A DNA stretch of 64,000 bases from a virus (lineage: Duplodnaviria > Caudoviricetes): positions 155,690 to 219,689 of the IMG/VR virus record IMGVR_UViG_3300005076_000002. One strand, given 5' to 3'. Of this stretch, positions 1-64,000 are shown in pieces; position 1 is the stretch's first letter; each line of letters opens with the position of its first letter. The notes below the pieces were generated by a model. The model did no database searches. It was given only the letters and a program-made list of their open reading frames with translations, and was not told the DNA's origin. The position numbers and the translations under genes were made by a program.

Positions 1-32
1 AATCGCCTATCTCAATAACCTAGAAGGAAAGA

Positions 33-350
33 ATGATGGCACAGCCTAAGCGCGCGTTTAACTACCTGTATCGTTACGACTTCACCAAACATGCTGAGTT
101 CCTCAAGAGCCAGCCTGTTGGCGAACAGCCGTCCGACGAGCTGGTAGCATTGCTCAAAGAAACCACTGGCGATGACTGGAACAAGACTTCTCTGGAAGGC
201 TTCTCCCTGGTCGACGCAGTTGTCGAGTACAACGGTCTGAATGACAAGACTTATAAGCTGACCAACAGCCGCTATAAGCACATCCTGACCATCAAACTCG
301 GTAGCACCTGCACCGAACTGCGTGATCGGATGTATTTCCATTACAACTGA
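33..350 (+). CDS. Putative virion protein resembling only the C-terminal module of the neighbouring paralog family
   Basis: Has YRYDFT and terminal YFHYN motifs like the paralogs (xDFT/S ... YxxYN). GAAGGA RBS upstream. Overlaps the end of an upstream frame that stops at 49. Confidence 0.55.
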   Translation: MMAQPKRAFNYLYRYDFTKHAEFLKSQPVGEQPSDELVALLKETTGDDWNKTSLEGFSLVDAVVEYNGLNDKTYKLTNSRYKHILTIKLGSTCTELRDRMYFHYN

Positions 351-381
351 TTAACGGTTGCCAATCGTCTTTGATACCAAC

Positions 382-418
382 GTTAGTAGCTGGCGCATGC
401 CAGCTACTAACTATTTTT
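382..418 (+). terminator. Intrinsic terminator
   Basis: 13-bp stem GTTAGTAGCTGGC-gcat-GCCAGCTACTAAC followed by a T-rich tract. Confidence 0.8.
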
Positions 419-431
419 AAAGGAGCACAAA

Positions 432-1436
432 ATGTTAACCGGTTCCACTAATCCCATCGATGACATCATTGCGATGGTAGCGACTGCTAACGGGAAACCC
501 GAGCTCAAGCCCGGCATGCTTATTCCGTACAAGCTTGCCATTGCTTCCGACCCGACCGATGGTAATACGGTAATTAGCGTATATGGTAACCCCGACGCCG
601 GCATCCAGGGAGCTATGCAGCTAAAGTATGATCGTCAAGAACTTACTCGTATTTATAACGAGTACGGCGACGTCACACGTAAGCCCGCAATTTCACTGTC
701 TGGCCAGCCGGGTGGGAAAGTAAAGTTTTTTTCACTTCTGCCCCAAATTAAAGCAGCTCTGGGCGTAGAGATTATTACCGACGGCAGTTGGGCCGATGCT
801 GGGGATTTTGACATCACAATCCCCAATAAAGATCAATACCAGGAGTTCGCGATTGTTATTGCTGCGAATAGCTTGCAATACGTGCCTGGTAAAAACCCAG
901 TATTGCGTTTGCTTAATACTGGGATAACCATTGGTACGGTTGCCATTGATCGTGTCCTTGAACCGTATCTGCGCGCAAACCGTACGCTTGTGTTGAATGG
1001 TCCAGCCTACAACGTAGACACTGAACAACGTCTGATACCTGCAATAGTTTTACGTAGCCATGACTTCACTAACGTGTGTCTGCGGCCGCTTGGCGAAATC
1101 CTCCGTCGTCACGACTTCTATGTCGCTAACCGTAACTGGACAAACTGGTACTTCCAAGACGCCTTCGTTGATAAGGTCAACGCAGCGCTGGCAGAGATTA
1201 CCGGTGTTCCTGGTAACATGCCGAAGGGACAAGTCTTACGTTCTTGGGGTCCGGATCTTTATTACGATAACTTTACCCATGAAAAGGTCTGGGCAACGGT
1301 TGCAAAGGTAGCCACCGCATACAGTATCGAGAACGTTAACCGCAATATGTTTACGCATGCTTTGACGGTTAATATTCCCAACGCCGCCGGTTTCCTTGGC
1401 ACGCAATTGTATCTACCCTATAACCAGTTCAGCTGA
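432..1436 (+). CDS. Putative virion structural/tail-associated protein, paralog 1
   Basis: AAGGAG RBS. Shares G..(L/I).YDR.(D/E)L, HDFT and terminal LYLPYN motifs with the other family members. Confidence 0.65.
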   Translation: MLTGSTNPIDDIIAMVATANGKPELKPGMLIPYKLAIASDPTDGNTVISVYGNPDAGIQGAMQLKYDRQELTRIYNEYGDVTRKPAISLSGQPGGKVKFFSLLPQIKAALGVEIITDGSWADAGDFDITIPNKDQYQEFAIVIAANSLQYVPGKNPVLRLLNTGITIGTVAIDRVLEPYLRANRTLVLNGPAYNVDTEQRLIPAIVLRSHDFTNVCLRPLGEILRRHDFYVANRNWTNWYFQDAFVDKVNAALAEITGVPGNMPKGQVLRSWGPDLYYDNFTHEKVWATVAKVATAYSIENVNRNMFTHALTVNIPNAAGFLGTQLYLPYNQFS

Positions 1437-1481
1437 TGAACTTAAGTTGGGGAGATCAAACATCATCATAGGGAGCTATGT

Positions 1482-2552
1482 ATGCAAACGATTGACAACC
1501 TGCTCCAGGAAGATGACCCGGTAGATATGGTGCTGGCTGAGCTTTTTAGTCAGCATCCTAATCTGGCCACCTTTCCAGCAGGTACTTTTACGGTTAGTAA
1601 AATCAAACCGTACGCGGGCTCTCGTAACACGGAGGCTGTGATTACAGCCTCCGTAGTCGCCGGCATTAAAGGTAAGACATCGATCTTTTATGACCGTGCT
1701 GACCTTGGGCGCGTTTTTAACAGCTTTGGCGATACTACTATCATTCCTGCTGTTTACATTGCTGCTGATGTTGGCAGTGTACTCTCCGTCAATGACATCC
1801 TCGACCAGCTGAACAATGCTCTGGGGATTAAGCTTAAGACCACCGGCAGCTTTTTAGACGTTACGTCTTTCAATTTTACTGCGGCTGCCAAAGGCGACAT
1901 GACGGTCATTCAGCTCAGTGGTAAAGCTGGTACCGCTGATGGGACACCGCCGGTATCTGCGCGTATATTGCCAGGCAAACCGATTCGGCTGGAAATCCAC
2001 AACCGTGGTAGTCACATCAACAAGAAAGCGATCAATCGCAGTATCACTCCGTTTATCAAGACGGATGGTAGCCTTAATTGGGGCGGGGAAACTATCTATG
2101 TGGCCGCCCCGAAGAAATCGCTACTTCTTGCACTGCGCACTACTGACTTTAGCGACATCTTCAACAGTATGTCGTCAGGGTCATGGCTGTATTATGCAGG
2201 CTATGGTTTCTCGGTTCATAAGTGGCTGTTCAATGCGGAGCTTAGCGCCGCTATCAAAGCACGCTGCGTAGAACTCGACATTCCGGTAATTGACTTCTCA
2301 GTGGCGCAGCAAACTGGCCGGGCTGCGACTGGTCAGGCACAAATGGAAGGGTTGGTATTTAGGCTTACTAGCAACTATCCGGGCGATACTGCCGTAAGTC
2401 GTAGATATACCAAAGCTGTTACACTGGGTGACTCGTTTACTGCAATCAGCTCCCCAGTAGGTCAGACTGCCATAGTTAAGCCTAGCATCGAGGCTCGCCT
2501 TGACTGGGCTACTGACTTTAACAACTATCCGATCCACTTCAACACGGTCTAA
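1482..2552 (+). CDS. Putative virion structural/tail-associated protein, paralog 2
   Basis: GSRNT, FYDRADLG, ITPFIKTDGSLNW, TDFSD and terminal YPIHFN motifs. Confidence 0.65.
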   Translation: MQTIDNLLQEDDPVDMVLAELFSQHPNLATFPAGTFTVSKIKPYAGSRNTEAVITASVVAGIKGKTSIFYDRADLGRVFNSFGDTTIIPAVYIAADVGSVLSVNDILDQLNNALGIKLKTTGSFLDVTSFNFTAAAKGDMTVIQLSGKAGTADGTPPVSARILPGKPIRLEIHNRGSHINKKAINRSITPFIKTDGSLNWGGETIYVAAPKKSLLLALRTTDFSDIFNSMSSGSWLYYAGYGFSVHKWLFNAELSAAIKARCVELDIPVIDFSVAQQTGRAATGQAQMEGLVFRLTSNYPGDTAVSRRYTKAVTLGDSFTAISSPVGQTAIVKPSIEARLDWATDFNNYPIHFNTV

Positions 2553-2562
2553 GGTGTAAGCC

Positions 2563-3669
2563 ATGGCTAATGTAAAAAGCATCTTTGAGGAAGCCACGCC
2601 GCTGGACGCTGTGTGGAACGCAATCATTGAAAAGAACCCAGATCTTGCAAAGTATGGTAAGAATGCATTTACCGTACTGAAGATCTTCCCAGCTACCGGG
2701 AGCCGCAATACCGAAGTGCGTATGGTTGGTAATGGTAACGTAGGCATTGAGGGGATTATATCCGCGTTCTATGATCGTGCTGACCTCGGTAAATTAAATA
2801 AAACCTTTGGGGCACGGAAGCCTACGATTAACGTCGCTATGGCCCAAGGGACCGTCCTGACGTATGCAAGCCTCCTCCCGCAAATCAACGCCCTCTTGGG
2901 TTACAACCTGACGCTGGATGGCAAGTGGCCCGACATTCAGGCCGGTTCAGTGACGGTCCCTGCTCGCGGTGGGAAGGTTTCCTTTACACTGCAAAGCGTA
3001 CCATCTGCCAGTGGCGGGTTCTATCCGGCATCGGCGAGGACGCTGCCAGGTACGTCGCTGTCAATTGACCTGGTAAACCGTGGCCAGACTATCAATAATG
3101 GCGCCTCTAACCGTTCGATCAATCCGTTTGTTAAGGCTGACGGTAACTTGAACTGGACGGGCGAGACCGTCTCTGCCGATAAGACCAAGACCCTGAAGTC
3201 GTTACTGGTTAAAATTTACAACGTCGACTTCTCTGACCTTGTCAATGAAGTTACTGAGCGTAGTAATATTTATCAGTGGGGTCTTGCGCCGGACCGCACG
3301 CACTGGATTTGGTACATTCGTCAGGCGCTGGCCGACGGTATCAAGAAACGTTGCCAGGATTTGGATATACCGATTATTGATATTGGTAACCCGGCCAAGC
3401 AATCCGGATGGTCTTTGGAATTGGAGCCCCAGCTCCCAACGCACGCCTATAAATTCTACGACAGCATTTTTAGGACGGTGTCTTCGTTGGGCGCAGTGCC
3501 TTGGGCAAACCCTAGATTTACAAAATGTATCTTGACCGCAGACTCGTTCAAGAACATCTACGGTTTCCCAGTCGCAAGTTATTATCTGCCCACTCCAGGC
3601 AAGGTAGAAGCAAAGGAAGGCTGGGCTACTAGCCTGGCTAACTATCCGATCAACTACAACCTGCCGTAA
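2563..3669 (+). CDS. Putative virion structural/tail-associated protein, paralog 3
   Basis: GSRNT, FYDRADLG, INPFVKADGNLNW, VDFSD and terminal YPINYN motifs. Confidence 0.65.
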   Translation: MANVKSIFEEATPLDAVWNAIIEKNPDLAKYGKNAFTVLKIFPATGSRNTEVRMVGNGNVGIEGIISAFYDRADLGKLNKTFGARKPTINVAMAQGTVLTYASLLPQINALLGYNLTLDGKWPDIQAGSVTVPARGGKVSFTLQSVPSASGGFYPASARTLPGTSLSIDLVNRGQTINNGASNRSINPFVKADGNLNWTGETVSADKTKTLKSLLVKIYNVDFSDLVNEVTERSNIYQWGLAPDRTHWIWYIRQALADGIKKRCQDLDIPIIDIGNPAKQSGWSLELEPQLPTHAYKFYDSIFRTVSSLGAVPWANPRFTKCILTADSFKNIYGFPVASYYLPTPGKVEAKEGWATSLANYPINYNLP

Positions 3670-3674
3670 TGAAT

Positions 3675-3706
3675 GGGAGAGGCTACGGCCTCTCCTCTTT
3701 TATGCC
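3675..3706 (+). terminator. Intrinsic terminator with TTTTATGCC tail
   Basis: GGAGAGGC-tacg-GCCTCTCC then TCTTTTATGCC. Confidence 0.8.
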
Positions 3707-3735
3707 GTGATCTTATGTAACATAAGGAGAGAGCA

Positions 3736-4815
3736 ATGAAAATCCCCCTATCGAACGTCGAGCCTCTGGCCGAGATCATGGCTATGCTCAAGGAAGAAAA
3801 CCCGCTGCTTGATACGTCAGCGATATCTGCTTACAAGATGACCGCTGGTACTTCGCGCAATACCACACTGTATCTGATAGGCTCTAGTATAGCCGGTATT
3901 GCTGGTCGCCTGACAGTCGATTACGATCGACTGAATCCGGCTGACGTATTCAGTAAGTTTGGCGACCTTACCAAACATCGACCCCTGCGTCTTTACGGCG
4001 TCCCTGGTACCACGATTAAGATCAGTGACGTGTTGGATCAGATCAACGATCTGCTCGGCATCAAACTGACCATGACCGGCCAGTTCCGCGATATCATCGA
4101 TAGTACATTTGTCCTTCCGGCTAAGAACTCTTCGATCGTTGTGGATATCCTGCCGTACGTTTCAGCTACCGGCCAGCTCCCGCTGAACCTTCGTATTATG
4201 CCGACAGCAAAACTGTCGCTTAATGTCAAGAGCGGCGGTAGTCAACTGGTGGGTCTCAACAAAGTGATCAACCCGTTTGTTAAAGCGGATAAGACCATCA
4301 ACTGGACACTGTCTCCACGCCCAGTGTCGGAAATGTCTGCTTCTCGCGACCTGCTTTTGTACCAGCAGGACTTCACCGAGTTCTTTGGTAATACTGCACT
4401 CATCCGCTCATGCACTAACGGTGCGGCTGGCGTCGCCCTTCAGCGTAGTCTGTTCGGCTATACATTCAACGATGCCCTCGTTGATAAGCTGAACGTGATT
4501 TTCAACATGCTCGGCGTCACCCCGCTAGTTAAAGGACAAATCCATTTTGCTCATAAACTCTCCTCGACCAGTCTTCTGGATGTGTCCGGTACTGTAGGCA
4601 ATGGCCGGGGGCCAGTCTGGGGCGCTGCCTCGTATTTTGTAACCACTAGCGAATATACTCGCGTTCCACCGGCCCATGTCAGTCCAGACTTCGACCGTGT
4701 ATTCAAGGTTATACCGCCCGGATACGCTGCCGGCAAGTCTCCTGACGACCAGCCGGTCTTTGACACCCTGCCAGAAGCAGAGAGGCTCATCTACTTGCCG
4801 TTTAACTTATTGTAA
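3736..4815 (+). CDS. Putative virion structural/tail-associated protein, paralog 4
   Basis: AAGGAG RBS. YDRLNP, INPFVKADKTINWT, QDFTE and terminal YLPFN motifs. Confidence 0.65.
   Translation: MKIPLSNVEPLAEIMAMLKEENPLLDTSAISAYKMTAGTSRNTTLYLIGSSIAGIAGRLTVDYDRLNPADVFSKFGDLTKHRPLRLYGVPGTTIKISDVLDQINDLLGIKLTMTGQFRDIIDSTFVLPAKNSSIVVDILPYVSATGQLPLNLRIMPTAKLSLNVKSGGSQLVGLNKVINPFVKADKTINWTLSPRPVSEMSASRDLLLYQQDFTEFFGNTALIRSCTNGAAGVALQRSLFGYTFNDALVDKLNVIFNMLGVTPLVKGQIHFAHKLSSTSLLDVSGTVGNGRGPVWGAASYFVTTSEYTRVPPAHVSPDFDRVFKVIPPGYAAGKSPDDQPVFDTLPEAERLIYLPFNLL
4273..4307 (+). repeat. 35-bp direct repeat, copy 1 (copy 2 at 5372-5406)
   Basis: CCGTTTGTTAAAGCGGATAAGACCATCAACTGGAC is identical in paralogs 4 and 5. 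Confidence 0.9.
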
Positions 4816-4834
4816 TTGATTAGGGGAATATCTG

Positions 4835-5926
4835 ATGCAATTGCCACTGATTAACCCGGACCCGTGGGCGGAGATCAGGGAGATGCTGATTGCCGCGAAT
4901 CCAAAGATGGATTTAAACTCGGCTAAGCCTTTCCGAATCGTTGCCGGTACGGGTCGAAATACCAGACTGTTTTTGGTTGGCAATGCGGTCTTAGGTTTGG
5001 CTGGTAAAGTCTATATTGAATATGACCGCCTTAATCCGGCGGCCATCTTCAGTAAATTTGGTGATCTCACCAAACATCGCCCGATAAGACTCAATGGTCT
5101 TCCAGGTACCGCAATGAAGATAAGCGATATCCTTACGCAGATTAATGCCTTGCTCGGCGTTAATCTCAAGATGGATGGCGACTATCGCGATATCGTAGAC
5201 GGTGGCTTTACGTTACCGGCAAAGAATGCAGTTATCACGTTGGATATTATCCCATACGTATCGCCCACCGGCGAACTGCCGCTTAACCTTCGTATTGCAC
5301 CCAATACCAAACTGTCGCTTAATCTGACGAATGGCGGTTCGCAGATTAAGCTTACGGATAAGGGTTTGAATCCGTTTGTTAAAGCGGATAAGACCATCAA
5401 CTGGACTCTGGCTCCGCGCCAGATAACTGACCTTAGCATGTCTCGTGACCTGGCACTGTATAACCTCGACTTTAGTGATTTGTTCGGTAGTAACGGACTA
5501 CTCACTAACAGCTGTGAACCGACTCCGGTAACTCTGCAAGGTTACTATCAGTACGGTTATCGTTTCAGGCCTGAAGTTCTCGAACAGATCAACAATAAGC
5601 TGGCCAGCGTTGGTGTTGCCCCCCTCACCCCGAACCGCGTGCATTTCGTATATACCTATGCTACGCCCAACATCCTACTTACTGGCGACCATGTCTATGG
5701 TCAAGGTCGGACGTGGGCGTATACTAGCTCTTATATGGTCAGCACGCCTGGCGGCAGTATCGCCACTCGAGCGACGCCTCGCCACATTAACAAGAAGTTT
5801 AGTCGAGTATTTAAGGTCATTCCTAACGGTTGGCCTGCCGGGGTCTCTTATGATGACTCGTCTGTCAGTTTTGATATACTGCCCGAGGCACAGCGGTTGC
5901 TGTATTTGCATTACGATCCGCTCTAA
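4835..5926 (+). CDS. Putative virion structural/tail-associated protein, paralog 5 (closest to paralog 4)
   Basis: FSKFGDLTKHRP and NPFVKADKTINWTL are identical to paralog 4; the C-terminal half diverges. Confidence 0.65.
   Translation: MQLPLINPDPWAEIREMLIAANPKMDLNSAKPFRIVAGTGRNTRLFLVGNAVLGLAGKVYIEYDRLNPAAIFSKFGDLTKHRPIRLNGLPGTAMKISDILTQINALLGVNLKMDGDYRDIVDGGFTLPAKNAVITLDIIPYVSPTGELPLNLRIAPNTKLSLNLTNGGSQIKLTDKGLNPFVKADKTINWTLAPRQITDLSMSRDLALYNLDFSDLFGSNGLLTNSCEPTPVTLQGYYQYGYRFRPEVLEQINNKLASVGVAPLTPNRVHFVYTYATPNILLTGDHVYGQGRTWAYTSSYMVSTPGGSIATRATPRHINKKFSRVFKVIPNGWPAGVSYDDSSVSFDILPEAQRLLYLHYDPL
5372..5406 (+). repeat. 35-bp direct repeat, copy 2
   Basis: Identical to 4273-4307. Confidence 0.9.
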
Positions 5927-6007
5927 TTCGTGCAGGTATATTATGTAGTAGTGTTAGCAAAATCGCACTGCTGAACGTCCGAATCCACCCACCAGAGGTC
6001 TAACTTC

Positions 6008-6538
6008 ATGGCACGTTACATTCTCGACATGACCAAAAACGACCAGCAGTCTTTCATCGAGCTGGTCAACAACGACAACGCCGCCACCATCGGCGAAGCC
6101 CTGACCCTCGAAGGCGTCAACCTGGTTAACGAGCGCCCCGTGCTCGAAGCCGAAGGCATTCCCCGTCAGTTCGCGCTGTTCTTCAACAAAGTCAAGCTGG
6201 AAGACGTGGTCACCATGTCCTCCGAAGCTGGTGACTTCAACTGGTACGACCCCGATACCTGGGAAGATGCTACCTCCCCGGCTCAAGCGGTCACCGCGTT
6301 CAAGGCTGCCGCTGTCCGCGCTGGCATGGACCCGGAAGCGATCCTGCACGACGTCGTTGCTACCCGCGAGTACGACAACGAGCTGAACCGCTACTACCTG
6401 GTCATCGCGACCACCAGTATGGTCTTCCATACCGGTGCCAAGTTCCAGATGCCGAAGCACTTCAGCGAAACCGTGACCGTCACTGAGCTGAACGGCTTCA
6501 TCTACGAGCCGATCAAGCCGGAAGATGTAGTTGCCTAA
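6008..6538 (+). CDS. Putative virion structural protein (acidic, highly expressed codon usage)
   Basis: GAGGT RBS; strong CTG/ACC/GAA codon bias; lies in the structural cluster. Confidence 0.6.
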   Translation: MARYILDMTKNDQQSFIELVNNDNAATIGEALTLEGVNLVNERPVLEAEGIPRQFALFFNKVKLEDVVTMSSEAGDFNWYDPDTWEDATSPAQAVTAFKAAAVRAGMDPEAILHDVVATREYDNELNRYYLVIATTSMVFHTGAKFQMPKHFSETVTVTELNGFIYEPIKPEDVVA

Positions 6539-6596
6539 TTGATGCCTAACAGCGTCGGTTAGTTCTCCATTTCTCCTTTACAAGGTATCAAAGACC

Positions 6597-7187
6597 ATGG
6601 CACATATCGTTGATAAAACCAAAACTCCTCTCCAGATGCTGCTGTCTCAGATCAACGCGGACAACAACTTCAGTCTGACTGAAGCCGACGTTGCCCTGCG
6701 CAATCTGACTGCCCTGGAAACCACCGTACCGAAAGAAGTCGTCCTGGACTCCGGTCCGGTGACCATCCAGCTGGATACCACCGTCGAAATCGATCTGTTG
6801 ACCGATGAAGTGGTTGACGACTTCGTTACCTTCACCTACCGCCGTGTAAACCTGGCTGATTACTTCAGCCTGGTGACCCCGGAAGTTCGTGTCGTTGACG
6901 TAGAGCTGGACGAAGCCGGTGCCCCGGTCGATCAGGACGCCCTGTTCGCCGAGATCCTGCGCAAGTACAAGATCGCTGCTACTGCCGCTGACTTCGACAT
7001 CTCCGTACCGGAAGGTGGCAAGCTGCGCATGGCTGCCAAGGCCTCCAACCTGGGCTATACCGGTCAGTTCGACATCACCGTACAAGACAGCCTGGCTGGC
7101 CGTCTCCTGGTGAAACTGCTGGACGGCTTCTACAAGCCTGAAGTAGCTCCGGCTGCTCCTGAGAACGTAGAAGGTCAAGTGGCCTAA
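6597..7187 (+). CDS. Putative virion structural protein (phiKZ-like TFTYRRVNL domain)
   Basis: LLSQINADN...VTFTYRRVNL...LGYTG pattern resembles jumbo-phage tail/baseplate proteins and the N-domain of the paralogs; strong codon bias. Confidence 0.6.
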   Translation: MAHIVDKTKTPLQMLLSQINADNNFSLTEADVALRNLTALETTVPKEVVLDSGPVTIQLDTTVEIDLLTDEVVDDFVTFTYRRVNLADYFSLVTPEVRVVDVELDEAGAPVDQDALFAEILRKYKIAATAADFDISVPEGGKLRMAAKASNLGYTGQFDITVQDSLAGRLLVKLLDGFYKPEVAPAAPENVEGQVA

Positions 7188-7208
7188 TAGGTCGCTGAAA
7201 TGAACGAT

Positions 7209-7240
7209 CCCTAGCACGGCAATGCCGTGCTAGGGTTTTA
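7209..7240 (+). terminator. Intrinsic terminator
   Basis: CCCTAGCACGGC-aat-GCCGTGCTAGGG-TTTT. Confidence 0.85.
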
Positions 7241-7256
7241 TATGTTTGGAGACATC

Positions 7257-8597
7257 ATGCAACTTAACGTAACATGGAAAAACAACGCCCCCGAGTTCCC
7301 ACATCGTGTTTATGCTACGATCAGTCGTACCGGTCAGCGTAAACGCCTTATAGAGGTGGCGCCTGGTATTGACGAAGTCAGTATCAATTTGCTTACGCTT
7401 CCTAACGGTCCTATCGAATGGCCCGCTATCATCACTGTAAGCTCCGTAAACGGCTCGGCAGAGTCTAAAGATAAATCTGCCCAGATTATTTTCAACACGC
7501 CCACAGCGCTTCCTGGAGCGTTTGCCGGCATTATGCGTACAGCTATCGCCAATCGTCCAGATGTATTGCCGGAACCTCAGATCGTCGACAGCTATACACC
7601 GTCTGAGAAGTTTGACGGCACTCGTCCCCATTTCATGATCGACGGTTATCTGTTCCAGAACGTATTGGGTAAAGGTACGTTATTTGATTCGACAATGCTC
7701 ACTGAAGTACCGACCCCTCCTCCGTACAACATGATGACAGGGAATAAGGATGGGGTAACTGTCCTGGCCAGCAACGGACAGCTTTACTACTTCGGTTTTT
7801 TTGCTAACTCGGAGACCGTATGGAAGTGGGATGGAGCTAACTTCATCGAAATCGCCAACCTTCCGGTCAAGACCAACGTAAGCTATCGCAATGTCTTCAA
7901 TGGTGCAGACGGTAAAGTGTACTGCCTCGGCGGCTATGGTTGCGTTAAGAACGGCAAATTCCAGTACGTGGTATTCGATCCTAAAACCAATACGCTGGAA
8001 GTGCGGCAGGAGACCAGTAAGAACTACATCAGTGACGGCAGTTCTTTCAAGGGCGGGATCGATTACAACGGCGTGATTGTTTATATTGACACCACGTTCC
8101 GCTACGTCATCACTATCGATACACGCACTGGTCTGGTCTCCACTGCTGACTTAGACGGTACTGTTCCAATGTCTGTCGGTGGGACCAGAAACGTCGTCGG
8201 TGGTGATGGGGTCGTTTACTTCTCCGGCAGTAATAAAGAAATCATCGCCGCAACTATCAATACCGAGACCGGGACGTTCTCCCACGTCTCGAAGGTAGCC
8301 GAGTTTAAAGAGGAGGCTGGCTACCCGTGGTGTATTGCACAAACCGTAACTGGTGAGTTAGCAATCGGCTTTACCAAAAATGGGGTTATTATCTTCTTTG
8401 ATCCTGTAACGCGCTCACAGCGCCGTATGGTGATTCCGGGAGCTTTGTGGATAACCTCTATCTTCCGTCACGATAAAGGCCTCACGGCGATTACAGACAG
8501 CGGAGCGGTCCATATCGACTTCGCATATCAGTGGTCGTTCGACCGAAGCTATGAGCAGTCTCATATTGGCTCCACTAACCACGTCGCAGCCGCCTAA
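7257..8597 (+). CDS. Putative beta-propeller protein with N-terminal Ig/FN3-like segment
   Basis: GGAG RBS before ATG 7257. Repeated blade-like motifs: NGQLYYFG, DGKVYCLGG, NGVIVYID, DGVVYFSG, TGELAIG. Confidence 0.5.
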   Translation: MQLNVTWKNNAPEFPHRVYATISRTGQRKRLIEVAPGIDEVSINLLTLPNGPIEWPAIITVSSVNGSAESKDKSAQIIFNTPTALPGAFAGIMRTAIANRPDVLPEPQIVDSYTPSEKFDGTRPHFMIDGYLFQNVLGKGTLFDSTMLTEVPTPPPYNMMTGNKDGVTVLASNGQLYYFGFFANSETVWKWDGANFIEIANLPVKTNVSYRNVFNGADGKVYCLGGYGCVKNGKFQYVVFDPKTNTLEVRQETSKNYISDGSSFKGGIDYNGVIVYIDTTFRYVITIDTRTGLVSTADLDGTVPMSVGGTRNVVGGDGVVYFSGSNKEIIAATINTETGTFSHVSKVAEFKEEAGYPWCIAQTVTGELAIGFTKNGVIIFFDPVTRSQRRMVIPGALWITSIFRHDKGLTAITDSGAVHIDFAYQWSFDRSYEQSHIGSTNHVAAA

Positions 8598-8599
8598 TT

Positions 8600-8626
8600 A
8601 GCTAGGGGGTTTCCCCCTAGCTTTTT
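8600..8626 (+). terminator. CTAGGGG-family terminator
   Basis: AGCTAGGGGG-ttt-CCCCCTAGCT-TTTT. Confidence 0.85.
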
Positions 8627-8647
8627 ATACGCCGCTAGTAAAAAAAT

Positions 8648-8671
8648 AAATAGAGGTATATTATTTAGATG
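8648..8671 (+). promoter_or_regulatory. Putative phage early promoter (24-nt motif)
   Basis: AAATAGAGGTATATTATTTAGATG; aligns ungapped with the other motif copies; intergenic, after a terminator. Confidence 0.6.
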
Positions 8672-8690
8672 ACAACCGAGGAGCATCTAA

Positions 8691-9500
8691 ATGGAAAAAT
8701 TTCTCCAACGTGTTGATCACCGTAGCCGCAACGATGCTGCTATGCTGGTCGAAGTAGTTAAGCATACCGACCGCACCCTCAAAGTGCGTGTGCTGGATTT
8801 TCATGGCGATATTAATGCGTTGATGGATGCAGAACATGTCGTGGAAGAAGTCGGTATTGCCGACTGGATGGAGTTGGCCCACACTTCTACCGAAGATGGT
8901 CGGGTCACCTATCATGAGAAAGTGATAGCCGACGAGTCGTTCCTCTTTAAATTCGTTGACTATCGTACCATCGATGCCCAGCATGTAAATAAGCTAATGG
9001 AATTGCGAAATACTTCCGTCAGCTATAGCCAGCCCAAGCTGGATGGTCAAACGCCGTGCCACTTCCTTGATGGTATCTCTGTACTGCCGGGCAACTACGT
9101 TCTGGCTACTGGCTACAACAAAGTGTGGAACGGTAATCACTTTGACCAAGCTTACGGTGAACAACTGCTTCACACCAGCCTGGGCAATAAGTCTCGTGAG
9201 AAGCTGAACGATCTGGAAGGTTACCGCCATTTCCGCAACATCAAAACGCTGGACAGCGCACTGGACCAAGCCATTCATGGCCTGGATCTCAGTTATGTTC
9301 CGGTTTGTATGGCAAACTCGGTTCCGTATATCGAGGTTGCCAGTGGTTTCATTTATATCGTGACCCCGAAGCCCCTGCTGCCGGCAGAGTCCCCTGAGTC
9401 CGCCCGTGCCATTCTAAAGCCGGGTACTTATTTCATCCCGCACGTACCACATTTCGCAGCCAAGATGATTATCAGCTCGTACATCGAGCCAAGAAACTAA
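8691..9500 (+). CDS. Hypothetical protein
   Basis: GAGGAG RBS; 269 aa. Confidence 0.8.
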   Translation: MEKFLQRVDHRSRNDAAMLVEVVKHTDRTLKVRVLDFHGDINALMDAEHVVEEVGIADWMELAHTSTEDGRVTYHEKVIADESFLFKFVDYRTIDAQHVNKLMELRNTSVSYSQPKLDGQTPCHFLDGISVLPGNYVLATGYNKVWNGNHFDQAYGEQLLHTSLGNKSREKLNDLEGYRHFRNIKTLDSALDQAIHGLDLSYVPVCMANSVPYIEVASGFIYIVTPKPLLPAESPESARAILKPGTYFIPHVPHFAAKMIISSYIEPRN

Positions 9501-9511
9501 CGGAGTAAACA

Positions 9512-10174
9512 ATGAATTTGGCATTTCTTCAACGTCAGCTAAAGGTATTAACGGAAGAGGGAGGTACCCTAACAAAATGTGATGAAGAGTATTTCCCAGA
9601 AAGCCGTTCTTTATTCTCGGGGAATGCCACTTCAAACTTCAAGAATACGAGAGACCAAAAACTCTGGCCTGCCTGGTACCGTGCTTGGCACACGATGTGT
9701 CATTCAGCATTCACCAAAAAGGACAGTGAGGTATGTCTAGCTTGGAGGGACTCCGCTACATTTAAGCTGTGGTACGATAAGCATTACGTGGAAGGGCGTG
9801 CTATGTGCGCCCGTTTCGGTTATCCGGGTGAGCGGTTGTATTGCCCCTATACGACTGCATTTGTCGATCAGGAAGTAATCAAGTGGTTAATGCCTAAAGG
9901 ATTCGAAGGGCGTATGCGCGGTGTCATTGTACGCAATCTGCTTAACGTAACCACTTATTATGCCGTGATTACCCGCTATGGTAAGCGCGTGTCCATCGGA
10001 CGATTCAAGTCTGAGAAAGAAGCGCATAGGGCATGGATACTGGAGAAAATAAAACTCGGCAAAGAGTTAGCTGCTCATTATGCCGATAATGTTATAGTTA
10101 CTCGTGGGATGGGTCGTGTTATTGCCTATCTTCAAGAATGCTATGATAATGATATTGAGGTAACAAAAGTTTGA
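9512..10174 (+). CDS. Degenerate HNH-type endonuclease with C-terminal AP2-like DNA-binding domain
   Basis: YRAWHTM...VCLAW...F..WY...LYCPYTTAFV...RGV...YYAVI...SIGRFKSEKEAHRAW matches the phage HNH-AP2 scaffold; the LDKD and Asn positions appear substituted. Confidence 0.55.
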   Translation: MNLAFLQRQLKVLTEEGGTLTKCDEEYFPESRSLFSGNATSNFKNTRDQKLWPAWYRAWHTMCHSAFTKKDSEVCLAWRDSATFKLWYDKHYVEGRAMCARFGYPGERLYCPYTTAFVDQEVIKWLMPKGFEGRMRGVIVRNLLNVTTYYAVITRYGKRVSIGRFKSEKEAHRAWILEKIKLGKELAAHYADNVIVTRGMGRVIAYLQECYDNDIEVTKV

Positions 10175-10980
10175 ACACTATCACCTACCTATTCGGCGAG
10201 AGTAAATTCCCTGAGCTTTCTGAGGACTGTAAACTCAAAGGGACTTTCGTCGATCTGTCCTCCGTGGCGCTCATCCGCCGCTTCATCAAAGTCCATCGCA
10301 ACCAGGTTGTAGGTCCAGACGGTTTCTATTGTGATGGGCGTCATCTGTTGGGCGGTAGTGTCATTTCCGCACTCCTGACCACCGAGTATATGCGAGCGTT
10401 CCAAGAACTGCTACGCATCACTGCACGGATGACCCACACCTTCCGTATCGTCGTCCCTACTCGTTTGGATGACTTCCTTCCCCGCGACAGCGAGATCAAA
10501 GCCCGTATCTTGCGTAAGGGTGAGGTGACTGTATCATCCAGACCCATGCAGTTGTTTAAGCACGAACTTTCCAGCTACGACGCGTGGGATCTGTCCATCC
10601 TCAGTAACTTCGAGGCGATCTTCCCCGAGAAGGTTTACTCAACTACAGTGGACGGCAAAAGCACCGAAAGCGAGGAGATGCTCACCACCTACGTAAATGA
10701 GCTGGTAAAGTCACCGTTAGAGCTGAGCCGTATTCTCGGCGTCAACTCTCTGCGTATTGAACCGGTACGTGGCGATTACCATCGTCGGCTGTTCATTCAC
10801 TATTCGTTTATCGACATCTACAATCACGCATGGCGTATCCAAGTGCCAGGCAAGATCAGACGTCGTGAACAAATCCTCGATGTCATTGACGCGGTATCGT
10901 TCAACGGTATGAAGTATGACGACCTGCCGCCTGGTATGGCTGATGCTGCGTTGCCGTGGGGTATCGTCTGCGCTAACTAG
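10171..10980 (+). CDS. Hypothetical protein
   Basis: TTG start overlapping the previous stop; GAGG RBS. Confidence 0.75.
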   Translation: MNTITYLFGESKFPELSEDCKLKGTFVDLSSVALIRRFIKVHRNQVVGPDGFYCDGRHLLGGSVISALLTTEYMRAFQELLRITARMTHTFRIVVPTRLDDFLPRDSEIKARILRKGEVTVSSRPMQLFKHELSSYDAWDLSILSNFEAIFPEKVYSTTVDGKSTESEEMLTTYVNELVKSPLELSRILGVNSLRIEPVRGDYHRRLFIHYSFIDIYNHAWRIQVPGKIRRREQILDVIDAVSFNGMKYDDLPPGMADAALPWGIVCAN

Positions 10981-10988
10981 GATGTACC

Positions 10989-11660
10989 ATGAAAGTACGT
11001 TTAGTCGATCGCTTTGGCTATCTGTTAAATCCAGAGGAAGATGAGCGGGTAAAATACCTGCCATTCGTAGGTAACCATTTTACTATCATCGGGAGTCGTA
11101 AGTCTCCCGAATCTGCTGTCGACTACCAGACTGAAATTACGTTGATGCTTTTGAAAGAAGGCTACGTCGTTCGGTCTGGACTGGCTCCAGACGGTGGTGA
11201 CTTGGCCGCTACGAGAGCGGTAATGGAGTATAAGCAGCCTGGATGTGCTGAGCTCTATATACCGTGGGAAGGGTTTGATAAGTGGCGAACCGGGGATATG
11301 GGTAATAATGTCTTTTGCCCACTATCATATGTAAACTACTCACATGCCCGTTATTTGGCAGAGATGGTTCACCCTGCATGGGAACGTTGCAGTCACGCAG
11401 CCAAAGGTCTGCATAGTCGCAATCCCTATCAGGTTCTAGGTGCGTCGCTAGCCAGTCCAAGCGCCTTTGTGCTCTATTGGGCGCCGACCACTAAAGATAA
11501 CTCAGCGGTGTTAGGTGGTACCGCTACCGCAGTCAAGATTGCTAGGCTTTTCAATATCCCGACTTTCAATTTGTACTTGGAAGGAGAGAAAGAAATATTT
11601 GAAGCCTACATCTCGGCTAGGAGGGTAAGAGAATGTCCGAAGTTACAGATAGCGTGTTAG
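10989..11660 (+). CDS. DprA/Smf-like (SLOG superfamily) protein
   Basis: IIGSRKSP, VVRSGLA.GGD, YIPWEGF, HPAWERC, LHSRNPYQVLG and GGTATAVKIA...IPTFNL motifs. Confidence 0.75.
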   Translation: MKVRLVDRFGYLLNPEEDERVKYLPFVGNHFTIIGSRKSPESAVDYQTEITLMLLKEGYVVRSGLAPDGGDLAATRAVMEYKQPGCAELYIPWEGFDKWRTGDMGNNVFCPLSYVNYSHARYLAEMVHPAWERCSHAAKGLHSRNPYQVLGASLASPSAFVLYWAPTTKDNSAVLGGTATAVKIARLFNIPTFNLYLEGEKEIFEAYISARRVRECPKLQIAC

Positions 11661-11929
11661 CCGAACTTATCAGCATCACTCAGGAAGACTTCGATGATGG
11701 CGTGCAGGAGATCCTCCTGCATTTCGACACCAAACGTGTCGTTAAGCAGAAGTGGGAATGGCCTGATCTGAAGTTCCGTGGTAGCGACGAAACTGAATCG
11801 GCATACAAACTGTTCGAAAAGGCACATGCTGCCAACATCGATGTGAACATCGTCTATGGCATCATCACGGCTACCGCAAGACAGGTAGACGGTGAGGAGC
11901 TCGAAGTAGTTCCTGCCGAGGAACAGTAA
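11633..11929 (+). CDS. Hypothetical acidic protein
   Basis: AGGAGG RBS; ends just before a terminator. Confidence 0.75.
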   Translation: MSEVTDSVLAELISITQEDFDDGVQEILLHFDTKRVVKQKWEWPDLKFRGSDETESAYKLFEKAHAANIDVNIVYGIITATARQVDGEELEVVPAEEQ

Positions 11930-11932
11930 GAT

Positions 11933-11969
11933 GCTAGGGGCTAATGCCCCTAGTTCTTTTTTTTTTGCC
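11933..11969 (+). terminator. CTAGGGG-family terminator
   Basis: GCTAGGGGC-taat-GCCCCTAGT then TC-T-run-GCC. Confidence 0.85.
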
Positions 11970-11982
11970 CTATTCCAAAATA

Positions 11983-12006
11983 ATTCAACTATATATTATC
12001 ATTGTG
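11983..12006 (+). promoter_or_regulatory. Putative phage early promoter (24-nt motif)
   Basis: ATTCAACTATATATTATCATTGTG. Confidence 0.65.
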
Positions 12007-12174
12007 CAATACGCAATGTATTTGATCGGCATGACCTTTCGGATACTTACTTGGTATAACCTGGTTGGAGAATGAAAATGATTGTACTACACATCGACGT
12101 GTGTGCCTCGTTTAAACATTTTCTAACCAGGGGAGGGTATTTGTATTTAAAGGGGGTGATTCCCCCCTATTTTT
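12007..12174 (+). ncRNA. Candidate phage small structured RNA
   Basis: Lies between the early-promoter motif and a terminator (12151-12174). 15-bp stem 12060-12074/12117-12131 with two G-U pairs, plus nested inner stems. No credible ORF. Confidence 0.5.
12151..12174 (+). terminator. Intrinsic terminator
   Basis: AGGGGG-tgattc-CCCCCT-ATTTTT. Confidence 0.65.
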
Positions 12175-12200
12175 GTCTTTTCTTTTTTTAGGAGGCCATC

Positions 12201-12917
12201 GTGGCAGGTTACCCAAAAGCTTATATGTTAAGCAAGAAGAAGGTTAAGTTAAATGAAGATATCCCCACACTGACCCTAGATGATTTCATAGAGCTAAGTG
12301 ATGATGCAATAAACCATTGCTACGATGTCTATGTTCTGGACAAATTCAAGAAGAAGGAAATAAAACGCCTCGAAGAGTTTGCCTCTGAGAACTTCGTCAC
12401 TGTAAACTACAGACAGCCGTCGAAGAAAGAAATAAAAGCTGCCAAGAAATCAAAAAAGGAAACAGATGTTTCCATCCAGCCGTCGACCGTCGATTCGGAG
12501 AACACGCAACTACTGCCAAACCGCGATTATGTCGTGAAGGTTATCGGCACGCCACCTGTACCACGAGCAAAAAATAAAAGGGATCGAATAATCGTTACAC
12601 CGTTCGGACCTATGAGGGAATCTGAATATGCAGCGATGCCATTTACCCCCATCTTGCAGGCAGTGATGTCGAGCGCGTTTTATATTGCTAGCGGCAGTAA
12701 ACCCAAGGACGAACCCATCGTTCAGCAGGCTTACTATAACCGCGTGGCGCTGGCAGATGCATTGGCAGCCAAACTCCCATGGCAGGCGTCTGCCAGTGAG
12801 CGTAATGCTTTTAAGTACCACATTTGTCGCGAGATGTCAGAGGATGAGGTAGTTAACCTAGCAGTAGATACCATGGCTCAACACGAGCTGGTAAAAGGAT
12901 TCACCGTTAAAAAATAA
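12201..12917 (+). CDS. Hypothetical Lys-rich protein
   Basis: AGGAGG RBS; GTG start. Confidence 0.75.
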   Translation: MAGYPKAYMLSKKKVKLNEDIPTLTLDDFIELSDDAINHCYDVYVLDKFKKKEIKRLEEFASENFVTVNYRQPSKKEIKAAKKSKKETDVSIQPSTVDSENTQLLPNRDYVVKVIGTPPVPRAKNKRDRIIVTPFGPMRESEYAAMPFTPILQAVMSSAFYIASGSKPKDEPIVQQAYYNRVALADALAAKLPWQASASERNAFKYHICREMSEDEVVNLAVDTMAQHELVKGFTVKK

Positions 12918-12965
12918 CAAAGTGGGTTTACTATAAGTAAGCCCATCATAAGTCTCGGAGTAAAC

Positions 12966-13592
12966 ATGTCAGGACATACCAAGAAGTCGAATAACATTGC
13001 TTTGAACCCACTTGCTCGTAAATTCTGGGCTGAGCAAATATATCGAACGTATGGCGTAGGGAATGTGGATGCCATGGGTATGATTATCAAATTCCTGTGC
13101 CCAGAGCTCAACGGAGAGTCCGTCTACACCATTAAGGGATACGGTGTAGACGCTGTTGCGGAAAACGCTTATGGGTTCTATGAAGCTAGAATCCTAAAGC
13201 TCGTGCAGCGTATAGGGGCACATCGTGACTGTCGCACTATCCCAACTATTGAGGTTGTGCGCGGATTGCTCAGGGAAGCATGTATCGCATTTAACAACAC
13301 GATTTCTCGCGTACGGATCAAGGAAGGTAAACAGGTGTATTATCGCCAGACCGAACACAGCTACGAGATGATCTGCGGTGATGACAAATTCGTCATGTCT
13401 CAGATCATGGGTGTCCCGGCAACAGAGTTCGAAGTCAAGTTCAAGCGGGCTTACGAATTCCATGTTCCTGCGAAAGACCATCTGGTTTTAAGTGGCTACC
13501 GCAAAGTAGTATCGCGGCCCAATCGCAAGTTCTTATTCACTGAACAAGGATGGCAGATGAAAACACGCTGCTACAATACGAAATGTTTGTGA
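12966..13592 (+). CDS. Hypothetical protein
   Basis: GGAG RBS. Confidence 0.75.
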   Translation: MSGHTKKSNNIALNPLARKFWAEQIYRTYGVGNVDAMGMIIKFLCPELNGESVYTIKGYGVDAVAENAYGFYEARILKLVQRIGAHRDCRTIPTIEVVRGLLREACIAFNNTISRVRIKEGKQVYYRQTEHSYEMICGDDKFVMSQIMGVPATEFEVKFKRAYEFHVPAKDHLVLSGYRKVVSRPNRKFLFTEQGWQMKTRCYNTKCL

Positions 13593-13598
13593 GGATTT

Positions 13599-14033
13599 AT
13601 GTTATTTCTAATGCCGGAGTCGTGGGTTGTTGACGGCGTGTCTCTAAGTCCAAATGTTCGTGTTATTTTGTCTACCCTACTGACTAATGCTATCGGGGAA
13701 GATATCACACCAGAGTACGAGTGGCGGCGATTAATGAAACCTACTACGTTTGCTTACAATGGTGCGGTTATCGATATTAACCTTAGGAATATTGGCCATA
13801 ACCAACTCGTCGTCATTGCACACGTCTCAGAGTCAGACGGCGTGATCAAGGACGTTATGAGGCAACTCGAATTTGATAAAATCAGAGAGGCCAAAATTAA
13901 AATATTCAATCGGACGGATAAAACGGTACCGGATGAGGACTGGTACTGTGGTATCAAATACACAGGTTACTATACTGCAATCGGGGCCCTCGAAAAACTC
14001 GCGGTAAGTGAAAAAGACTTTATCAAACACTAG
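13599..14033 (+). CDS. Hypothetical protein
   Basis: GAGGA RBS. Confidence 0.75.
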   Translation: MLFLMPESWVVDGVSLSPNVRVILSTLLTNAIGEDITPEYEWRRLMKPTTFAYNGAVIDINLRNIGHNQLVVIAHVSESDGVIKDVMRQLEFDKIREAKIKIFNRTDKTVPDEDWYCGIKYTGYYTAIGALEKLAVSEKDFIKH

Positions 14034-14042
14034 GACTTTAAC

Positions 14043-15152
14043 ATGTATCTTATTACCAAGCACGACAACTTCCACCGTCACATCCAACAACCCTTTATGC
14101 CCAAGAGCGTATCTCGTATCGGTACGACCAAGGTTGAGAACGTCATCTACACACTGTACTTTGCCGACGTTGAAGACGTTACCGGTGAAATCGGTGAGAA
14201 CGTGTTCTTCTTTGGCCTTTCCGAAGATTTCGGCGCCATTCTTAACCGGCTTAAATCTCGCGGTGGCGCTAAAGCCGAGGGACGTATTCTGTACCACGGC
14301 TTCATGAATAATGAACAGACTGTTACTGCTGAGCTCAACGACAGTATAGAAAATCTGTCGGTGGCTTTTGGTCTGGGGTCAGCCCTGAGTAAATCTCAAG
14401 AAGACCATCGTCGCATGATGGCTCTCGCAGAACAGTACAATATGGAGTCTGAAAACGAAGAAGCACTGAAGAGTGCACTGCTTGGCATGTACAAAGAGTT
14501 CATGGCTGTAATGTCTCCACGTATCGTACTCGAGGGCATGAAACAACGCCAGCATGTCGTAGTCAGTCAAGGCGGTGTTATGACCGATGCACAGATCGCC
14601 CAAGCCGTTCTCGACCATGGTATGATCAAACCTTTCTTTATGGACACCGTCCGTGAAGTAAATGGCCAGCCGGTGATCTCCTTTGGTCTGGGTTCGATGG
14701 GCTATGATACTCGCCTGCGCCCTATCTTCAAGCTGTTCAAGAAAGACCCGATCAATGGCGCGATCGACCCGAAAGCTTTCAACGAGAAACACGTAAGGAT
14801 CGTTGAAGGTGATGTCATCGAATTGCCCCCGAAGACCTATGCGTTGAGTGAGACTGTTGAACGATTCGACATGCCCAATAACGTAATGGCTTTCTGTCTG
14901 GCAAAGTCGACCTATGCCCGCTGCTGTATCGGTGTAAACACTACACCTATTTGGCCAGGCTTCAAAGGCCATGTCGTTATCGAGTTCTATAACCACGGTG
15001 ACGTCCCGGTTAAGATCTATGCAAATGAAGGGTTTGCGCAGTTCGTCTTCATGCGTGCATCGCAAGACGTTAATCGCAATTATGCCGACCGTGGCGGCGT
15101 CTACCACGGACAAGAAACAGGTGTTCAATCTGCAAAGGTAGGTAAGCAATGA
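14043..15152 (+). CDS. dcd: dCTP deaminase with ~175-aa N-terminal extension
   Basis: MIKPF, ISFGLGSMGYD.RL, IDPKAF, KSTYARC, IEFYN (catalytic Glu), KIYANEG.AQ and Y..RGG.Y.GQ motifs. Confidence 0.9.
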   Translation: MYLITKHDNFHRHIQQPFMPKSVSRIGTTKVENVIYTLYFADVEDVTGEIGENVFFFGLSEDFGAILNRLKSRGGAKAEGRILYHGFMNNEQTVTAELNDSIENLSVAFGLGSALSKSQEDHRRMMALAEQYNMESENEEALKSALLGMYKEFMAVMSPRIVLEGMKQRQHVVVSQGGVMTDAQIAQAVLDHGMIKPFFMDTVREVNGQPVISFGLGSMGYDTRLRPIFKLFKKDPINGAIDPKAFNEKHVRIVEGDVIELPPKTYALSETVERFDMPNNVMAFCLAKSTYARCCIGVNTTPIWPGFKGHVVIEFYNHGDVPVKIYANEGFAQFVFMRASQDVNRNYADRGGVYHGQETGVQSAKVGKQ

Positions 15153-15670
15153 ACCACATCATTAAGGTATCCTCCGTGATACCGGACTACAGCGTCGCAT
15201 TAGACACGTTGTTGGTGTCTGCTGCTGGTGCCGCTTCGGTAGCAGAGGCGCAGATGAGTATCTCCGCGCTGATACGTACCGCCGCACATGAAACGCTGGT
15301 ACTGGGAGACCCCCATGACCCATCGTTTGAACTGACTGTCCTGATTCCTGGTATCAAAACCTTGATGGACGAGTCACGTCTGCATCAGCAGATGATGGGG
15401 ATGGCAGTTAACCTCATTGGCCCTCCGATGGCTATCCATGCACAGACGGAATCCGAAAGCGTAAAGGAGACGTTCTTCGAAATTGTCAACACGCTGGGTT
15501 GGCTCGGGGAATACCTCGGCCCGCAGGTACAGATCGATGGACTTAAGTTCATTGACGTGCCGGTCGGTGAAAACAAACGTCATATGACGGCGATCATGTT
15601 CAATGGTCGTCTGCATCCGACATCATTCATTAACTTCGTTGGCAATCGTAACTACTACTACTCGGTGTAA
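15149..15670 (+). CDS. Hypothetical protein
   Basis: Start overlaps the dcd stop (ATGA). Confidence 0.75.
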   Translation: MNHIIKVSSVIPDYSVALDTLLVSAAGAASVAEAQMSISALIRTAAHETLVLGDPHDPSFELTVLIPGIKTLMDESRLHQQMMGMAVNLIGPPMAIHAQTESESVKETFFEIVNTLGWLGEYLGPQVQIDGLKFIDVPVGENKRHMTAIMFNGRLHPTSFINFVGNRNYYYSV

Positions 15671-15671
15671 T

Positions 15672-15794
15672 ATGAAGACCTTCTTTAAAGCAATGTCTGT
15701 TGTCGCTGCTGCTGTTGTCGGTCTGGCCGCTCCTTACGGGGCGGTCGCTATTTACCTCATGGGAATCATCTGGTATAACCAGATTTTTCATTGA
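15672..15794 (+). CDS. Small hydrophobic/membrane protein (40 aa)
   Basis: MKTFFKAMSVVAAAVVGLAAPYGAVAIYLMGIIWYNQIFH; fills the gap between genes. Confidence 0.55.
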   Translation: MKTFFKAMSVVAAAVVGLAAPYGAVAIYLMGIIWYNQIFH

Positions 15795-15812
15795 TATGTA
15801 AAGGGAGCAATC

Positions 15813-16301
15813 ATGCATGAACTAATCTTTCAATTGAGGCGCTACTATATGAAGCCGATGAGTTTCGTTAGTAAGCGCTGGTGGAACCTCAAACTCGATA
15901 TCCTTTGCAAGTATTATGGTGGCGGTAAGAATATCCCTCCTGCGGTACTAGCCAAATGGTGCCCTATAGTACATGACAATATTGAACGGGCGTGTATCGG
16001 AGCCTGTCTACCGGTTGTACGGCTGGGACAGTTCTTGGGTATTCCGCTTGAACAAGACATCGCCATGGCGTATTTCAACGGCTTCGTGTACAACAATGCA
16101 AAAACCTACTACGAATTGAAAGTGGGCCGTCGTATTGCGTTATCGGTTCGCCCTGCTAAACAGTATTTCCGTTGCCTTTATATGCAGGGGCATTATCAGC
16201 GTAAAATCAAATTCGTTCTCTCTCAACCGGAAAAGCTGGAAGAGTTCCGTAAGTTGATAGAAGAACCCAACGAGCACTTAACGTTGTCAATCAGCGTATA
16301 A
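15813..16301 (+). CDS. Hypothetical protein
   Basis: GGGAG RBS. Confidence 0.75.
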   Translation: MHELIFQLRRYYMKPMSFVSKRWWNLKLDILCKYYGGGKNIPPAVLAKWCPIVHDNIERACIGACLPVVRLGQFLGIPLEQDIAMAYFNGFVYNNAKTYYELKVGRRIALSVRPAKQYFRCLYMQGHYQRKIKFVLSQPEKLEEFRKLIEEPNEHLTLSISV

Positions 16302-16304
16302 CAA

Positions 16305-16332
16305 AGAGCGGGGAAACCCGCTCTATTTTTTT
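16305..16332 (+). terminator. Intrinsic terminator
   Basis: AGAGCGGG-gaaa-CCCGCTCT-ATTTTTTT. Confidence 0.85.
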
Positions 16333-16380
16333 ATTTACTTTTCAGCGCATCTTTTGCTAGATTCAACAGGAATAATAATA

Positions 16381-17100
16381 ATGTCTTTTGTTAACATTCA
16401 ACGTGTAGTGCGCGAAGTCTTCGAGTGGGCGCCGTCGTTTAACCCCCGCGACCCCGAAGACATTTTCAGGATTATCGAATCTTTACATGAACCCCTCACT
16501 GCCGAGGGTCGTATCCGTCTGATGACGGCACACGCCGTAAGCTTCCACGATGCCCGTGGTATTTACGAGACGGCTACCAGACCCCTTACATGGGACGAGT
16601 ATGCGTTTGAGGATAAGGTCTTCCTTATTGCGCTAGTGGCTTACCACACCCACTATCGTTTTACTCCGCCGTCCGTACGGGAAGTAGCCACCAACCATTA
16701 CATTAACTACATCAGTAATATTATCTACGGTTGGACTACCTACAATCACAAAGTAGACCCGTCACGTTACAATCTCGCGGAACGGTGCCGCTCTATTCGT
16801 AACTTCATGACGATAATGAACTTCACCACTATCCGGCTGACCAAAACGCTTTATGCGTATATGGCAAACACCGCACCGCTGGATGACGTAATGGAATTCG
16901 CCAGCCGTAATCGCGTTATTGACGAAATCGTAAATCATGAAGCTTATATCTCCATGATGTTCAAAGTCGAATATCGACTGGCTTCACAAACCAACATGAA
17001 CCCCAACAACGCAGTACGTATCGTGCGTGCTGTGATGGATGAAATGCCGGGCGCCACCTACACTACAATTCTTAACCTTCACCTTGACCGAGAAAAATAA
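16381..17100 (+). CDS. Hypothetical protein
   Basis: AGGA RBS before ATG 16381. Confidence 0.75.
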   Translation: MSFVNIQRVVREVFEWAPSFNPRDPEDIFRIIESLHEPLTAEGRIRLMTAHAVSFHDARGIYETATRPLTWDEYAFEDKVFLIALVAYHTHYRFTPPSVREVATNHYINYISNIIYGWTTYNHKVDPSRYNLAERCRSIRNFMTIMNFTTIRLTKTLYAYMANTAPLDDVMEFASRNRVIDEIVNHEAYISMMFKVEYRLASQTNMNPNNAVRIVRAVMDEMPGATYTTILNLHLDREK

Positions 17101-17102
17101 AA

Positions 17103-17843
17103 ATGGACCCCATTCAAACTTACGTCGATAAACTTTTTTCCTATGACAAGCGCTACAGCTTCGATGACATCCGCCAAGTAGAAGTCGCCCTGCGTGAGAT
17201 GGGTATTGGCCAGGGCAAAGATTTCTGGCAGACACTCCAGGCTGTTAATGCAGCGGTAAAGTACGGCGCTACGCGTACTGGTCGTAATGGCTTCTCGCTC
17301 TCCACTGGTACTGGCATGGGGCGTTATCTTCCGATGGACGGGATTCTGCTGACCATGACCGCCAGAGCCCAAACCGGCTATGACAGGGTAGCTTCTGTCG
17401 TGGGTATGAATATTGTCATTTCTCGCCACTACCGTAAGTTTACTGAAATGGCTATCCGCCAATATTTCAGGAACTGTTCCGCTGACGGCCATATCAACCA
17501 GCCTATCTCTCAGCGCTGTCGTCACATCAAGGGCTACATCGAAAGCGCCCAGATGAACTGCTGGACAATCGCACGTATGGTGTGTCGTTCTTTGTGCGAG
17601 CAGCTCAGCATTAAAGATATGGACCTCATGCCCACTGGCGCTGCTATCGACAGTGTCTTCCTGGGCTCTCCCAAGTTTTTGTATCTGTTGACCCTCATTG
17701 AAGATGAGGCCACTAAACAAAACTGGAATACCGATACCGCGTTCTACTGCATGCGAATCGTAATGGACCGTGAAGACCAGCTCATCGAACCACTGCTCCA
17801 AGAGATCATCGACCGGGAACGCGAAAGGAGAAACAAAAAATGA
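17103..17843 (+). CDS. Hypothetical protein
   Basis: Tightly packed with neighbours; 246 aa. Confidence 0.75.
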   Translation: MDPIQTYVDKLFSYDKRYSFDDIRQVEVALREMGIGQGKDFWQTLQAVNAAVKYGATRTGRNGFSLSTGTGMGRYLPMDGILLTMTARAQTGYDRVASVVGMNIVISRHYRKFTEMAIRQYFRNCSADGHINQPISQRCRHIKGYIESAQMNCWTIARMVCRSLCEQLSIKDMDLMPTGAAIDSVFLGSPKFLYLLTLIEDEATKQNWNTDTAFYCMRIVMDREDQLIEPLLQEIIDRERERRNKK

Positions 17844-18031
17844 TAAAGACGGGACGGACGTGGGAGCCTGGGCTGATGGACGATATCCCAATACTCACGA
17901 AGGATGCCGATACGGGCAAAGAGCATGTCCGTATTGGTAGTTGTAATCAGCAGGCATTGATGATCATTGCAAAAGACCCCGAGCGGGTCTTTACCGAACG
18001 CTTGGCAAGTGGCGATATAGGCATTTTCTAA
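17840..18031 (+). CDS. Small hypothetical protein
   Basis: AAGGAG RBS; ATGA overlap. Confidence 0.65.
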   Translation: MIKTGRTWEPGLMDDIPILTKDADTGKEHVRIGSCNQQALMIIAKDPERVFTERLASGDIGIF

Positions 18032-18093
18032 AATCTAAATAATAACGTCGGGGAGTCTACTATGTAGGTCCCTTAAAACGTACCGGAGTAAAA

Positions 18094-19539
18094 ATGTTAC
18101 AAGACATCTTAACATACATCAACACCGTGTCTCAGGGTAACCAGATGATTGCGGGCGCACTCACATTGACCGCGTCGGGGGCAGTGATGTTCCTCATTAA
18201 AGAAATGCCTATGCGAATCATGGCCTTTCTGCGGTCTCAGTTTACCACCACTGCCAGTTTTAACAACGGTAGCTGGGAGAAGCAAACTACCTTTATCCGT
18301 ATCGCGGACTTTCTGGCCAAAAAGACCACGGAAACTGGTAGTCGTAGTGTGACGATTGACAGTATCTGGGACCGTGATACCGGCCGTACCAAACTGGTCG
18401 TCACAATCGGTTCTGGCAAACACTTCTTCTTCTATCGTGGGCAGCCTATCATGCTCCACCGTTCCATGATGCAGGAGAACAACGGCGACGTCATCAAAGA
18501 AATCATTACGCTGACTAAACTGGGTCGCTCGCACAAACTGTTCCATGACCTGGTTAAGGATAACACCCCGACCAAGCACAAAGCCCTCTCTATCTCCACA
18601 TGGGCTCAAGGCGAGTGGCGCCAGACCAGCGAGCTCGACGCTGGCGGTCTGGAGACCATTGCACTGGATAAAGACATTCGTGAGTTCTTCATCGAACAGA
18701 TGGATAACTTCAAGAACGGTAAGGATACCTACCGTCGTCTGGGTCTGGCATACAAGATGACCGTTATCCTGCATGGCCTGACCGGTTCCGGTAAGACCTG
18801 CCTGATTCGTGCATTGGCCGCCCAATACCGGATGAACGTCTGTATCCTCGACCTCAGTGAAATCAGCCCGGTACAGTTGGTTGCAGCCCTGGGTTCTGTT
18901 CCTGGTAACTCGCTGTTACTGGCTGAGGACTTTGACTCTGCCCGCCACCTCCACAGCCGTGTAGATAAAAAGAAAGCCAACGAGACGAAAACAAAGGAGG
19001 TTGACAACCGCCCATTATCTGACCAAGTCATTGACGAGTTCATGGGTGGTAATTTGTCCAGCACGCTGAACGCGTTGGACGGTATCTCCAGTCTGAACAA
19101 TGTGGTAGTTTTCCTGACCACTAACCATCTGGAGAAAATCGATAACGCGGTCTATCGCCCCGGTCGCGTCGACCACATCGTTGAACTGCCGAAGCCGTCG
19201 GTCGCGGCTATCCGTGAGCACTTCGAGTATTGCTACCCGGATATCAATCAGTATGAGCCAGTATGGAGTGATTTGCCCGGTTGCATCATCCACAAAGTCA
19301 AGCAGCTTAGTCTGGGTAACACCAAACGTGCTGCTGACCTGTTGACTTACTACGGACTGAACCCGGAAGTGGCACTGCAAGAGCAGCGCGGTGAGCTCGA
19401 GCATATGGTTAGCATCAAGGAAAAGATGGCGGCCATCCAAGAGCATGCTAAGCGCCAGCAAAATAAGACACCGGTCGCTGGGACCGATGAAGAAACTGCG
19501 CCGAGTGGCGATATGGCGATTACGGAGAAAGCGGCATGA
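18094..19539 (+). CDS. BCS1-like membrane-anchored AAA+ ATPase
   Basis: N-terminal hydrophobic helix; BCS1_N-like G.G.HFFFYRG segment; Walker A GLTGSGKT; Walker B LLLAEDFD; LNALDG; TTNH...RPGRVD second region of homology. Confidence 0.85.
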   Translation: MLQDILTYINTVSQGNQMIAGALTLTASGAVMFLIKEMPMRIMAFLRSQFTTTASFNNGSWEKQTTFIRIADFLAKKTTETGSRSVTIDSIWDRDTGRTKLVVTIGSGKHFFFYRGQPIMLHRSMMQENNGDVIKEIITLTKLGRSHKLFHDLVKDNTPTKHKALSISTWAQGEWRQTSELDAGGLETIALDKDIREFFIEQMDNFKNGKDTYRRLGLAYKMTVILHGLTGSGKTCLIRALAAQYRMNVCILDLSEISPVQLVAALGSVPGNSLLLAEDFDSARHLHSRVDKKKANETKTKEVDNRPLSDQVIDEFMGGNLSSTLNALDGISSLNNVVVFLTTNHLEKIDNAVYRPGRVDHIVELPKPSVAAIREHFEYCYPDINQYEPVWSDLPGCIIHKVKQLSLGNTKRAADLLTYYGLNPEVALQEQRGELEHMVSIKEKMAAIQEHAKRQQNKTPVAGTDEETAPSGDMAITEKAA

Positions 19540-19588
19540 GTGTAGAAAATCAAGAAATTCTGTCGAGCATTTAAAGGGCTTATGAAAA

Positions 19589-19999
19589 ATGACACCATTT
19601 AATCACCACCTCATCTGTGCCTTTTGGGCCTGGTGTGAAGAGAATGCCATTCGTACCCACGTGCGCTTTGCACGTAATGCGCCAGGGGTAGTTTGGCATC
19701 CTCAGCGTAAACAGCATGCTGATGTCTTGAGCATCGGTTCTAACGCAGTTACTAATCTCGTTATCAACGAGGCTGGTCTTAGCTGCAATGCGCGTATCCA
19801 AGGCATGGCGATGGAAGTATTCCTTCCATTGGAAAGTATTGACTACGTGTTCTCACCGGATACCGACCAGATAGCGCTGCCGTTGCCTCCGGTAGTACGG
19901 ACTCAGCCGACCGCGCCTAAAGTCGACCTCGATAAGGCATCCAAGCCGGAACCTACTCCGGTAGCCAAATCCCGTGCACATCTGACGGTGGTAAAATAA
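19589..19999 (+). CDS. sspB: SspB-like ClpXP adaptor (stringent starvation protein B)
   Basis: AFWAWCEEN..THV, VLSIG..AV.NL.I, CNARI.G....VFLP...I..VFS core, and C-terminal ClpX-binding HLTVVK (compare LRVVK). Confidence 0.85.
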   Translation: MTPFNHHLICAFWAWCEENAIRTHVRFARNAPGVVWHPQRKQHADVLSIGSNAVTNLVINEAGLSCNARIQGMAMEVFLPLESIDYVFSPDTDQIALPLPPVVRTQPTAPKVDLDKASKPEPTPVAKSRAHLTVVK

Positions 20000-20054
20000 C
20001 CCCAACGGTAGGAAGGTATCGTGGGAGTTGAGCGCGGTAATGATAATCGCCGAC

Positions 20055-20098
20055 CGGCATAAATAAGCGCTAGGGGCTTAGGCCCCTAGTTTTTTTTT
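20055..20098 (+). terminator. CTAGGGG-family terminator, likely bidirectional
   Basis: GGCATAAA...GCTAGGGGC-ttag-GCCCCTAGT-T8. Confidence 0.85.
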
Positions 20099-20175
20099 GT
20101 GTTTTTTTATTCTAAATCTTATGTGGGATCCATCCATTCTGAGGCATGGACGCAAACCAACAGGAAACACAATCG

Positions 20176-21336
20176 ATGAGTCTAGCCTTACGTGAGCAAA
20201 ACGCTTGGAACGAAGTATTTCGTTTTGTAGCTAAATCCAACCCGGCAATCGGGGATGACCCGACTAAATGGCGTCCTATTAAAATAGAGAAGAATGCTAC
20301 AGACCCGATGGCTTTGAAGCTCGTCATTGCGTCTACGCAACCTGATATAGTTTCTGGTTATCTGACCGTGGACTATAAAGCAGCTGACCTAGGTAAACTG
20401 GTTAACGTCTTTGGTGACGTGACCAAACCCCCGGTGGTCAAATTCTGGTCTGACGCTGGAGCCTCGCGCAAGCTTTCTGATATTGTCAATATCATGAATA
20501 ATGCGTTAGGTTTACAGCTCACCCTGTCTGGACTGTATGCTGACCTGGAAGACCAGACGTTTACAGTACCAGCTAAGAACGACAGCGTCGTTTTGACTCT
20601 TACCCCGAAGGCTATCCCAGTGGGCGGGAGTTCTATTATGCCGCTGCGATTGGCCGGTTCTAAGAAAGCAGTCATTGAGGTGTTTAACCGCGGTAGTCAT
20701 ATCGGCACCGCCATGGCTAAGCACGCAGCTAATCCGTTTAAGACAGACGCGGGTGAATTGGTTTGGAGCGGCGAAACTCAAATGGTCGATAATCCCACCA
20801 TGAGTTGGCTGCCGTTACTTGCACAGCTGGACTTCACCGATCTATTTGGCACGCCGCAATTGCTTAACGGCGCCTTTAACGCTGGAAACCGCGACTACGG
20901 TTCTGGCGGTTGGGCAGCGGTAATGAACGATGAAACACGCGCTATCGTCAATGCTCGTCTTGCTTCTGTAGGTATCCCACCTATCACCCGCCCGACAGGC
21001 GTCGTCGACTCTGTCACTGCATATAAGAACATGATCGTGTCCGCCTCGTCAATGACCAACCCATCGTCTAACGACACAGGTACGTTCGTAAATCTGACCA
21101 AGACCTTCCTGGGTCGCCACTTCTCCTACTTTGCTATCCCAGGCGATCGTGGCGGTGCATTGCCTGCTTGGATTAAAAACAACGTCAAGAAGAAATACGC
21201 CATTCGTATCCATCCGCCAGGAACCACATTTAATAACGGCTGGGATGGTATGATTGTAGACTACAACGTTGCTGACGATAAGAAGCCGATGAACAAACGC
21301 CCGCTGTATTTGTTCTTTGATGATCTAATTGTGTGA
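20176..21336 (+). CDS. Putative virion structural/tail-associated protein, paralog 6
   Basis: Start chosen by alignment with paralog 7 (MSLAL/MGLAL). VDYKAADLG, NRG...ANPF, LDFTDLFG and terminal LYLFFDDL motifs. Confidence 0.65.
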   Translation: MSLALREQNAWNEVFRFVAKSNPAIGDDPTKWRPIKIEKNATDPMALKLVIASTQPDIVSGYLTVDYKAADLGKLVNVFGDVTKPPVVKFWSDAGASRKLSDIVNIMNNALGLQLTLSGLYADLEDQTFTVPAKNDSVVLTLTPKAIPVGGSSIMPLRLAGSKKAVIEVFNRGSHIGTAMAKHAANPFKTDAGELVWSGETQMVDNPTMSWLPLLAQLDFTDLFGTPQLLNGAFNAGNRDYGSGGWAAVMNDETRAIVNARLASVGIPPITRPTGVVDSVTAYKNMIVSASSMTNPSSNDTGTFVNLTKTFLGRHFSYFAIPGDRGGALPAWIKNNVKKKYAIRIHPPGTTFNNGWDGMIVDYNVADDKKPMNKRPLYLFFDDLIV

Positions 21337-21344
21337 GGTGATAT

Positions 21345-22514
21345 ATGGGACTAGCACTAGACGGTAATAATGCGTGGGAGGAGGTATTCTCCCTATTTAA
21401 AAAGCAGAACCCTGAGCTGGCTAACGCCAGCTATATGGATTACAACCCGGCGCTGATTAAACAAGACCCCAATAATCCGTCACGGGTACTCCTGGTAATC
21501 ACGTCCAAGAATCCTGCGGTGGTTAAAGGGAGTATCGTGGTCAGCTATGAACGGGCGGATTTGGTGAAACTGTTCAATAAGTTTGCCGATGACTCCAAGA
21601 TCCCTGTAATTTCACTAAGTCTCAATCCCGGCACTTCATATAAGCTCAGTGAGTTTATAGACATACTTAATGCATCGCTGGGTACTGCGCTAAAGGTAAA
21701 GGGTAGTAGTGGCTATTACGACATCGTAGATGCTAATTTCACTGCTCCTGCTAAAGGTGCTACGGTTACCGTTTCTGTAGCTACCGATGCAATCCCTACC
21801 GACGGTGCCTTTATTGCGATGCCGCTGCGAGTAAGTAACGCGAGTACCGGAAAAATTAAAATTGCCAACCGAGGAGTAACCGTAGATAAATTAGCGACAG
21901 TTCGTAGTATCAACCCGTTTGTACGGGATGATGGCAATCTTAACGCTGGTACTGAGCCTATCAGTGTGGCCAACCCCACTGCCTCCGTACTACTGCGTCT
22001 GTACAACATGGACTTCACTGAACTGTTTGGTACTGTAGCACTGTTTAACTCGAGATTCCGTACCGTGCCTGGCAGTAGCTATAATGGGCCGGCACAGCTG
22101 AGGCCGGAAACCATTAAACTCATCAATGAGAAGTTCGCCCTTGAAGGTGTCCCGCTCATTGATGTGAATCGTCCGACAAATTCCGTCGACATTGTACCGA
22201 GCGATGCATACTATTCCTGGGCCATTGAAACGATGGAACTGACCTCTTATTACGACAGGTATCGTAAGTCGTATATGGGTCTTACCGCCGCACCGTTCCT
22301 GGGTATGAATGGCTACGGCACGCCTAATGCAGGTGACCGAAAGGGCGTAGCTCCTGCGCACATCAACAAGGCATTTAAATACTACGTTCGTTTGTCGCCG
22401 CTCGGCAGCACTATCGATTCGTACACCAAGATGCCGTACGATAATAACAAGGCACATGATATGTTGCCTGTTAATCAGCGTCCGCTATACCTGTTCTTCA
22501 ACGACCTCATGTAA
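21345..22514 (+). CDS. Putative virion structural/tail-associated protein, paralog 7
   Basis: SYERADL, NRG...INPFVRDDGNLN, MDFTELFG and terminal LYLFFNDL motifs. Confidence 0.65.
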   Translation: MGLALDGNNAWEEVFSLFKKQNPELANASYMDYNPALIKQDPNNPSRVLLVITSKNPAVVKGSIVVSYERADLVKLFNKFADDSKIPVISLSLNPGTSYKLSEFIDILNASLGTALKVKGSSGYYDIVDANFTAPAKGATVTVSVATDAIPTDGAFIAMPLRVSNASTGKIKIANRGVTVDKLATVRSINPFVRDDGNLNAGTEPISVANPTASVLLRLYNMDFTELFGTVALFNSRFRTVPGSSYNGPAQLRPETIKLINEKFALEGVPLIDVNRPTNSVDIVPSDAYYSWAIETMELTSYYDRYRKSYMGLTAAPFLGMNGYGTPNAGDRKGVAPAHINKAFKYYVRLSPLGSTIDSYTKMPYDNNKAHDMLPVNQRPLYLFFNDLM

Positions 22515-22528
22515 CATAAAGACTAAGC

Positions 22529-22560
22529 GGCTAGGGGCGAAAGCCCCTAGCCCTTATCTT
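22529..22560 (+). terminator. CTAGGGG-family terminator
   Basis: GGCTAGGGGC-gaaa-GCCCCTAGCC. Confidence 0.75.
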
Positions 22561-22566
22561 ATTTAT

Positions 22567-22590
22567 TTACAGGTATATCTTATCTATGTG
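22567..22590 (+). promoter_or_regulatory. Putative phage early promoter (24-nt motif)
   Basis: TTACAGGTATATCTTATCTATGTG. Confidence 0.7.
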
Positions 22591-22620
22591 GTAATAACCA
22601 AGTAATCTTAAGGAGTAAAC

Positions 22621-23370
22621 ATGCATATCAAACGTAATAGTGATTTCACCGCCATTTATGCACAAGGATTGGAGATGGCACAAGCCGTTCCAGCTGAAGT
22701 CTGGAATGGTCACGTAGATGCCCAGTATTCTACCGTTCACCGCATTCTAGAAGCAGTAAGTGGTGGTGAGTACGATACGGCAGTGATTCTTAACGAAGCA
22801 CACGAACTGACCAACATTATCAATAACATGCGCAACACTGGACGAGATAACTCCTACAAGCGCGCAGTACAGGCCGAGACTCAACAGATGACCATCGCTC
22901 GTTTGTTAGTTATCGGCCTCTATACCTTTTATGACTCAACTTTCGTGGCTGAGCTGCATCAGGTAGACCGTAACCGCTATATCCATGCGGTACGTGCCAT
23001 GATGGCTAACTATGCTGCCGGGATGATCATCCGTGTAGGTAGCCGTGAGGACTGCGTCGGTATCCCTACCTGGAGTTTTGTTCGTACCCAACTCGGACGT
23101 TACAGTCGGATGTTCTACCCATCCCTTCACACCAACAGCCCCTGGTCTCATTTCAAGATGTTTATTGCAGTAGAAGGCAATGATCTGTTTGAACGGACTG
23201 CCGTCTGGAATGACGATACCATCTACATGAAGGCGCTCATCTTCACTCGTGTCTACGAATACTTCGATCGGGTAGATCTCATCTCCAAAGATACTGTAAT
23301 CCAGGTTACGGCCGCTGTGTTCCGTGACGAGCGCCAAACGCTGCTCGACTGTCTCGAGGTTAATGCATAA
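22621..23370 (+). CDS. Hypothetical protein
   Basis: AAGGAG RBS. Confidence 0.8.
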   Translation: MHIKRNSDFTAIYAQGLEMAQAVPAEVWNGHVDAQYSTVHRILEAVSGGEYDTAVILNEAHELTNIINNMRNTGRDNSYKRAVQAETQQMTIARLLVIGLYTFYDSTFVAELHQVDRNRYIHAVRAMMANYAAGMIIRVGSREDCVGIPTWSFVRTQLGRYSRMFYPSLHTNSPWSHFKMFIAVEGNDLFERTAVWNDDTIYMKALIFTRVYEYFDRVDLISKDTVIQVTAAVFRDERQTLLDCLEVNA

Positions 23371-23744
23371 TGTCTACCGCTAAAAAGATCGATCTGATAA
23401 GAGCGATAGCGCAGTCCTATGTCGCTACCCTTGAGCCGCAAAACATCGCCATCTATGGCAGTGATGTGGCTTATTGTACCTGGGACGTTATCAATACTGG
23501 CGAGACTTCTCGTAGTGTTGTGTTCGTCCATAACGGTACTAGCTGGCATAAGGCCGGTAACGGTAACCAGACCCTGTGTGCTATTGCATACTTTCAGTTG
23601 GGTTGCCGTGGTTGGGATTACGAGACATTCAATCGTAAGACTGGCCTATGTCTGGATGTGGTTACCCGCAGGGTAGTAGAAGATGAGATCGCAAGGACGA
23701 GAGAAGCGGCTATTAAACGCACCGCACTGCTGGAGGATTTATGA
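23370..23744 (+). CDS. Hypothetical protein
   Basis: TAATG coupling. Confidence 0.75.
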   Translation: MSTAKKIDLIRAIAQSYVATLEPQNIAIYGSDVAYCTWDVINTGETSRSVVFVHNGTSWHKAGNGNQTLCAIAYFQLGCRGWDYETFNRKTGLCLDVVTRRVVEDEIARTREAAIKRTALLEDL

Positions 23745-24085
23745 ATCCGGCTTATCAGGAAGTGACATTAGACATTGTTAAGGAAGTAAGTGCCTGCACT
23801 AAATCGACACTGAAGAATGCATTCGGCGCCATCGGAAAGGGTATGCGTGTACTAGCCACTGCCATGCAGTACAGTCACGATTTCACGTACGGGAGTCGAC
23901 GTGTTTATGGTAAACGCGGTAAGCATCGTAAGGGTACTTATATCCCAGCTACTCTCAAAGGTCGCTATGACGCCGGTAGTGTCGCTAAGGCCATTTGCGA
24001 GATCGAAACCGTCGTATCGCCGAAGGACTGGAACCGTCGTGATCTTCTCATTCATCTCAAACGGGGTACCGAATGCTCGAACTGA
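23741..24085 (+). CDS. Hypothetical basic protein
   Basis: GGAGG RBS; ATGA overlap. Confidence 0.7.
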   Translation: MNPAYQEVTLDIVKEVSACTKSTLKNAFGAIGKGMRVLATAMQYSHDFTYGSRRVYGKRGKHRKGTYIPATLKGRYDAGSVAKAICEIETVVSPKDWNRRDLLIHLKRGTECSN

Positions 24086-24240
24086 TCATGTTGCCGACCA
24101 TTGTGGTCGGCATTGCCATTTATGTGACCTGGATTGAGGTCAAAAACAACCGTCCTTTTAAATGGGCTTTCATAGACGGCTTAGCGAGCGGGACAGCGCT
24201 AAGCGTGATCTACTACTGTATCCAAGCAGGCAGCATATGA
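24073..24240 (+). CDS. Small membrane protein (55 aa, absent from ORF track)
   Basis: MLELIMLPTIVVGIAIYVTW...; two hydrophobic segments; ATGA-coupled to the next gene. Confidence 0.6.
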   Translation: MLELIMLPTIVVGIAIYVTWIEVKNNRPFKWAFIDGLASGTALSVIYYCIQAGSI

Positions 24241-24422
24241 TACGGAAAATCTATGATAAGCTGACGTCTTATTCCCCGCAATTGAGGGTGGGTATTCTGT
24301 GTCTGGTTCAGGTGGTTATGCCGGAGTCGTTATTTATGGCATCGCTAATACTCTCGGCACAGATTGTGATTCTCATCAATTTCATAAGGAATCATTACCG
24401 TGAGCGTCGTTCAGAGGATTGA
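24237..24422 (+). CDS. Small membrane protein
   Basis: ATGA overlap; hydrophobic segments. Confidence 0.55.
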   Translation: MIRKIYDKLTSYSPQLRVGILCLVQVVMPESLFMASLILSAQIVILINFIRNHYRERRSED

Positions 24423-24831
24423 AGCGGAATACACGCCTCTGTGTCTTACTTACATCAAAGATGACTTAGAATTAGTCATTGAGTTCAATGGTGACCGCCA
24501 TCGAGTGATCTACATCGCTATAGACGATAAACATATCGGTATCGTCTCTAGGGACGACGTAGAGCTCCTCGGGGTCTTTGACCGACTCAAGGTACCGACT
24601 AGGATGTCGAACACGCCACCGCACGTTATATTCAGCGGTTCAACGCCTAAGGAGTTGGTCATCGGCCATTCGTCAGCAGAGATGGAAGCTGCTGGGCTGC
24701 TTTGTAGTTTATTGCTTATGGAGATTGGCGTCAGTAAAACACTGCCGAAAGTCTCAGTCGAACGTGTACTGGATAAAATCCCGTCACTTACCCACGGTCC
24801 ATGGACCTATCGTACCTCGGAGATAAAATGA
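24400..24831 (+). CDS. Hypothetical protein
   Basis: AAGGA RBS; GTG start. Confidence 0.7.
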   Translation: MSVVQRIEAEYTPLCLTYIKDDLELVIEFNGDRHRVIYIAIDDKHIGIVSRDDVELLGVFDRLKVPTRMSNTPPHVIFSGSTPKELVIGHSSAEMEAAGLLCSLLLMEIGVSKTLPKVSVERVLDKIPSLTHGPWTYRTSEIK

Positions 24832-25223
24832 ACCTGCTCGAAGAACTTTGTAATTTGAAAGAAGTTACCTACCTCCTTAGCAACAGCGATGTAGATGAAC
24901 TGCCGATGCCTGGGGTAGGGGAGACCTGCCTACTGGGCTGTCCGGGATTAGGTATCCTGGTCGTATACCTCATGGAAGGGGATCAGTTTGAATATGGGTT
25001 TGCACCTATTGACAAACTGCCAGAGATCCGTGCTGATCTGATCCAATCGCCCTTTGCACCCTACCTGCGTAAGGTAGAAGCCAAAGAGTGGTTCGAGCGT
25101 GTAGACTTCGCTCGCTTTGAAGACTACACGACCTTCAAAGACCCCAAAGTGGTGGAATCCATTATTGGTTTCTTCCTCGAGTCTGTAGAAGCTGCTATTG
25201 GCGATCAGAAGCCCGCAGTTTAA
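24828..25223 (+). CDS. Hypothetical acidic protein
   Basis: GGAG RBS; ATGA overlap. Confidence 0.75.
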   Translation: MNLLEELCNLKEVTYLLSNSDVDELPMPGVGETCLLGCPGLGILVVYLMEGDQFEYGFAPIDKLPEIRADLIQSPFAPYLRKVEAKEWFERVDFARFEDYTTFKDPKVVESIIGFFLESVEAAIGDQKPAV

Positions 25224-25274
25224 TCGTAATCGTTTGGCAGGGGGATGGTACCCTCTGCCCTTTATGGAGTCGCT

Positions 25275-25565
25275 ATGACCTTCCAGTCTCATACCAAAGC
25301 ACGTGCCGGCGTTATCATCGCAGTAGACCTCATCAAACGCCCTAAGCGCTACCCTGTAGCTCGTCTGACCATAGACACTGCCAAAGACATCCGTAAGTTT
25401 AACGTTCCCGTCCTAGGCCGCTATATGCCACAGGTAGGACAATGGATCTATACTCGAGGTATCTCGGTAGATATCATGTTCGTAGACCCTAAACATTACG
25501 AGCCTACTACTATTCCCTTTACCCGAGCTTCTGCTATTACGTACATCAAGAAAGAGCCGGTTTAA
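25275..25565 (+). CDS. Hypothetical protein
   Basis: GGAG RBS after the hairpin at 25236-25259. Confidence 0.7.
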   Translation: MTFQSHTKARAGVIIAVDLIKRPKRYPVARLTIDTAKDIRKFNVPVLGRYMPQVGQWIYTRGISVDIMFVDPKHYEPTTIPFTRASAITYIKKEPV

Positions 25566-25707
25566 TTTTACAGCATTCACTATCTTGTGAACGGCCCAAA
25601 CAGTAAAGGCTTTTTATTTCTTAAAGCTAATCTAGTATTTGCAGTAGTCTTTAGTCTTATAGAGAGGTGGGGTATTAACCCCGCTACCTTATATCTTAGG
25701 AGAAGCT

Positions 25708-26214
25708 ATGAAGCTTAATATGAAATCAAAACCGCTGGATGTCTCCATACTGAAAAAGAATAGTGAGTTCGTAGAGCAGTTCCTCGCCCGCAAGCAGATA
25801 GGTCGTGGTAAGTCTAATCTGGGACTGATGTTCCCCAGACAGAACACCTTCGACTTCCTTTCGGAAATGGCTATTGAGTTATTCGATCAAAACCCGAGCT
25901 ACTATCTTGGCTACCCTCTGGGGTCTCCACTGCGTAACCCGCCGGTAGTTGAATCGGCGGTATACGGACGGTGTCGTTCGGTTATGGCCGATCCTGACTC
26001 AGTAAAAGTATTCGACGAACATATGGCGCGGTTAGACCGTCGTCGTTATATCGGTACTGCGTTTCCCAAACGTTTCAATGCCCAGCGGCATCGCCTCCCC
26101 GGTAAGCTCTATACAGCCGATGTCGCTTATTTTGTACTGACTGGTAATTCTATTGATGACGTCACTACGATGTCCCAAATCCAATCTAAGGCCGTCAAGG
26201 CGTGGGAGTGTTAA
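25708..26214 (+). CDS. Hypothetical protein
   Basis: AGGAG RBS. Confidence 0.75.
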   Translation: MKLNMKSKPLDVSILKKNSEFVEQFLARKQIGRGKSNLGLMFPRQNTFDFLSEMAIELFDQNPSYYLGYPLGSPLRNPPVVESAVYGRCRSVMADPDSVKVFDEHMARLDRRRYIGTAFPKRFNAQRHRLPGKLYTADVAYFVLTGNSIDDVTTMSQIQSKAVKAWEC

Positions 26215-26215
26215 A

Positions 26216-26326
26216 ATGAAGATCGTATTGTCTGGTTTGCTTGGCCTCGTTATGTTCGGACTGATGGCCTACGGCCTGGTCTGCCTTATCCAGAAATTCA
26301 CCGGGGGTAAAAAGAATGATAAGTGA
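26216..26326 (+). CDS. Small membrane protein (36 aa, absent from ORF track)
   Basis: GGGAG RBS; MKIVLSGLLGLVMFGLMAYGLVCLIQKF... Confidence 0.6.
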   Translation: MKIVLSGLLGLVMFGLMAYGLVCLIQKFTGGKKNDK

Positions 26327-26720
26327 ACGCAGCCTCAAGGTCACCGTAGTCGTCACAACGCTCGCGCTTTTCTGTGCGATAGTTTACGCGTGGTATCTGA
26401 TTACCGCGCATAACCTTCCCACGGCGATGGGTACGTGTTTGATAGTCGTGATGGTCAGTATGTACGTCATGGGCCTGACCTTCGATCGTTACCGCCGGGG
26501 TCTGTATAGCGAAGCTATGCGTCTCTATAAAGCGGAGCATGCACGGGCCGAGGACTACATTGCTAGAATCCACGTCCGCGATATTACCATCCGCCTCCAA
26601 ACCGAGCAAATAGAGCAATATCGCGAGGCAGAAAGGCAAGCCGCTGAACAGGCAGTCGAGATCGACCGACGTCTAAACGCAATCATTGACAATCTCCATC
26701 GTATCGGAAGTCATAAATGA
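26316..26720 (+). CDS. Two-TM plus coiled-coil protein
   Basis: Two hydrophobic helices followed by a charged heptad-like tail. Confidence 0.7.
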   Translation: MISERSLKVTVVVTTLALFCAIVYAWYLITAHNLPTAMGTCLIVVMVSMYVMGLTFDRYRRGLYSEAMRLYKAEHARAEDYIARIHVRDITIRLQTEQIEQYREAERQAAEQAVEIDRRLNAIIDNLHRIGSHK

Positions 26721-27124
26721 AAAATAATTTGTTTTATATCATCATCGCACTGTTCAGTTTCGGCTGCTGGGCTTTGGCAGTTTCCGAGGCGGTAAAGTTG
26801 GGCAATGACGGTGCCCTGATCCTTCCAGCGTTTATGGGTACTGCTGGTATGATGTTGTTGTTCACCTGGCTGGTAGGTAGCTATCGAAGGATCATCATCG
26901 ACGCCAATACCACCAATCGCGGTTTGCTGGCACAAAACAAACGGCTGGCTGCTGATCTATCAATGCATGCCGAAATGAACCGGACCCTGTCAGAGCAGAA
27001 CCATAACCTTACCAACGAAATGCTGACTAAGGTTGCGGCTATGCAACAGACGGTCGATATGTACGAAAAGAGCCTGCATGATCAAATTGAAAAACTGAAC
27101 GCGGTCGTCCCTGAGGAGAAATAA
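26717..27124 (+). CDS. Two-TM plus coiled-coil protein
   Basis: Two hydrophobic helices followed by a coiled-coil-like tail. Confidence 0.7.
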   Translation: MKNNLFYIIIALFSFGCWALAVSEAVKLGNDGALILPAFMGTAGMMLLFTWLVGSYRRIIIDANTTNRGLLAQNKRLAADLSMHAEMNRTLSEQNHNLTNEMLTKVAAMQQTVDMYEKSLHDQIEKLNAVVPEEK

Positions 27125-27801
27125 TGTCGTTAGAAGCTGTTATGTTCATCGCCATCAGTGCCGCCTTTATTGTAGGTTTACTGTTGGGTAATGCCGGTAA
27201 GCGCGATCTTCGCAAAACCGCACAGAAGCTCACCGAAAAGTTGGGGGCGGTCAATATTGCTTATGATGAGCAAATGCGCCGTGCCAACCGTAATGGTAGC
27301 GATGTGCAACGCCTCACCAGTGAACTGGAACATGTGAAGAGTAGGGTAGACTACTCCGACCGACTGATAGTGAGGCTCAAGGCATTCCTTAAAGAATCCG
27401 GTGCAGTGCTGGCCGAACCCTACGGTACGATCGAAGCTGGCGATAGCGACTACAAAATCGAGATCAAGCGCACTCTGTTGCCGGAGGCTGACCGGCCCAA
27501 GATGCGTCAGGCAACCGTGTTCATGCCTGAGCGACTCCAACAGCCCAAACCTCGTCCGGTAATGGGCCATAGTCATCAACAGCACCAACGTGCAGAAGCA
27601 GCCAGGACGACCAGCCGGGTTCATCACACCCACAGCGAGCCCGATACCCTGGCGCAAAGTATCGTACATGCCACAGTGATCAACACGATGCTGTCCTCTG
27701 AGCCGACCCGTAGCGCTCCTGAGCCAGTACGTTGTGATCCATCGCCTAGCTATGGCAACGATTCCGACAGCGGTAGTTGTTCCTCACCGTCTTTTGATTA
27801 A
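27124..27801 (+). CDS. TM plus coiled-coil protein with low-complexity Ser/Asp C-terminal tail
   Basis: N-terminal TM; ends SYGNDSDSGSCSSPSFD. Confidence 0.7.
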   Translation: MSLEAVMFIAISAAFIVGLLLGNAGKRDLRKTAQKLTEKLGAVNIAYDEQMRRANRNGSDVQRLTSELEHVKSRVDYSDRLIVRLKAFLKESGAVLAEPYGTIEAGDSDYKIEIKRTLLPEADRPKMRQATVFMPERLQQPKPRPVMGHSHQQHQRAEAARTTSRVHHTHSEPDTLAQSIVHATVINTMLSSEPTRSAPEPVRCDPSPSYGNDSDSGSCSSPSFD

Positions 27802-27810
27802 GGGGAGTCT

Positions 27811-28134
27811 ATGTTTGTAGATAAGGAACAATTGCACGGCAGTGCAGTCATGGCAGGCTGGGCCGGTAACTGGCCGCTGGTGCAGTTGCGCTGGGGTTCT
27901 ATCAGTATGGAACTGCCTCACTCGAACGGCATGAGTTACAAGACCACACTCTACCAGGCCCTGTCAACTTGTAGTGATGGTCCGGTTGCGCCAGTTAACG
28001 TCCTCGATGCTGTCGGTCAACGCCTTACCATGGCTTATAACGTTTTGGCCAAAGTAGACGATGCACTACTTACCAAGATGTTACAGCTCCCACCTGACGT
28101 TGTAGTTACGAGACTGCACGAAGCGTTTAAATAA
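27811..28134 (+). CDS. Hypothetical protein
   Basis: GGGGAG RBS. Confidence 0.7.
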   Translation: MFVDKEQLHGSAVMAGWAGNWPLVQLRWGSISMELPHSNGMSYKTTLYQALSTCSDGPVAPVNVLDAVGQRLTMAYNVLAKVDDALLTKMLQLPPDVVVTRLHEAFK

Positions 28135-28137
28135 CAG

Positions 28138-28163
28138 TAGGGGCTACATGCCCCTATTTTTTT
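28138..28163 (+). terminator. Intrinsic terminator
   Basis: TAGGGGC-tacat-GCCCCTA-T7. Confidence 0.8.
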
Positions 28164-28209
28164 ATATGGCTGTCTATCCTTTAGATCTATCCATGCACTA
28201 GGAGCAAAC

Positions 28210-28959
28210 GTGGAAACTATCAACAGTAAACTGCCGGCTACCGTTGGCATCAACAATGTAGTAAAGGGCGTCTACGAGTTTGACGTAGATATTCTGCATA
28301 CCGAAGTTGTGGGATTCGGCGGCACTTACCACATGACGTATCGGGCAATGACCAACGGCAAGCAAAAGCTGTTCCTGCGCATCGGCAATACGTACATGCC
28401 TGAAAGCTATCGCCGTGGAACCCATATTCCTGAATTTGTGCTGGGTGACTTCACCAAGGTCTGGATGGATGACAGGACCGTAAAAGGTACTGTGGTCATT
28501 CGTCCTTACCACCATGCGCTCTTTGACGAGCTCGTCGATGTTTTGGGCGGCGTAATGGTATTGGGCGTATGTTCGATGGCGGAGAACATCGGTTATGGCA
28601 GGAGTTCTACCCGGATCATTCAGGACTTTTTAGGCGCACAGATACTCGACCCTGTCGGATACAGCCTCATGGATCCACCGAGCGACGATGCGCATGAGAT
28701 CCACCATATCGGGTTAAAGTCAATGCCTGGTACTGCCGAATACATCAAGTTCTGTGCTGACTCTATCGCCGTAGAACCGTATGTACCGCCGGTCAAGCAA
28801 GAGCAACCCTCGCCCCCGCACTATGGCGCCGAAATGGTTCCTACCCTGAAGGCAATGGAACCGCAATCGCTGGCTGAGTTTGTCGCGGCTGCGCCGGATC
28901 CGTTGGCCGATGTTTGCTTGGATAAAGAGATCAAACTGGAGGTCGAAAATGGAGCTTAA
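28210..28959 (+). CDS. Hypothetical protein, possible degenerate prohead-protease-like fold
   Basis: AGGAG RBS; GTG start; only weak by-eye resemblance to jumbo-phage head maturation proteases. Confidence 0.6.
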   Translation: METINSKLPATVGINNVVKGVYEFDVDILHTEVVGFGGTYHMTYRAMTNGKQKLFLRIGNTYMPESYRRGTHIPEFVLGDFTKVWMDDRTVKGTVVIRPYHHALFDELVDVLGGVMVLGVCSMAENIGYGRSSTRIIQDFLGAQILDPVGYSLMDPPSDDAHEIHHIGLKSMPGTAEYIKFCADSIAVEPYVPPVKQEQPSPPHYGAEMVPTLKAMEPQSLAEFVAAAPDPLADVCLDKEIKLEVENGA

Positions 28960-29305
28960 ACTCCCCTTTGCTCCGACCCCTTTCATCAAGCCATCGACAT
29001 CTCCTGCCATCTACCAGATGCGCTGCAAAGTGTATACGCTGGTCAAGCGTTATGAGAAATGCATCCTGCGTTTTCAGACGATGGTGGAAGAAAAGCACGT
29101 CTACGAGTTTGCCAGCATTCTCCAGGGCTATCCGTTTGTAACTCCGTCCGGCAAGTTCGTCTGGAGTGACCCGGTAAAGGCTGCCGTGACACAGGCGGTT
29201 AATCCCAACGACGTCGATGTCATTGGTGCGATTGAAAGCATCAAAGAAGGTACTGTAATTGAAGTGACGTTTGTAAGGAAGGAACTGGATGGGCAATCTG
29301 GTTGA
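28949..29305 (+). CDS. Hypothetical protein
   Basis: GGAGG RBS before ATG 28949. Confidence 0.7.
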   Translation: MELKLPFAPTPFIKPSTSPAIYQMRCKVYTLVKRYEKCILRFQTMVEEKHVYEFASILQGYPFVTPSGKFVWSDPVKAAVTQAVNPNDVDVIGAIESIKEGTVIEVTFVRKELDGQSG

Positions 29306-29435
29306 GAAGGATATTATCTATATCCTCTGCGGTCTTCTGGTAGGGTTTTCTGTAGTGGTTGCCGCTGGCTTGGTACTGTGGGAAACCTTTGTTAATCGTA
29401 AGCGTCCTTCTAAACGCCATTGGCGTGAAGGTTAA
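29289..29435 (+). CDS. Small single-TM protein (48 aa, absent from ORF track)
   Basis: AAGGA RBS; IIYILCGLLVGFSVVVAAGLVLW followed by a basic tail. Confidence 0.6.
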   Translation: MGNLVEKDIIYILCGLLVGFSVVVAAGLVLWETFVNRKRPSKRHWREG

Positions 29436-29438
29436 TTA

Positions 29439-29466
29439 CTAGGGGCCTTAGAGCCCCTAGCTTTTT
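29439..29466 (+). terminator. CTAGGGG-family terminator
   Basis: CTAGGGGC-cttaga-GCCCCTAG-CTTTTT. Confidence 0.8.
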
Positions 29467-29481
29467 ATGCAAGGAGTTAAT

Positions 29482-29763
29482 GTGGAGAAGTATGTAATCA
29501 TTGCCTTGGTTTTGCTATGCGTGGGACTGGGGGTATATGCTGCTGGGTTACAGCGCCGACTGGCTAAAGAAAAAGAAAACGTCCGACGCCTTAAAACACA
29601 AAAGGAACTTTTAAAGCACGACCTGGATCATAAGGAACTATTCTTTGGCCTTATGGAGACAAGACATTCCGAACGAGCTCGGGAGATAACGGTACTGACC
29701 CAACAGTTGCGCATCGCTAATATACGCCTGGCACGAGTACGTAATCGTCTTCGTACTAAATAA
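29482..29763 (+). CDS. TM plus coiled-coil protein
   Basis: AAGGAG RBS; N-terminal TM; basic coiled-coil. Confidence 0.7.
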   Translation: MEKYVIIALVLLCVGLGVYAAGLQRRLAKEKENVRRLKTQKELLKHDLDHKELFFGLMETRHSERAREITVLTQQLRIANIRLARVRNRLRTK

Positions 29764-29785
29764 GCCATAGTTTGAATAAAAATCA

Positions 29786-29809
29786 TTTCAGGCATATATC
29801 ATCTAGGTG
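29786..29809 (+). promoter_or_regulatory. Putative phage early promoter (24-nt motif)
   Basis: TTTCAGGCATATATCATCTAGGTG, preceded by an A-tract. Confidence 0.7.
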
Positions 29810-29841
29810 GAGTTCTTCATAAAACATTCATGGAGTTGAAT

Positions 29842-30006
29842 ATGACACCTAACATTGTAATGCTGATGATTATTGTAGTTCTGGTACTGGCTAACCTGTG
29901 GCAGCGTCATGATCGTAAAGCGCTGAAATCTGAAGTGGTGAAAACCAAATCAGAGCTGACGCATCGTATCAAGATCATTCGTAAGCTGCGCCTTGGGCAC
30001 AGCTAA
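29842..30006 (+). CDS. Small TM plus basic-tail protein (54 aa, absent from ORF track); monocistronic unit
   Basis: GGAG RBS; MTPNIVMLMIIVVLVLANLW...; has its own promoter motif and terminator. Confidence 0.7.
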   Translation: MTPNIVMLMIIVVLVLANLWQRHDRKALKSEVVKTKSELTHRIKIIRKLRLGHS

Positions 30007-30011
30007 AAGAT

Positions 30012-30045
30012 CTAGGGGTAAATCCCCTAGTTCTTTTTTTTTGCC
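30012..30045 (+). terminator. CTAGGGG-family terminator
   Basis: CTAGGGG-taaat-CCCCTAG-TTC-T9-GCC. Confidence 0.85.
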
Positions 30046-30058
30046 CCAACTAAAATCT

Positions 30059-30082
30059 TTTCAGACATATGTTATAAAAGTG
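30059..30082 (+). promoter_or_regulatory. Putative phage early promoter (24-nt motif)
   Basis: TTTCAGACATATGTTATAAAAGTG. Confidence 0.75.
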
Positions 30083-30123
30083 ATGTTCATCCTTAAATTT
30101 GAATAGTGTAATTAGGAGAAACC

Positions 30124-30756
30124 ATGAACGATAAAGTGCTATTCGCCGATGTACCCAAGTCTTTGCTTGGAACCTGTTTTGGTATGCTGGCCTATAACGA
30201 TCCCGGTCACCAGCTACCCCATATTCGTGACGTTGCACGTAATGGAATACGTGTAGCGGATTACTACTACCTCGATCCTATGCCATTTAAACTGGCAGCG
30301 GTGTGTCATGACATCTACTCTTCCGCCAACCGTACTGAACACCATACGTTGGCAGGGGAATGGGTACGTAACAACTTCAAGCACTACCGTGGGCTTGAGA
30401 AGTATGCCGACCTAGTCGCGCGGATGTGTGAACAACACCGCAGCAGTTATAAAGGAAAGTACGCCGGCCTGTTTGAAGAAGGCTTTGCAGCAGCTGATCG
30501 TGGAGTACCTACGGTTGAGAACTCGATAGTGCGTAGTTTCCAACACCACAGTGCTACATCCACTGACGCACTGGAGGTTCGCATCAAAGCCAGTATTGCG
30601 CATCTGCAAGAGAAGTTCGGTCCCGGCGGTTATAACCGGGAGAATAAAGTGCATGTCGATGTGTTCGGTGATGCACTGGAACGTTTCAAGGGTACAGTCA
30701 TGGATCTGACCGTAGAGCAGTATATCTACGTCTTGAAGAAACATAATCTGGTATAA
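30124..30756 (+). CDS. HD-domain metal-dependent phosphohydrolase
   Basis: H...H (GHQLPH), CHD, EHH, QHRSS and AAAD motifs. Confidence 0.8.
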   Translation: MNDKVLFADVPKSLLGTCFGMLAYNDPGHQLPHIRDVARNGIRVADYYYLDPMPFKLAAVCHDIYSSANRTEHHTLAGEWVRNNFKHYRGLEKYADLVARMCEQHRSSYKGKYAGLFEEGFAAADRGVPTVENSIVRSFQHHSATSTDALEVRIKASIAHLQEKFGPGGYNRENKVHVDVFGDALERFKGTVMDLTVEQYIYVLKKHNLV

Positions 30757-30766
30757 GGAGCAACAA

Positions 30767-31588
30767 GTGATTGTAGTGTTACCGATCCGTCGGGGAGAGA
30801 ATGCTCTCCCCCGTTTGAATTCCTTCCTGGGCAAGTATAGCGATGAGTATGCGGAGCATCGCATTAAGCACAACGGTAACGTAGACCTTAACTACCTCTA
30901 CGAATCCGTCGGTAAGCTGCATCCGGCTTTGGAGATCCACTATGACCTTAGTGTAACCTACGAGGTCTATGTGTTTGAAAACCAAGACCAGCGGGTTTAT
31001 TTCCTGGGGTACTTCCCGCACTATGAAAATGGTCTACGGGACAACAAGCTTCACATCGACTATATGAACTTCTGTGCGGCGCTGTACAGTCTTGGGGCTA
31101 CTGTCAATGTCTTACCGCTGATGGGTGCCGGTGGACCGATGGGCACTTACCTCACATACTACAACAACGGTGAGCTCAGTCATGGTAAAGTCCACGTAGC
31201 TACTATTGGCCCTGACGATGAGGTCGGTTTGCTTGAACTCATCTCCAAGCTGGCATCGGACAAAACCGAACACGTAGTCGACCTTACTGGCCGTATCCGT
31301 GGACTGGGTATACGTGAAGTCCATTGGCCTAAGGTCATTCTCGATGCTGAGACAACCACTACGGTGTCCTACTTCTTCTGGGAAGAGGTCATCGTACTGC
31401 CGGACAACACCCCGGAAGAAATCACTGCAAAGTTTGAAAGTAAAGTCGAAGATATGGAATCGCGTAAAGCGATCGACGTGTTGACGAGGTATTGCAAACA
31501 CATCCCTACTGTGGAACACGCATTTAGACATGCTGACCGTACAGTGAAGGCGGAGTTGATTGAAATAACTACGCCATGGAACGAATGA
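30767..31588 (+). CDS. Hypothetical protein
   Basis: AAGGAG RBS; GTG start. Confidence 0.75.
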   Translation: MIVVLPIRRGENALPRLNSFLGKYSDEYAEHRIKHNGNVDLNYLYESVGKLHPALEIHYDLSVTYEVYVFENQDQRVYFLGYFPHYENGLRDNKLHIDYMNFCAALYSLGATVNVLPLMGAGGPMGTYLTYYNNGELSHGKVHVATIGPDDEVGLLELISKLASDKTEHVVDLTGRIRGLGIREVHWPKVILDAETTTTVSYFFWEEVIVLPDNTPEEITAKFESKVEDMESRKAIDVLTRYCKHIPTVEHAFRHADRTVKAELIEITTPWNE

Positions 31589-31593
31589 CTACC

Positions 31594-31625
31594 GGGAGGC
31601 TATAAGCCTCCCCTTTTTTATTTTT
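31594..31625 (+). terminator. Intrinsic terminator (GGCTATAAGCC core)
   Basis: GGGAGGCT-ata-AGCCTCCC then a T-run. Confidence 0.8.
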
Positions 31626-31641
31626 ATTTGGGAGTAATATC

Positions 31642-32796
31642 ATGTTTAATATTTATTTTCTCTCCACCCTTAGTTCGTTTTATACGCATCGCAACATTAC
31701 CCAGGGTGCTATCATCTACGATAATGAATCCGAAGGCATCCGTCGGGTTATTACTCAAACTGGTAAAGCTAGTAAGATCTTTACCCAGATGAATGAGGAC
31801 ACCATCGCTAAAGAAATTGCACAGCGGTTTAGCCCCACTACTGCAATGCATTTGGATAAACTCATCTCAGAACTGACCCACAACAAGGTTCGCATTAATT
31901 TGCCGCCCTGTCACGATATTAAGTTCCGTGTAGTAAGTCTGATGGAATCTGGGGATCGTGTTGATCCCGTTAGTTCCACGTACTTGACGGTACTCGAGTA
32001 CGAGTTTAATGAAGACGCATTGCTGGCCGAGATACTGGAGCGTAACAAGGTTAAAATCTTGAGTCCTGATATCATACTGCCGTGCGATGTCGGCATTCGA
32101 TATGACTTGATCTGGCGTGGTGTACCGGCGGCCCACTACGACTACTACGACATGCGTACGGCTACCTATTTAGAAAAGCTGTCGTTCATGGAGTCCATGT
32201 TAACGATCAGGGATGAGAATAAGTTCCGCCCAACCAGATTGTCGGCGCGTACTATGTGCCATTATGGCCTGACTGACGACGAGATTGTCGATATTTTGAA
32301 GTCGGGCTCTGGTCTGTGTCGACTCCCGTACACGATCGAAGACGTAGATACTATTCTGACCATGCGTTTAGATCATGGTACTGGCGCTATGAAACTTACT
32401 GCGGAGGTTGCAAAAGAGGAGATTCTCCGGCGTAGAAATACCCCCAGCAGTGAAGGTGGTTATGCTGACCTCGTATATTGCGGTAGTCCTATTCAACGTA
32501 GCGTGGTGCTGAACGTCATTGCGCTCGGTGAAACCCAGCGTAGTGCCGAGTACCCGATCGACTGCATGATCTCGCAATACGAATACTTCAAGAAGAACGC
32601 AGCTGAATACATACCGGTATCGGTGACAGCCGAACCTTTCATCAAAGCACTCACACAACTCTTGGGCATTAATCTGGGGCAGTTGAAATCTATATTCGGT
32701 TGGGACGACATCACCGGCTGGAGCTTCGAACTCTATGAAGTAAAACAGCTCAATCCTGATGAACCCGAAATTCGCACCCTTTTGGAGAAATTCTAA
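31642..32796 (+). CDS. Hypothetical protein
   Basis: GGGAG RBS; 384 aa. Confidence 0.8.
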   Translation: MFNIYFLSTLSSFYTHRNITQGAIIYDNESEGIRRVITQTGKASKIFTQMNEDTIAKEIAQRFSPTTAMHLDKLISELTHNKVRINLPPCHDIKFRVVSLMESGDRVDPVSSTYLTVLEYEFNEDALLAEILERNKVKILSPDIILPCDVGIRYDLIWRGVPAAHYDYYDMRTATYLEKLSFMESMLTIRDENKFRPTRLSARTMCHYGLTDDEIVDILKSGSGLCRLPYTIEDVDTILTMRLDHGTGAMKLTAEVAKEEILRRRNTPSSEGGYADLVYCGSPIQRSVVLNVIALGETQRSAEYPIDCMISQYEYFKKNAAEYIPVSVTAEPFIKALTQLLGINLGQLKSIFGWDDITGWSFELYEVKQLNPDEPEIRTLLEKF

Positions 32797-33485
32797 TGAA
32801 ATCTGTAAAACACAATGAACTGTGCAATATGCCGTCTGGTACCATCTTCCTGGCGGACAACTACGATCGACTCACTGTACTGGAGTCTGGCTGTGGCTTT
32901 AAAGACCCCTATCGGGACTTCTTTTATATTACAGCGGCGGGAGCTTATGACATACGTGAGGCTGCCTACGAAGCCGGTACGATCAATCCGCATAACAACG
33001 TAGGTCGTACTGATATCACTGACTTCGTAGTCGGTGGTCGTGATGGACTCTTCGATGAAGCACAAGACTACCTTGTGTTTGAGTCGCTCGATGAGTTCCA
33101 TCGTTATGCACATGAGCAGGTGTTGTTGCCGTATCGGATGCCAGCTCACATCAAAGGGCCTACACAGGCCCAGATGACCGAGGAAGGCCTCAAGGTAGAC
33201 GAATACTACTGTATGGAAGGAAACGTCGCCATGGGTCGTCTGGTGCATATCGGTCACGAGTTCGGTCGTCCTGATCACAAGACCGTCCATCTGGAAGTAG
33301 TCGACAATAACCCACTGTATTTCTCAGCGGCTATTCAAACTATGCCGATGGAGCGCTTCCTGGCTCAGTTCCACCACTTCAATACCGACACGGTCAAACA
33401 GATCGTTGCGCAAAACCCAGTCGTGGTAGAAGTAGCAGATAAGATGAAGACTGAAATCGACGCCCATGTGGCTAAGAAGGATTAA
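32796..33485 (+). CDS. Hypothetical protein
   Basis: TAATG coupling. Confidence 0.75.
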   Translation: MKSVKHNELCNMPSGTIFLADNYDRLTVLESGCGFKDPYRDFFYITAAGAYDIREAAYEAGTINPHNNVGRTDITDFVVGGRDGLFDEAQDYLVFESLDEFHRYAHEQVLLPYRMPAHIKGPTQAQMTEEGLKVDEYYCMEGNVAMGRLVHIGHEFGRPDHKTVHLEVVDNNPLYFSAAIQTMPMERFLAQFHHFNTDTVKQIVAQNPVVVEVADKMKTEIDAHVAKKD

Positions 33486-33842
33486 ATGACAATCGGGCAA
33501 CGTTCGTTTCTGTACCATGCTATTACATGGGTGTTCCTGGTAGGTTCCCTGACTGGTTTGTATTTCAACAGTCAACCGCCTGAGAAGTTTCATAAATTGA
33601 GTAGGGTTTACTTTAGTTGTCCATCCGACGACTATCGTTCCTACGAAGTGGTGCGCTCCAGTGAGGGGCGCATTACCGCAATTTATGATCGGGAATACAA
33701 AAAGCTTTTAACCGGTCGTGAGTACGTTGAGAAAACGACTAATTGTATTGTGGTAAAAGTGGGAGAGTCTGACCTGGATCATGAAGGTCAGAACTTCTTT
33801 GAAATCATTACATTCGGGAGCGAAAATGAAGAATTACCTTGA
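33486..33842 (+). CDS. Hypothetical membrane-anchored protein
   Basis: N-terminal TM segment. Confidence 0.7.
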   Translation: MTIGQRSFLYHAITWVFLVGSLTGLYFNSQPPEKFHKLSRVYFSCPSDDYRSYEVVRSSEGRITAIYDREYKKLLTGREYVEKTTNCIVVKVGESDLDHEGQNFFEIITFGSENEELP

Positions 33843-34713
33843 TCTGTTGCGTGACGTACGTGAAAATGGCCGTGCTCGTGGTGACCGTACTGGCACTGGA
33901 ACCATCTCCGTATTCGATCGTCACTTGAGCTGGAACCTCAGTGAAGGGTTCCCTCTGGTGACCACCAAGAAGTGCCACCTGCGCTCTATCATCCATGAAC
34001 TGCTCTGGTTTGTCTCTGGTGATACCAATATCCGTTATCTCAATGACAACGGGGTAACTATCTGGGACGAGTGGGCGGCCAAAGCAGATGTCAATGTCCA
34101 CGCCAAGCGCGTGACCATTAACGACATCAAGCAACACCTGGTGGGCATCAAAGGTCTGGGTGTCGGTCAGGCTGAAGACCGTCTGCGTAAAGCTCATCTC
34201 AAATCAATCGATGAGAAGTATTCGGCCAGTGGGTTGGATGCACCTACCCGCATGATCGCAGTATTGCGTGAAGAGGGTATCCTCGACGAGAACGAGATCG
34301 TCCTGCCAGCGGTAATCCGTACTATCAAGAAGGGTGATCTGGGTCCGGTCTATGGCGAAATGCTTCGTGCGTTCCCTGGGCCCAATGGTCCGGTAGACCA
34401 ACTCAAAGAACTGATCCATGGTCTGGCTACCCAGCCGTTCTCTCGCCGCCATATCGTAGACCTGTGGTGCCCTGCGGTATTGCCGAATGAGAAGCTCTCT
34501 GTTGAAGAGAACGTCATGGCTGGTAAGCAGGCACTGGCCCCGTGCCACTATGGCTTCCAGTGCTACGTAGAGGAGCTCACCGATAAGGAGCGGTACGGTC
34601 TCTATACCGCCACCCACGATACTTGGTGTGGAGATATTCCGCAGGATCTGGAAAACGTGATGGATGTAGCGCGTATTCCGAAGTATCGTCTGTCGTTGAA
34701 GTGGTTCCAGCGT
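33826..34713 (+). CDS. thyA: Thymidylate synthase, exon 1
   Basis: MKNYLDLL, DRTGTGT, GFPLVTTKK, IIHELLWF, IWDEWA, GDLGPVYG, SRRHIV and catalytic ALAPCH motifs; ends ...WFQR. Confidence 0.95.
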
Positions 34714-35847
34714 TAAGAACAGAGCGCCTTCAGGTCGTGAGGCCTGTCGAATAACTCTTCCTAAAACGGGAAAGCCTATTACAGGTTAATAGGTCAATCC
34801 GTTGCTAAACTACACAAGCTGACCTATTATATGGATTACCTTTCAACATCGAGGTGAATATGATAGGGGTTTACTATTTGGTAAATAAAACCAATGGTCG
34901 ATTTTATATTGGCAGTTCTGGTAAGTTGAGGACTCGCCAACGTAAACACGAAATGGATATACAAAATGGAAAACATACAAACGTCAACGTGGCAACTGAT
35001 ATAGCCTTAGGACATAAGTTTGAATTCCAGATTAAGGTACTTACTGAAACTAGAAAAGAAGCATATGCGCATGAGCAGCGTCTTATCACGGAAAATAAAG
35101 ACAATCCTCTCATGTACAATATTGGCCTGAACTCACTTGGCGGTGATAACCTCACCCGCCATCCAGATAAAGCTAACATTATCCAACAGCGTATTAACAC
35201 TGTCAGTAAAAAGATGGAACGTATGTCGGTTGGGGAACGCAAGGCTAAATATGGTAAGCCAGGCCAATTAAATGGTATGTATGGTAGAACTCACACTGAG
35301 GAAGTACGTCGTGCGTTATCAGAACGTTTGCGTGGTGTCCCAAATCCTAAGGCAGGGAAAAGCCTTACGGAAGACGGGCGGCGGCGGATGTCTGAGTACG
35401 GGAAGACTAGGACAGGAGTCCGCAATCCCTTCTTTGGTAAAACTCATTCAAAAGAGACACGGGCTAAGTTAGCCGAAAAACAACGCGGTGTTAAACCCGC
35501 AAACAGTTTGAAAGTCTCAATTGAAGGAGTTGTCTACGATTCGTATCATGATGCTTCTGTAGCTATTGGAAAGAACGTCACGGTAATTCGGTGGCGGGCA
35601 CTCAGTAAGAATCCTAAGTATGCCAATTGGTTCCTTGTGTAGAATGCCCAGAGGGTATCGAAAGCGTTCCTAGGACTAAAAAGGAACAGTGAGTAGAGTA
35701 GGGTGGAAGTCCACCTGAAACGGAAGAGAGTCTCTCATGGATGATGAGACTGTGATTTACTCCGACACCTGCCGTAAGGTGGGAGTGGTTTTGTAGTGCC
35801 CCTTTGCAAACCAACTAACGCTTAACGACCGTTAGTTAACCGACAAG
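34714..35847 (+). mobile_element. Group I self-splicing intron (IA2-like), 1134 nt
   Basis: Exons join in frame as WFQR|SVDTFLGLPFN. P1 GCGU/GCGC with U-G at the 5' splice site. P10 ACAGA/UCUGU. P3 CTCTTCC(34755)/GGAAGAG(35722). P7 GAGGGTA(35651)/TACTCC(35758). P2 and P9 GNRA tetraloops. Terminal omega-G at 35847. Confidence 0.92.
34860..35642 (+). CDS. Intron-encoded GIY-YIG homing endonuclease (I-TevI-like, two NUMOD3 motifs)
   Basis: GVY-(10)-YIGSS, conserved R, E and YN; NGMYGRTHTEE and NPFFGKTHSKET repeats; C-terminal HTH-like segment; looped out by stem TACACAAG(34811)/CTTGTGTA(35634). Confidence 0.92.
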   Translation: MIGVYYLVNKTNGRFYIGSSGKLRTRQRKHEMDIQNGKHTNVNVATDIALGHKFEFQIKVLTETRKEAYAHEQRLITENKDNPLMYNIGLNSLGGDNLTRHPDKANIIQQRINTVSKKMERMSVGERKAKYGKPGQLNGMYGRTHTEEVRRALSERLRGVPNPKAGKSLTEDGRRRMSEYGKTRTGVRNPFFGKTHSKETRAKLAEKQRGVKPANSLKVSIEGVVYDSYHDASVAIGKNVTVIRWRALSKNPKYANWFLV

Positions 35848-36147
35848 TCTGTCGATACGTTTTTGGGGCTCCCCTTCAACATCGCCTCCTACGCCATGCT
35901 GACGCATGCCATTGCCAACAGCCTCAATATGGTTGTCGGTACCCTGAGTGTCTCCATGGGTGACGTCCACATCTACTCCAACCATCTGGAGCAGGTAGAC
36001 CTGCAACTGACCCGTGAGCCGCTGGCATTGCCACGGTTCAAAATCACCGCCCCGGTGGGTACCTCTATCTTTGACCTGAAGTTCGATGACTTCCAGGTGG
36101 AAGGATATGAATCCCATCCGGCTATCAAAGCGCCTATCTCGAAGTAA
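35848..36147 (+). CDS. thyA: Thymidylate synthase, exon 2
   Basis: SVDTFLGLPFNIASY, GDVHIYSNH and YESHPAIKAP motifs. Confidence 0.95.
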   Translation, partial: SVDTFLGLPFNIASYAMLTHAIANSLNMVVGTLSVSMGDVHIYSNHLEQVDLQLTREPLALPRFKITAPVGTSIFDLKFDDFQVEGYESHPAIKAPISK

Positions 36148-36180
36148 GGCATAAAAGGGTAGGGGTATATCCCCTACCCT
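36148..36180. terminator. Hairpin with minus-strand TTTTATGCC tail
   Basis: GGCATAAA-AGGGTAGGGG-tatat-CCCCTACCCT. Confidence 0.6.
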
Positions 36181-36190
36181 AGGAGGTTCT

Positions 36191-36499
36191 ATGGCCTTCA
36201 CTTCGCCAAGTGAATTACGCTGGCATTTTGTGGAATACCTGAATATGGGATATAAACTCCCACTGACAGTACCTGCAAAAGATCTTCATCAGGTATGGTT
36301 TGACATGGACGAGACGTACCTGGCTATGTTTAATAAATGCATAGTTGAATATAATGTGGTGGCGATTAAAGGGGATAAGGTATTGATCATCGTACCCAAT
36401 GATAACTTCTCGCCAGTAGACCTCAACTTTAAACAGCTCTGCAAACAAATCTGGGCCGCTATCAAACGCTATAAGCACGGCCCCGCTGTTCCACTATAG
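36191..36499 (+). CDS. Hypothetical protein
   Basis: AGGAGG RBS. Confidence 0.7.
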   Translation: MAFTSPSELRWHFVEYLNMGYKLPLTVPAKDLHQVWFDMDETYLAMFNKCIVEYNVVAIKGDKVLIIVPNDNFSPVDLNFKQLCKQIWAAIKRYKHGPAVPL

Positions 36500-36511
36500 T
36501 CAGGAGTAGTT

Positions 36512-37045
36512 ATGTATTTTGTAGTAGTCGATAAGGATCTTGGGTCTGTGGAAGCTAACACTGCTTTTATGGACAGCATGCTTGAACAAACCGCCCGTAT
36601 CGTAAGTCCCGATATGGACAAGTTCATTAATGAGCAGCCACACCTGACCGGTGTACGTATTGTACAAACACTGCTTGCCAATATCATCAACGTAGATCCG
36701 ACACTGGGATTGACCATTACTTGTATGTGGTATGACGTCCCTGGCTTTGATGGTACCTACGTGGCGTTTTCAGATAATCGCTTTACCAAGCTCGACAATG
36801 AGTTCTCTAAGAAGATGCTAAAGAACGCATTGGAACATGAACCCGATTGGAATGTACCGTATGTAACACCGATCGGTATTGCACGGGTAACGTTAGCTGA
36901 CGTACTCCAAATTACCGACGTGTCTTTCCTTAATGCACCGTTTATGCTGTTGGAGAGTGAACAGCACGGGCAGCTGGAATATCTGCGCGACCAAGCTATT
37001 GCACAATTAGAAGCCACTGCTAATGGCGTGGCCAACGAGGAGTAA
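36512..37045 (+). CDS. Hypothetical protein
   Basis: AGGAG RBS. Confidence 0.75.
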   Translation: MYFVVVDKDLGSVEANTAFMDSMLEQTARIVSPDMDKFINEQPHLTGVRIVQTLLANIINVDPTLGLTITCMWYDVPGFDGTYVAFSDNRFTKLDNEFSKKMLKNALEHEPDWNVPYVTPIGIARVTLADVLQITDVSFLNAPFMLLESEQHGQLEYLRDQAIAQLEATANGVANEE

Positions 37046-37048
37046 ACA

Positions 37049-37672
37049 ATGATTATTCGAGTAAGCTATGCACACGACAAAGACCCGAGCAAAATTTGTG
37101 TCTTTCAAGGCGAACAGCGTGAAGCGTGTTTGATCAATTCCGCACTGGTCGACGGCGGTTTTATCAAACATATACCGGAGCGCTATAACGTTCTGGTACA
37201 TCCGGTTACAGGACTGGAATGCGCATTGGGTATCGGAGATGTTATCGAGTTCGATACCGACACGTTCCAGTTTACCGCTATCCAGGGCAATAAAAACATT
37301 GCCCGCTGGGAACGTATTGTGTTCGACCCCTATCCAAGACCACTTCCATCCACCAAACAGATCGAACATCGGATAGATTTGGCATCGGGCTATCGTGGTA
37401 TTATGCAGGCCTATACTCTGGCCGCTGCACTTGAGTCGTATGTCGTTATCCGGCTCAACACTACCGGGGAGTCCGAAGGGGAGGTGGTATGCACCGCTGA
37501 CATACCTTTTGTCAATTCCGACATCGAGCGCCTTAACGCAGACGTTCTTTTTACCTACCGCGGTAACAAGTTCCAGGTAGCTCGTGACGGTGCTTCGTTT
37601 ACCATCATCCATTCGGGCGATCTTGAAGAACAGCCCTGGGCAGAAGTCATTATTCAAATTTATACCAAGTAG
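37049..37672 (+). CDS. Hypothetical protein
   Basis: GAGGAG RBS. Confidence 0.75.
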   Translation: MIIRVSYAHDKDPSKICVFQGEQREACLINSALVDGGFIKHIPERYNVLVHPVTGLECALGIGDVIEFDTDTFQFTAIQGNKNIARWERIVFDPYPRPLPSTKQIEHRIDLASGYRGIMQAYTLAAALESYVVIRLNTTGESEGEVVCTADIPFVNSDIERLNADVLFTYRGNKFQVARDGASFTIIHSGDLEEQPWAEVIIQIYTK

Positions 37673-37680
37673 AGGTAGGC

Positions 37681-38289
37681 ATGGAACAGTATTACATTAT
37701 CGTTGGCAGTCCGACCGTTGAAGTAAACAATGGTATGACTGCATTCTCTAAAACTCCGTTTGGTTTCATGCAGTCCAATAAAGGACGGATGAATACCGAA
37801 GAGATCAATAAAGCCATTGATCATTTCTACGACAGCATCTTTACCTCTCTCGAGTTCAAACACTTCGAGAAGAACGGCCGGGTCGCAGGGTGGACGTTCA
37901 ACCTGGACGGTGAGAAAATGTCCGTCGGTCCAGAAGACCGGTTCTTTATCAATCGTAAATTCATGTCGATGGACATCGAATACGCGGATAAAGAAAAGGC
38001 CAAGCAAGAGGTCTACTACGGCGGCGCTATCGACCAGTTCAAGAACTATGCAAATGGCCTTACCCGCCGTAAAATGGCCAGGATGCCAGCGACTATCACA
38101 GCCGAAGAACTCAAGATGTATGCCACTGGCTGTGTAGATAGTTCGGTCATGGATTTCTATATCGGTAAATTTACCGAACATGAGATCCGTACCTACCAAC
38201 CAGGTGATGGTAGCCTGATCATCTATACCATTTACGATGATCACACCCACGCCCAAGTCACCTACCACAAAATGCAACAAGGGAACTGA
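37681..38289 (+). CDS. Hypothetical protein
   Basis: GAGGT RBS. Confidence 0.75.
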   Translation: MEQYYIIVGSPTVEVNNGMTAFSKTPFGFMQSNKGRMNTEEINKAIDHFYDSIFTSLEFKHFEKNGRVAGWTFNLDGEKMSVGPEDRFFINRKFMSMDIEYADKEKAKQEVYYGGAIDQFKNYANGLTRRKMARMPATITAEELKMYATGCVDSSVMDFYIGKFTEHEIRTYQPGDGSLIIYTIYDDHTHAQVTYHKMQQGN

Positions 38290-38290
38290 T

Positions 38291-38875
38291 ATGTCTACCA
38301 ACCATAAGCTGATGAGTGAACTGGACTTCTTCTGCAAGAAGGCCGGGCAAAACTACAATATGTGCCAGGACTTTTATCAACTGGCGTCCCTGATCGTTAA
38401 GCAAAATGCCATCCTGTCCAAAACCGCCGCTGCCATGGGCGTCCAGCTCCCTCTGGACGAAACCCAGGTGTTGGTGAGTCTGATGGCTATGCACGCTGGC
38501 GGTCATTCTGAACTTGGCGTCATCGAGTTCACTGCGGCGGACTATAATCCGAAGCATGGCTTCGATGGCAGTCCTGTTGAAATCAAGAACATCACTCCTG
38601 AGCAGGCCCGCCACATCACGGACATCCTTGAGATTTCTCCGGTCGACCGTGGCAGTGACTACGCCCACTGGTCTATCAACTTTGACCCTCAGGACGCGAG
38701 CCCAGCCGTTTTGTTCGAGGCCAGTGCTGGCGATAAACTGCTGATCAATAAAGACACGGGTCACGTTGGCTATTTCCGCAGCCATGAAAATGGCCGTGGC
38801 GCCGACATGGAGCAGATGTCCCGTGCACTTATCGGTAACGTTAACGTAGCTATCGCCGGCTGCATGCTGGAATAA
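38291..38875 (+). CDS. Hypothetical protein
   Basis: AGGGA RBS before ATG 38291. Confidence 0.75.
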   Translation: MSTNHKLMSELDFFCKKAGQNYNMCQDFYQLASLIVKQNAILSKTAAAMGVQLPLDETQVLVSLMAMHAGGHSELGVIEFTAADYNPKHGFDGSPVEIKNITPEQARHITDILEISPVDRGSDYAHWSINFDPQDASPAVLFEASAGDKLLINKDTGHVGYFRSHENGRGADMEQMSRALIGNVNVAIAGCMLE

Positions 38876-38881
38876 AGACTG

Positions 38882-38910
38882 TAGGGGAGCGGTTGCTCCC
38901 CTTTTCTTTT
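38882..38910 (+). terminator. Intrinsic terminator
   Basis: AGGGGAGC-ggtt-GCTCCCCT-TTTCTTTT. Confidence 0.8.
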
Positions 38911-38926
38911 ATCGGATTGTAAATAT

Positions 38927-38950
38927 TTTTAGGTATATTTTACTATAGTG
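38927..38950 (+). promoter_or_regulatory. Putative phage early promoter (24-nt motif)
   Basis: TTTTAGGTATATTTTACTATAGTG. Confidence 0.7.
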
Positions 38951-38984
38951 ACGTTCGTCCATTAACCTTATTGGGAGTATAAGA

Positions 38985-39461
38985 ATGCGCTCAGAGGAGT
39001 ATAATCGTCGACTGGAACGGGTTGACTATTGGGCTAATAAGTTAGATATAGAAATCGTAGATCGTGATGTGGTGGCTCAAAGCTTTGATGAGCTATATCT
39101 GGATGACTTAGAACGCTCCGCCATCACTGTGGTATTTACGGTGGCGTTTGGATTGATACTCAATGCTGAGTCTACTAATGATCCACGCGTTTGGTTTCCA
39201 AGCAACGTAATGGCTGGCATCATTAGCAGCATTAAAGCCGAACCGGCGGCTTATTACGATATCAATGGGTTGTATAAAGACGGCATGCATGTACTGTTGC
39301 AGTATGGCCGTATTTCCGTGTCGACATACAACGAAGCAATCACTACTAACTTCGATGCTATTATGGAAATCGCTGGTAGGTTCTTGGAGTTTGAGATGTT
39401 CGCCAAACCCAACACCGGTTACGCTTCTGTAGACAAAGTATTGAAAATGCAACTGCACTGA
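38985..39461 (+). CDS. Hypothetical protein
   Basis: GGGAG RBS. Confidence 0.75.
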   Translation: MRSEEYNRRLERVDYWANKLDIEIVDRDVVAQSFDELYLDDLERSAITVVFTVAFGLILNAESTNDPRVWFPSNVMAGIISSIKAEPAAYYDINGLYKDGMHVLLQYGRISVSTYNEAITTNFDAIMEIAGRFLEFEMFAKPNTGYASVDKVLKMQLH

Positions 39462-39471
39462 TTGAAACATA

Positions 39472-39495
39472 TTTTAGATGTATTTTATCTAGGTG
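39472..39495 (+). promoter_or_regulatory. Putative phage early promoter (24-nt motif)
   Basis: TTTTAGATGTATTTTATCTAGGTG. Confidence 0.65.
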
Positions 39496-39525
39496 CAACG
39501 GTTAACTAATCTTTAAGGCGGTCAT

Positions 39526-39804
39526 ATGTTTGACGAAAAGTTTGAACATTTGGAAATGAACCAGCTGTGCGTAAGTGCTGGCGTTCCTATCCAGGTGGCA
39601 GTGCGCGATATCAGAACGTATGGCAATTACGAACTGTATCACACCAATGACTTCAATGGCTGGCATGGCCTGGAAGCTGATGTCCAAGATTATGTCATTC
39701 ATGTCACGACCAAAGGTACTGTAAAGATCTTCGGTCAAGACGTGGTTGCATATACCCTTCGAGATAAAGAAGGTAACGTTACTGGTTTTGAAGTAAGGCT
39801 TTGA
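39526..39804 (+). CDS. Hypothetical protein
   Basis: Follows the promoter motif. Confidence 0.7.
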   Translation: MFDEKFEHLEMNQLCVSAGVPIQVAVRDIRTYGNYELYHTNDFNGWHGLEADVQDYVIHVTTKGTVKIFGQDVVAYTLRDKEGNVTGFEVRL

Positions 39805-39836
39805 GTATAACCTAAGCCAAATATATTGGAGTAATA

Positions 39837-40073
39837 ATGGCAGCTATTAAATCTATACCGAAGATTATCGAAGATCTGACTCGTTATGCACGAGCTGAGC
39901 GTGACGGTATCTTCACCATGAACTGGGAGCAATTCAGTCGACATGTAGACCGACTCCAGTTCAAAGAGGCATTCCTCGATAACGTTCGAAAAGGCCTGAA
40001 AGAAAAAGACGTGCTGATTGCCTATGGCAAGCACGTAGTAGTAGTTATCAACGATCATCATTTCAAGAAATAA
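39837..40073 (+). CDS. Small hypothetical protein
   Basis: GGAG RBS. Confidence 0.75.
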   Translation: MAAIKSIPKIIEDLTRYARAERDGIFTMNWEQFSRHVDRLQFKEAFLDNVRKGLKEKDVLIAYGKHVVVVINDHHFKK

Positions 40074-40084
40074 CGGAGCAAACA

Positions 40085-40438
40085 ATGACTGCACGTACTA
40101 AAGTATCTCAGAAATTCATGGGCGAATCCGAGCGTCGCATCCAAGATCCGCAGCCCCGCCCGAAAGTAGCCGACATCGCCAAGCGTATCCGTCAGCTGCG
40201 CGAAGCCTGCGAACTCTCTCGTCCGAAGTTTGCGGCTGTGCTGGACGGCATGCCGCCGACCACTCTGAAGAACTACGAGCTGGGCTACCGTGAGCCAGGT
40301 TCCAAGATCATCCAGGACATCGGTGTTACCTTTGGCCCGGACGTGCTGGTGTGGCTGGTACTCGGCAATGGCTGCCTCGATGACTTCGACATCAAAGATC
40401 GTCTGGCCGTCTACAAGCTCGACCATATTGTAGGTTAA
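40085..40438 (+). CDS. XRE/Cro-family HTH transcriptional regulator
   Basis: IAKRIRQLREACELSRPKFAAVL.GMPPTTLKNYELGYREP. Confidence 0.85.
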   Translation: MTARTKVSQKFMGESERRIQDPQPRPKVADIAKRIRQLREACELSRPKFAAVLDGMPPTTLKNYELGYREPGSKIIQDIGVTFGPDVLVWLVLGNGCLDDFDIKDRLAVYKLDHIVG

Positions 40439-40456
40439 GTGAGGTAGTGTGGGTTT

Positions 40457-40483
40457 GAGGGGCGTCATTGCCCCTCTTTTTTT
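40457..40483 (+). terminator. Intrinsic terminator
   Basis: GAGGGGC-gtcatt-GCCCCTC-T7. Confidence 0.8.
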
Positions 40484-40495
40484 CTTTGAGGAATT

Positions 40496-40525
40496 GTTAT
40501 GTGTATTGGCGTAATACACGATAAC
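40496..40525. promoter_or_regulatory. AT-rich inverted repeat, possible operator
   Basis: GTTAT-GTGTATT-ggcgt-AATACAC-g-ATAAC in a 170-nt intergenic gap after the XRE gene. Confidence 0.35.
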
Positions 40526-40608
40526 TCGGATATGGCACGAGCCCATTTTTACACCTAAAAAATAAAAAGCACGCGCATCATTTAGGGATAAACTGTTAGG
40601 AGTAACCA

Positions 40609-40971
40609 ATGGCGATCAACAAAGACCAGACGTATCTACATACTGGTCGTTTTGCCATAATTAGCAGCAACGAGGTAAAGGTAACATTTGCAGCGAGTAT
40701 CACCATCACCACTGCACTTCAACAGCTGTTAGAACAAGCCGGCTTTTTCGAATGCACAGATCATGATAAAACGAATCTGGCTAACGTAGGTCCTGTTAAC
40801 TTCAACTGCTTCCATCTGGAGGAGCAACGTGAAAGAACAGACCGTATTCTCAAACGCCTTTCTACACGTCTGCCGGATTATGCGGTGCAGATTAACAAGG
40901 TAAAGGACTTCCTGTCCAAATACCACAACAACTGGGTATTGGTACCCACCACCAAAACTGGGAGAAACTGA
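40609..40971 (+). CDS. Hypothetical protein
   Basis: AGGAG RBS. Confidence 0.75.
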   Translation: MAINKDQTYLHTGRFAIISSNEVKVTFAASITITTALQQLLEQAGFFECTDHDKTNLANVGPVNFNCFHLEEQRERTDRILKRLSTRLPDYAVQINKVKDFLSKYHNNWVLVPTTKTGRN

Positions 40972-41264
40972 TGTCTGCTATTTTCAATGTAAGTGAAGAA
41001 ACCGTCCAGAAGTTCACCAAGACTGAAGAGACCTACACCGCTTCGGTTCTGACCAAAACTACCAAGGCCGTGGTACTCAACGGCGTCAATGATGTGCCGG
41101 TAGTTGTTGAACTGACTGCGGCCCAACTCAAGAACATCAAGCCGGGTAACATCGTGACCTTTGATGCTACCGGCGCTGTCACCAAGATTACTTCGGCCCC
41201 TGGCGGTCGTAAGACCGCACTGAAGTCTGGCCAGACACCCTGCCATCAAGTAAAAGACTGCTAA
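40971..41264 (+). CDS. Hypothetical protein (small beta-rich)
   Basis: TGATG coupling; codon bias. Confidence 0.75.
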   Translation: MSAIFNVSEETVQKFTKTEETYTASVLTKTTKAVVLNGVNDVPVVVELTAAQLKNIKPGNIVTFDATGAVTKITSAPGGRKTALKSGQTPCHQVKDC

Positions 41265-41311
41265 CTAAATGTGGGGGTGGCTAAGACCGCCCCCATTCCA
41301 AGGAGAAACTG

Positions 41312-41887
41312 ATGACTATTATTGTAGGTTCTAAAGGTACCCTGTACGCAGACTCTGGTCGTGTTATCGATTTCGGGCAGTGGTATTCCAGACTTACCAA
41401 TGACGCTGTGAAGATTTTTATTTCGCCCTGTAAACGTGTGGCGATAGCATCCACTGGTTTTGCGGTGGCTGACTTCGAGCGTAAAGGAATAATCGACTTC
41501 TTTATTGGCCGTATTGCAGCGCAGTTGGCCAATGATGATAAGAACGATGCTTTGATCGTTACCTATAAGCAGCGACAGGAACTACAGTTGCCGGCGGCGC
41601 GCTATATCGTAATGACCACTCATGGCTTCTACCAGTACGACCACGCCGGTGGTTGGGCCGGTGCTATCCTGTTCTCTCAGATTGACGACACTATCATGGC
41701 CGGTATGCCCATCCAGCAACTCCATACAGCATTGGCGTTAGGCATGGATATGGAACCAGCTATGACCTTAGCCTGTTCATTCTGCACGTGCTCACGGCCA
41801 CCTATCAACTCTGTATCGGTAGCCTCACTCGTCCCGTTCGGTGAAGTTGAGAAGTCCACTGGTAACTTTGTAAAGGAAGGCGTGTAA
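41312..41887 (+). CDS. Putative Ntn-hydrolase (HslV/proteasome-beta-like) peptidase
   Basis: M-T-I-I-V-G...LYADS...KIF: N-terminal Thr nucleophile with downstream Asp and Lys at roughly family-typical spacing. Confidence 0.5.
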   Translation: MTIIVGSKGTLYADSGRVIDFGQWYSRLTNDAVKIFISPCKRVAIASTGFAVADFERKGIIDFFIGRIAAQLANDDKNDALIVTYKQRQELQLPAARYIVMTTHGFYQYDHAGGWAGAILFSQIDDTIMAGMPIQQLHTALALGMDMEPAMTLACSFCTCSRPPINSVSVASLVPFGEVEKSTGNFVKEGV

Positions 41888-42396
41888 TGTTCGTCGGTAT
41901 CAAAAATAATAATGTGACGTTTGCCATCGAGATAATTCGTGGTAACAACATCATCGATCATATCGGTGAAGAGGCGCTTTATACCAAGCATGGCCTGTTC
42001 GTACCGCTGACCTTCCATGCTTTTAATTTCCTGGATGTTCTCGAAGGTAAAACCAAGAAGCTTACCGGGTCGGGAGTAGAAAAGGCATTTCTCTTTACTC
42101 CAGATGGTGAGGTTTATGACCTCACCGCATCGGAACGAGGCAGTGTCGTAAAACGTCGTGTTCTCTTTAGCAAAGACTCCATCGTCCATCGGTCCGGCGT
42201 TTTGAAAATAGACCAGGCGATTGCTACGGCGCTTAAAATAAAGCCGGAGGATTGCTTTGAAGAACTCTATGCGCGAGTAGCTGACGACATTCAGGAAGTT
42301 AAATTCCAGCTGGTTACTCGTAGCTATACAGATATCCTCGCTAAGTTGGAAAAGTTTAAATCAGTCTCGGTTAAAAAGGAAGAAGCAAATGTCTGA
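41887..42396 (+). CDS. Hypothetical protein
   Basis: TAATG coupling to the previous gene. Confidence 0.75.
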   Translation: MFVGIKNNNVTFAIEIIRGNNIIDHIGEEALYTKHGLFVPLTFHAFNFLDVLEGKTKKLTGSGVEKAFLFTPDGEVYDLTASERGSVVKRRVLFSKDSIVHRSGVLKIDQAIATALKIKPEDCFEELYARVADDIQEVKFQLVTRSYTDILAKLEKFKSVSVKKEEANV

Positions 42397-42658
42397 ACAG
42401 GTAAAGGCAGTACCGAAGTATAACTTCAAGCATATCCAGCATAGCTTCTACCTGGTCCGCACGCAGTCTGGCCTCAAGCAAGCCATCAAGCACTACATCA
42501 AAACTCGTGGAGTCGAGTATGTTGAGGACATGGCTGCTAATCGCATGAGCTATCCAGCGATAATTTCCATCGCTGTCGAAGACGTCGCTGGCCGTGACTT
42601 TATCCGGGTTCACAACGTACATGTAAACAAGATGGCCGAAGCCATCCGTGGAGAATAA
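42389..42658 (+). CDS. Hypothetical protein
   Basis: Overlapping start; codon bias. Confidence 0.7.
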   Translation: MSEQVKAVPKYNFKHIQHSFYLVRTQSGLKQAIKHYIKTRGVEYVEDMAANRMSYPAIISIAVEDVAGRDFIRVHNVHVNKMAEAIRGE

Positions 42659-42659
42659 A

Positions 42660-43505
42660 ATGCAAAACAAAATACCCCTGCTGCGCTTCTTCCCCTTCAC
42701 TGCCGGTAGGCCGACTACTAATGAAATGGTAGCTACTCGCGCTGCTGCCGAACCGGGCTTGGATATCGCTTATGCCGGTTTTGATCCTCTGTACGTCGAC
42801 GGTAAGATCAAAGTCCTGATGGAGCTGCATAACCATCTGACCAATAAATACGACTATGAGGAGTGTTACCTCGAACTCGTTGAGGGTATGACCGAGCTGT
42901 ACATGCACACTATTGAGGTGCGTGGCGTAGAGTATCGGCTTGTTTACAATAACGACAGTACCGAGTTCTATGCACACCCGTCCAAGTGGGTCAGCAATAT
43001 GGGCAAGTTCCTAGTCTGCGGCACCTATCGTTTCAGGCAAGTAGATACGGACGGTGAACTGCGTGTAGAAGTCACCAGTGATATGTTCAATCTGCCGTGG
43101 GTCCCCCACGCTCTGAAAACCGACCCTGATCTGGATCCGGTACCAAAGGAGCTGTACCTTCTCTGCCTCCAACATGGCGACTGGGCACATAGCCAGGCCC
43201 TGCTGGAATGCCCTAATATCGAGCCAATGCTCCACACTATAGCAGCGTTGGATTCTAGCTTCCATACCGTAGAGGGTGTTACTTTCAGCTTCGGCCCACA
43301 GCCTATCCCTGGCAAAGTTTATATCCATGCCATGGGACGCGCACTCTATACCGTAGTGAGCTGCCATAACGGACGTGCTATCCTTCTCAACAACAAAACC
43401 AAACGCCGGTACGTCACTACGCCTGAGACTTTTAAGAACGAGTTCATTAGTGGCGGTCACGGTTGGTCAGATCTTCTTGCCCGGCTGGGATTGGAGACGG
43501 CCTAA
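42660..43505 (+). CDS. Hypothetical protein (possible SH3-like/DUF1653-like C-terminus)
   Basis: GGAG RBS; PGKVYIH..G..YTV motif. Confidence 0.7.
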   Translation: MQNKIPLLRFFPFTAGRPTTNEMVATRAAAEPGLDIAYAGFDPLYVDGKIKVLMELHNHLTNKYDYEECYLELVEGMTELYMHTIEVRGVEYRLVYNNDSTEFYAHPSKWVSNMGKFLVCGTYRFRQVDTDGELRVEVTSDMFNLPWVPHALKTDPDLDPVPKELYLLCLQHGDWAHSQALLECPNIEPMLHTIAALDSSFHTVEGVTFSFGPQPIPGKVYIHAMGRALYTVVSCHNGRAILLNNKTKRRYVTTPETFKNEFISGGHGWSDLLARLGLETA

Positions 43506-43951
43506 TGGACATACTGCTATACGGTATCAGCTGTGCCGCAGCTGGAGCCATTGTACAGAGCTTCATCTTCGACTACCGCAGACGTCAAAAAGCGAGGGAG
43601 GGGTTAAAGGCTGTACAGGAACAAATTGAACGGTTAGAGGCGGCCGAGGAGAAATGTGATCAGCGCATGGCTGAAATTGATGCATCGCTGGCCGACTGTG
43701 CCAGACTGCGAGAGCAGATGAATAGCGCAATCAACGCATACATGGAGCTGCGTAATGTTACAGGAATTCTCAGCCACGTATGGCCCGGTAAAACAGACAT
43801 CGTCCTTTATAGTCGTAAAAGTCACAGCTTTGAAGGTGTCACTCTCGACGACCCCAGGCTTGTCTGGCTCCTACAAGATCTTCAAGCTGAAGAAGCCGCT
43901 CTTGCTGCCAATGCCGAACAGGTCAGAGGTGGTGATAAAGTACAATCTTGA
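43505..43951 (+). CDS. TM plus coiled-coil protein
   Basis: TAATG coupling; hydrophobic N-terminus followed by heptads. Confidence 0.7.
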   Translation: MDILLYGISCAAAGAIVQSFIFDYRRRQKAREGLKAVQEQIERLEAAEEKCDQRMAEIDASLADCARLREQMNSAINAYMELRNVTGILSHVWPGKTDIVLYSRKSHSFEGVTLDDPRLVWLLQDLQAEEAALAANAEQVRGGDKVQS

Positions 43952-44174
43952 TCAGCTTCCAGAACTAGGCAGTTTGTCTGGTTCTGCTACAGCCAAGTTT
44001 GAGCATTGTCCTTTTATCACGAAAGACCCGCTGGAGATCGAACTATCCTCACGTGTCAAGGTCTGTTATGACCTAGTCAAGTATGGCATTAGGGATAGAC
44101 GCGTACTCACTAAGCGTGGGAGAGTCACTCACAACGGGGAATTACAGAATTGGACCACTATTGGGATTATTTAG
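43932..44174 (+). CDS. Hypothetical protein
   Basis: GAGGT RBS; GTG start; fills the gap. Confidence 0.5.
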   Translation: MIKYNLDQLPELGSLSGSATAKFEHCPFITKDPLEIELSSRVKVCYDLVKYGIRDRRVLTKRGRVTHNGELQNWTTIGII

Positions 44175-44184
44175 GGAGATAAAC

Positions 44185-44562
44185 ATGATAACGGTTATTC
44201 TTAAAGCGGCGAAGTTTGATAACCCGGCCACCACCCAAGTGCTCAACCGCCATGAATTGGCCGGAGATGTATTTAGAATAATCGAGTACCCGGCGGATAA
44301 ATACTTCTTTGAGTACGATGAGAAGTTTTCCCCGGTCTTGCCGGAGAAGATTCCACATGCTATCTCTGCGCTGTCGATCGAAGATAACAGCCCGGTCTTA
44401 GAAGTAGCTTTGGCATGTCAACCGGGCGTGTTTGTTCTCGATACCTGCGAGCACAGTACGGTGACGGTTAACTTCAACAGGCGCACGATCATCGTAGAAC
44501 ACGATCGCATCTTTGGCGATCATCGTATCCAACTGAACTTCCACTATCGTAAGGAGACGTAA
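44185..44562 (+). CDS. Hypothetical protein
   Basis: GGGAG RBS. Confidence 0.7.
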   Translation: MITVILKAAKFDNPATTQVLNRHELAGDVFRIIEYPADKYFFEYDEKFSPVLPEKIPHAISALSIEDNSPVLEVALACQPGVFVLDTCEHSTVTVNFNRRTIIVEHDRIFGDHRIQLNFHYRKET

Positions 44563-44867
44563 TGTCTGACACTATCGTTATGATCAATGGCGAGCCGAAG
44601 GATATTCGCCACATCATCGAAAAGGCCAACAAGATCAAGCACAAGCGTATCACGCTGAAGTCTTTGGCCAAGTGTGTTGAGAAACACAGAGGACTGGTGC
44701 CGGAACGTGAAGTCACTGATGCAAGTCCCCATGTAGAGATCCTCTACACTGTATTGGCCGGTACCGGCCCGATGGTAATTTACGGCGTCCCGCAGCTGCT
44801 GCTCGCCGCACGTAAGCACGAGATCAAAATCCGTGCTAAAGAAATCCCGGCCAACTGGCTGGTATAA
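44562..44867 (+). CDS. Hypothetical protein
   Basis: AAGGAG RBS; TAATG coupling. Confidence 0.75.
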   Translation: MSDTIVMINGEPKDIRHIIEKANKIKHKRITLKSLAKCVEKHRGLVPEREVTDASPHVEILYTVLAGTGPMVIYGVPQLLLAARKHEIKIRAKEIPANWLV

Positions 44868-44926
44868 ACCGGTGGCCTCTAGGGGCCACCACTCTATCTA
44901 AGGCCCACTGTATCCAAGGAGATATC

Positions 44927-45922
44927 ATGGCTATTAAATTTACTGGCAATGCCCTTTTCACCCTGATCCATCAAACCGTACTCGATCTGATGGAAGATCT
45001 CGACGCTACGGATGTAGCGGACTTCAATTCGCCTAAGCGTATTCAACCCTATGGCAAGTTTGTAGATGTTTACGGATCGCTCTATGAAGGATGTAGCGAT
45101 GAAATGATCCGTAACGAGATGGGTTGGAACTGCATGCGTGTAAGTTTTGACAAGGTTGGACATACGCAAGACGGGCTCACACCCCCGGCCATCGGTGAAC
45201 GTGACGATGTAATTACTGCCTGGTTAAACCGTTTCATTATTGAGGCGTTGAGCTATGCGCCCAGAGGGATCAGCGCGGTAGTTCAGGCAGAATACTTCAA
45301 GTCTGTGGCGGTATTGGTAGCTGCTGCACTCACTGCAAGCCTGTCCACTCGTGACCTTGTTACTGCTAAACGCGATCTGGCTATTGGTAGTATTTTCTAT
45401 GACTACAATTCATCGGAATGGAATAACCTTGCCGAACTGAAAAACTATGACCTAGACGTACTCGAGAACCTGCTCAACACGGCTACCTCCAATGGCGGTG
45501 CTGCCAAACAGCGTGTTTTCTACGTCCAGGTTAGTCAGTGGATGCAGGCGATGTTCAGCATTACCCACCCGCTGACAGTAAACGCCGCTAAGTTCTATAG
45601 CGCACTGCGGCAAAATGCAATCACTACTATCGGCCACGTATTGGAGAGTATGGGTGACTCTATCTCCCATATCGGCAAAGAAGATGTGTTGGAAAATGAA
45701 GCGGACGATCTTGCGGATACCGCAGACTATACCGAATTCAAGAACAACCTGCTGGCCGAAATCGTAGGCGACTGGAACTGCGTTGTGTGGTATGGGCCTT
45801 ATACCGCAGACGTGCTGATCCACACGGCTATTTCAAATGACATGATCGAAGGCGATCTCTTCGATTACCGTCATCGCATCTTAGCCATTAATGGCGACGA
45901 AGCACTGTACTCGCAATACTAA
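44927..45922 (+). CDS. Hypothetical protein
   Basis: AAGGAG RBS; 331 aa. Confidence 0.8.
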   Translation: MAIKFTGNALFTLIHQTVLDLMEDLDATDVADFNSPKRIQPYGKFVDVYGSLYEGCSDEMIRNEMGWNCMRVSFDKVGHTQDGLTPPAIGERDDVITAWLNRFIIEALSYAPRGISAVVQAEYFKSVAVLVAAALTASLSTRDLVTAKRDLAIGSIFYDYNSSEWNNLAELKNYDLDVLENLLNTATSNGGAAKQRVFYVQVSQWMQAMFSITHPLTVNAAKFYSALRQNAITTIGHVLESMGDSISHIGKEDVLENEADDLADTADYTEFKNNLLAEIVGDWNCVVWYGPYTADVLIHTAISNDMIEGDLFDYRHRILAINGDEALYSQY

Positions 45923-45929
45923 TACAGTC

Positions 45930-45960
45930 GGGGGCTATAAGCCCCCTTTCTTTTTATTTT
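45930..45960 (+). terminator. Intrinsic terminator (GGCTATAAGCC core)
   Basis: GGGGGCT-ata-AGCCCCC-TTTCTTTTT. Confidence 0.8.
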
Positions 45961-45970
45961 GGAGGTCATC

Positions 45971-46642
45971 ATGCCACGTATTGAACATTCTAACAACCCA
46001 ATGTATTTCCGTAATTTGAAAGACTCCTATGGTACTCCGATAAGCTTTGTTGTAAATGAAAGCCATGGCGTGCTTCGCTATGCAGTTAATAACGACCATA
46101 TTCTGAACCCGGTAGCTGTGATAGCCGATGGCAAACTGGCGCTGATGCAGCGTGGTTCAGTTTGCAGAATGGCAGGTCCACTGCATATCTACCATGCGGT
46201 TCTGCAATGCCAGACGAAAGAGCTCGTACCCGAGGAGTACAGCAATGTGGTCGATACACGCCATGAAACCAGCCTGGTACCGCAGACCATCGCCGAGGCA
46301 AAGGCCTGCCTTGACGAGGTATTGGCCGAAGTCGTGACCGAGCTTGACTTTATCAATCTGACCGACGGGTTCGAGGCCACCAATCCAAGGGTTACGGTGT
46401 TGAGCGTATTGCAGCAGACCCTGCGTGGGAAATGCTCACCCTTCATACGGCGCCCTATGGATCATGAACCGCGCGCCGGTGAAATCACCGAACTCGAACA
46501 GCTGATCATCGAGCATGTTGTCCATGGCCACTATATCAGTAAAGAGTATCAGTGGGATGGCCCGGAGTACGCTGAGCTGCGCGATTACGTCGATCAGAAA
46601 GTAGAAGTCATCATTACCGAAATGAATGGAGCGTTGGGGTAA
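45971..46642 (+). CDS. Hypothetical protein
   Basis: GGAGG RBS. Confidence 0.75.
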   Translation: MPRIEHSNNPMYFRNLKDSYGTPISFVVNESHGVLRYAVNNDHILNPVAVIADGKLALMQRGSVCRMAGPLHIYHAVLQCQTKELVPEEYSNVVDTRHETSLVPQTIAEAKACLDEVLAEVVTELDFINLTDGFEATNPRVTVLSVLQQTLRGKCSPFIRRPMDHEPRAGEITELEQLIIEHVVHGHYISKEYQWDGPEYAELRDYVDQKVEVIITEMNGALG

Positions 46643-47088
46643 TGCAAACTAATCCACAACAGGTATTGGAATTCTGGCAGGCTGTTAGCGACACGCCACT
46701 GCCCAACATCCAGCTGGGTGCACTGAATGCTATGTCGCGACATGGTGAAGGTGTGAGGGGTGCGGTGACCTATGTGTGTCACCGCGTCGTGCTCAGGCGT
46801 TATGGTTCAGTGGGCGGCACAGCACTTACCCGGACAATGGGTAATGCACTCGGTGGGATTATCTATGAAGTCCTCTACGAGAAGAAACCACTGAAGTCAA
46901 TCCATCTGTGGTTCCGTGAATACATCAACAAACAAGACCTCGAGGTGGAAACCAAAGTACGTTGTGAACTCCAAAGCCGGTGGTTTGTTAATCAGGTATT
47001 GGATATGATCAAATACTACAACGATCGCCAACCTCCGGCAGGTAGGGCGTGGGCAGAGCGTATCATCGATAAGCTCGAGAAAAACTAA
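46642..47088 (+). CDS. Hypothetical protein
   Basis: TAATG coupling. Confidence 0.75.
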   Translation: MQTNPQQVLEFWQAVSDTPLPNIQLGALNAMSRHGEGVRGAVTYVCHRVVLRRYGSVGGTALTRTMGNALGGIIYEVLYEKKPLKSIHLWFREYINKQDLEVETKVRCELQSRWFVNQVLDMIKYYNDRQPPAGRAWAERIIDKLEKN

Positions 47089-47089
47089 A

Positions 47090-47119
47090 GCTAGGGGCAT
47101 TGGCCCCTAGTTCTTTTTT
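47090..47119 (+). terminator. CTAGGGG-family terminator
   Basis: GCTAGGGGC-attg-GCCCCTAGT-TCTTTTTT. Confidence 0.85.
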
Positions 47120-47139
47120 GTCGATTTGAATAAAAAAGA

Positions 47140-47163
47140 TTTCAGACATATATTATTGAAGTG
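47140..47163 (+). promoter_or_regulatory. Putative phage early promoter (24-nt motif, best consensus match)
   Basis: TTTCAGACATATATTATTGAAGTG, preceded by TTTGAATAAAAA (also upstream of 29786). Confidence 0.75.
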
Positions 47164-47229
47164 ACATCAGTTAATAACCCTGCCTTTAAACTACAAGTTT
47201 AGAGGTTCAATAAATCTTAGGAGCTTACT

Positions 47230-47742
47230 ATGAACATGATCGAACTGAATACTTACAACTACAACCACAATTTCTTCAGCTGTGTGGCTGACGGCGATGA
47301 TTACCTTGGACTGGCTACGTCAGTCCAGCATCTGACTTCGCAAGAACGTCGGGGGAATCTGTTGGAGAATATCCCACAGGGCACTATTCACACCGCCTAC
47401 ACTTTCGATCTGGCAAAACGTTTGCCGGTCGGGAGTGAGGAATACATCCAGCTGGCAGATAGCTGTCAAGAGCTGTACGTCGTTGAACTGGATAACACCG
47501 GCTCCGTCGTAGTTGAGAAAGGTCTGGCTGAAACCTACAGCCATGCGTTGTCAGGTGAAGACCTGGCGGCGTTACCCGCTACTGTATTCGATCGCGAAAG
47601 CGGTCGCTTCAACATTCCAGAGCTCAAGCTTTGGATGGAAGCTGCACAATTCCTTCTCGACCAAGCCGGAAGTGATTGGAGCACAATCGCTAAACGCGCT
47701 GCGGCGCAAGGCATCAAACTCGACTACGTTGTAGCCGAGTAA
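47230..47742 (+). CDS. Hypothetical protein
   Basis: AGGAG RBS. Confidence 0.8.
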   Translation: MNMIELNTYNYNHNFFSCVADGDDYLGLATSVQHLTSQERRGNLLENIPQGTIHTAYTFDLAKRLPVGSEEYIQLADSCQELYVVELDNTGSVVVEKGLAETYSHALSGEDLAALPATVFDRESGRFNIPELKLWMEAAQFLLDQAGSDWSTIAKRAAAQGIKLDYVVAE

Positions 47743-47793
47743 TCCGTAGGGCGGCTATAAGCCGTCCTATCATTTCTATTTAAGGATAATACC

Positions 47794-48255
47794 ATGAACA
47801 AATTTATCAATGCTGACCACCAGAACCTGAGCGTATGGTGTCGACGTGCTGGAATCGAGCTGGCAGAGCCGGAGAAGCGGCTGGAGGCTCTGGGCAAGCG
47901 TTACGGCACTGGCCGCCGCGCAGTCCTGCGCATGGTCGGCGTTCGTATGGCCAAAACCCAGAAGACAGATCTGGATTTTAAGATCGGTTGGATAGTGGGT
48001 CATGCCATCGGTGATTTGGTGTACACTATGGCGTACACCGATGAAGTCATCAAAAATCAACATACATGGCTTGGCAAGTACGTTGCCACGCATTGCAGTG
48101 AGGACGCCGGTCTCATGGCCAATGTTCTGCTCAACGCAGACTTCATCTGCAAAGAGGCGTCACGCCTTTTCGCTGCTCGCCAAAACGAGCGTGATAAAAG
48201 AGTTGATGGTGCGGGTATCGCGAACATGATCATTCGCACTGCTCGCGGTCATTAA
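47794..48255 (+). CDS. Hypothetical protein
   Basis: AAGGA RBS; follows the hairpin at 47747-47769. Confidence 0.75.
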   Translation: MNKFINADHQNLSVWCRRAGIELAEPEKRLEALGKRYGTGRRAVLRMVGVRMAKTQKTDLDFKIGWIVGHAIGDLVYTMAYTDEVIKNQHTWLGKYVATHCSEDAGLMANVLLNADFICKEASRLFAARQNERDKRVDGAGIANMIIRTARGH

Positions 48256-48258
48256 AAT

Positions 48259-48290
48259 CAGGGGCCTAGTGCCCCTGTTCTTTTTTTGCC
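48259..48290 (+). terminator. Intrinsic terminator
   Basis: CAGGGGC-ctagt-GCCCCTG-TTC-T7-GCC. Confidence 0.85.
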
Positions 48291-48305
48291 TTTGCATCAA
48301 AATAA

Positions 48306-48329
48306 TCTTGGACAGATGTTATTGAGGTG
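48306..48329 (+). promoter_or_regulatory. Putative phage early promoter (24-nt motif, degenerate)
   Basis: TCTTGGACAGATGTTATTGAGGTG. Confidence 0.55.
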
Positions 48330-48383
48330 ATACATGCGTTAAAAAATACATGGTCGTCTAAGTTATGTAGAGAAGGAGCAAAC

Positions 48384-48704
48384 ATGGGATCTAATATCAT
48401 CTGGGATGGCGACACCCCAGTCTGCAATTTTGCGGTTACAGATCTGGAGAAACAGATTCTGGATGTGGAAGGTGTAGTAGTTATCTTCCGACATCCGAAA
48501 AAGCAGCCTGTAAAAGTTACGCACTATAAAGGGTATCTGCGGTATTTGAATAACCCCGTGCGGGAAGGCGCTAAAGTACGCGATATCTTTAAACGGATAG
48601 CGCGAATTGTTAAAGATGAGTATGAGTTTGTAGCAATCCGCAACGACGGTACTGTTGCACTGCAAACCGACTTCGTAAATAGAATCAAACGTAATGGAGT
48701 ATAA
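48384..48704 (+). CDS. Hypothetical protein
   Basis: AAGGAG RBS before ATG 48384. Confidence 0.75.
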   Translation: MGSNIIWDGDTPVCNFAVTDLEKQILDVEGVVVIFRHPKKQPVKVTHYKGYLRYLNNPVREGAKVRDIFKRIARIVKDEYEFVAIRNDGTVALQTDFVNRIKRNGV

Positions 48705-48705
48705 A

Positions 48706-50379
48706 ATGCAAAATCAAGTAGATATCGCTGCGGTACGTGATGGTGATGACTTGGTCGCTATTTATCCGGTCTTGGCTGCTAATTTCCTCGAAATGTCCGG
48801 CGCCCACGTGTTGTTCACTACCCTCAAGCAGGTCGGTATCGATGCACTCCAAGCCCTGGTCCCCGAGCAAGAACGTCAGTTCTGGGCTTGCTCTTGCTGT
48901 GACCATTTCTTCTCTGGCTATTTGAACACCGTGTATTTTGACACCAATACCAGCGAGTTCGAATCAGCATTCCTGCCCAAGAACCTGATCGAGTCTCTGG
49001 ACATCTCCGAAGCCTGGCGTGCTATCTTCCTGGACCTGCGTACCAAGATCCTGTCCAGTCCGGCCGGTAAACTGTTTGATCCGTCCGAGCGCCTGGGTCT
49101 GGACAATGATGTCCGTACCAAGAAGTTCCTGAAAACCCAGGACTTTAGCGCAGCCCGCACTACCCTGGGACATGCCGAGCGTGGTGGTTTCAACCACTTC
49201 CACGCAGGCTACCTGACCTCCAACCCGACAACCGCTTTCGGTAAGCAGTGGCGTCAAACCATAGCTTCTATCGAGACGCTGTGTGAAGGTCGTGATCTGA
49301 GCGGTATCGCTCGCCATGCTCGTGTCTTTGGTGAGCTGGTCGAAACCAACAAGGACGGCCGCTATCGCAAGCAGATGCATGGTCTTGCGGCGATGCTCGA
49401 TGAGCTGCACAAACATACCGTGCCTGGCTACCACATGGCCCCGTACTTCAAGATGATCGCTGTATCGATCTTCAAAGAAGACGTGGGTACTGGTTGGGAC
49501 ATCATGGCCAACTTCAACGGCTCTGCCCTGGGTACTGCATTCCGTGAAGGTCTGGCGACCGATGACTGGCAACGTGCCAAGGCTACCTTCGAAGAGATGC
49601 TCGATCCGATCAAGTATCGTGCCAAGCAGATCGAAAAGGTCACCGAAGAACAGCTGCTGCGCGCTAAGGCTGCTATCGAAAAGCTGGGTTTGGTTCCGGC
49701 ATTGCTCCGTCGCTACGCCACGCCGGCTGACATGGACTTCTCCACTACCGTATGGAAGAAGCCTGCTCCAGTAGCTGCCGAAGAAACGAAAAACCCCTTC
49801 GATATTTCTCTGGGCATCATCAAAGGCGAAGAAGCGAAGATCATCGATCACAACGAGATGTCCGAGATCTCCTGGTCGGCCTTTATGGAAACTGTACTGA
49901 AAGAGTACAGCGACATCGAGGTTTACATCCAGGGGAGCGGTGCGTACTTCTACTTCACCGTTCCGACCGACCCCACCGCAGCTCCGATCCTGTCCTGGGA
50001 CAGTCCCGAAGACCGTATTCCGTGGTGCACCTCCGTGCGTCAGGAAAACACCCTGCCGAACGAACACGGCCTGGTAAACGGTTCGTGGTATCCGCTGGAG
50101 ATGGTGATCAAGGCTACCATGGGTAACTTCTACTTCTGTACTGTACAGTCCAAGTCTGTTCGTCAGGCCAAGGACGGCGTTTCCTTTGGTTCCGTCATCC
50201 GCAAAGACCTGTACGAACACCGTGGCCCGATCGACCATGTACTCAAGACTGTAGGTGTCGAGTCCGTGGAAGGTCCGCTGATCGGTCTGCGTCAGGGTGG
50301 TCAGGGCTGCCGCCGCCTGATGGTTCGTGGCGTGCGTAACAACGTGCGTAAGTCCTTTACTATCGTTAACGTATTGTAA
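48706..50379 (+). CDS. Large hypothetical protein with CxCC motif and highly expressed codon usage
   Basis: WACSCCDHFF, GFNHFH and LLRRYAT motifs; strong CGT/GGT/CTG/ACC bias. Confidence 0.8.
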   Translation: MQNQVDIAAVRDGDDLVAIYPVLAANFLEMSGAHVLFTTLKQVGIDALQALVPEQERQFWACSCCDHFFSGYLNTVYFDTNTSEFESAFLPKNLIESLDISEAWRAIFLDLRTKILSSPAGKLFDPSERLGLDNDVRTKKFLKTQDFSAARTTLGHAERGGFNHFHAGYLTSNPTTAFGKQWRQTIASIETLCEGRDLSGIARHARVFGELVETNKDGRYRKQMHGLAAMLDELHKHTVPGYHMAPYFKMIAVSIFKEDVGTGWDIMANFNGSALGTAFREGLATDDWQRAKATFEEMLDPIKYRAKQIEKVTEEQLLRAKAAIEKLGLVPALLRRYATPADMDFSTTVWKKPAPVAAEETKNPFDISLGIIKGEEAKIIDHNEMSEISWSAFMETVLKEYSDIEVYIQGSGAYFYFTVPTDPTAAPILSWDSPEDRIPWCTSVRQENTLPNEHGLVNGSWYPLEMVIKATMGNFYFCTVQSKSVRQAKDGVSFGSVIRKDLYEHRGPIDHVLKTVGVESVEGPLIGLRQGGQGCRRLMVRGVRNNVRKSFTIVNVL

Positions 50380-50391
50380 GAGCATAACTGG

Positions 50392-50419
50392 GGCTGGCCA
50401 ATGGCCAGCCTTTTATGCC
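50392..50419 (+). terminator. Intrinsic terminator with TTTTATGCC tail
   Basis: GGCTGGCC-aat-GGCCAGCC-TTTTATGCC. Confidence 0.8.
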
Positions 50420-50432
50420 GGCGAGGATATAG

Positions 50433-53290
<2,858 letters not shown>

Positions 53291-53299
53291 GGTGACGTT

Positions 53300-53806
53300 A
53301 TGTCCACTCGTAAATATGCAGTACCTGTAGTAACCGATGCCCGTATCGCAGACGGCATCTTTATGCAGACCGACGACCTGCCTTTGCATTGCTTCCAGGA
53401 AGATGGTCACATGTACGCCACGCAGCCGCTGACGGCCAACATCATCGATAACCTCGTCGCCTTCAGGCTGGCTGAAGGCGCTATCTGGTACCCCAGCGAC
53501 GCCAAAATCGATCTGTCCAAGCCGGTACAGCTGCGCAGTGTCTACTTCCGCGCAGCTGACGGTTCGGTGGTTTGTGTCAACGTACTCCTCACTTTGGAGC
53601 TCGACAATTACCCTGGTCGTGACGGCAAAGTGGTCATTGCTAATAAGCACCACGAAGTCATGGACAAGAAGATCTACGTCGGTGCCGTGTTGTGGGACCG
53701 TGGCCATCTGACCTTCTGCATCCATGAAAAGCCAGATGAGTGGGAATACCTGGGATACACCATGCGTTACAACATCTGTAGCGCTGACGGTTCACCGTTG
53801 ATCTAA
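53300..53806 (+). CDS. Hypothetical protein
   Basis: AAGGTG RBS. Confidence 0.75.
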   Translation: MSTRKYAVPVVTDARIADGIFMQTDDLPLHCFQEDGHMYATQPLTANIIDNLVAFRLAEGAIWYPSDAKIDLSKPVQLRSVYFRAADGSVVCVNVLLTLELDNYPGRDGKVVIANKHHEVMDKKIYVGAVLWDRGHLTFCIHEKPDEWEYLGYTMRYNICSADGSPLI

Positions 53807-53814
53807 TCAGATAT

Positions 53815-53842
53815 GAGAGTGGGGAAACCCACTCTCTTTTTT
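53815..53842 (+). terminator. Intrinsic terminator
   Basis: GAGAGTGGG-gaaa-CCCACTCTC-T6. Confidence 0.85.
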
Positions 53843-53885
53843 CTGTGTTAAAAATCATACGGTTGTTCTTATTTTGGAGGAATCT

Positions 53886-54404
53886 ATGTACGTATTGATG
53901 ACCACAGATAACGAATACACATTTAAGGAGTTGATAGCTGAGATAAGCAAACGGGAATCAGCACTGAACATCGTGTTAGCCCATGCTTATTTCGATGACG
54001 ACTTGGATAGGTATTTGACTGAGTTTGATCGCAGATTCATTGTAAGTACCGACAATACTACGGTTATCCATGTAGTGGAGGCTATATTGGATGGTGAACG
54101 TAATGAAGATGTGTTCTATATACACTCAGGTCACACTACGGACGAGATCTTCAACGAGGTAACGCTTCGTAGGTTACAGCGCGGCATGCCTATCGACTTT
54201 GAACGACTGCGCCTATCCACAGTAGGTGAGGAGAACGGTCGCGTTGTTCAGTTGATGTTGGATGAATGTGCAGCATATCTGGGTAGGCCTAAGGAGATCT
54301 ACGGCTTAGAGTGTCATAGCACTCGCCGTATTGTTCCAGTGGCTTATTTCGGACAGTGCGCAACAGCATGCCGACAATTACTCAATTCAAAGATAAATAT
54401 TTAG
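53886..54404 (+). CDS. Hypothetical protein
   Basis: GGAGG RBS before ATG 53886. Confidence 0.75.
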   Translation: MYVLMTTDNEYTFKELIAEISKRESALNIVLAHAYFDDDLDRYLTEFDRRFIVSTDNTTVIHVVEAILDGERNEDVFYIHSGHTTDEIFNEVTLRRLQRGMPIDFERLRLSTVGEENGRVVQLMLDECAAYLGRPKEIYGLECHSTRRIVPVAYFGQCATACRQLLNSKINI

Positions 54405-54412
54405 GAGTAGCG

Positions 54413-55147
54413 ATGTTAATCGATAATGGTTTCTACCTGGCCTTGGAAGGTCTTGATCACGTAGGTAAGTCTGAACAGATCAAGCGTTTGGAAGAACGTC
54501 TGAAAGCAGATGGTTATGACGTGGTAGTCGTTCGTGAGCCAGGTAGCTCTCCTTTGGCTGAAGACCTGCGCGGTGTGATCAAACGCATCTATGATGCACC
54601 TACCGATCACATGGAGCATCTGTTGATGTTCACTGCGGCACGTTACAGCCTGATCAAGCATGTCATCAAGCCGGCCCTGGCGGCCGGCAAAGTTGTCCTG
54701 TCTGACCGCTGCTGGATTTCCAGCCTGCTCTATCAGGTAATTAACACCGAACCCACCACGCCTGAGCGTGAATCCGCTATCGAAGTTCTGCGTGTACCGC
54801 TGGAAGGGGCTCCTCGTCCCCATGTCCTGGTACTGCTCAATGAAACGCTCCAGCGTTCTCTCCTGGAAGGGCGCGATGCATTGGAAGTGGCCGAAGCTGA
54901 CGTAGCGACTCGTCGTATTGGCGGCTATCGTGGTCTGGTTGGCCGTGCCCCTTATCTGGACGATGACTGCCGGATGATGGTCAATAGCTACACGGCCACT
55001 ACGGCACATCTGCAATGTGATCTGCTCAACATCGAAGAAGTGCATGAGCTGGTCTACGATCGCGCGGTTAACCTGATTCGTCGTCAAGGCATCAAGGCCG
55101 CTGCTACGCCGGTAACTGATACCGTAATGAAGGTAGCCGGCGTATGA
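54413..55147 (+). CDS. tmk: Thymidylate (dTMP) kinase
   Basis: LEGLDHVGKS P-loop; REPG; LLMFTAAR; IKPAL..GKVVLSDR...SS..YQ. Confidence 0.92.
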   Translation: MLIDNGFYLALEGLDHVGKSEQIKRLEERLKADGYDVVVVREPGSSPLAEDLRGVIKRIYDAPTDHMEHLLMFTAARYSLIKHVIKPALAAGKVVLSDRCWISSLLYQVINTEPTTPERESAIEVLRVPLEGAPRPHVLVLLNETLQRSLLEGRDALEVAEADVATRRIGGYRGLVGRAPYLDDDCRMMVNSYTATTAHLQCDLLNIEEVHELVYDRAVNLIRRQGIKAAATPVTDTVMKVAGV

Positions 55148-55560
55148 ACATGCGGCGCGTTGTAGTCGGACATCTTTGTTACTTTATCCTACGTGAAGAC
55201 GGTAAGGATAAGGTAATCGGTATCCACGATTTCTACGAACGTAATATTTTTGCCTTCGAAGGTAAACACCGCCACGCTAGGCAAAAAGTACGTCAGCTTA
55301 ACATGGTAGTGTCAGACGCGTCCCTGGAGCGGTTTGAGCGCGTTTACATTATCGGTGGGGCCGAAGCTTGGCTTGATGGCGTTGGAGAGGATAAAACGAT
55401 TCCAGCGCAGTTAAACATCGGTTCGCTGACTAACCCCAAGATCGTTCATACTGCTGCCGTAGTCTTTAACGGTATCAGTGAAATGATCATCAATGAAATC
55501 GTAAACACAGCCACCTCGGAGTCGGGCTACACGACCATCAAAATGAAGGTCAGGGACTGA
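55144..55560 (+). CDS. Hypothetical protein
   Basis: ATGA overlap. Confidence 0.7.
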   Translation: MNMRRVVVGHLCYFILREDGKDKVIGIHDFYERNIFAFEGKHRHARQKVRQLNMVVSDASLERFERVYIIGGAEAWLDGVGEDKTIPAQLNIGSLTNPKIVHTAAVVFNGISEMIINEIVNTATSESGYTTIKMKVRD

Positions 55561-55595
55561 CGTCTATTCTATGCTTTTAGCTAAGGAGTGGAACG

Positions 55596-56030
55596 ATGGA
55601 ACAGCTTTCGATGGAGTTACTGCCAAGTAAGTCGGCGACCGTGCACTACAGCAAAACTGGTGCCGGTGAATCCAGTGGTATCTTTGGCATTTCATATCTG
55701 ACGGGTAAGTCATTTGGCAATAGTCTTTACATGTTCATGGTTCGTGAGGACGACTGTATAGACTTTGCTTATTGGCTCCGCGATTATAAGGCGTCGCTCA
55801 TCAAAGAGCGGCAGGGGGAGATTTGGGCTGTAACAAAATACCCTCGCCTGCATTTAGATCGTGTTGGAGACAAGTGGGTACTTCAAACTACTCGTGGTAT
55901 AGTCCTCTATGAAAAGGAAACCCTTTTCACGGCTGAGCAGTTGCGGGAGATGGTAGAAGACCACAATGACTTACATGCCGATGACGATTATAATTTTTTG
56001 ACTACTGTGAACATGCAGTACATATTTTAA
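55596..56030 (+). CDS. Hypothetical protein
   Basis: AAGGAG RBS. Confidence 0.75.
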   Translation: MEQLSMELLPSKSATVHYSKTGAGESSGIFGISYLTGKSFGNSLYMFMVREDDCIDFAYWLRDYKASLIKERQGEIWAVTKYPRLHLDRVGDKWVLQTTRGIVLYEKETLFTAEQLREMVEDHNDLHADDDYNFLTTVNMQYIF

Positions 56031-56037
56031 GGAATAG

Positions 56038-56499
56038 ATGATGTTCAAGGGTTTGTGGTTATGGATTCGTGGTCTCTTTGGTCTGGGGGCTCCCGTGGAG
56101 GAAATTCCTAAGCTGTCTAAAGAGTCTATCGACCGTGTCAGCAAGATCATGGAAGAGATCAAACGCGAGGCTATCTCGGTTCATAAAACTGAGGTTAATG
56201 TCGTACCTCGAGCTGGCATTGTTGCTAATTTTGACCAGGTCGGTAATCTGCTGTCAGTCGGCGCAGATCACGATGGTCACATGGAGCCTACCCAGAGGAC
56301 TTTCCACAGCGGTGTGGAAATGTCGTTTGTTGCCGAGCCTGGGATCGATTCTAAGCTGTTGATCGAACGCTTAAATGACCCTAAGCCGGTTCCAGTCAGT
56401 CTGTCCGAACTGGGCAGTGATACGCCGGTACCTGCTCAGCGTAAGCCGCGCCGTCGCGGCAAACGTGGCGGTCGTGGCCGCAACAAAAACAAAAAATAA
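56038..56499 (+). CDS. Protein with amphipathic N-terminus and Arg/Gly-rich C-terminal tail
   Basis: MMFKGLWLWIRGLFGLG ... RKPRRRGKRGGRGRNKNKK. Confidence 0.75.
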   Translation: MMFKGLWLWIRGLFGLGAPVEEIPKLSKESIDRVSKIMEEIKREAISVHKTEVNVVPRAGIVANFDQVGNLLSVGADHDGHMEPTQRTFHSGVEMSFVAEPGIDSKLLIERLNDPKPVPVSLSELGSDTPVPAQRKPRRRGKRGGRGRNKNKK

Positions 56500-56511
56500 A
56501 AAACGTTAAGC

Positions 56512-56549
56512 GCTAGGGGGTAACCCCTAGCCTTTAATTTTTTATGCCG
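56512..56549 (+). terminator. CTAGGGG-family terminator with TTTTATGCC tail
   Basis: GCTAGGGG-gtaa-CCCCTAGC...TTTTTTATGCC. Confidence 0.8.
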
Positions 56550-56577
56550 TCGGTAATATATGCAGCAATGAAAACAA

Positions 56578-56601
56578 TTTCAGGCATATGTTATTAGTGT
56601 G
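56578..56601 (+). promoter_or_regulatory. Putative phage early promoter (24-nt motif)
   Basis: TTTCAGGCATATGTTATTAGTGTG. Confidence 0.75.
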
Positions 56602-56633
56602 ACGTTAGTGCTTAACGTTTAATAGGAGAAACT

Positions 56634-56816
56634 ATGAAACGTGATTCTTTGGTAGTTAGCGCCGCCATAATCATTTATGTGTTGGCTGTAAAAGGATTGG
56701 AGTACATGGACCTTTTCAGTTTGGCTGGGGTAAACGATATAATCGTCCTTACTTTGGCCGCGTTGTTTGCTTTGCTGCTACTGATCTGGCATGACCCGGA
56801 GGTGTGGGATGAATAG
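56634..56816 (+). CDS. Small two-TM membrane protein
   Basis: AGGAG RBS; two hydrophobic helices. Confidence 0.7.
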   Translation: MKRDSLVVSAAIIIYVLAVKGLEYMDLFSLAGVNDIIVLTLAALFALLLLIWHDPEVWDE

Positions 56817-57075
56817 AACTCTGACCGCAATTCATAAGGGGGCTGCTACAGTTGTTGCATTGCTAGGCCTGATCTCCACGCTAAGTCTTGGGCTTTACTT
56901 GGCGCTGATCACGTTTGCATACGTGGTCAACCGTGACGCATACTACGACATGCCAATGAACGCACGTCTGACACTACTCGTCATGGCGATGCTAATTTGG
57001 GTGACCGTAGGGTCTTGGAATAAATCACAAAAATTAGAAAGGGTACTGGATAATGGAAGTAACACTTTTTCTTGA
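56809..57075 (+). CDS. Small two-TM membrane protein
   Basis: GGAGG RBS; two hydrophobic helices. Confidence 0.7.
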   Translation: MNRTLTAIHKGAATVVALLGLISTLSLGLYLALITFAYVVNRDAYYDMPMNARLTLLVMAMLIWVTVGSWNKSQKLERVLDNGSNTFS

Positions 57076-57364
57076 ATACAAGCAGGCATCCCTAACTATC
57101 GATCTTTCTGCTTACGCCGATAAGATCATCGAGCGGATGGCGAGTACACTTCAATGTGATTTCACGGATGGCCACCTGCATCGGTTCTATTTGCACAGTA
57201 ATAAGATGCGTCAGGTAATGACCGCACTCACCGCAGTAAAAGAAGTCAGTGAGATGTTTGAACGTATCAACGTATCCATGCGCAGACTGGATAGCGGGTT
57301 CAATCTTTCTCATGGCATCTGCACTGCCAAATCATCCGTCTTTACTATCGATAGAAGGAGCTAA
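57053..57364 (+). CDS. Hypothetical protein
   Basis: Operon packing. Confidence 0.65.
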   Translation: MEVTLFLEYKQASLTIDLSAYADKIIERMASTLQCDFTDGHLHRFYLHSNKMRQVMTALTAVKEVSEMFERINVSMRRLDSGFNLSHGICTAKSSVFTIDRRS

Positions 57365-57366
57365 CT

Positions 57367-57765
57367 GTGAATCAGACTACACTACTCCACGTAGAAAATG
57401 GAGAGCACTACGCATTCATCGGCGTGACCGATGCGATGTCAGGTCGCCTGGAAGTTCAGGCGGCGACTTTTGGGAATCGCGTTCATCTGTTCCATCAGAA
57501 GGACGTACGTGGCTCTGCCTCGAACTACTTCAATAATAAAGACCATCGACGTTTGGTAGGGAAAGCCAGGAGTCGTGGTTCGATCACCGAAGTGATCAGC
57601 TGGGATAAAACCGAGCTCAGTGTCATCAAGAGAGGGCCTGAGCTTAACGTGCTTTGTGTGCAGAATGGGGAAGATATCTCTACGCTGTTTGTCAAGGTAC
57701 TGATGGGGCAAGTTGGTAACATTGCTCAACTTGCATTAACTAACACCGCGAAGAAAGAGGGCTAA
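57367..57765 (+). CDS. Hypothetical protein
   Basis: AAGGAG RBS; GTG start. Confidence 0.7.
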   Translation: MNQTTLLHVENGEHYAFIGVTDAMSGRLEVQAATFGNRVHLFHQKDVRGSASNYFNNKDHRRLVGKARSRGSITEVISWDKTELSVIKRGPELNVLCVQNGEDISTLFVKVLMGQVGNIAQLALTNTAKKEG

Positions 57766-57767
57766 TT

Positions 57768-58202
57768 ATGAACCTCGCGTCGTTCAAGCGGGGGCTAACA
57801 AATACCATGTTGACCTCCGCTAATGGGCAACTGGCCATGAGAGTAGTAAAGGGTGAAGATCACCGCAGTAAGGTGTTCTATTTAATCGTAGACGCCACGA
57901 TGTTGGTCTATCCTCGAACGTACGATGTAAATGTGCAAGAAAGTCAATACAACAAACTCGTTGTGTTGGCCAAGGACATGAACGTCGGCGTGGAGGTGAA
58001 AGCCACTACAGTTATCGAAGACGTTAAGCTGCATTTCTGCGTAACGCACTTCGAGAAGGTGTGGCATGACGGCACGGTGGCTCAATGCCATGTCGACAAT
58101 CCCTATCTGTTAGAATGGCTAGTTGGAACGCGAAGGTCAGATGGTACCCCGGTTGAAGGGCGCCAATACTGGTCTTCGCATGTAGACCATCCACAACCTT
58201 AA
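57768..58202 (+). CDS. Hypothetical protein
   Basis: GAGG RBS. Confidence 0.7.
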   Translation: MNLASFKRGLTNTMLTSANGQLAMRVVKGEDHRSKVFYLIVDATMLVYPRTYDVNVQESQYNKLVVLAKDMNVGVEVKATTVIEDVKLHFCVTHFEKVWHDGTVAQCHVDNPYLLEWLVGTRRSDGTPVEGRQYWSSHVDHPQP

Positions 58203-58214
58203 GAGGAATAAAAA

Positions 58215-58589
58215 TTGAAAGACCTGTTGACGATCCGTGATGCTGTGGTAGCAGCAGTAAAGGCTAACCCGGCAAGCACGGAAACTCACCTGGGGTTCGA
58301 GGTAATGTTTGCGGGACTGAAAGGTCCCGCCGTTACTTCGGCTTACGTTGAGACCAAACAAGAGCGTTCCACACGACATGAGATCTCTATCATGTCTGGT
58401 GAAACCACGGTGACGATCACGTTCATCGAAAACGGTAAAGTGTTCATGACACTGCCTGGCGAAATGAAGCGCGGTAATAAGGAGTATTCCTTCCGCTGCA
58501 ATCACTCTACTGTCATCTTCGATGATGCCGGGATGGTAGAGGGTCCGGTAGTTCGTGAAATCATCAACGGCATCAAGCACTTTATCTAG
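58215..58589 (+). CDS. Hypothetical protein
   Basis: GAGGA RBS; TTG start. Confidence 0.7.
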   Translation: MKDLLTIRDAVVAAVKANPASTETHLGFEVMFAGLKGPAVTSAYVETKQERSTRHEISIMSGETTVTITFIENGKVFMTLPGEMKRGNKEYSFRCNHSTVIFDDAGMVEGPVVREIINGIKHFI

Positions 58590-58598
58590 GAGCAAACA

Positions 58599-59942
58599 AT
58601 GTCTAAGTCAGTGAAAGAACTGATTTACGATTACCTGCGCAATGGTAAGGAAGCAACCGTCGCAGGAAAAATGCATTACTTCGATCAGCTGCGGGCGATG
58701 TTTAACGACATCGCAAAAGACCGTGTCGTCACAACTCCCCAAATCGTTTTGTCGCCATCTGCGATCGGACGTCGTTTCGACGATGAGAAATTTACGGAGA
58801 TTCGCGAAGGGATTTATGGCGCGATGACACAGGGCTTAATGGCCCACCGCCTCACTTCTGAATTCACTCGCGGGCGTGAAACTTCTAAAGCCACCCCTGC
58901 CGACGTGGCAGCCAACTATATGCTGAACTTTATGCGAGATATGCACAAAGGTCGCGGTTTAGTTCATATCAGTTCCTGTAGTGATTGGGATGGCGACGTC
59001 CTTTCTGAATCAATGTATGACAATTTGCAATCCGCGGAGAAAACAATGTACTACACTATTAAACCGCTGAATACCGAACTGTTCCACAACGAAATCCAGG
59101 TTCTCCACAATCTCAACAATGGCTTTAGCGGCGGTCTGCTGTCTATTATGGGACATAGCCTGGATTGCGTGTTTGGTAAAATGCTGAGGTCTATGGCTGA
59201 GCTCGGCACTCCGAGCATTCGCCTGGACGGTAGTCATCGCTTTACTGAAATGGTCGTGGATGGGATTTTCCCCTACGCCACACCGGAGGTGACTGTCACT
59301 GCACCCACCGAAACTAACCCCAACGTAGTCCTCACTGTTGTGGTTGACGCACGACGTACCGACGTAGCCACGCCGTGCTTTGCAGTAGAAATCGGCATGC
59401 ATGAAGACGATGCGCCCGAGGGGAATAATGCAGACCTGATCAACATCCTCCGGCAGGCTACTGCATTCTCCAACATCATCGTTAACAATATCTTCTACGG
59501 TAATATTCCGGTACGCAATGCCCTGTGTGGTCCGTATATCGACCGTGTGGAGCCTTTCAGTTCCCGCCGGACGCGTAAAAATACCGGTCTGTGTATCGAT
59601 GATCTGTACGCCACTGCCGGGCGTTATGCAGAAACGCTGCTGAGCAACAACGTCGTTCGTCAAGAGTACCTCAAGACGCTCAAGAATGCCGGCGTTGATC
59701 TCTTTGACGATATCTGGCATGACACCACTGCGTTCTGGGACGAAGTGCAAGGCGGCTGGGTTATCCACCCGGTGCTGCTCGACGACCTCGATCGTCGCTT
59801 TACCGTCTTCGTTACCGAGGATGAGTTGGTCTATTCGCAGTTCCCGTCCACCTATCGCCGGGCGGTTCGTGAAGAAAACCGCAGAAAGGCTGCTGATGTT
59901 GCCGAGGCGTTCTTCGGCGCTCGTCTGGAAAACAAAGCGTAA
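58599..59942 (+). CDS. Hypothetical protein
   Basis: AGGAG RBS; 447 aa. Confidence 0.8.
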   Translation: MSKSVKELIYDYLRNGKEATVAGKMHYFDQLRAMFNDIAKDRVVTTPQIVLSPSAIGRRFDDEKFTEIREGIYGAMTQGLMAHRLTSEFTRGRETSKATPADVAANYMLNFMRDMHKGRGLVHISSCSDWDGDVLSESMYDNLQSAEKTMYYTIKPLNTELFHNEIQVLHNLNNGFSGGLLSIMGHSLDCVFGKMLRSMAELGTPSIRLDGSHRFTEMVVDGIFPYATPEVTVTAPTETNPNVVLTVVVDARRTDVATPCFAVEIGMHEDDAPEGNNADLINILRQATAFSNIIVNNIFYGNIPVRNALCGPYIDRVEPFSSRRTRKNTGLCIDDLYATAGRYAETLLSNNVVRQEYLKTLKNAGVDLFDDIWHDTTAFWDEVQGGWVIHPVLLDDLDRRFTVFVTEDELVYSQFPSTYRRAVREENRRKAADVAEAFFGARLENKA

Positions 59943-59950
59943 TAATCAAC

Positions 59951-59980
59951 GGAGGGGTTTAACCCCTCCTTTTTTATTTT
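59951..59980 (+). terminator. Intrinsic terminator
   Basis: GGAGGGG-tttaa-CCCCTCC-T6. Confidence 0.8.
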
Positions 59981-59989
59981 GGAGTAAAA

Positions 59990-60856
59990 ATGCAACACAC
60001 TGCTATCTTTGAGAATCTTGAAGGTTCTCAGGTTCGAGTATTTAGTCCCAACACATCCCTGACCTGGCGCCAGGCTGAGCAGTTGACCATGATCACAGGT
60101 GCTATCGTCGAGTTCAGCGATCATCCTATCAAGGAGATTGTTAGCGACATGGTCGCACTCAACGTACTGTCGATGGTCTTCAAGGCTGAAGGCATGACTG
60201 CACATGGTCGCGGTTTGAGCGCACACGAAAAGATGGTGCGGGCTGGTTTCATTGACCGCACTCAGACTTTTGTAATACGACTGGATAATGATGCAGTCAC
60301 TGTTCGCTTTGGCCCCGGCTTCAATGACAACGCCTGGGGTAGTGACCTCGTGGTAGTGATTGACCGCACTATCGATACGGAGCAACAGATACTGATTCCT
60401 TCAATCAGTCGTATTAATGACGTGCTCAGTACCGTGACATGGTTCTATATGGCCGGCCTGATTACCCCCATTACTTCCAAGTTGGAAGGCCTGGTCCTCA
60501 GTCAGCAGCGTGATAGCATTATCACGAAAGTCTTTGAGCATATTAATCTGTGTCCGTTCGCCTACCTGAAAGTAAAAGAGCTGGCAGCGGAGATCAATAG
60601 CATAGTCGGTAATGCCATGGAAGATTACGGCATCAGCATCTACGATCTATCCGCACGTTGGCCGGCAGAGCGTAATGAGTTCGGCGTATGGAAAATCGAC
60701 CTTTCCGATTCTCCTGCACGGGTCAACGAAATCGTGATCGATGAAGATACATTGCTCTGCAACTTCCACTACGCCAGAACCGAGCTGCGCTCACAGCTGG
60801 CAATAGAATCCATCATCAAAGCTTGGGAGGCTACTGTATGGACGCAAGTAAACTGA
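59990..60856 (+). CDS. Hypothetical protein
   Basis: GGAG RBS. Confidence 0.8.
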   Translation: MQHTAIFENLEGSQVRVFSPNTSLTWRQAEQLTMITGAIVEFSDHPIKEIVSDMVALNVLSMVFKAEGMTAHGRGLSAHEKMVRAGFIDRTQTFVIRLDNDAVTVRFGPGFNDNAWGSDLVVVIDRTIDTEQQILIPSISRINDVLSTVTWFYMAGLITPITSKLEGLVLSQQRDSIITKVFEHINLCPFAYLKVKELAAEINSIVGNAMEDYGISIYDLSARWPAERNEFGVWKIDLSDSPARVNEIVIDEDTLLCNFHYARTELRSQLAIESIIKAWEATVWTQVN

Positions 60857-61245
60857 TTTTTGATTTCCAGATCACCATCGACACCGCCAACTATGCCCAC
60901 ATCAATACCAGCTACGGCTGGGTTAATAAGCTGTCGTTTACGGTCTGTGGCTTCACCGAGCCCAAGGACGTGCTGGGTCGTGCTCTGGAAAAGATTGACT
61001 TCGTTCCGAGCTACAATCTTACTAACTACGAAGTGCAGGCACTCGCCGCTGCTGAATTCATGGAAAGCGTCATTGACGACATTCGTAAAGCTGGCCGTGT
61101 CACCGTGCCGCTGCGCTACCACTACCATGGGATGACGGTGAGTATTGACCCGATCATCTCTGCTGCACAACCTGCTGCGCTGGATGCGTTTGTCAATGCC
61201 GGTGAACAGCCGGAACTGGGCTACGCCCACATCACCCAGGTATAA
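60838..61245 (+). CDS. Hypothetical protein
   Basis: GGAGG RBS before ATG 60838. Confidence 0.7.
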   Translation: MDASKLIFDFQITIDTANYAHINTSYGWVNKLSFTVCGFTEPKDVLGRALEKIDFVPSYNLTNYEVQALAAAEFMESVIDDIRKAGRVTVPLRYHYHGMTVSIDPIISAAQPAALDAFVNAGEQPELGYAHITQV

Positions 61246-61287
61246 CCATCCGTAGGGGAGCTAGACTCCCCTCTTTCAGGAGTAACT

Positions 61288-61794
61288 ATGAAGACTATTG
61301 AAGTAAATTCTGAAAACGACTACATGGCTACCGCCATACCGCATATCAAGGTCATCAAAGACTTGGAAGGTATTGCCGCTATAGTCGTTCCTGGTTGCGG
61401 TGCCTATACCGTAGGCATGGCCCAACATGGGTTGCCTGACGTAGTCTGTCTGTCCACTGCACAAGGTAAGGGTTGGCAAGAAACACTCACCGGCCTCATT
61501 GTTAACTTCTTCATCCATATCAAGATGATGGAGTTCTCTGAGAAATCTGAGATCATTGTTGAGCATGACGACTACGAAGTCGCCGGTCAGTCAGCTCGGT
61601 TTAAACTGCGCCGGGTAGATGCAGAAAAGCCCTGGCAGCATTTGCTGATGCTGCGCGACAGCATGCCAAACGACCGTTTGGTACAATTGCACATCTCCGA
61701 TGACCAAAACCGAGTCTTCGGGGAATTCGCCTACGACATGAATCACAGCATGTCATCTACTCGCTTCGAGGATCGCCTCGATTTCTTTTGCTAG
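61288..61794 (+). CDS. DUF4262-like protein
   Basis: AYTVGM..HGLPDVV and LVQL..SD..NR.FGE..Y motifs. Confidence 0.55.
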   Translation: MKTIEVNSENDYMATAIPHIKVIKDLEGIAAIVVPGCGAYTVGMAQHGLPDVVCLSTAQGKGWQETLTGLIVNFFIHIKMMEFSEKSEIIVEHDDYEVAGQSARFKLRRVDAEKPWQHLLMLRDSMPNDRLVQLHISDDQNRVFGEFAYDMNHSMSSTRFEDRLDFFC

Positions 61795-61803
61795 GAGTAA
61801 ATC

Positions 61804-62616
61804 ATGGATTACGTACAGATTAATGCTTCGCCGTTCCTGCGTATTGCAGCGGACTACGATTATCGCAGCATCATTGCTTGCGCAGCGCTAGAAGAAATAG
61901 CTCGGGAAGATTCTGAGTTTAAACGCCTCCAGGAAAAGGTAACTTACGTCCAATGTGAAGACGGTGTGCATCGTGAGCCCATCTCTCGCAACTGGGCAGG
62001 CCATGGCGGCGTTTCAGCACTCTCCATGGCTATCGACTTAGGCCTTATCATTGGGGTAGCTTACAACGGTGGGACGCCCTACTACATCCGCATCGAAACC
62101 GCTTTCGGTAAACCATTGGCGATACTGAATGTACCGGCCTGGTCCGAAGTGTCGACTCGGCGTAATCGTATCGATTTGGTACCGGGCGGTTTTATTCGCG
62201 CAGTGCAGTTGATGCGCGAGTATCATTCGTTGATCGATTCACCCACCGGTAAACTCGATCTCAATAACGTCTATCCCGATTTCGACCTTGACTTGTTCGT
62301 CAGGGATGACGGTGAGCGGTTGAAGCGTAGCGACTTTGTTCGCTCGCTCCTGGGTTATCTGGAAACCCGCAATATCAGTCCTGAAAAGGGACGTATCGAC
62401 GACCTCATGAAGCTGTGCCATATTTTGCTAAATATCACGGTCAACTTCGGGGCTGTCGAAGGTGATAAGGCACTCGCGATCGAAGTTAGAGTGGATGGTA
62501 ACCCCACCATGTTCAAATTCCCGCGTGGGATCTTGGCCCATAACGTACGCGAGCAACATGTCCTCGCCGAACTTGCGCATGCACGCGCGGCATTGGCAAA
62601 CAAGCCGCTGTTCTAA
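61804..62616 (+). CDS. Hypothetical protein
   Basis: AGGAG RBS. Confidence 0.8.
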   Translation: MDYVQINASPFLRIAADYDYRSIIACAALEEIAREDSEFKRLQEKVTYVQCEDGVHREPISRNWAGHGGVSALSMAIDLGLIIGVAYNGGTPYYIRIETAFGKPLAILNVPAWSEVSTRRNRIDLVPGGFIRAVQLMREYHSLIDSPTGKLDLNNVYPDFDLDLFVRDDGERLKRSDFVRSLLGYLETRNISPEKGRIDDLMKLCHILLNITVNFGAVEGDKALAIEVRVDGNPTMFKFPRGILAHNVREQHVLAELAHARAALANKPLF

Positions 62617-62620
62617 TAAC

Positions 62621-62665
62621 GGCATAAAAGCAGGGACCCAATGGCCCCTGTTCTTTTTTTTTGCC
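62621..62665. terminator. Bidirectional terminator at the convergent junction
   Basis: GGCATAAAA-GCAGGGACC-caat-GGCCCCTGT-TC-T-run-GCC between convergent genes. Confidence 0.75.
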
Positions 62666-62666
62666 T

Positions 62667-63320
62667 TTACTTGCCTTCACCCAGAATTAGGATGCGTGCA
62701 TAGAGCTCGGTAGCCCCCAGCAGACGATCCAACCAACCGTTAGTAAAGGTCTCATTAGCTACGCGCTTTTCAGAGATCTCTACATAGTGGTTAGTATGCA
62801 TGCCCGTCAGCCCGTTAAGCAGATAGAGCAAACCACGGGGACCACGCTTGGCTACGAAGGCTTCGAGTTGGCCAAGTGTGAGCTTCCCTATGCCGCCGTC
62901 AGGGTTCTGGTCAGGATAGTCCTTACCGCCACGGTTGAGTACGTTCAGCAGTCGCTGGAGATAGCGAACTGAGGTGGTACGACCGCCGTTAATGGCGAAG
63001 TCGAACATACGCTGACAGAGCAGCGGATGGATACGATGCAAGTCATCACAACGCATCCGCTTCCACCAGCCTTCATCGTAAATGAACCAAGCCATTTCAC
63101 GATTCAGGTTGATCATCTTACCATCCCACCCGAACTTGGCCACCAGCTGAGATTTCCACTCTTGAGCAGTCTCGTAGGTAATGCCACAGTTGGTCTCACC
63201 ACCGCGATCATCCGGGTTATTTACATACCCGGCCTCCACGTTTACAGAATGGCTAATGATCCACTCTTTAGTGATGTCTTTGAGTTTGGTCTCAAAGAAC
63301 ATAACTGCATTTTCCGCCAT
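62667..63320 (-). CDS. Glycoside hydrolase family 108 endolysin with peptidoglycan-binding (PG_binding_3-like) domain
   Basis: VEAGYVNNPDDRGGETNCGIT, FDFAINGG, LQRLLN, DGGIG..T and FTNGWLDR motifs; GAGGT RBS before ATG 63320. Confidence 0.9.
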   Translation of the reverse strand: MAENAVMFFETKLKDITKEWIISHSVNVEAGYVNNPDDRGGETNCGITYETAQEWKSQLVAKFGWDGKMINLNREMAWFIYDEGWWKRMRCDDLHRIHPLLCQRMFDFAINGGRTTSVRYLQRLLNVLNRGGKDYPDQNPDGGIGKLTLGQLEAFVAKRGPRGLLYLLNGLTGMHTNHYVEISEKRVANETFTNGWLDRLLGATELYARILILGEGK

Positions 63321-63714
63321 AAGCACCTCGGCCAAATTCTTTCACAGCGGCTACCATCGGCCCAACCAAATTCAGGTCAAAGCCAAATAGTTTGCTACAG
63401 CGAATCAGGTTAACTTGAAACAGCTCATCTGCTCCCAATTTCGGATTGTGCTCATAACCAGGCAGTACGATGGCATGTCGATACATGTAGTCATGAACAA
63501 TACATGCAACGAGGTGTCGATCATACGGCTTGACTATGTTGGAGAGAAGCTGCGGTACGCTAGCACCATCCGTGTACTCGCCCTTGGGGACGGTGATCTC
63601 CGGTGTAATGAGATCTTCCAACAATACGAAACGATTGGTGATCTGATCGTAACGTAAAAGAGGGTCGGGGAGCTGTCGATAGAACAACTGTTCATCGTCA
63701 CGCGGGTTTAACAC
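63292..63714 (-). CDS. DUF1353 family protein
   Basis: ITVPKG..TDGASVP, ACIVHDYMY, ADELF and AVKEFG motifs. Confidence 0.8.
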   Translation of the reverse strand: MLNPRDDEQLFYRQLPDPLLRYDQITNRFVLLEDLITPEITVPKGEYTDGASVPQLLSNIVKPYDRHLVACIVHDYMYRHAIVLPGYEHNPKLGADELFQVNLIRCSKLFGFDLNLVGPMVAAVKEFGRGAYGGKCSYVL

Positions 63715-63723
63715 ACCGTCTCC

Positions 63724-63960
63724 TTAAAACTGCAACAGTTCAGAAATGAGTTCACGATATTGCGCGACATCCAACAAATCCGTTTCATCGATGTCGATAT
63801 CGTCGACTTCAAGGAACGGATTCATCTCAGGAGGGAGCTGATAAGGGTACGGTTCTTTGAGGAAATGCCAGTGCATCTCCGTGTAACCAAACTCGAAGCC
63901 GTTCTCAGTCCTACGAAACCATTGATGTCTGGCGCTATAAAGAGTGTGGTAGTTGGCCAC
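63724..63960 (-). CDS. Hypothetical protein
   Basis: Packs upstream of the DUF1353 gene on the minus strand. Confidence 0.6.
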   Translation of the reverse strand: MANYHTLYSARHQWFRRTENGFEFGYTEMHWHFLKEPYPYQLPPEMNPFLEVDDIDIDETDLLDVAQYRELISELLQF

Positions 63961-64000
63961 ACTCTCGTCATGCTTTTTTTGCCAGAGTTCAGAAAGCTTA

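Follow-up and report, generated by a model that had tools for sequence, protein, structure and literature searches.

What does a phage transcribe from an early promoter that is followed closely by a terminator, with nothing between the two that resembles a credible gene? The initial annotation of the stretch of DNA analysed here (64 kb, called the window) described such a unit around position 12,000 as an orphan that may encode a small RNA, possibly a decoy; a leader or attenuator of the gene at 12201 was offered as the fallback. We consider it probable that the unit is a structured 5' leader RNA of an early operon, subject to premature termination, in a nucleus-forming jumbo phage. The coordinates of its parts are collected in Table 1.

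Table 1. Features of the promoter, leader and terminator unit in the window
Feature	Position	Strand	Details
Intrinsic terminator of preceding operon	11933..11967	+	9-bp stem, T10 run; found by scan
Early-type phage promoter	11962..12009	+	Weight matrix (PWM) score 45 bits; 27 copies in genome
Promoter parts	11975-11978; 11992-11999; 12004-12006	+	A-tract; TATATTAT; GTG
Helix H1	12018..12046	+	12 bp, 5-nt loop; two central pairs mismatched in window lineage
H1-P3 junction (the annotated "bubble")	12047..12059	+	Holds TGGTATAAC
Near-invariant 5' arm of P3	12058..12092	+	TTGGAG, 7 nt, ATG at 12078
Long hairpin P3	12060..12131	+	15-bp base, then 6-bp, 4-bp and 4-bp stems; apical loop 12093-12098
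39-codon frame (37 from ATG 12078)	12072..12191	+	Crosses P3, hairpin and T-run
3' strand of basal closing helix	12132..12138	+	In window lineage pairs with 12034-12040
Terminator-like hairpin and T-rich run	12151..12189	+	6-bp stem (5 G-C) and 6-nt loop at 12151-12168
AGGAGG Shine-Dalgarno and GTG start of 238-aa gene 12201	12190..12203	+	Same arrangement in every homologous contig

The phage and its early-type promoter

The window is the 3' end of a 219,689-bp IMG/VR virus record that is estimated to be 92% complete, and the phage is known from metagenomes only. It encodes phiKZ-type RNA polymerase beta-like genes as well as a chimallin homologue (PF25677, 44.8 bits, above the cut-off; PHROG "nuclear shell protein", 6e-38), and on these grounds we take it to be a nucleus-forming jumbo phage. 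A beta-like subunit of its RNA polymerase is 47% identical to that of the Vibrio phages pVa-21 and pVp-JHP1101, which are by this measure the nearest cultured relatives of an uncultured clade. The phage appears to have no close cultured relative: BLASTN and TBLASTN searches with the locus and its neighbour genes (238 and 208 aa) returned no GenBank phage match. Protein-guided scans and DNA pattern scans for the locus found nothing in IMG/VR, a pattern scan found nothing in JGI metagenomes, and homologues of the downstream 238-aa protein were found only in Logan assemblies. Among the neighbour genes the sole Pfam or PHROGs matches are one DprA-like and one dCTP-deaminase-like gene.

The early-promoter motif annotated at 11983-12006 is real, its coordinates all check, and it forms the core of a longer motif with the order A-tract, TTTCAGRCA, TATATTAT, N4, GTG. 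With a weight matrix built on this motif, the 219,689-bp genome yields 27 copies, 10 of which lie in the window; every copy is on the + strand, and the - strand has none. The copy examined here is typical, with a score in the middle of the range. Chimallin of phiKZ is produced very early in infection, and one copy of the motif stands 83 nt 5' of the chimallin gene. By analogy with phiKZ, this position supports assignment of the promoter to the early class read by the virion polymerase, and we infer the early timing of the unit from this assignment.

Transcription would start near 12004-12008. We place the start at the conserved GTG because several other copies of the promoter have a 5' stem-loop there. 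As annotated, the nine other promoters in the window lead straight to an open reading frame, each preceded by a Shine-Dalgarno (SD) sequence and 22-69 nt away. [quoted passage not shown]

Several further observations concern early promoters elsewhere in this genome. Many are followed after 20-35 nt by TAATCT(C/T), which often forms the 3' side of a stem-loop, for example GAGATTAG-ATA-CTAATCTC (window 22576-22620 and 39481-39525; genome 7572, 53508, 68193, 84017, 130860 and 150139). This stem-loop lies right at the predicted transcript start, and early mRNAs may have it in common as a 5' end motif. A second early promoter with an ORF-free structured leader, 113 nt long, is found outside the window at genome 11881-12005; it contains a 14-bp hairpin with a z-score of about -2.5 by mononucleotide shuffling. 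At window 29795-30070, a mini unit consists of an early promoter, a 54-codon ORF and a terminator at 30012, with the next early promoter at 30068.

Fold and conservation of the probable leader RNA

The + strand between 12000 and 12180 folds with -62.6 kcal/mol (z -5.3), and none of 200 shuffled sequences folded as well; the - strand of the same region reaches -40.7 kcal/mol (z -2.65). This difference upholds the argument, made initially from the G-U pairs in the stems, that the structure belongs to a + strand RNA. The 15-bp stem formed by 12060-12074 and 12117-12131 and the stems nested within it are all contained in the minimum-free-energy fold. The unpaired bubble outside this stem fared less well: its sequence, ACTTGGTATAA, is present as described, but the fold predicts a junction or mini-hairpin instead of an open bubble, and the sequence is not conserved: L007, L009 and L015, three of the other four lineages, have TGGTAAAAC instead. 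Sequence and predicted pairing vary by lineage throughout the junction. No Rfam family matched the element on either strand at E<=10. The genome contains no second copy, as BLAST returned only the promoter motif and the covariance model R1 only this copy.

The whole intergenic unit was recovered from five lineages: the window type (window, L001-L004), L007, L009 with L011, L015 with L016, and L030. Synteny is preserved in all five. The terminator of the preceding operon is present in all of them with a changed loop, and the promoter stretch AATTCAACTATATATTATCATTGTG is the same except for a single C to A change in L030. Between the window and L009 the flanking genes share 55-79% DNA identity, with four-fold degenerate sites at 20-52%, near saturation. 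The RNA stretch of the same pair is about 70% identical by column (about 80% between window and L007 in a pairwise alignment), and the promoter and the stretch from the terminator hairpin to the ribosome-binding site (RBS) are 85-90% identical. From H1 to just before this hairpin, L030 has 129 nt and each of the other four lineages 128 nt, despite internal indels. L030 folds alike (z -5.2), and so does L007 (z -3.7).

The substitutions tend to preserve both H1 and P3. H1 is a perfect 12-bp helix in L007, L009, L015 and L030; its pairs 8 and 11 are altered on both sides in L015, which is compensatory, and pair 10 appears as U-G, C-G or U-A depending on the lineage. In close relatives, A-to-G and C-to-U changes in the 3' arm of P3 lead to G-U pairs. 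P3 of L007 and L009 lacks one G on the 5' arm together with the opposite C, a paired deletion. The inner 6-bp stem is shifted in register, and a bulge alternates between C and U. The apical loop is different in each lineage (AUCGAC, AUGAC, AGG, CUGA or AUGA) on a stem that is kept. The base of P3 behaves differently. In the window lineage, the mismatched H1 frees its 3' arm, for which 12132-12138 is the predicted alternative partner; in the other lineages the base is closed by CUGGU, just 5' of P3, and (A,G)CCGG. Since the partner strands differ between lineages, the basal helix seems to have been rebuilt while H1 and P3 persisted.

In a model-based alignment of the five lineages 90.8% of cells are paired, a share that drops to 32-48% if partner columns are offset by 1-3 positions. 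Changes on both sides affect three pairs, and 13 further pair types occur. The covariation score was reached by 2 of 500 shuffles, a figure that comes from five lineages and from an alignment fitted to a structure derived from one sequence. We regard the covariation as modest: it is supportive, not conclusive, and with five lineages the shuffle controls are not decisive. Conservation of the stem in relatives, named in the initial annotation as a check, is thus borne out in that H1 and P3 are kept in all five lineages. This pattern shows purifying selection with the pairing kept.

Outside these lineages, R1 found nothing in pVa-21, pVp-JHP1101, phiKZ or 201phi2-1. A 19.6-bit match in phage EL was rejected as a relative; it is a bidirectional terminator between convergent genes. 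The ends of public contigs sit exactly at both terminator hairpins that flank the element (starts of L002, L007, L015 and L016; starts of L005, L006, L010 and L012-L014). Palindromic sequence that strains have in common has probably caused this clustering during assembly.

The two arms of P3 are not equally conserved. Only 4 of 33 columns vary in the 5' arm, three of them due to one displaced indel, compared with 15 of 35 in the 3' arm (Fisher P=0.007). Judged from these columns, the invariance shows a constraint beyond base pairing, for example a binding site for a protein or the ribosome, or a processing signal, and a specific function, if there is any, would be located here. The layout of the arm, with TTGGAG, seven A-rich bases and ATG, has the form of the phage's own ribosome-binding sites. 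Within the phage genome, 8-mers of the arm are not enriched, and the initiation region of no phage gene resembles it. In the genome collection a 22-nt piece of the arm had a single hit, in a Eubacteriales MAG, which we rejected as homologue or target: it is a chance match to the RBS and start of an unrelated gene.

Putative terminator and downstream operon

A scan found the annotated terminator at 12151-12174 as a hairpin at 12151-12168 with a T-run. The 30 nt from 12147 to 12176, comprising the hairpin and the proximal T-run, are identical in all recovered copies. With -10.4 kcal/mol the hairpin is weaker than the genome median of -14.65 kcal/mol. It lies about 165-172 nt from the predicted start and, in every copy, 22 nt 5' of the AGGAGG that precedes gene 12201. 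This gene is the first of seven (12201-16301) before the next terminator at 16305. No early-type or TATG-type (TTTTATG) promoter motif was found between the hairpin and gene 12201, and a guessed middle-promoter motif, TTATTTAC, defined no clear class. A separate middle promoter for gene 12201 may nevertheless lie inside the leader. Because the hairpin adjoins the RBS of a block for which no other promoter motif was found, we prefer to read the unit as the leader of gene 12201. The description as an orphan is difficult to maintain on the same grounds, and the fallback of the initial annotation fits better.

Is termination at this hairpin conditional? We found no antiterminator fold: with the 5' arm of P3 blocked, the terminator stays in the minimum-free-energy fold of four lineages. 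A riboswitch or conditional attenuator was rejected because mutually exclusive terminator and antiterminator folds were not found. A long-range pairing between 12024-12032 and the SD region, proposed by RNAalifold, was also discarded, as the change in L015 is compensated inside H1. In the absence of an alternative fold, conditional termination is not supported, and a constitutive partial terminator is the simplest explanation. Twenty of the 74 + strand sites with a hairpin and T-run have an SD-preceded ORF at most 50 nt downstream and no early promoter in the gap, so that read-through must be common in this phage.

According to the leader reading, a virion-type RNA polymerase would start near 12005, transcribe H1 and then the long P3, and then meet a moderately strong intrinsic terminator just ahead of the RBS of gene 12201. 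Termination at this point would give a stable RNA of ~165-172 nt, and transcripts that read through would serve as mRNA for genes 12201-16301. With partial termination the element would throttle the operon behind a promoter of typical motif match, and would release a short folded RNA.

The AlphaFold model of the 238-aa protein encoded by the first gene (12201-12917) has a mean pLDDT of 57. The conserved parts of the protein are an N-terminal portion of ~70 aa and a helical C-terminal domain of ~65 aa that also occurs alone in other proteins; the lysine-rich linker between them evolves fast and varies in length. A distant homologue of this domain, in L031, has no leader and stands beside a thymidylate synthase gene split by a GIY-YIG endonuclease. 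Two other types of site were noted next to hairpins. TTTTATG or TTATATG occurs right after terminator stems at window 3696-3706, 7236-7246, 28159-28170, 29461-29470 and 56532-56545; these sites precede genes without an early motif, resemble the TATG type of phiKZ, and are candidate late promoters. Hairpins with varied stems and a common C-TATAA-G loop lie 10-25 nt before an RBS at window 31594-31612, 45930-45946 and 47746-47770, and at genome 53547 and 54030.

Competing explanations and known leader RNAs

Could the short RNA itself be the product? A stand-alone early sRNA of ~170 nt, released by efficient termination at 12170-12176, might act in trans on a host or phage partner through the 5' arm, either after unfolding or processing or bound as a hairpin, with gene 12201 expressed otherwise. 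The much stronger conservation of the 5' arm relative to the 3' arm, the invariant hairpin and T-run, and 5' and 3' structures that are expected to stabilise the RNA all agree with this idea, as does the report that phiKZ short RNAs of similar layout can make up >90% of a promoter's transcripts (PMC10914365). We still find it unlikely. A seed region is not usually base-paired along its whole length, yet the invariant arm is so in all lineages; a search of the phage genome for complementary targets gave none beyond chance expectation; the terminator hairpin is less stable than the genome median; and no other promoter motif was found that could serve the downstream operon. The element was also found only beside gene 12201, in a search that ran through this gene and is biased accordingly. 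A more specific version treats P3 as a guide and passenger pair, in which an invariant 35-nt 5' arm, a near-perfect mimic of an initiation region, is locked by a drifting 3' arm; the short early RNA could then be a regulated decoy or docking site for the ribosome or for a phage protein directed at translation initiation. We hold this to be a long shot. The initial annotation had suggested a decoy of another kind, namely a 6S-type open-promoter mimic that sequesters host sigma70 RNA polymerase, or else a CsrA/RsmA sponge. The element does resemble 6S RNA (RF00013) in its length and its rod-like, largely double-stranded shape, TGGTATAAC occurs at 12052-12060, and three GGA motifs are present. 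Both proposals are nevertheless highly improbable: no 6S or CsrB/RsmZ family matched at E<=10, the large central bubble is absent from the fold of every lineage, and the -10-like word TGGTATAAC, which ends in C and lacks the final T of a -10 hexamer, is not conserved but gives way to TGGTAAAAC in L007, L009 and L015. Three GGA motifs are what chance would provide (2.4 expected by shuffling, P=0.44), and all of them lie in stems, not in hairpin loops.

Translation of the leader is the next question, as the 5' arm is a textbook initiation region with GGAG, a 7-nt A-rich spacer and AUG. All five lineages keep the small frame of 37-39 codons that starts there open, and its TAG overlaps the SD of gene 12201 in three; a gene caller predicted the frame as a gene in L030 and, in L016, joined it to the main gene. 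In such a case translation, and not the peptide, could control the hairpin or the start of gene 12201. L007 and L009 have a frameshift within the peptide, between residues 8 and 20, the frame of L030 crosses the hairpin in another phase, L015 and L016 lack the stop, and four of five changes in close relatives are non-synonymous. We judge from these comparisons that the frame encodes no conserved peptide, in line with the initial view that promoter and terminator enclose no credible gene. Its SD and AUG are moreover locked within the 15-bp base helix of P3, while the main SD of gene 12201 lies in an unstructured U-rich stretch. Nucleus-forming phages are described as uncoupling transcription from translation (PMC12908238), which makes ribosome-dependent attenuation of transcription unlikely. 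Control by a translated upstream frame is in our estimate improbable, and we give slightly less credit to P3 as a processing or stability element. RNase III processing sites do occur in the early mRNAs of T7 and lambda, and P3, located in an operon leader, offers about 29 bp of imperfect duplex broken by small internal loops, so that cleavage by a host RNase III-type enzyme might mature or stabilise the downstream mRNA; against this, a terminator intervenes between P3 and the gene, and recognition by RNase III does not need sequence invariance in one arm. The long inverted repeats of the region could finally be taken for an element that works as DNA, for instance an origin or a palindrome bound by a protein. 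This is barely credible, because the window copy contains six G-U pairs, each of which would turn into an A-C mismatch on the opposite strand, the one-arm A-to-G and C-to-U substitutions of relatives keep pairing in + strand RNA only, and the element is located between a promoter and a terminator.

One contig, L016 (positions 141-1079), shows what the loss of the small-frame stop can lead to: TAG has become CAG, and the frame runs in phase into a 245-aa gene, called as 312 aa. Its sister contig L015 has one extra T, which puts the small frame out of phase with the main gene.

Leaders of the preferred type have been mapped in related phages, and phiKZ-type phages have many of the short RNAs that premature termination yields. 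In phiKZ, 42 terminators lie in 5'UTRs, 81% of which give either a short RNA of <250 nt or a long read-through form; two of the short RNAs were confirmed by northern blot, and phiKZ alone has 17 candidates (PMC10914365). Examples are a 141-nt RNA before PHIKZ302, a 71-nt RNA before PHIKZ221 and the 196-nt 5'UTR_gp40 (Putzeys et al. 2024, PMC10914365). Early termination within a 5'UTR likewise accounts for 8 of 11 sRNAs in 201phi2-1 (PMC11512511). The papers that mapped these transcripts report no function for such short RNAs (PMC10914365, PMC11512511). Our unit comes from a phiKZ-like phage and shares with the phiKZ 5'UTR RNAs the order of phage promoter, short structured RNA of <250 nt, intrinsic terminator and gene, as well as conservation among relatives. 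Of the features that define the phiKZ class, a promoter directly upstream, a terminator within <250 nt in the 5'UTR and conservation before the same gene (in five lineages) are all present. The unit differs in that it has no sequence or structure homology to the phiKZ RNAs (R1 finds none) and is known from sequence, whereas the transcripts of phiKZ were measured. The published screen for this class also excludes leaders with an SD-preceded ORF of at least 10 aa, and ours contains the 37-39-codon frame with GGAG 7 nt upstream. A similar comparison applies to sRNA005 of 201phi2-1 and the phiKZ sRNA upstream of gp182 (PMC11512511), which are also chimallivirus 5'UTR RNAs conserved with their downstream gene. 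These precede a tail-protein gene and are common to several genera; ours precedes an unannotated 238-aa gene, is found in one uncultured clade only, and has no R1 match in 201phi2-1.

A functional parallel is conceivable with a more distant phage, in which two conserved stem-loops likewise come straight after an early promoter, before a terminator that has to be passed for the operon to be expressed. The put RNA of HK022 is cis-acting, consists of two stem-loops and makes RNA polymerase resistant to terminators. Our element has no sequence relationship to put, and the polymerase here is a phage multisubunit enzyme.

Taken together, the unit most likely belongs to a known class, the phiKZ-like 5'UTR leaders that give short RNAs by premature termination, and the layout of promoter, leader and terminator is thereby extended to the uncultured clade nearest to pVa-21 and pVp-JHP1101. 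Its uncommon feature appears to be the invariant hairpin arm that resembles an initiation region. The comparison of five lineages separates constrained parts (the promoter, one arm of P3, the terminator and its spacing to the RBS) from free parts (the other arm of P3, the apical loop and the basal helix), and so provides precise targets for mutagenesis. If the decoy or docking reading were true, a nucleus-forming phage would set this RNA free in the cytoplasm within the first minutes of infection.
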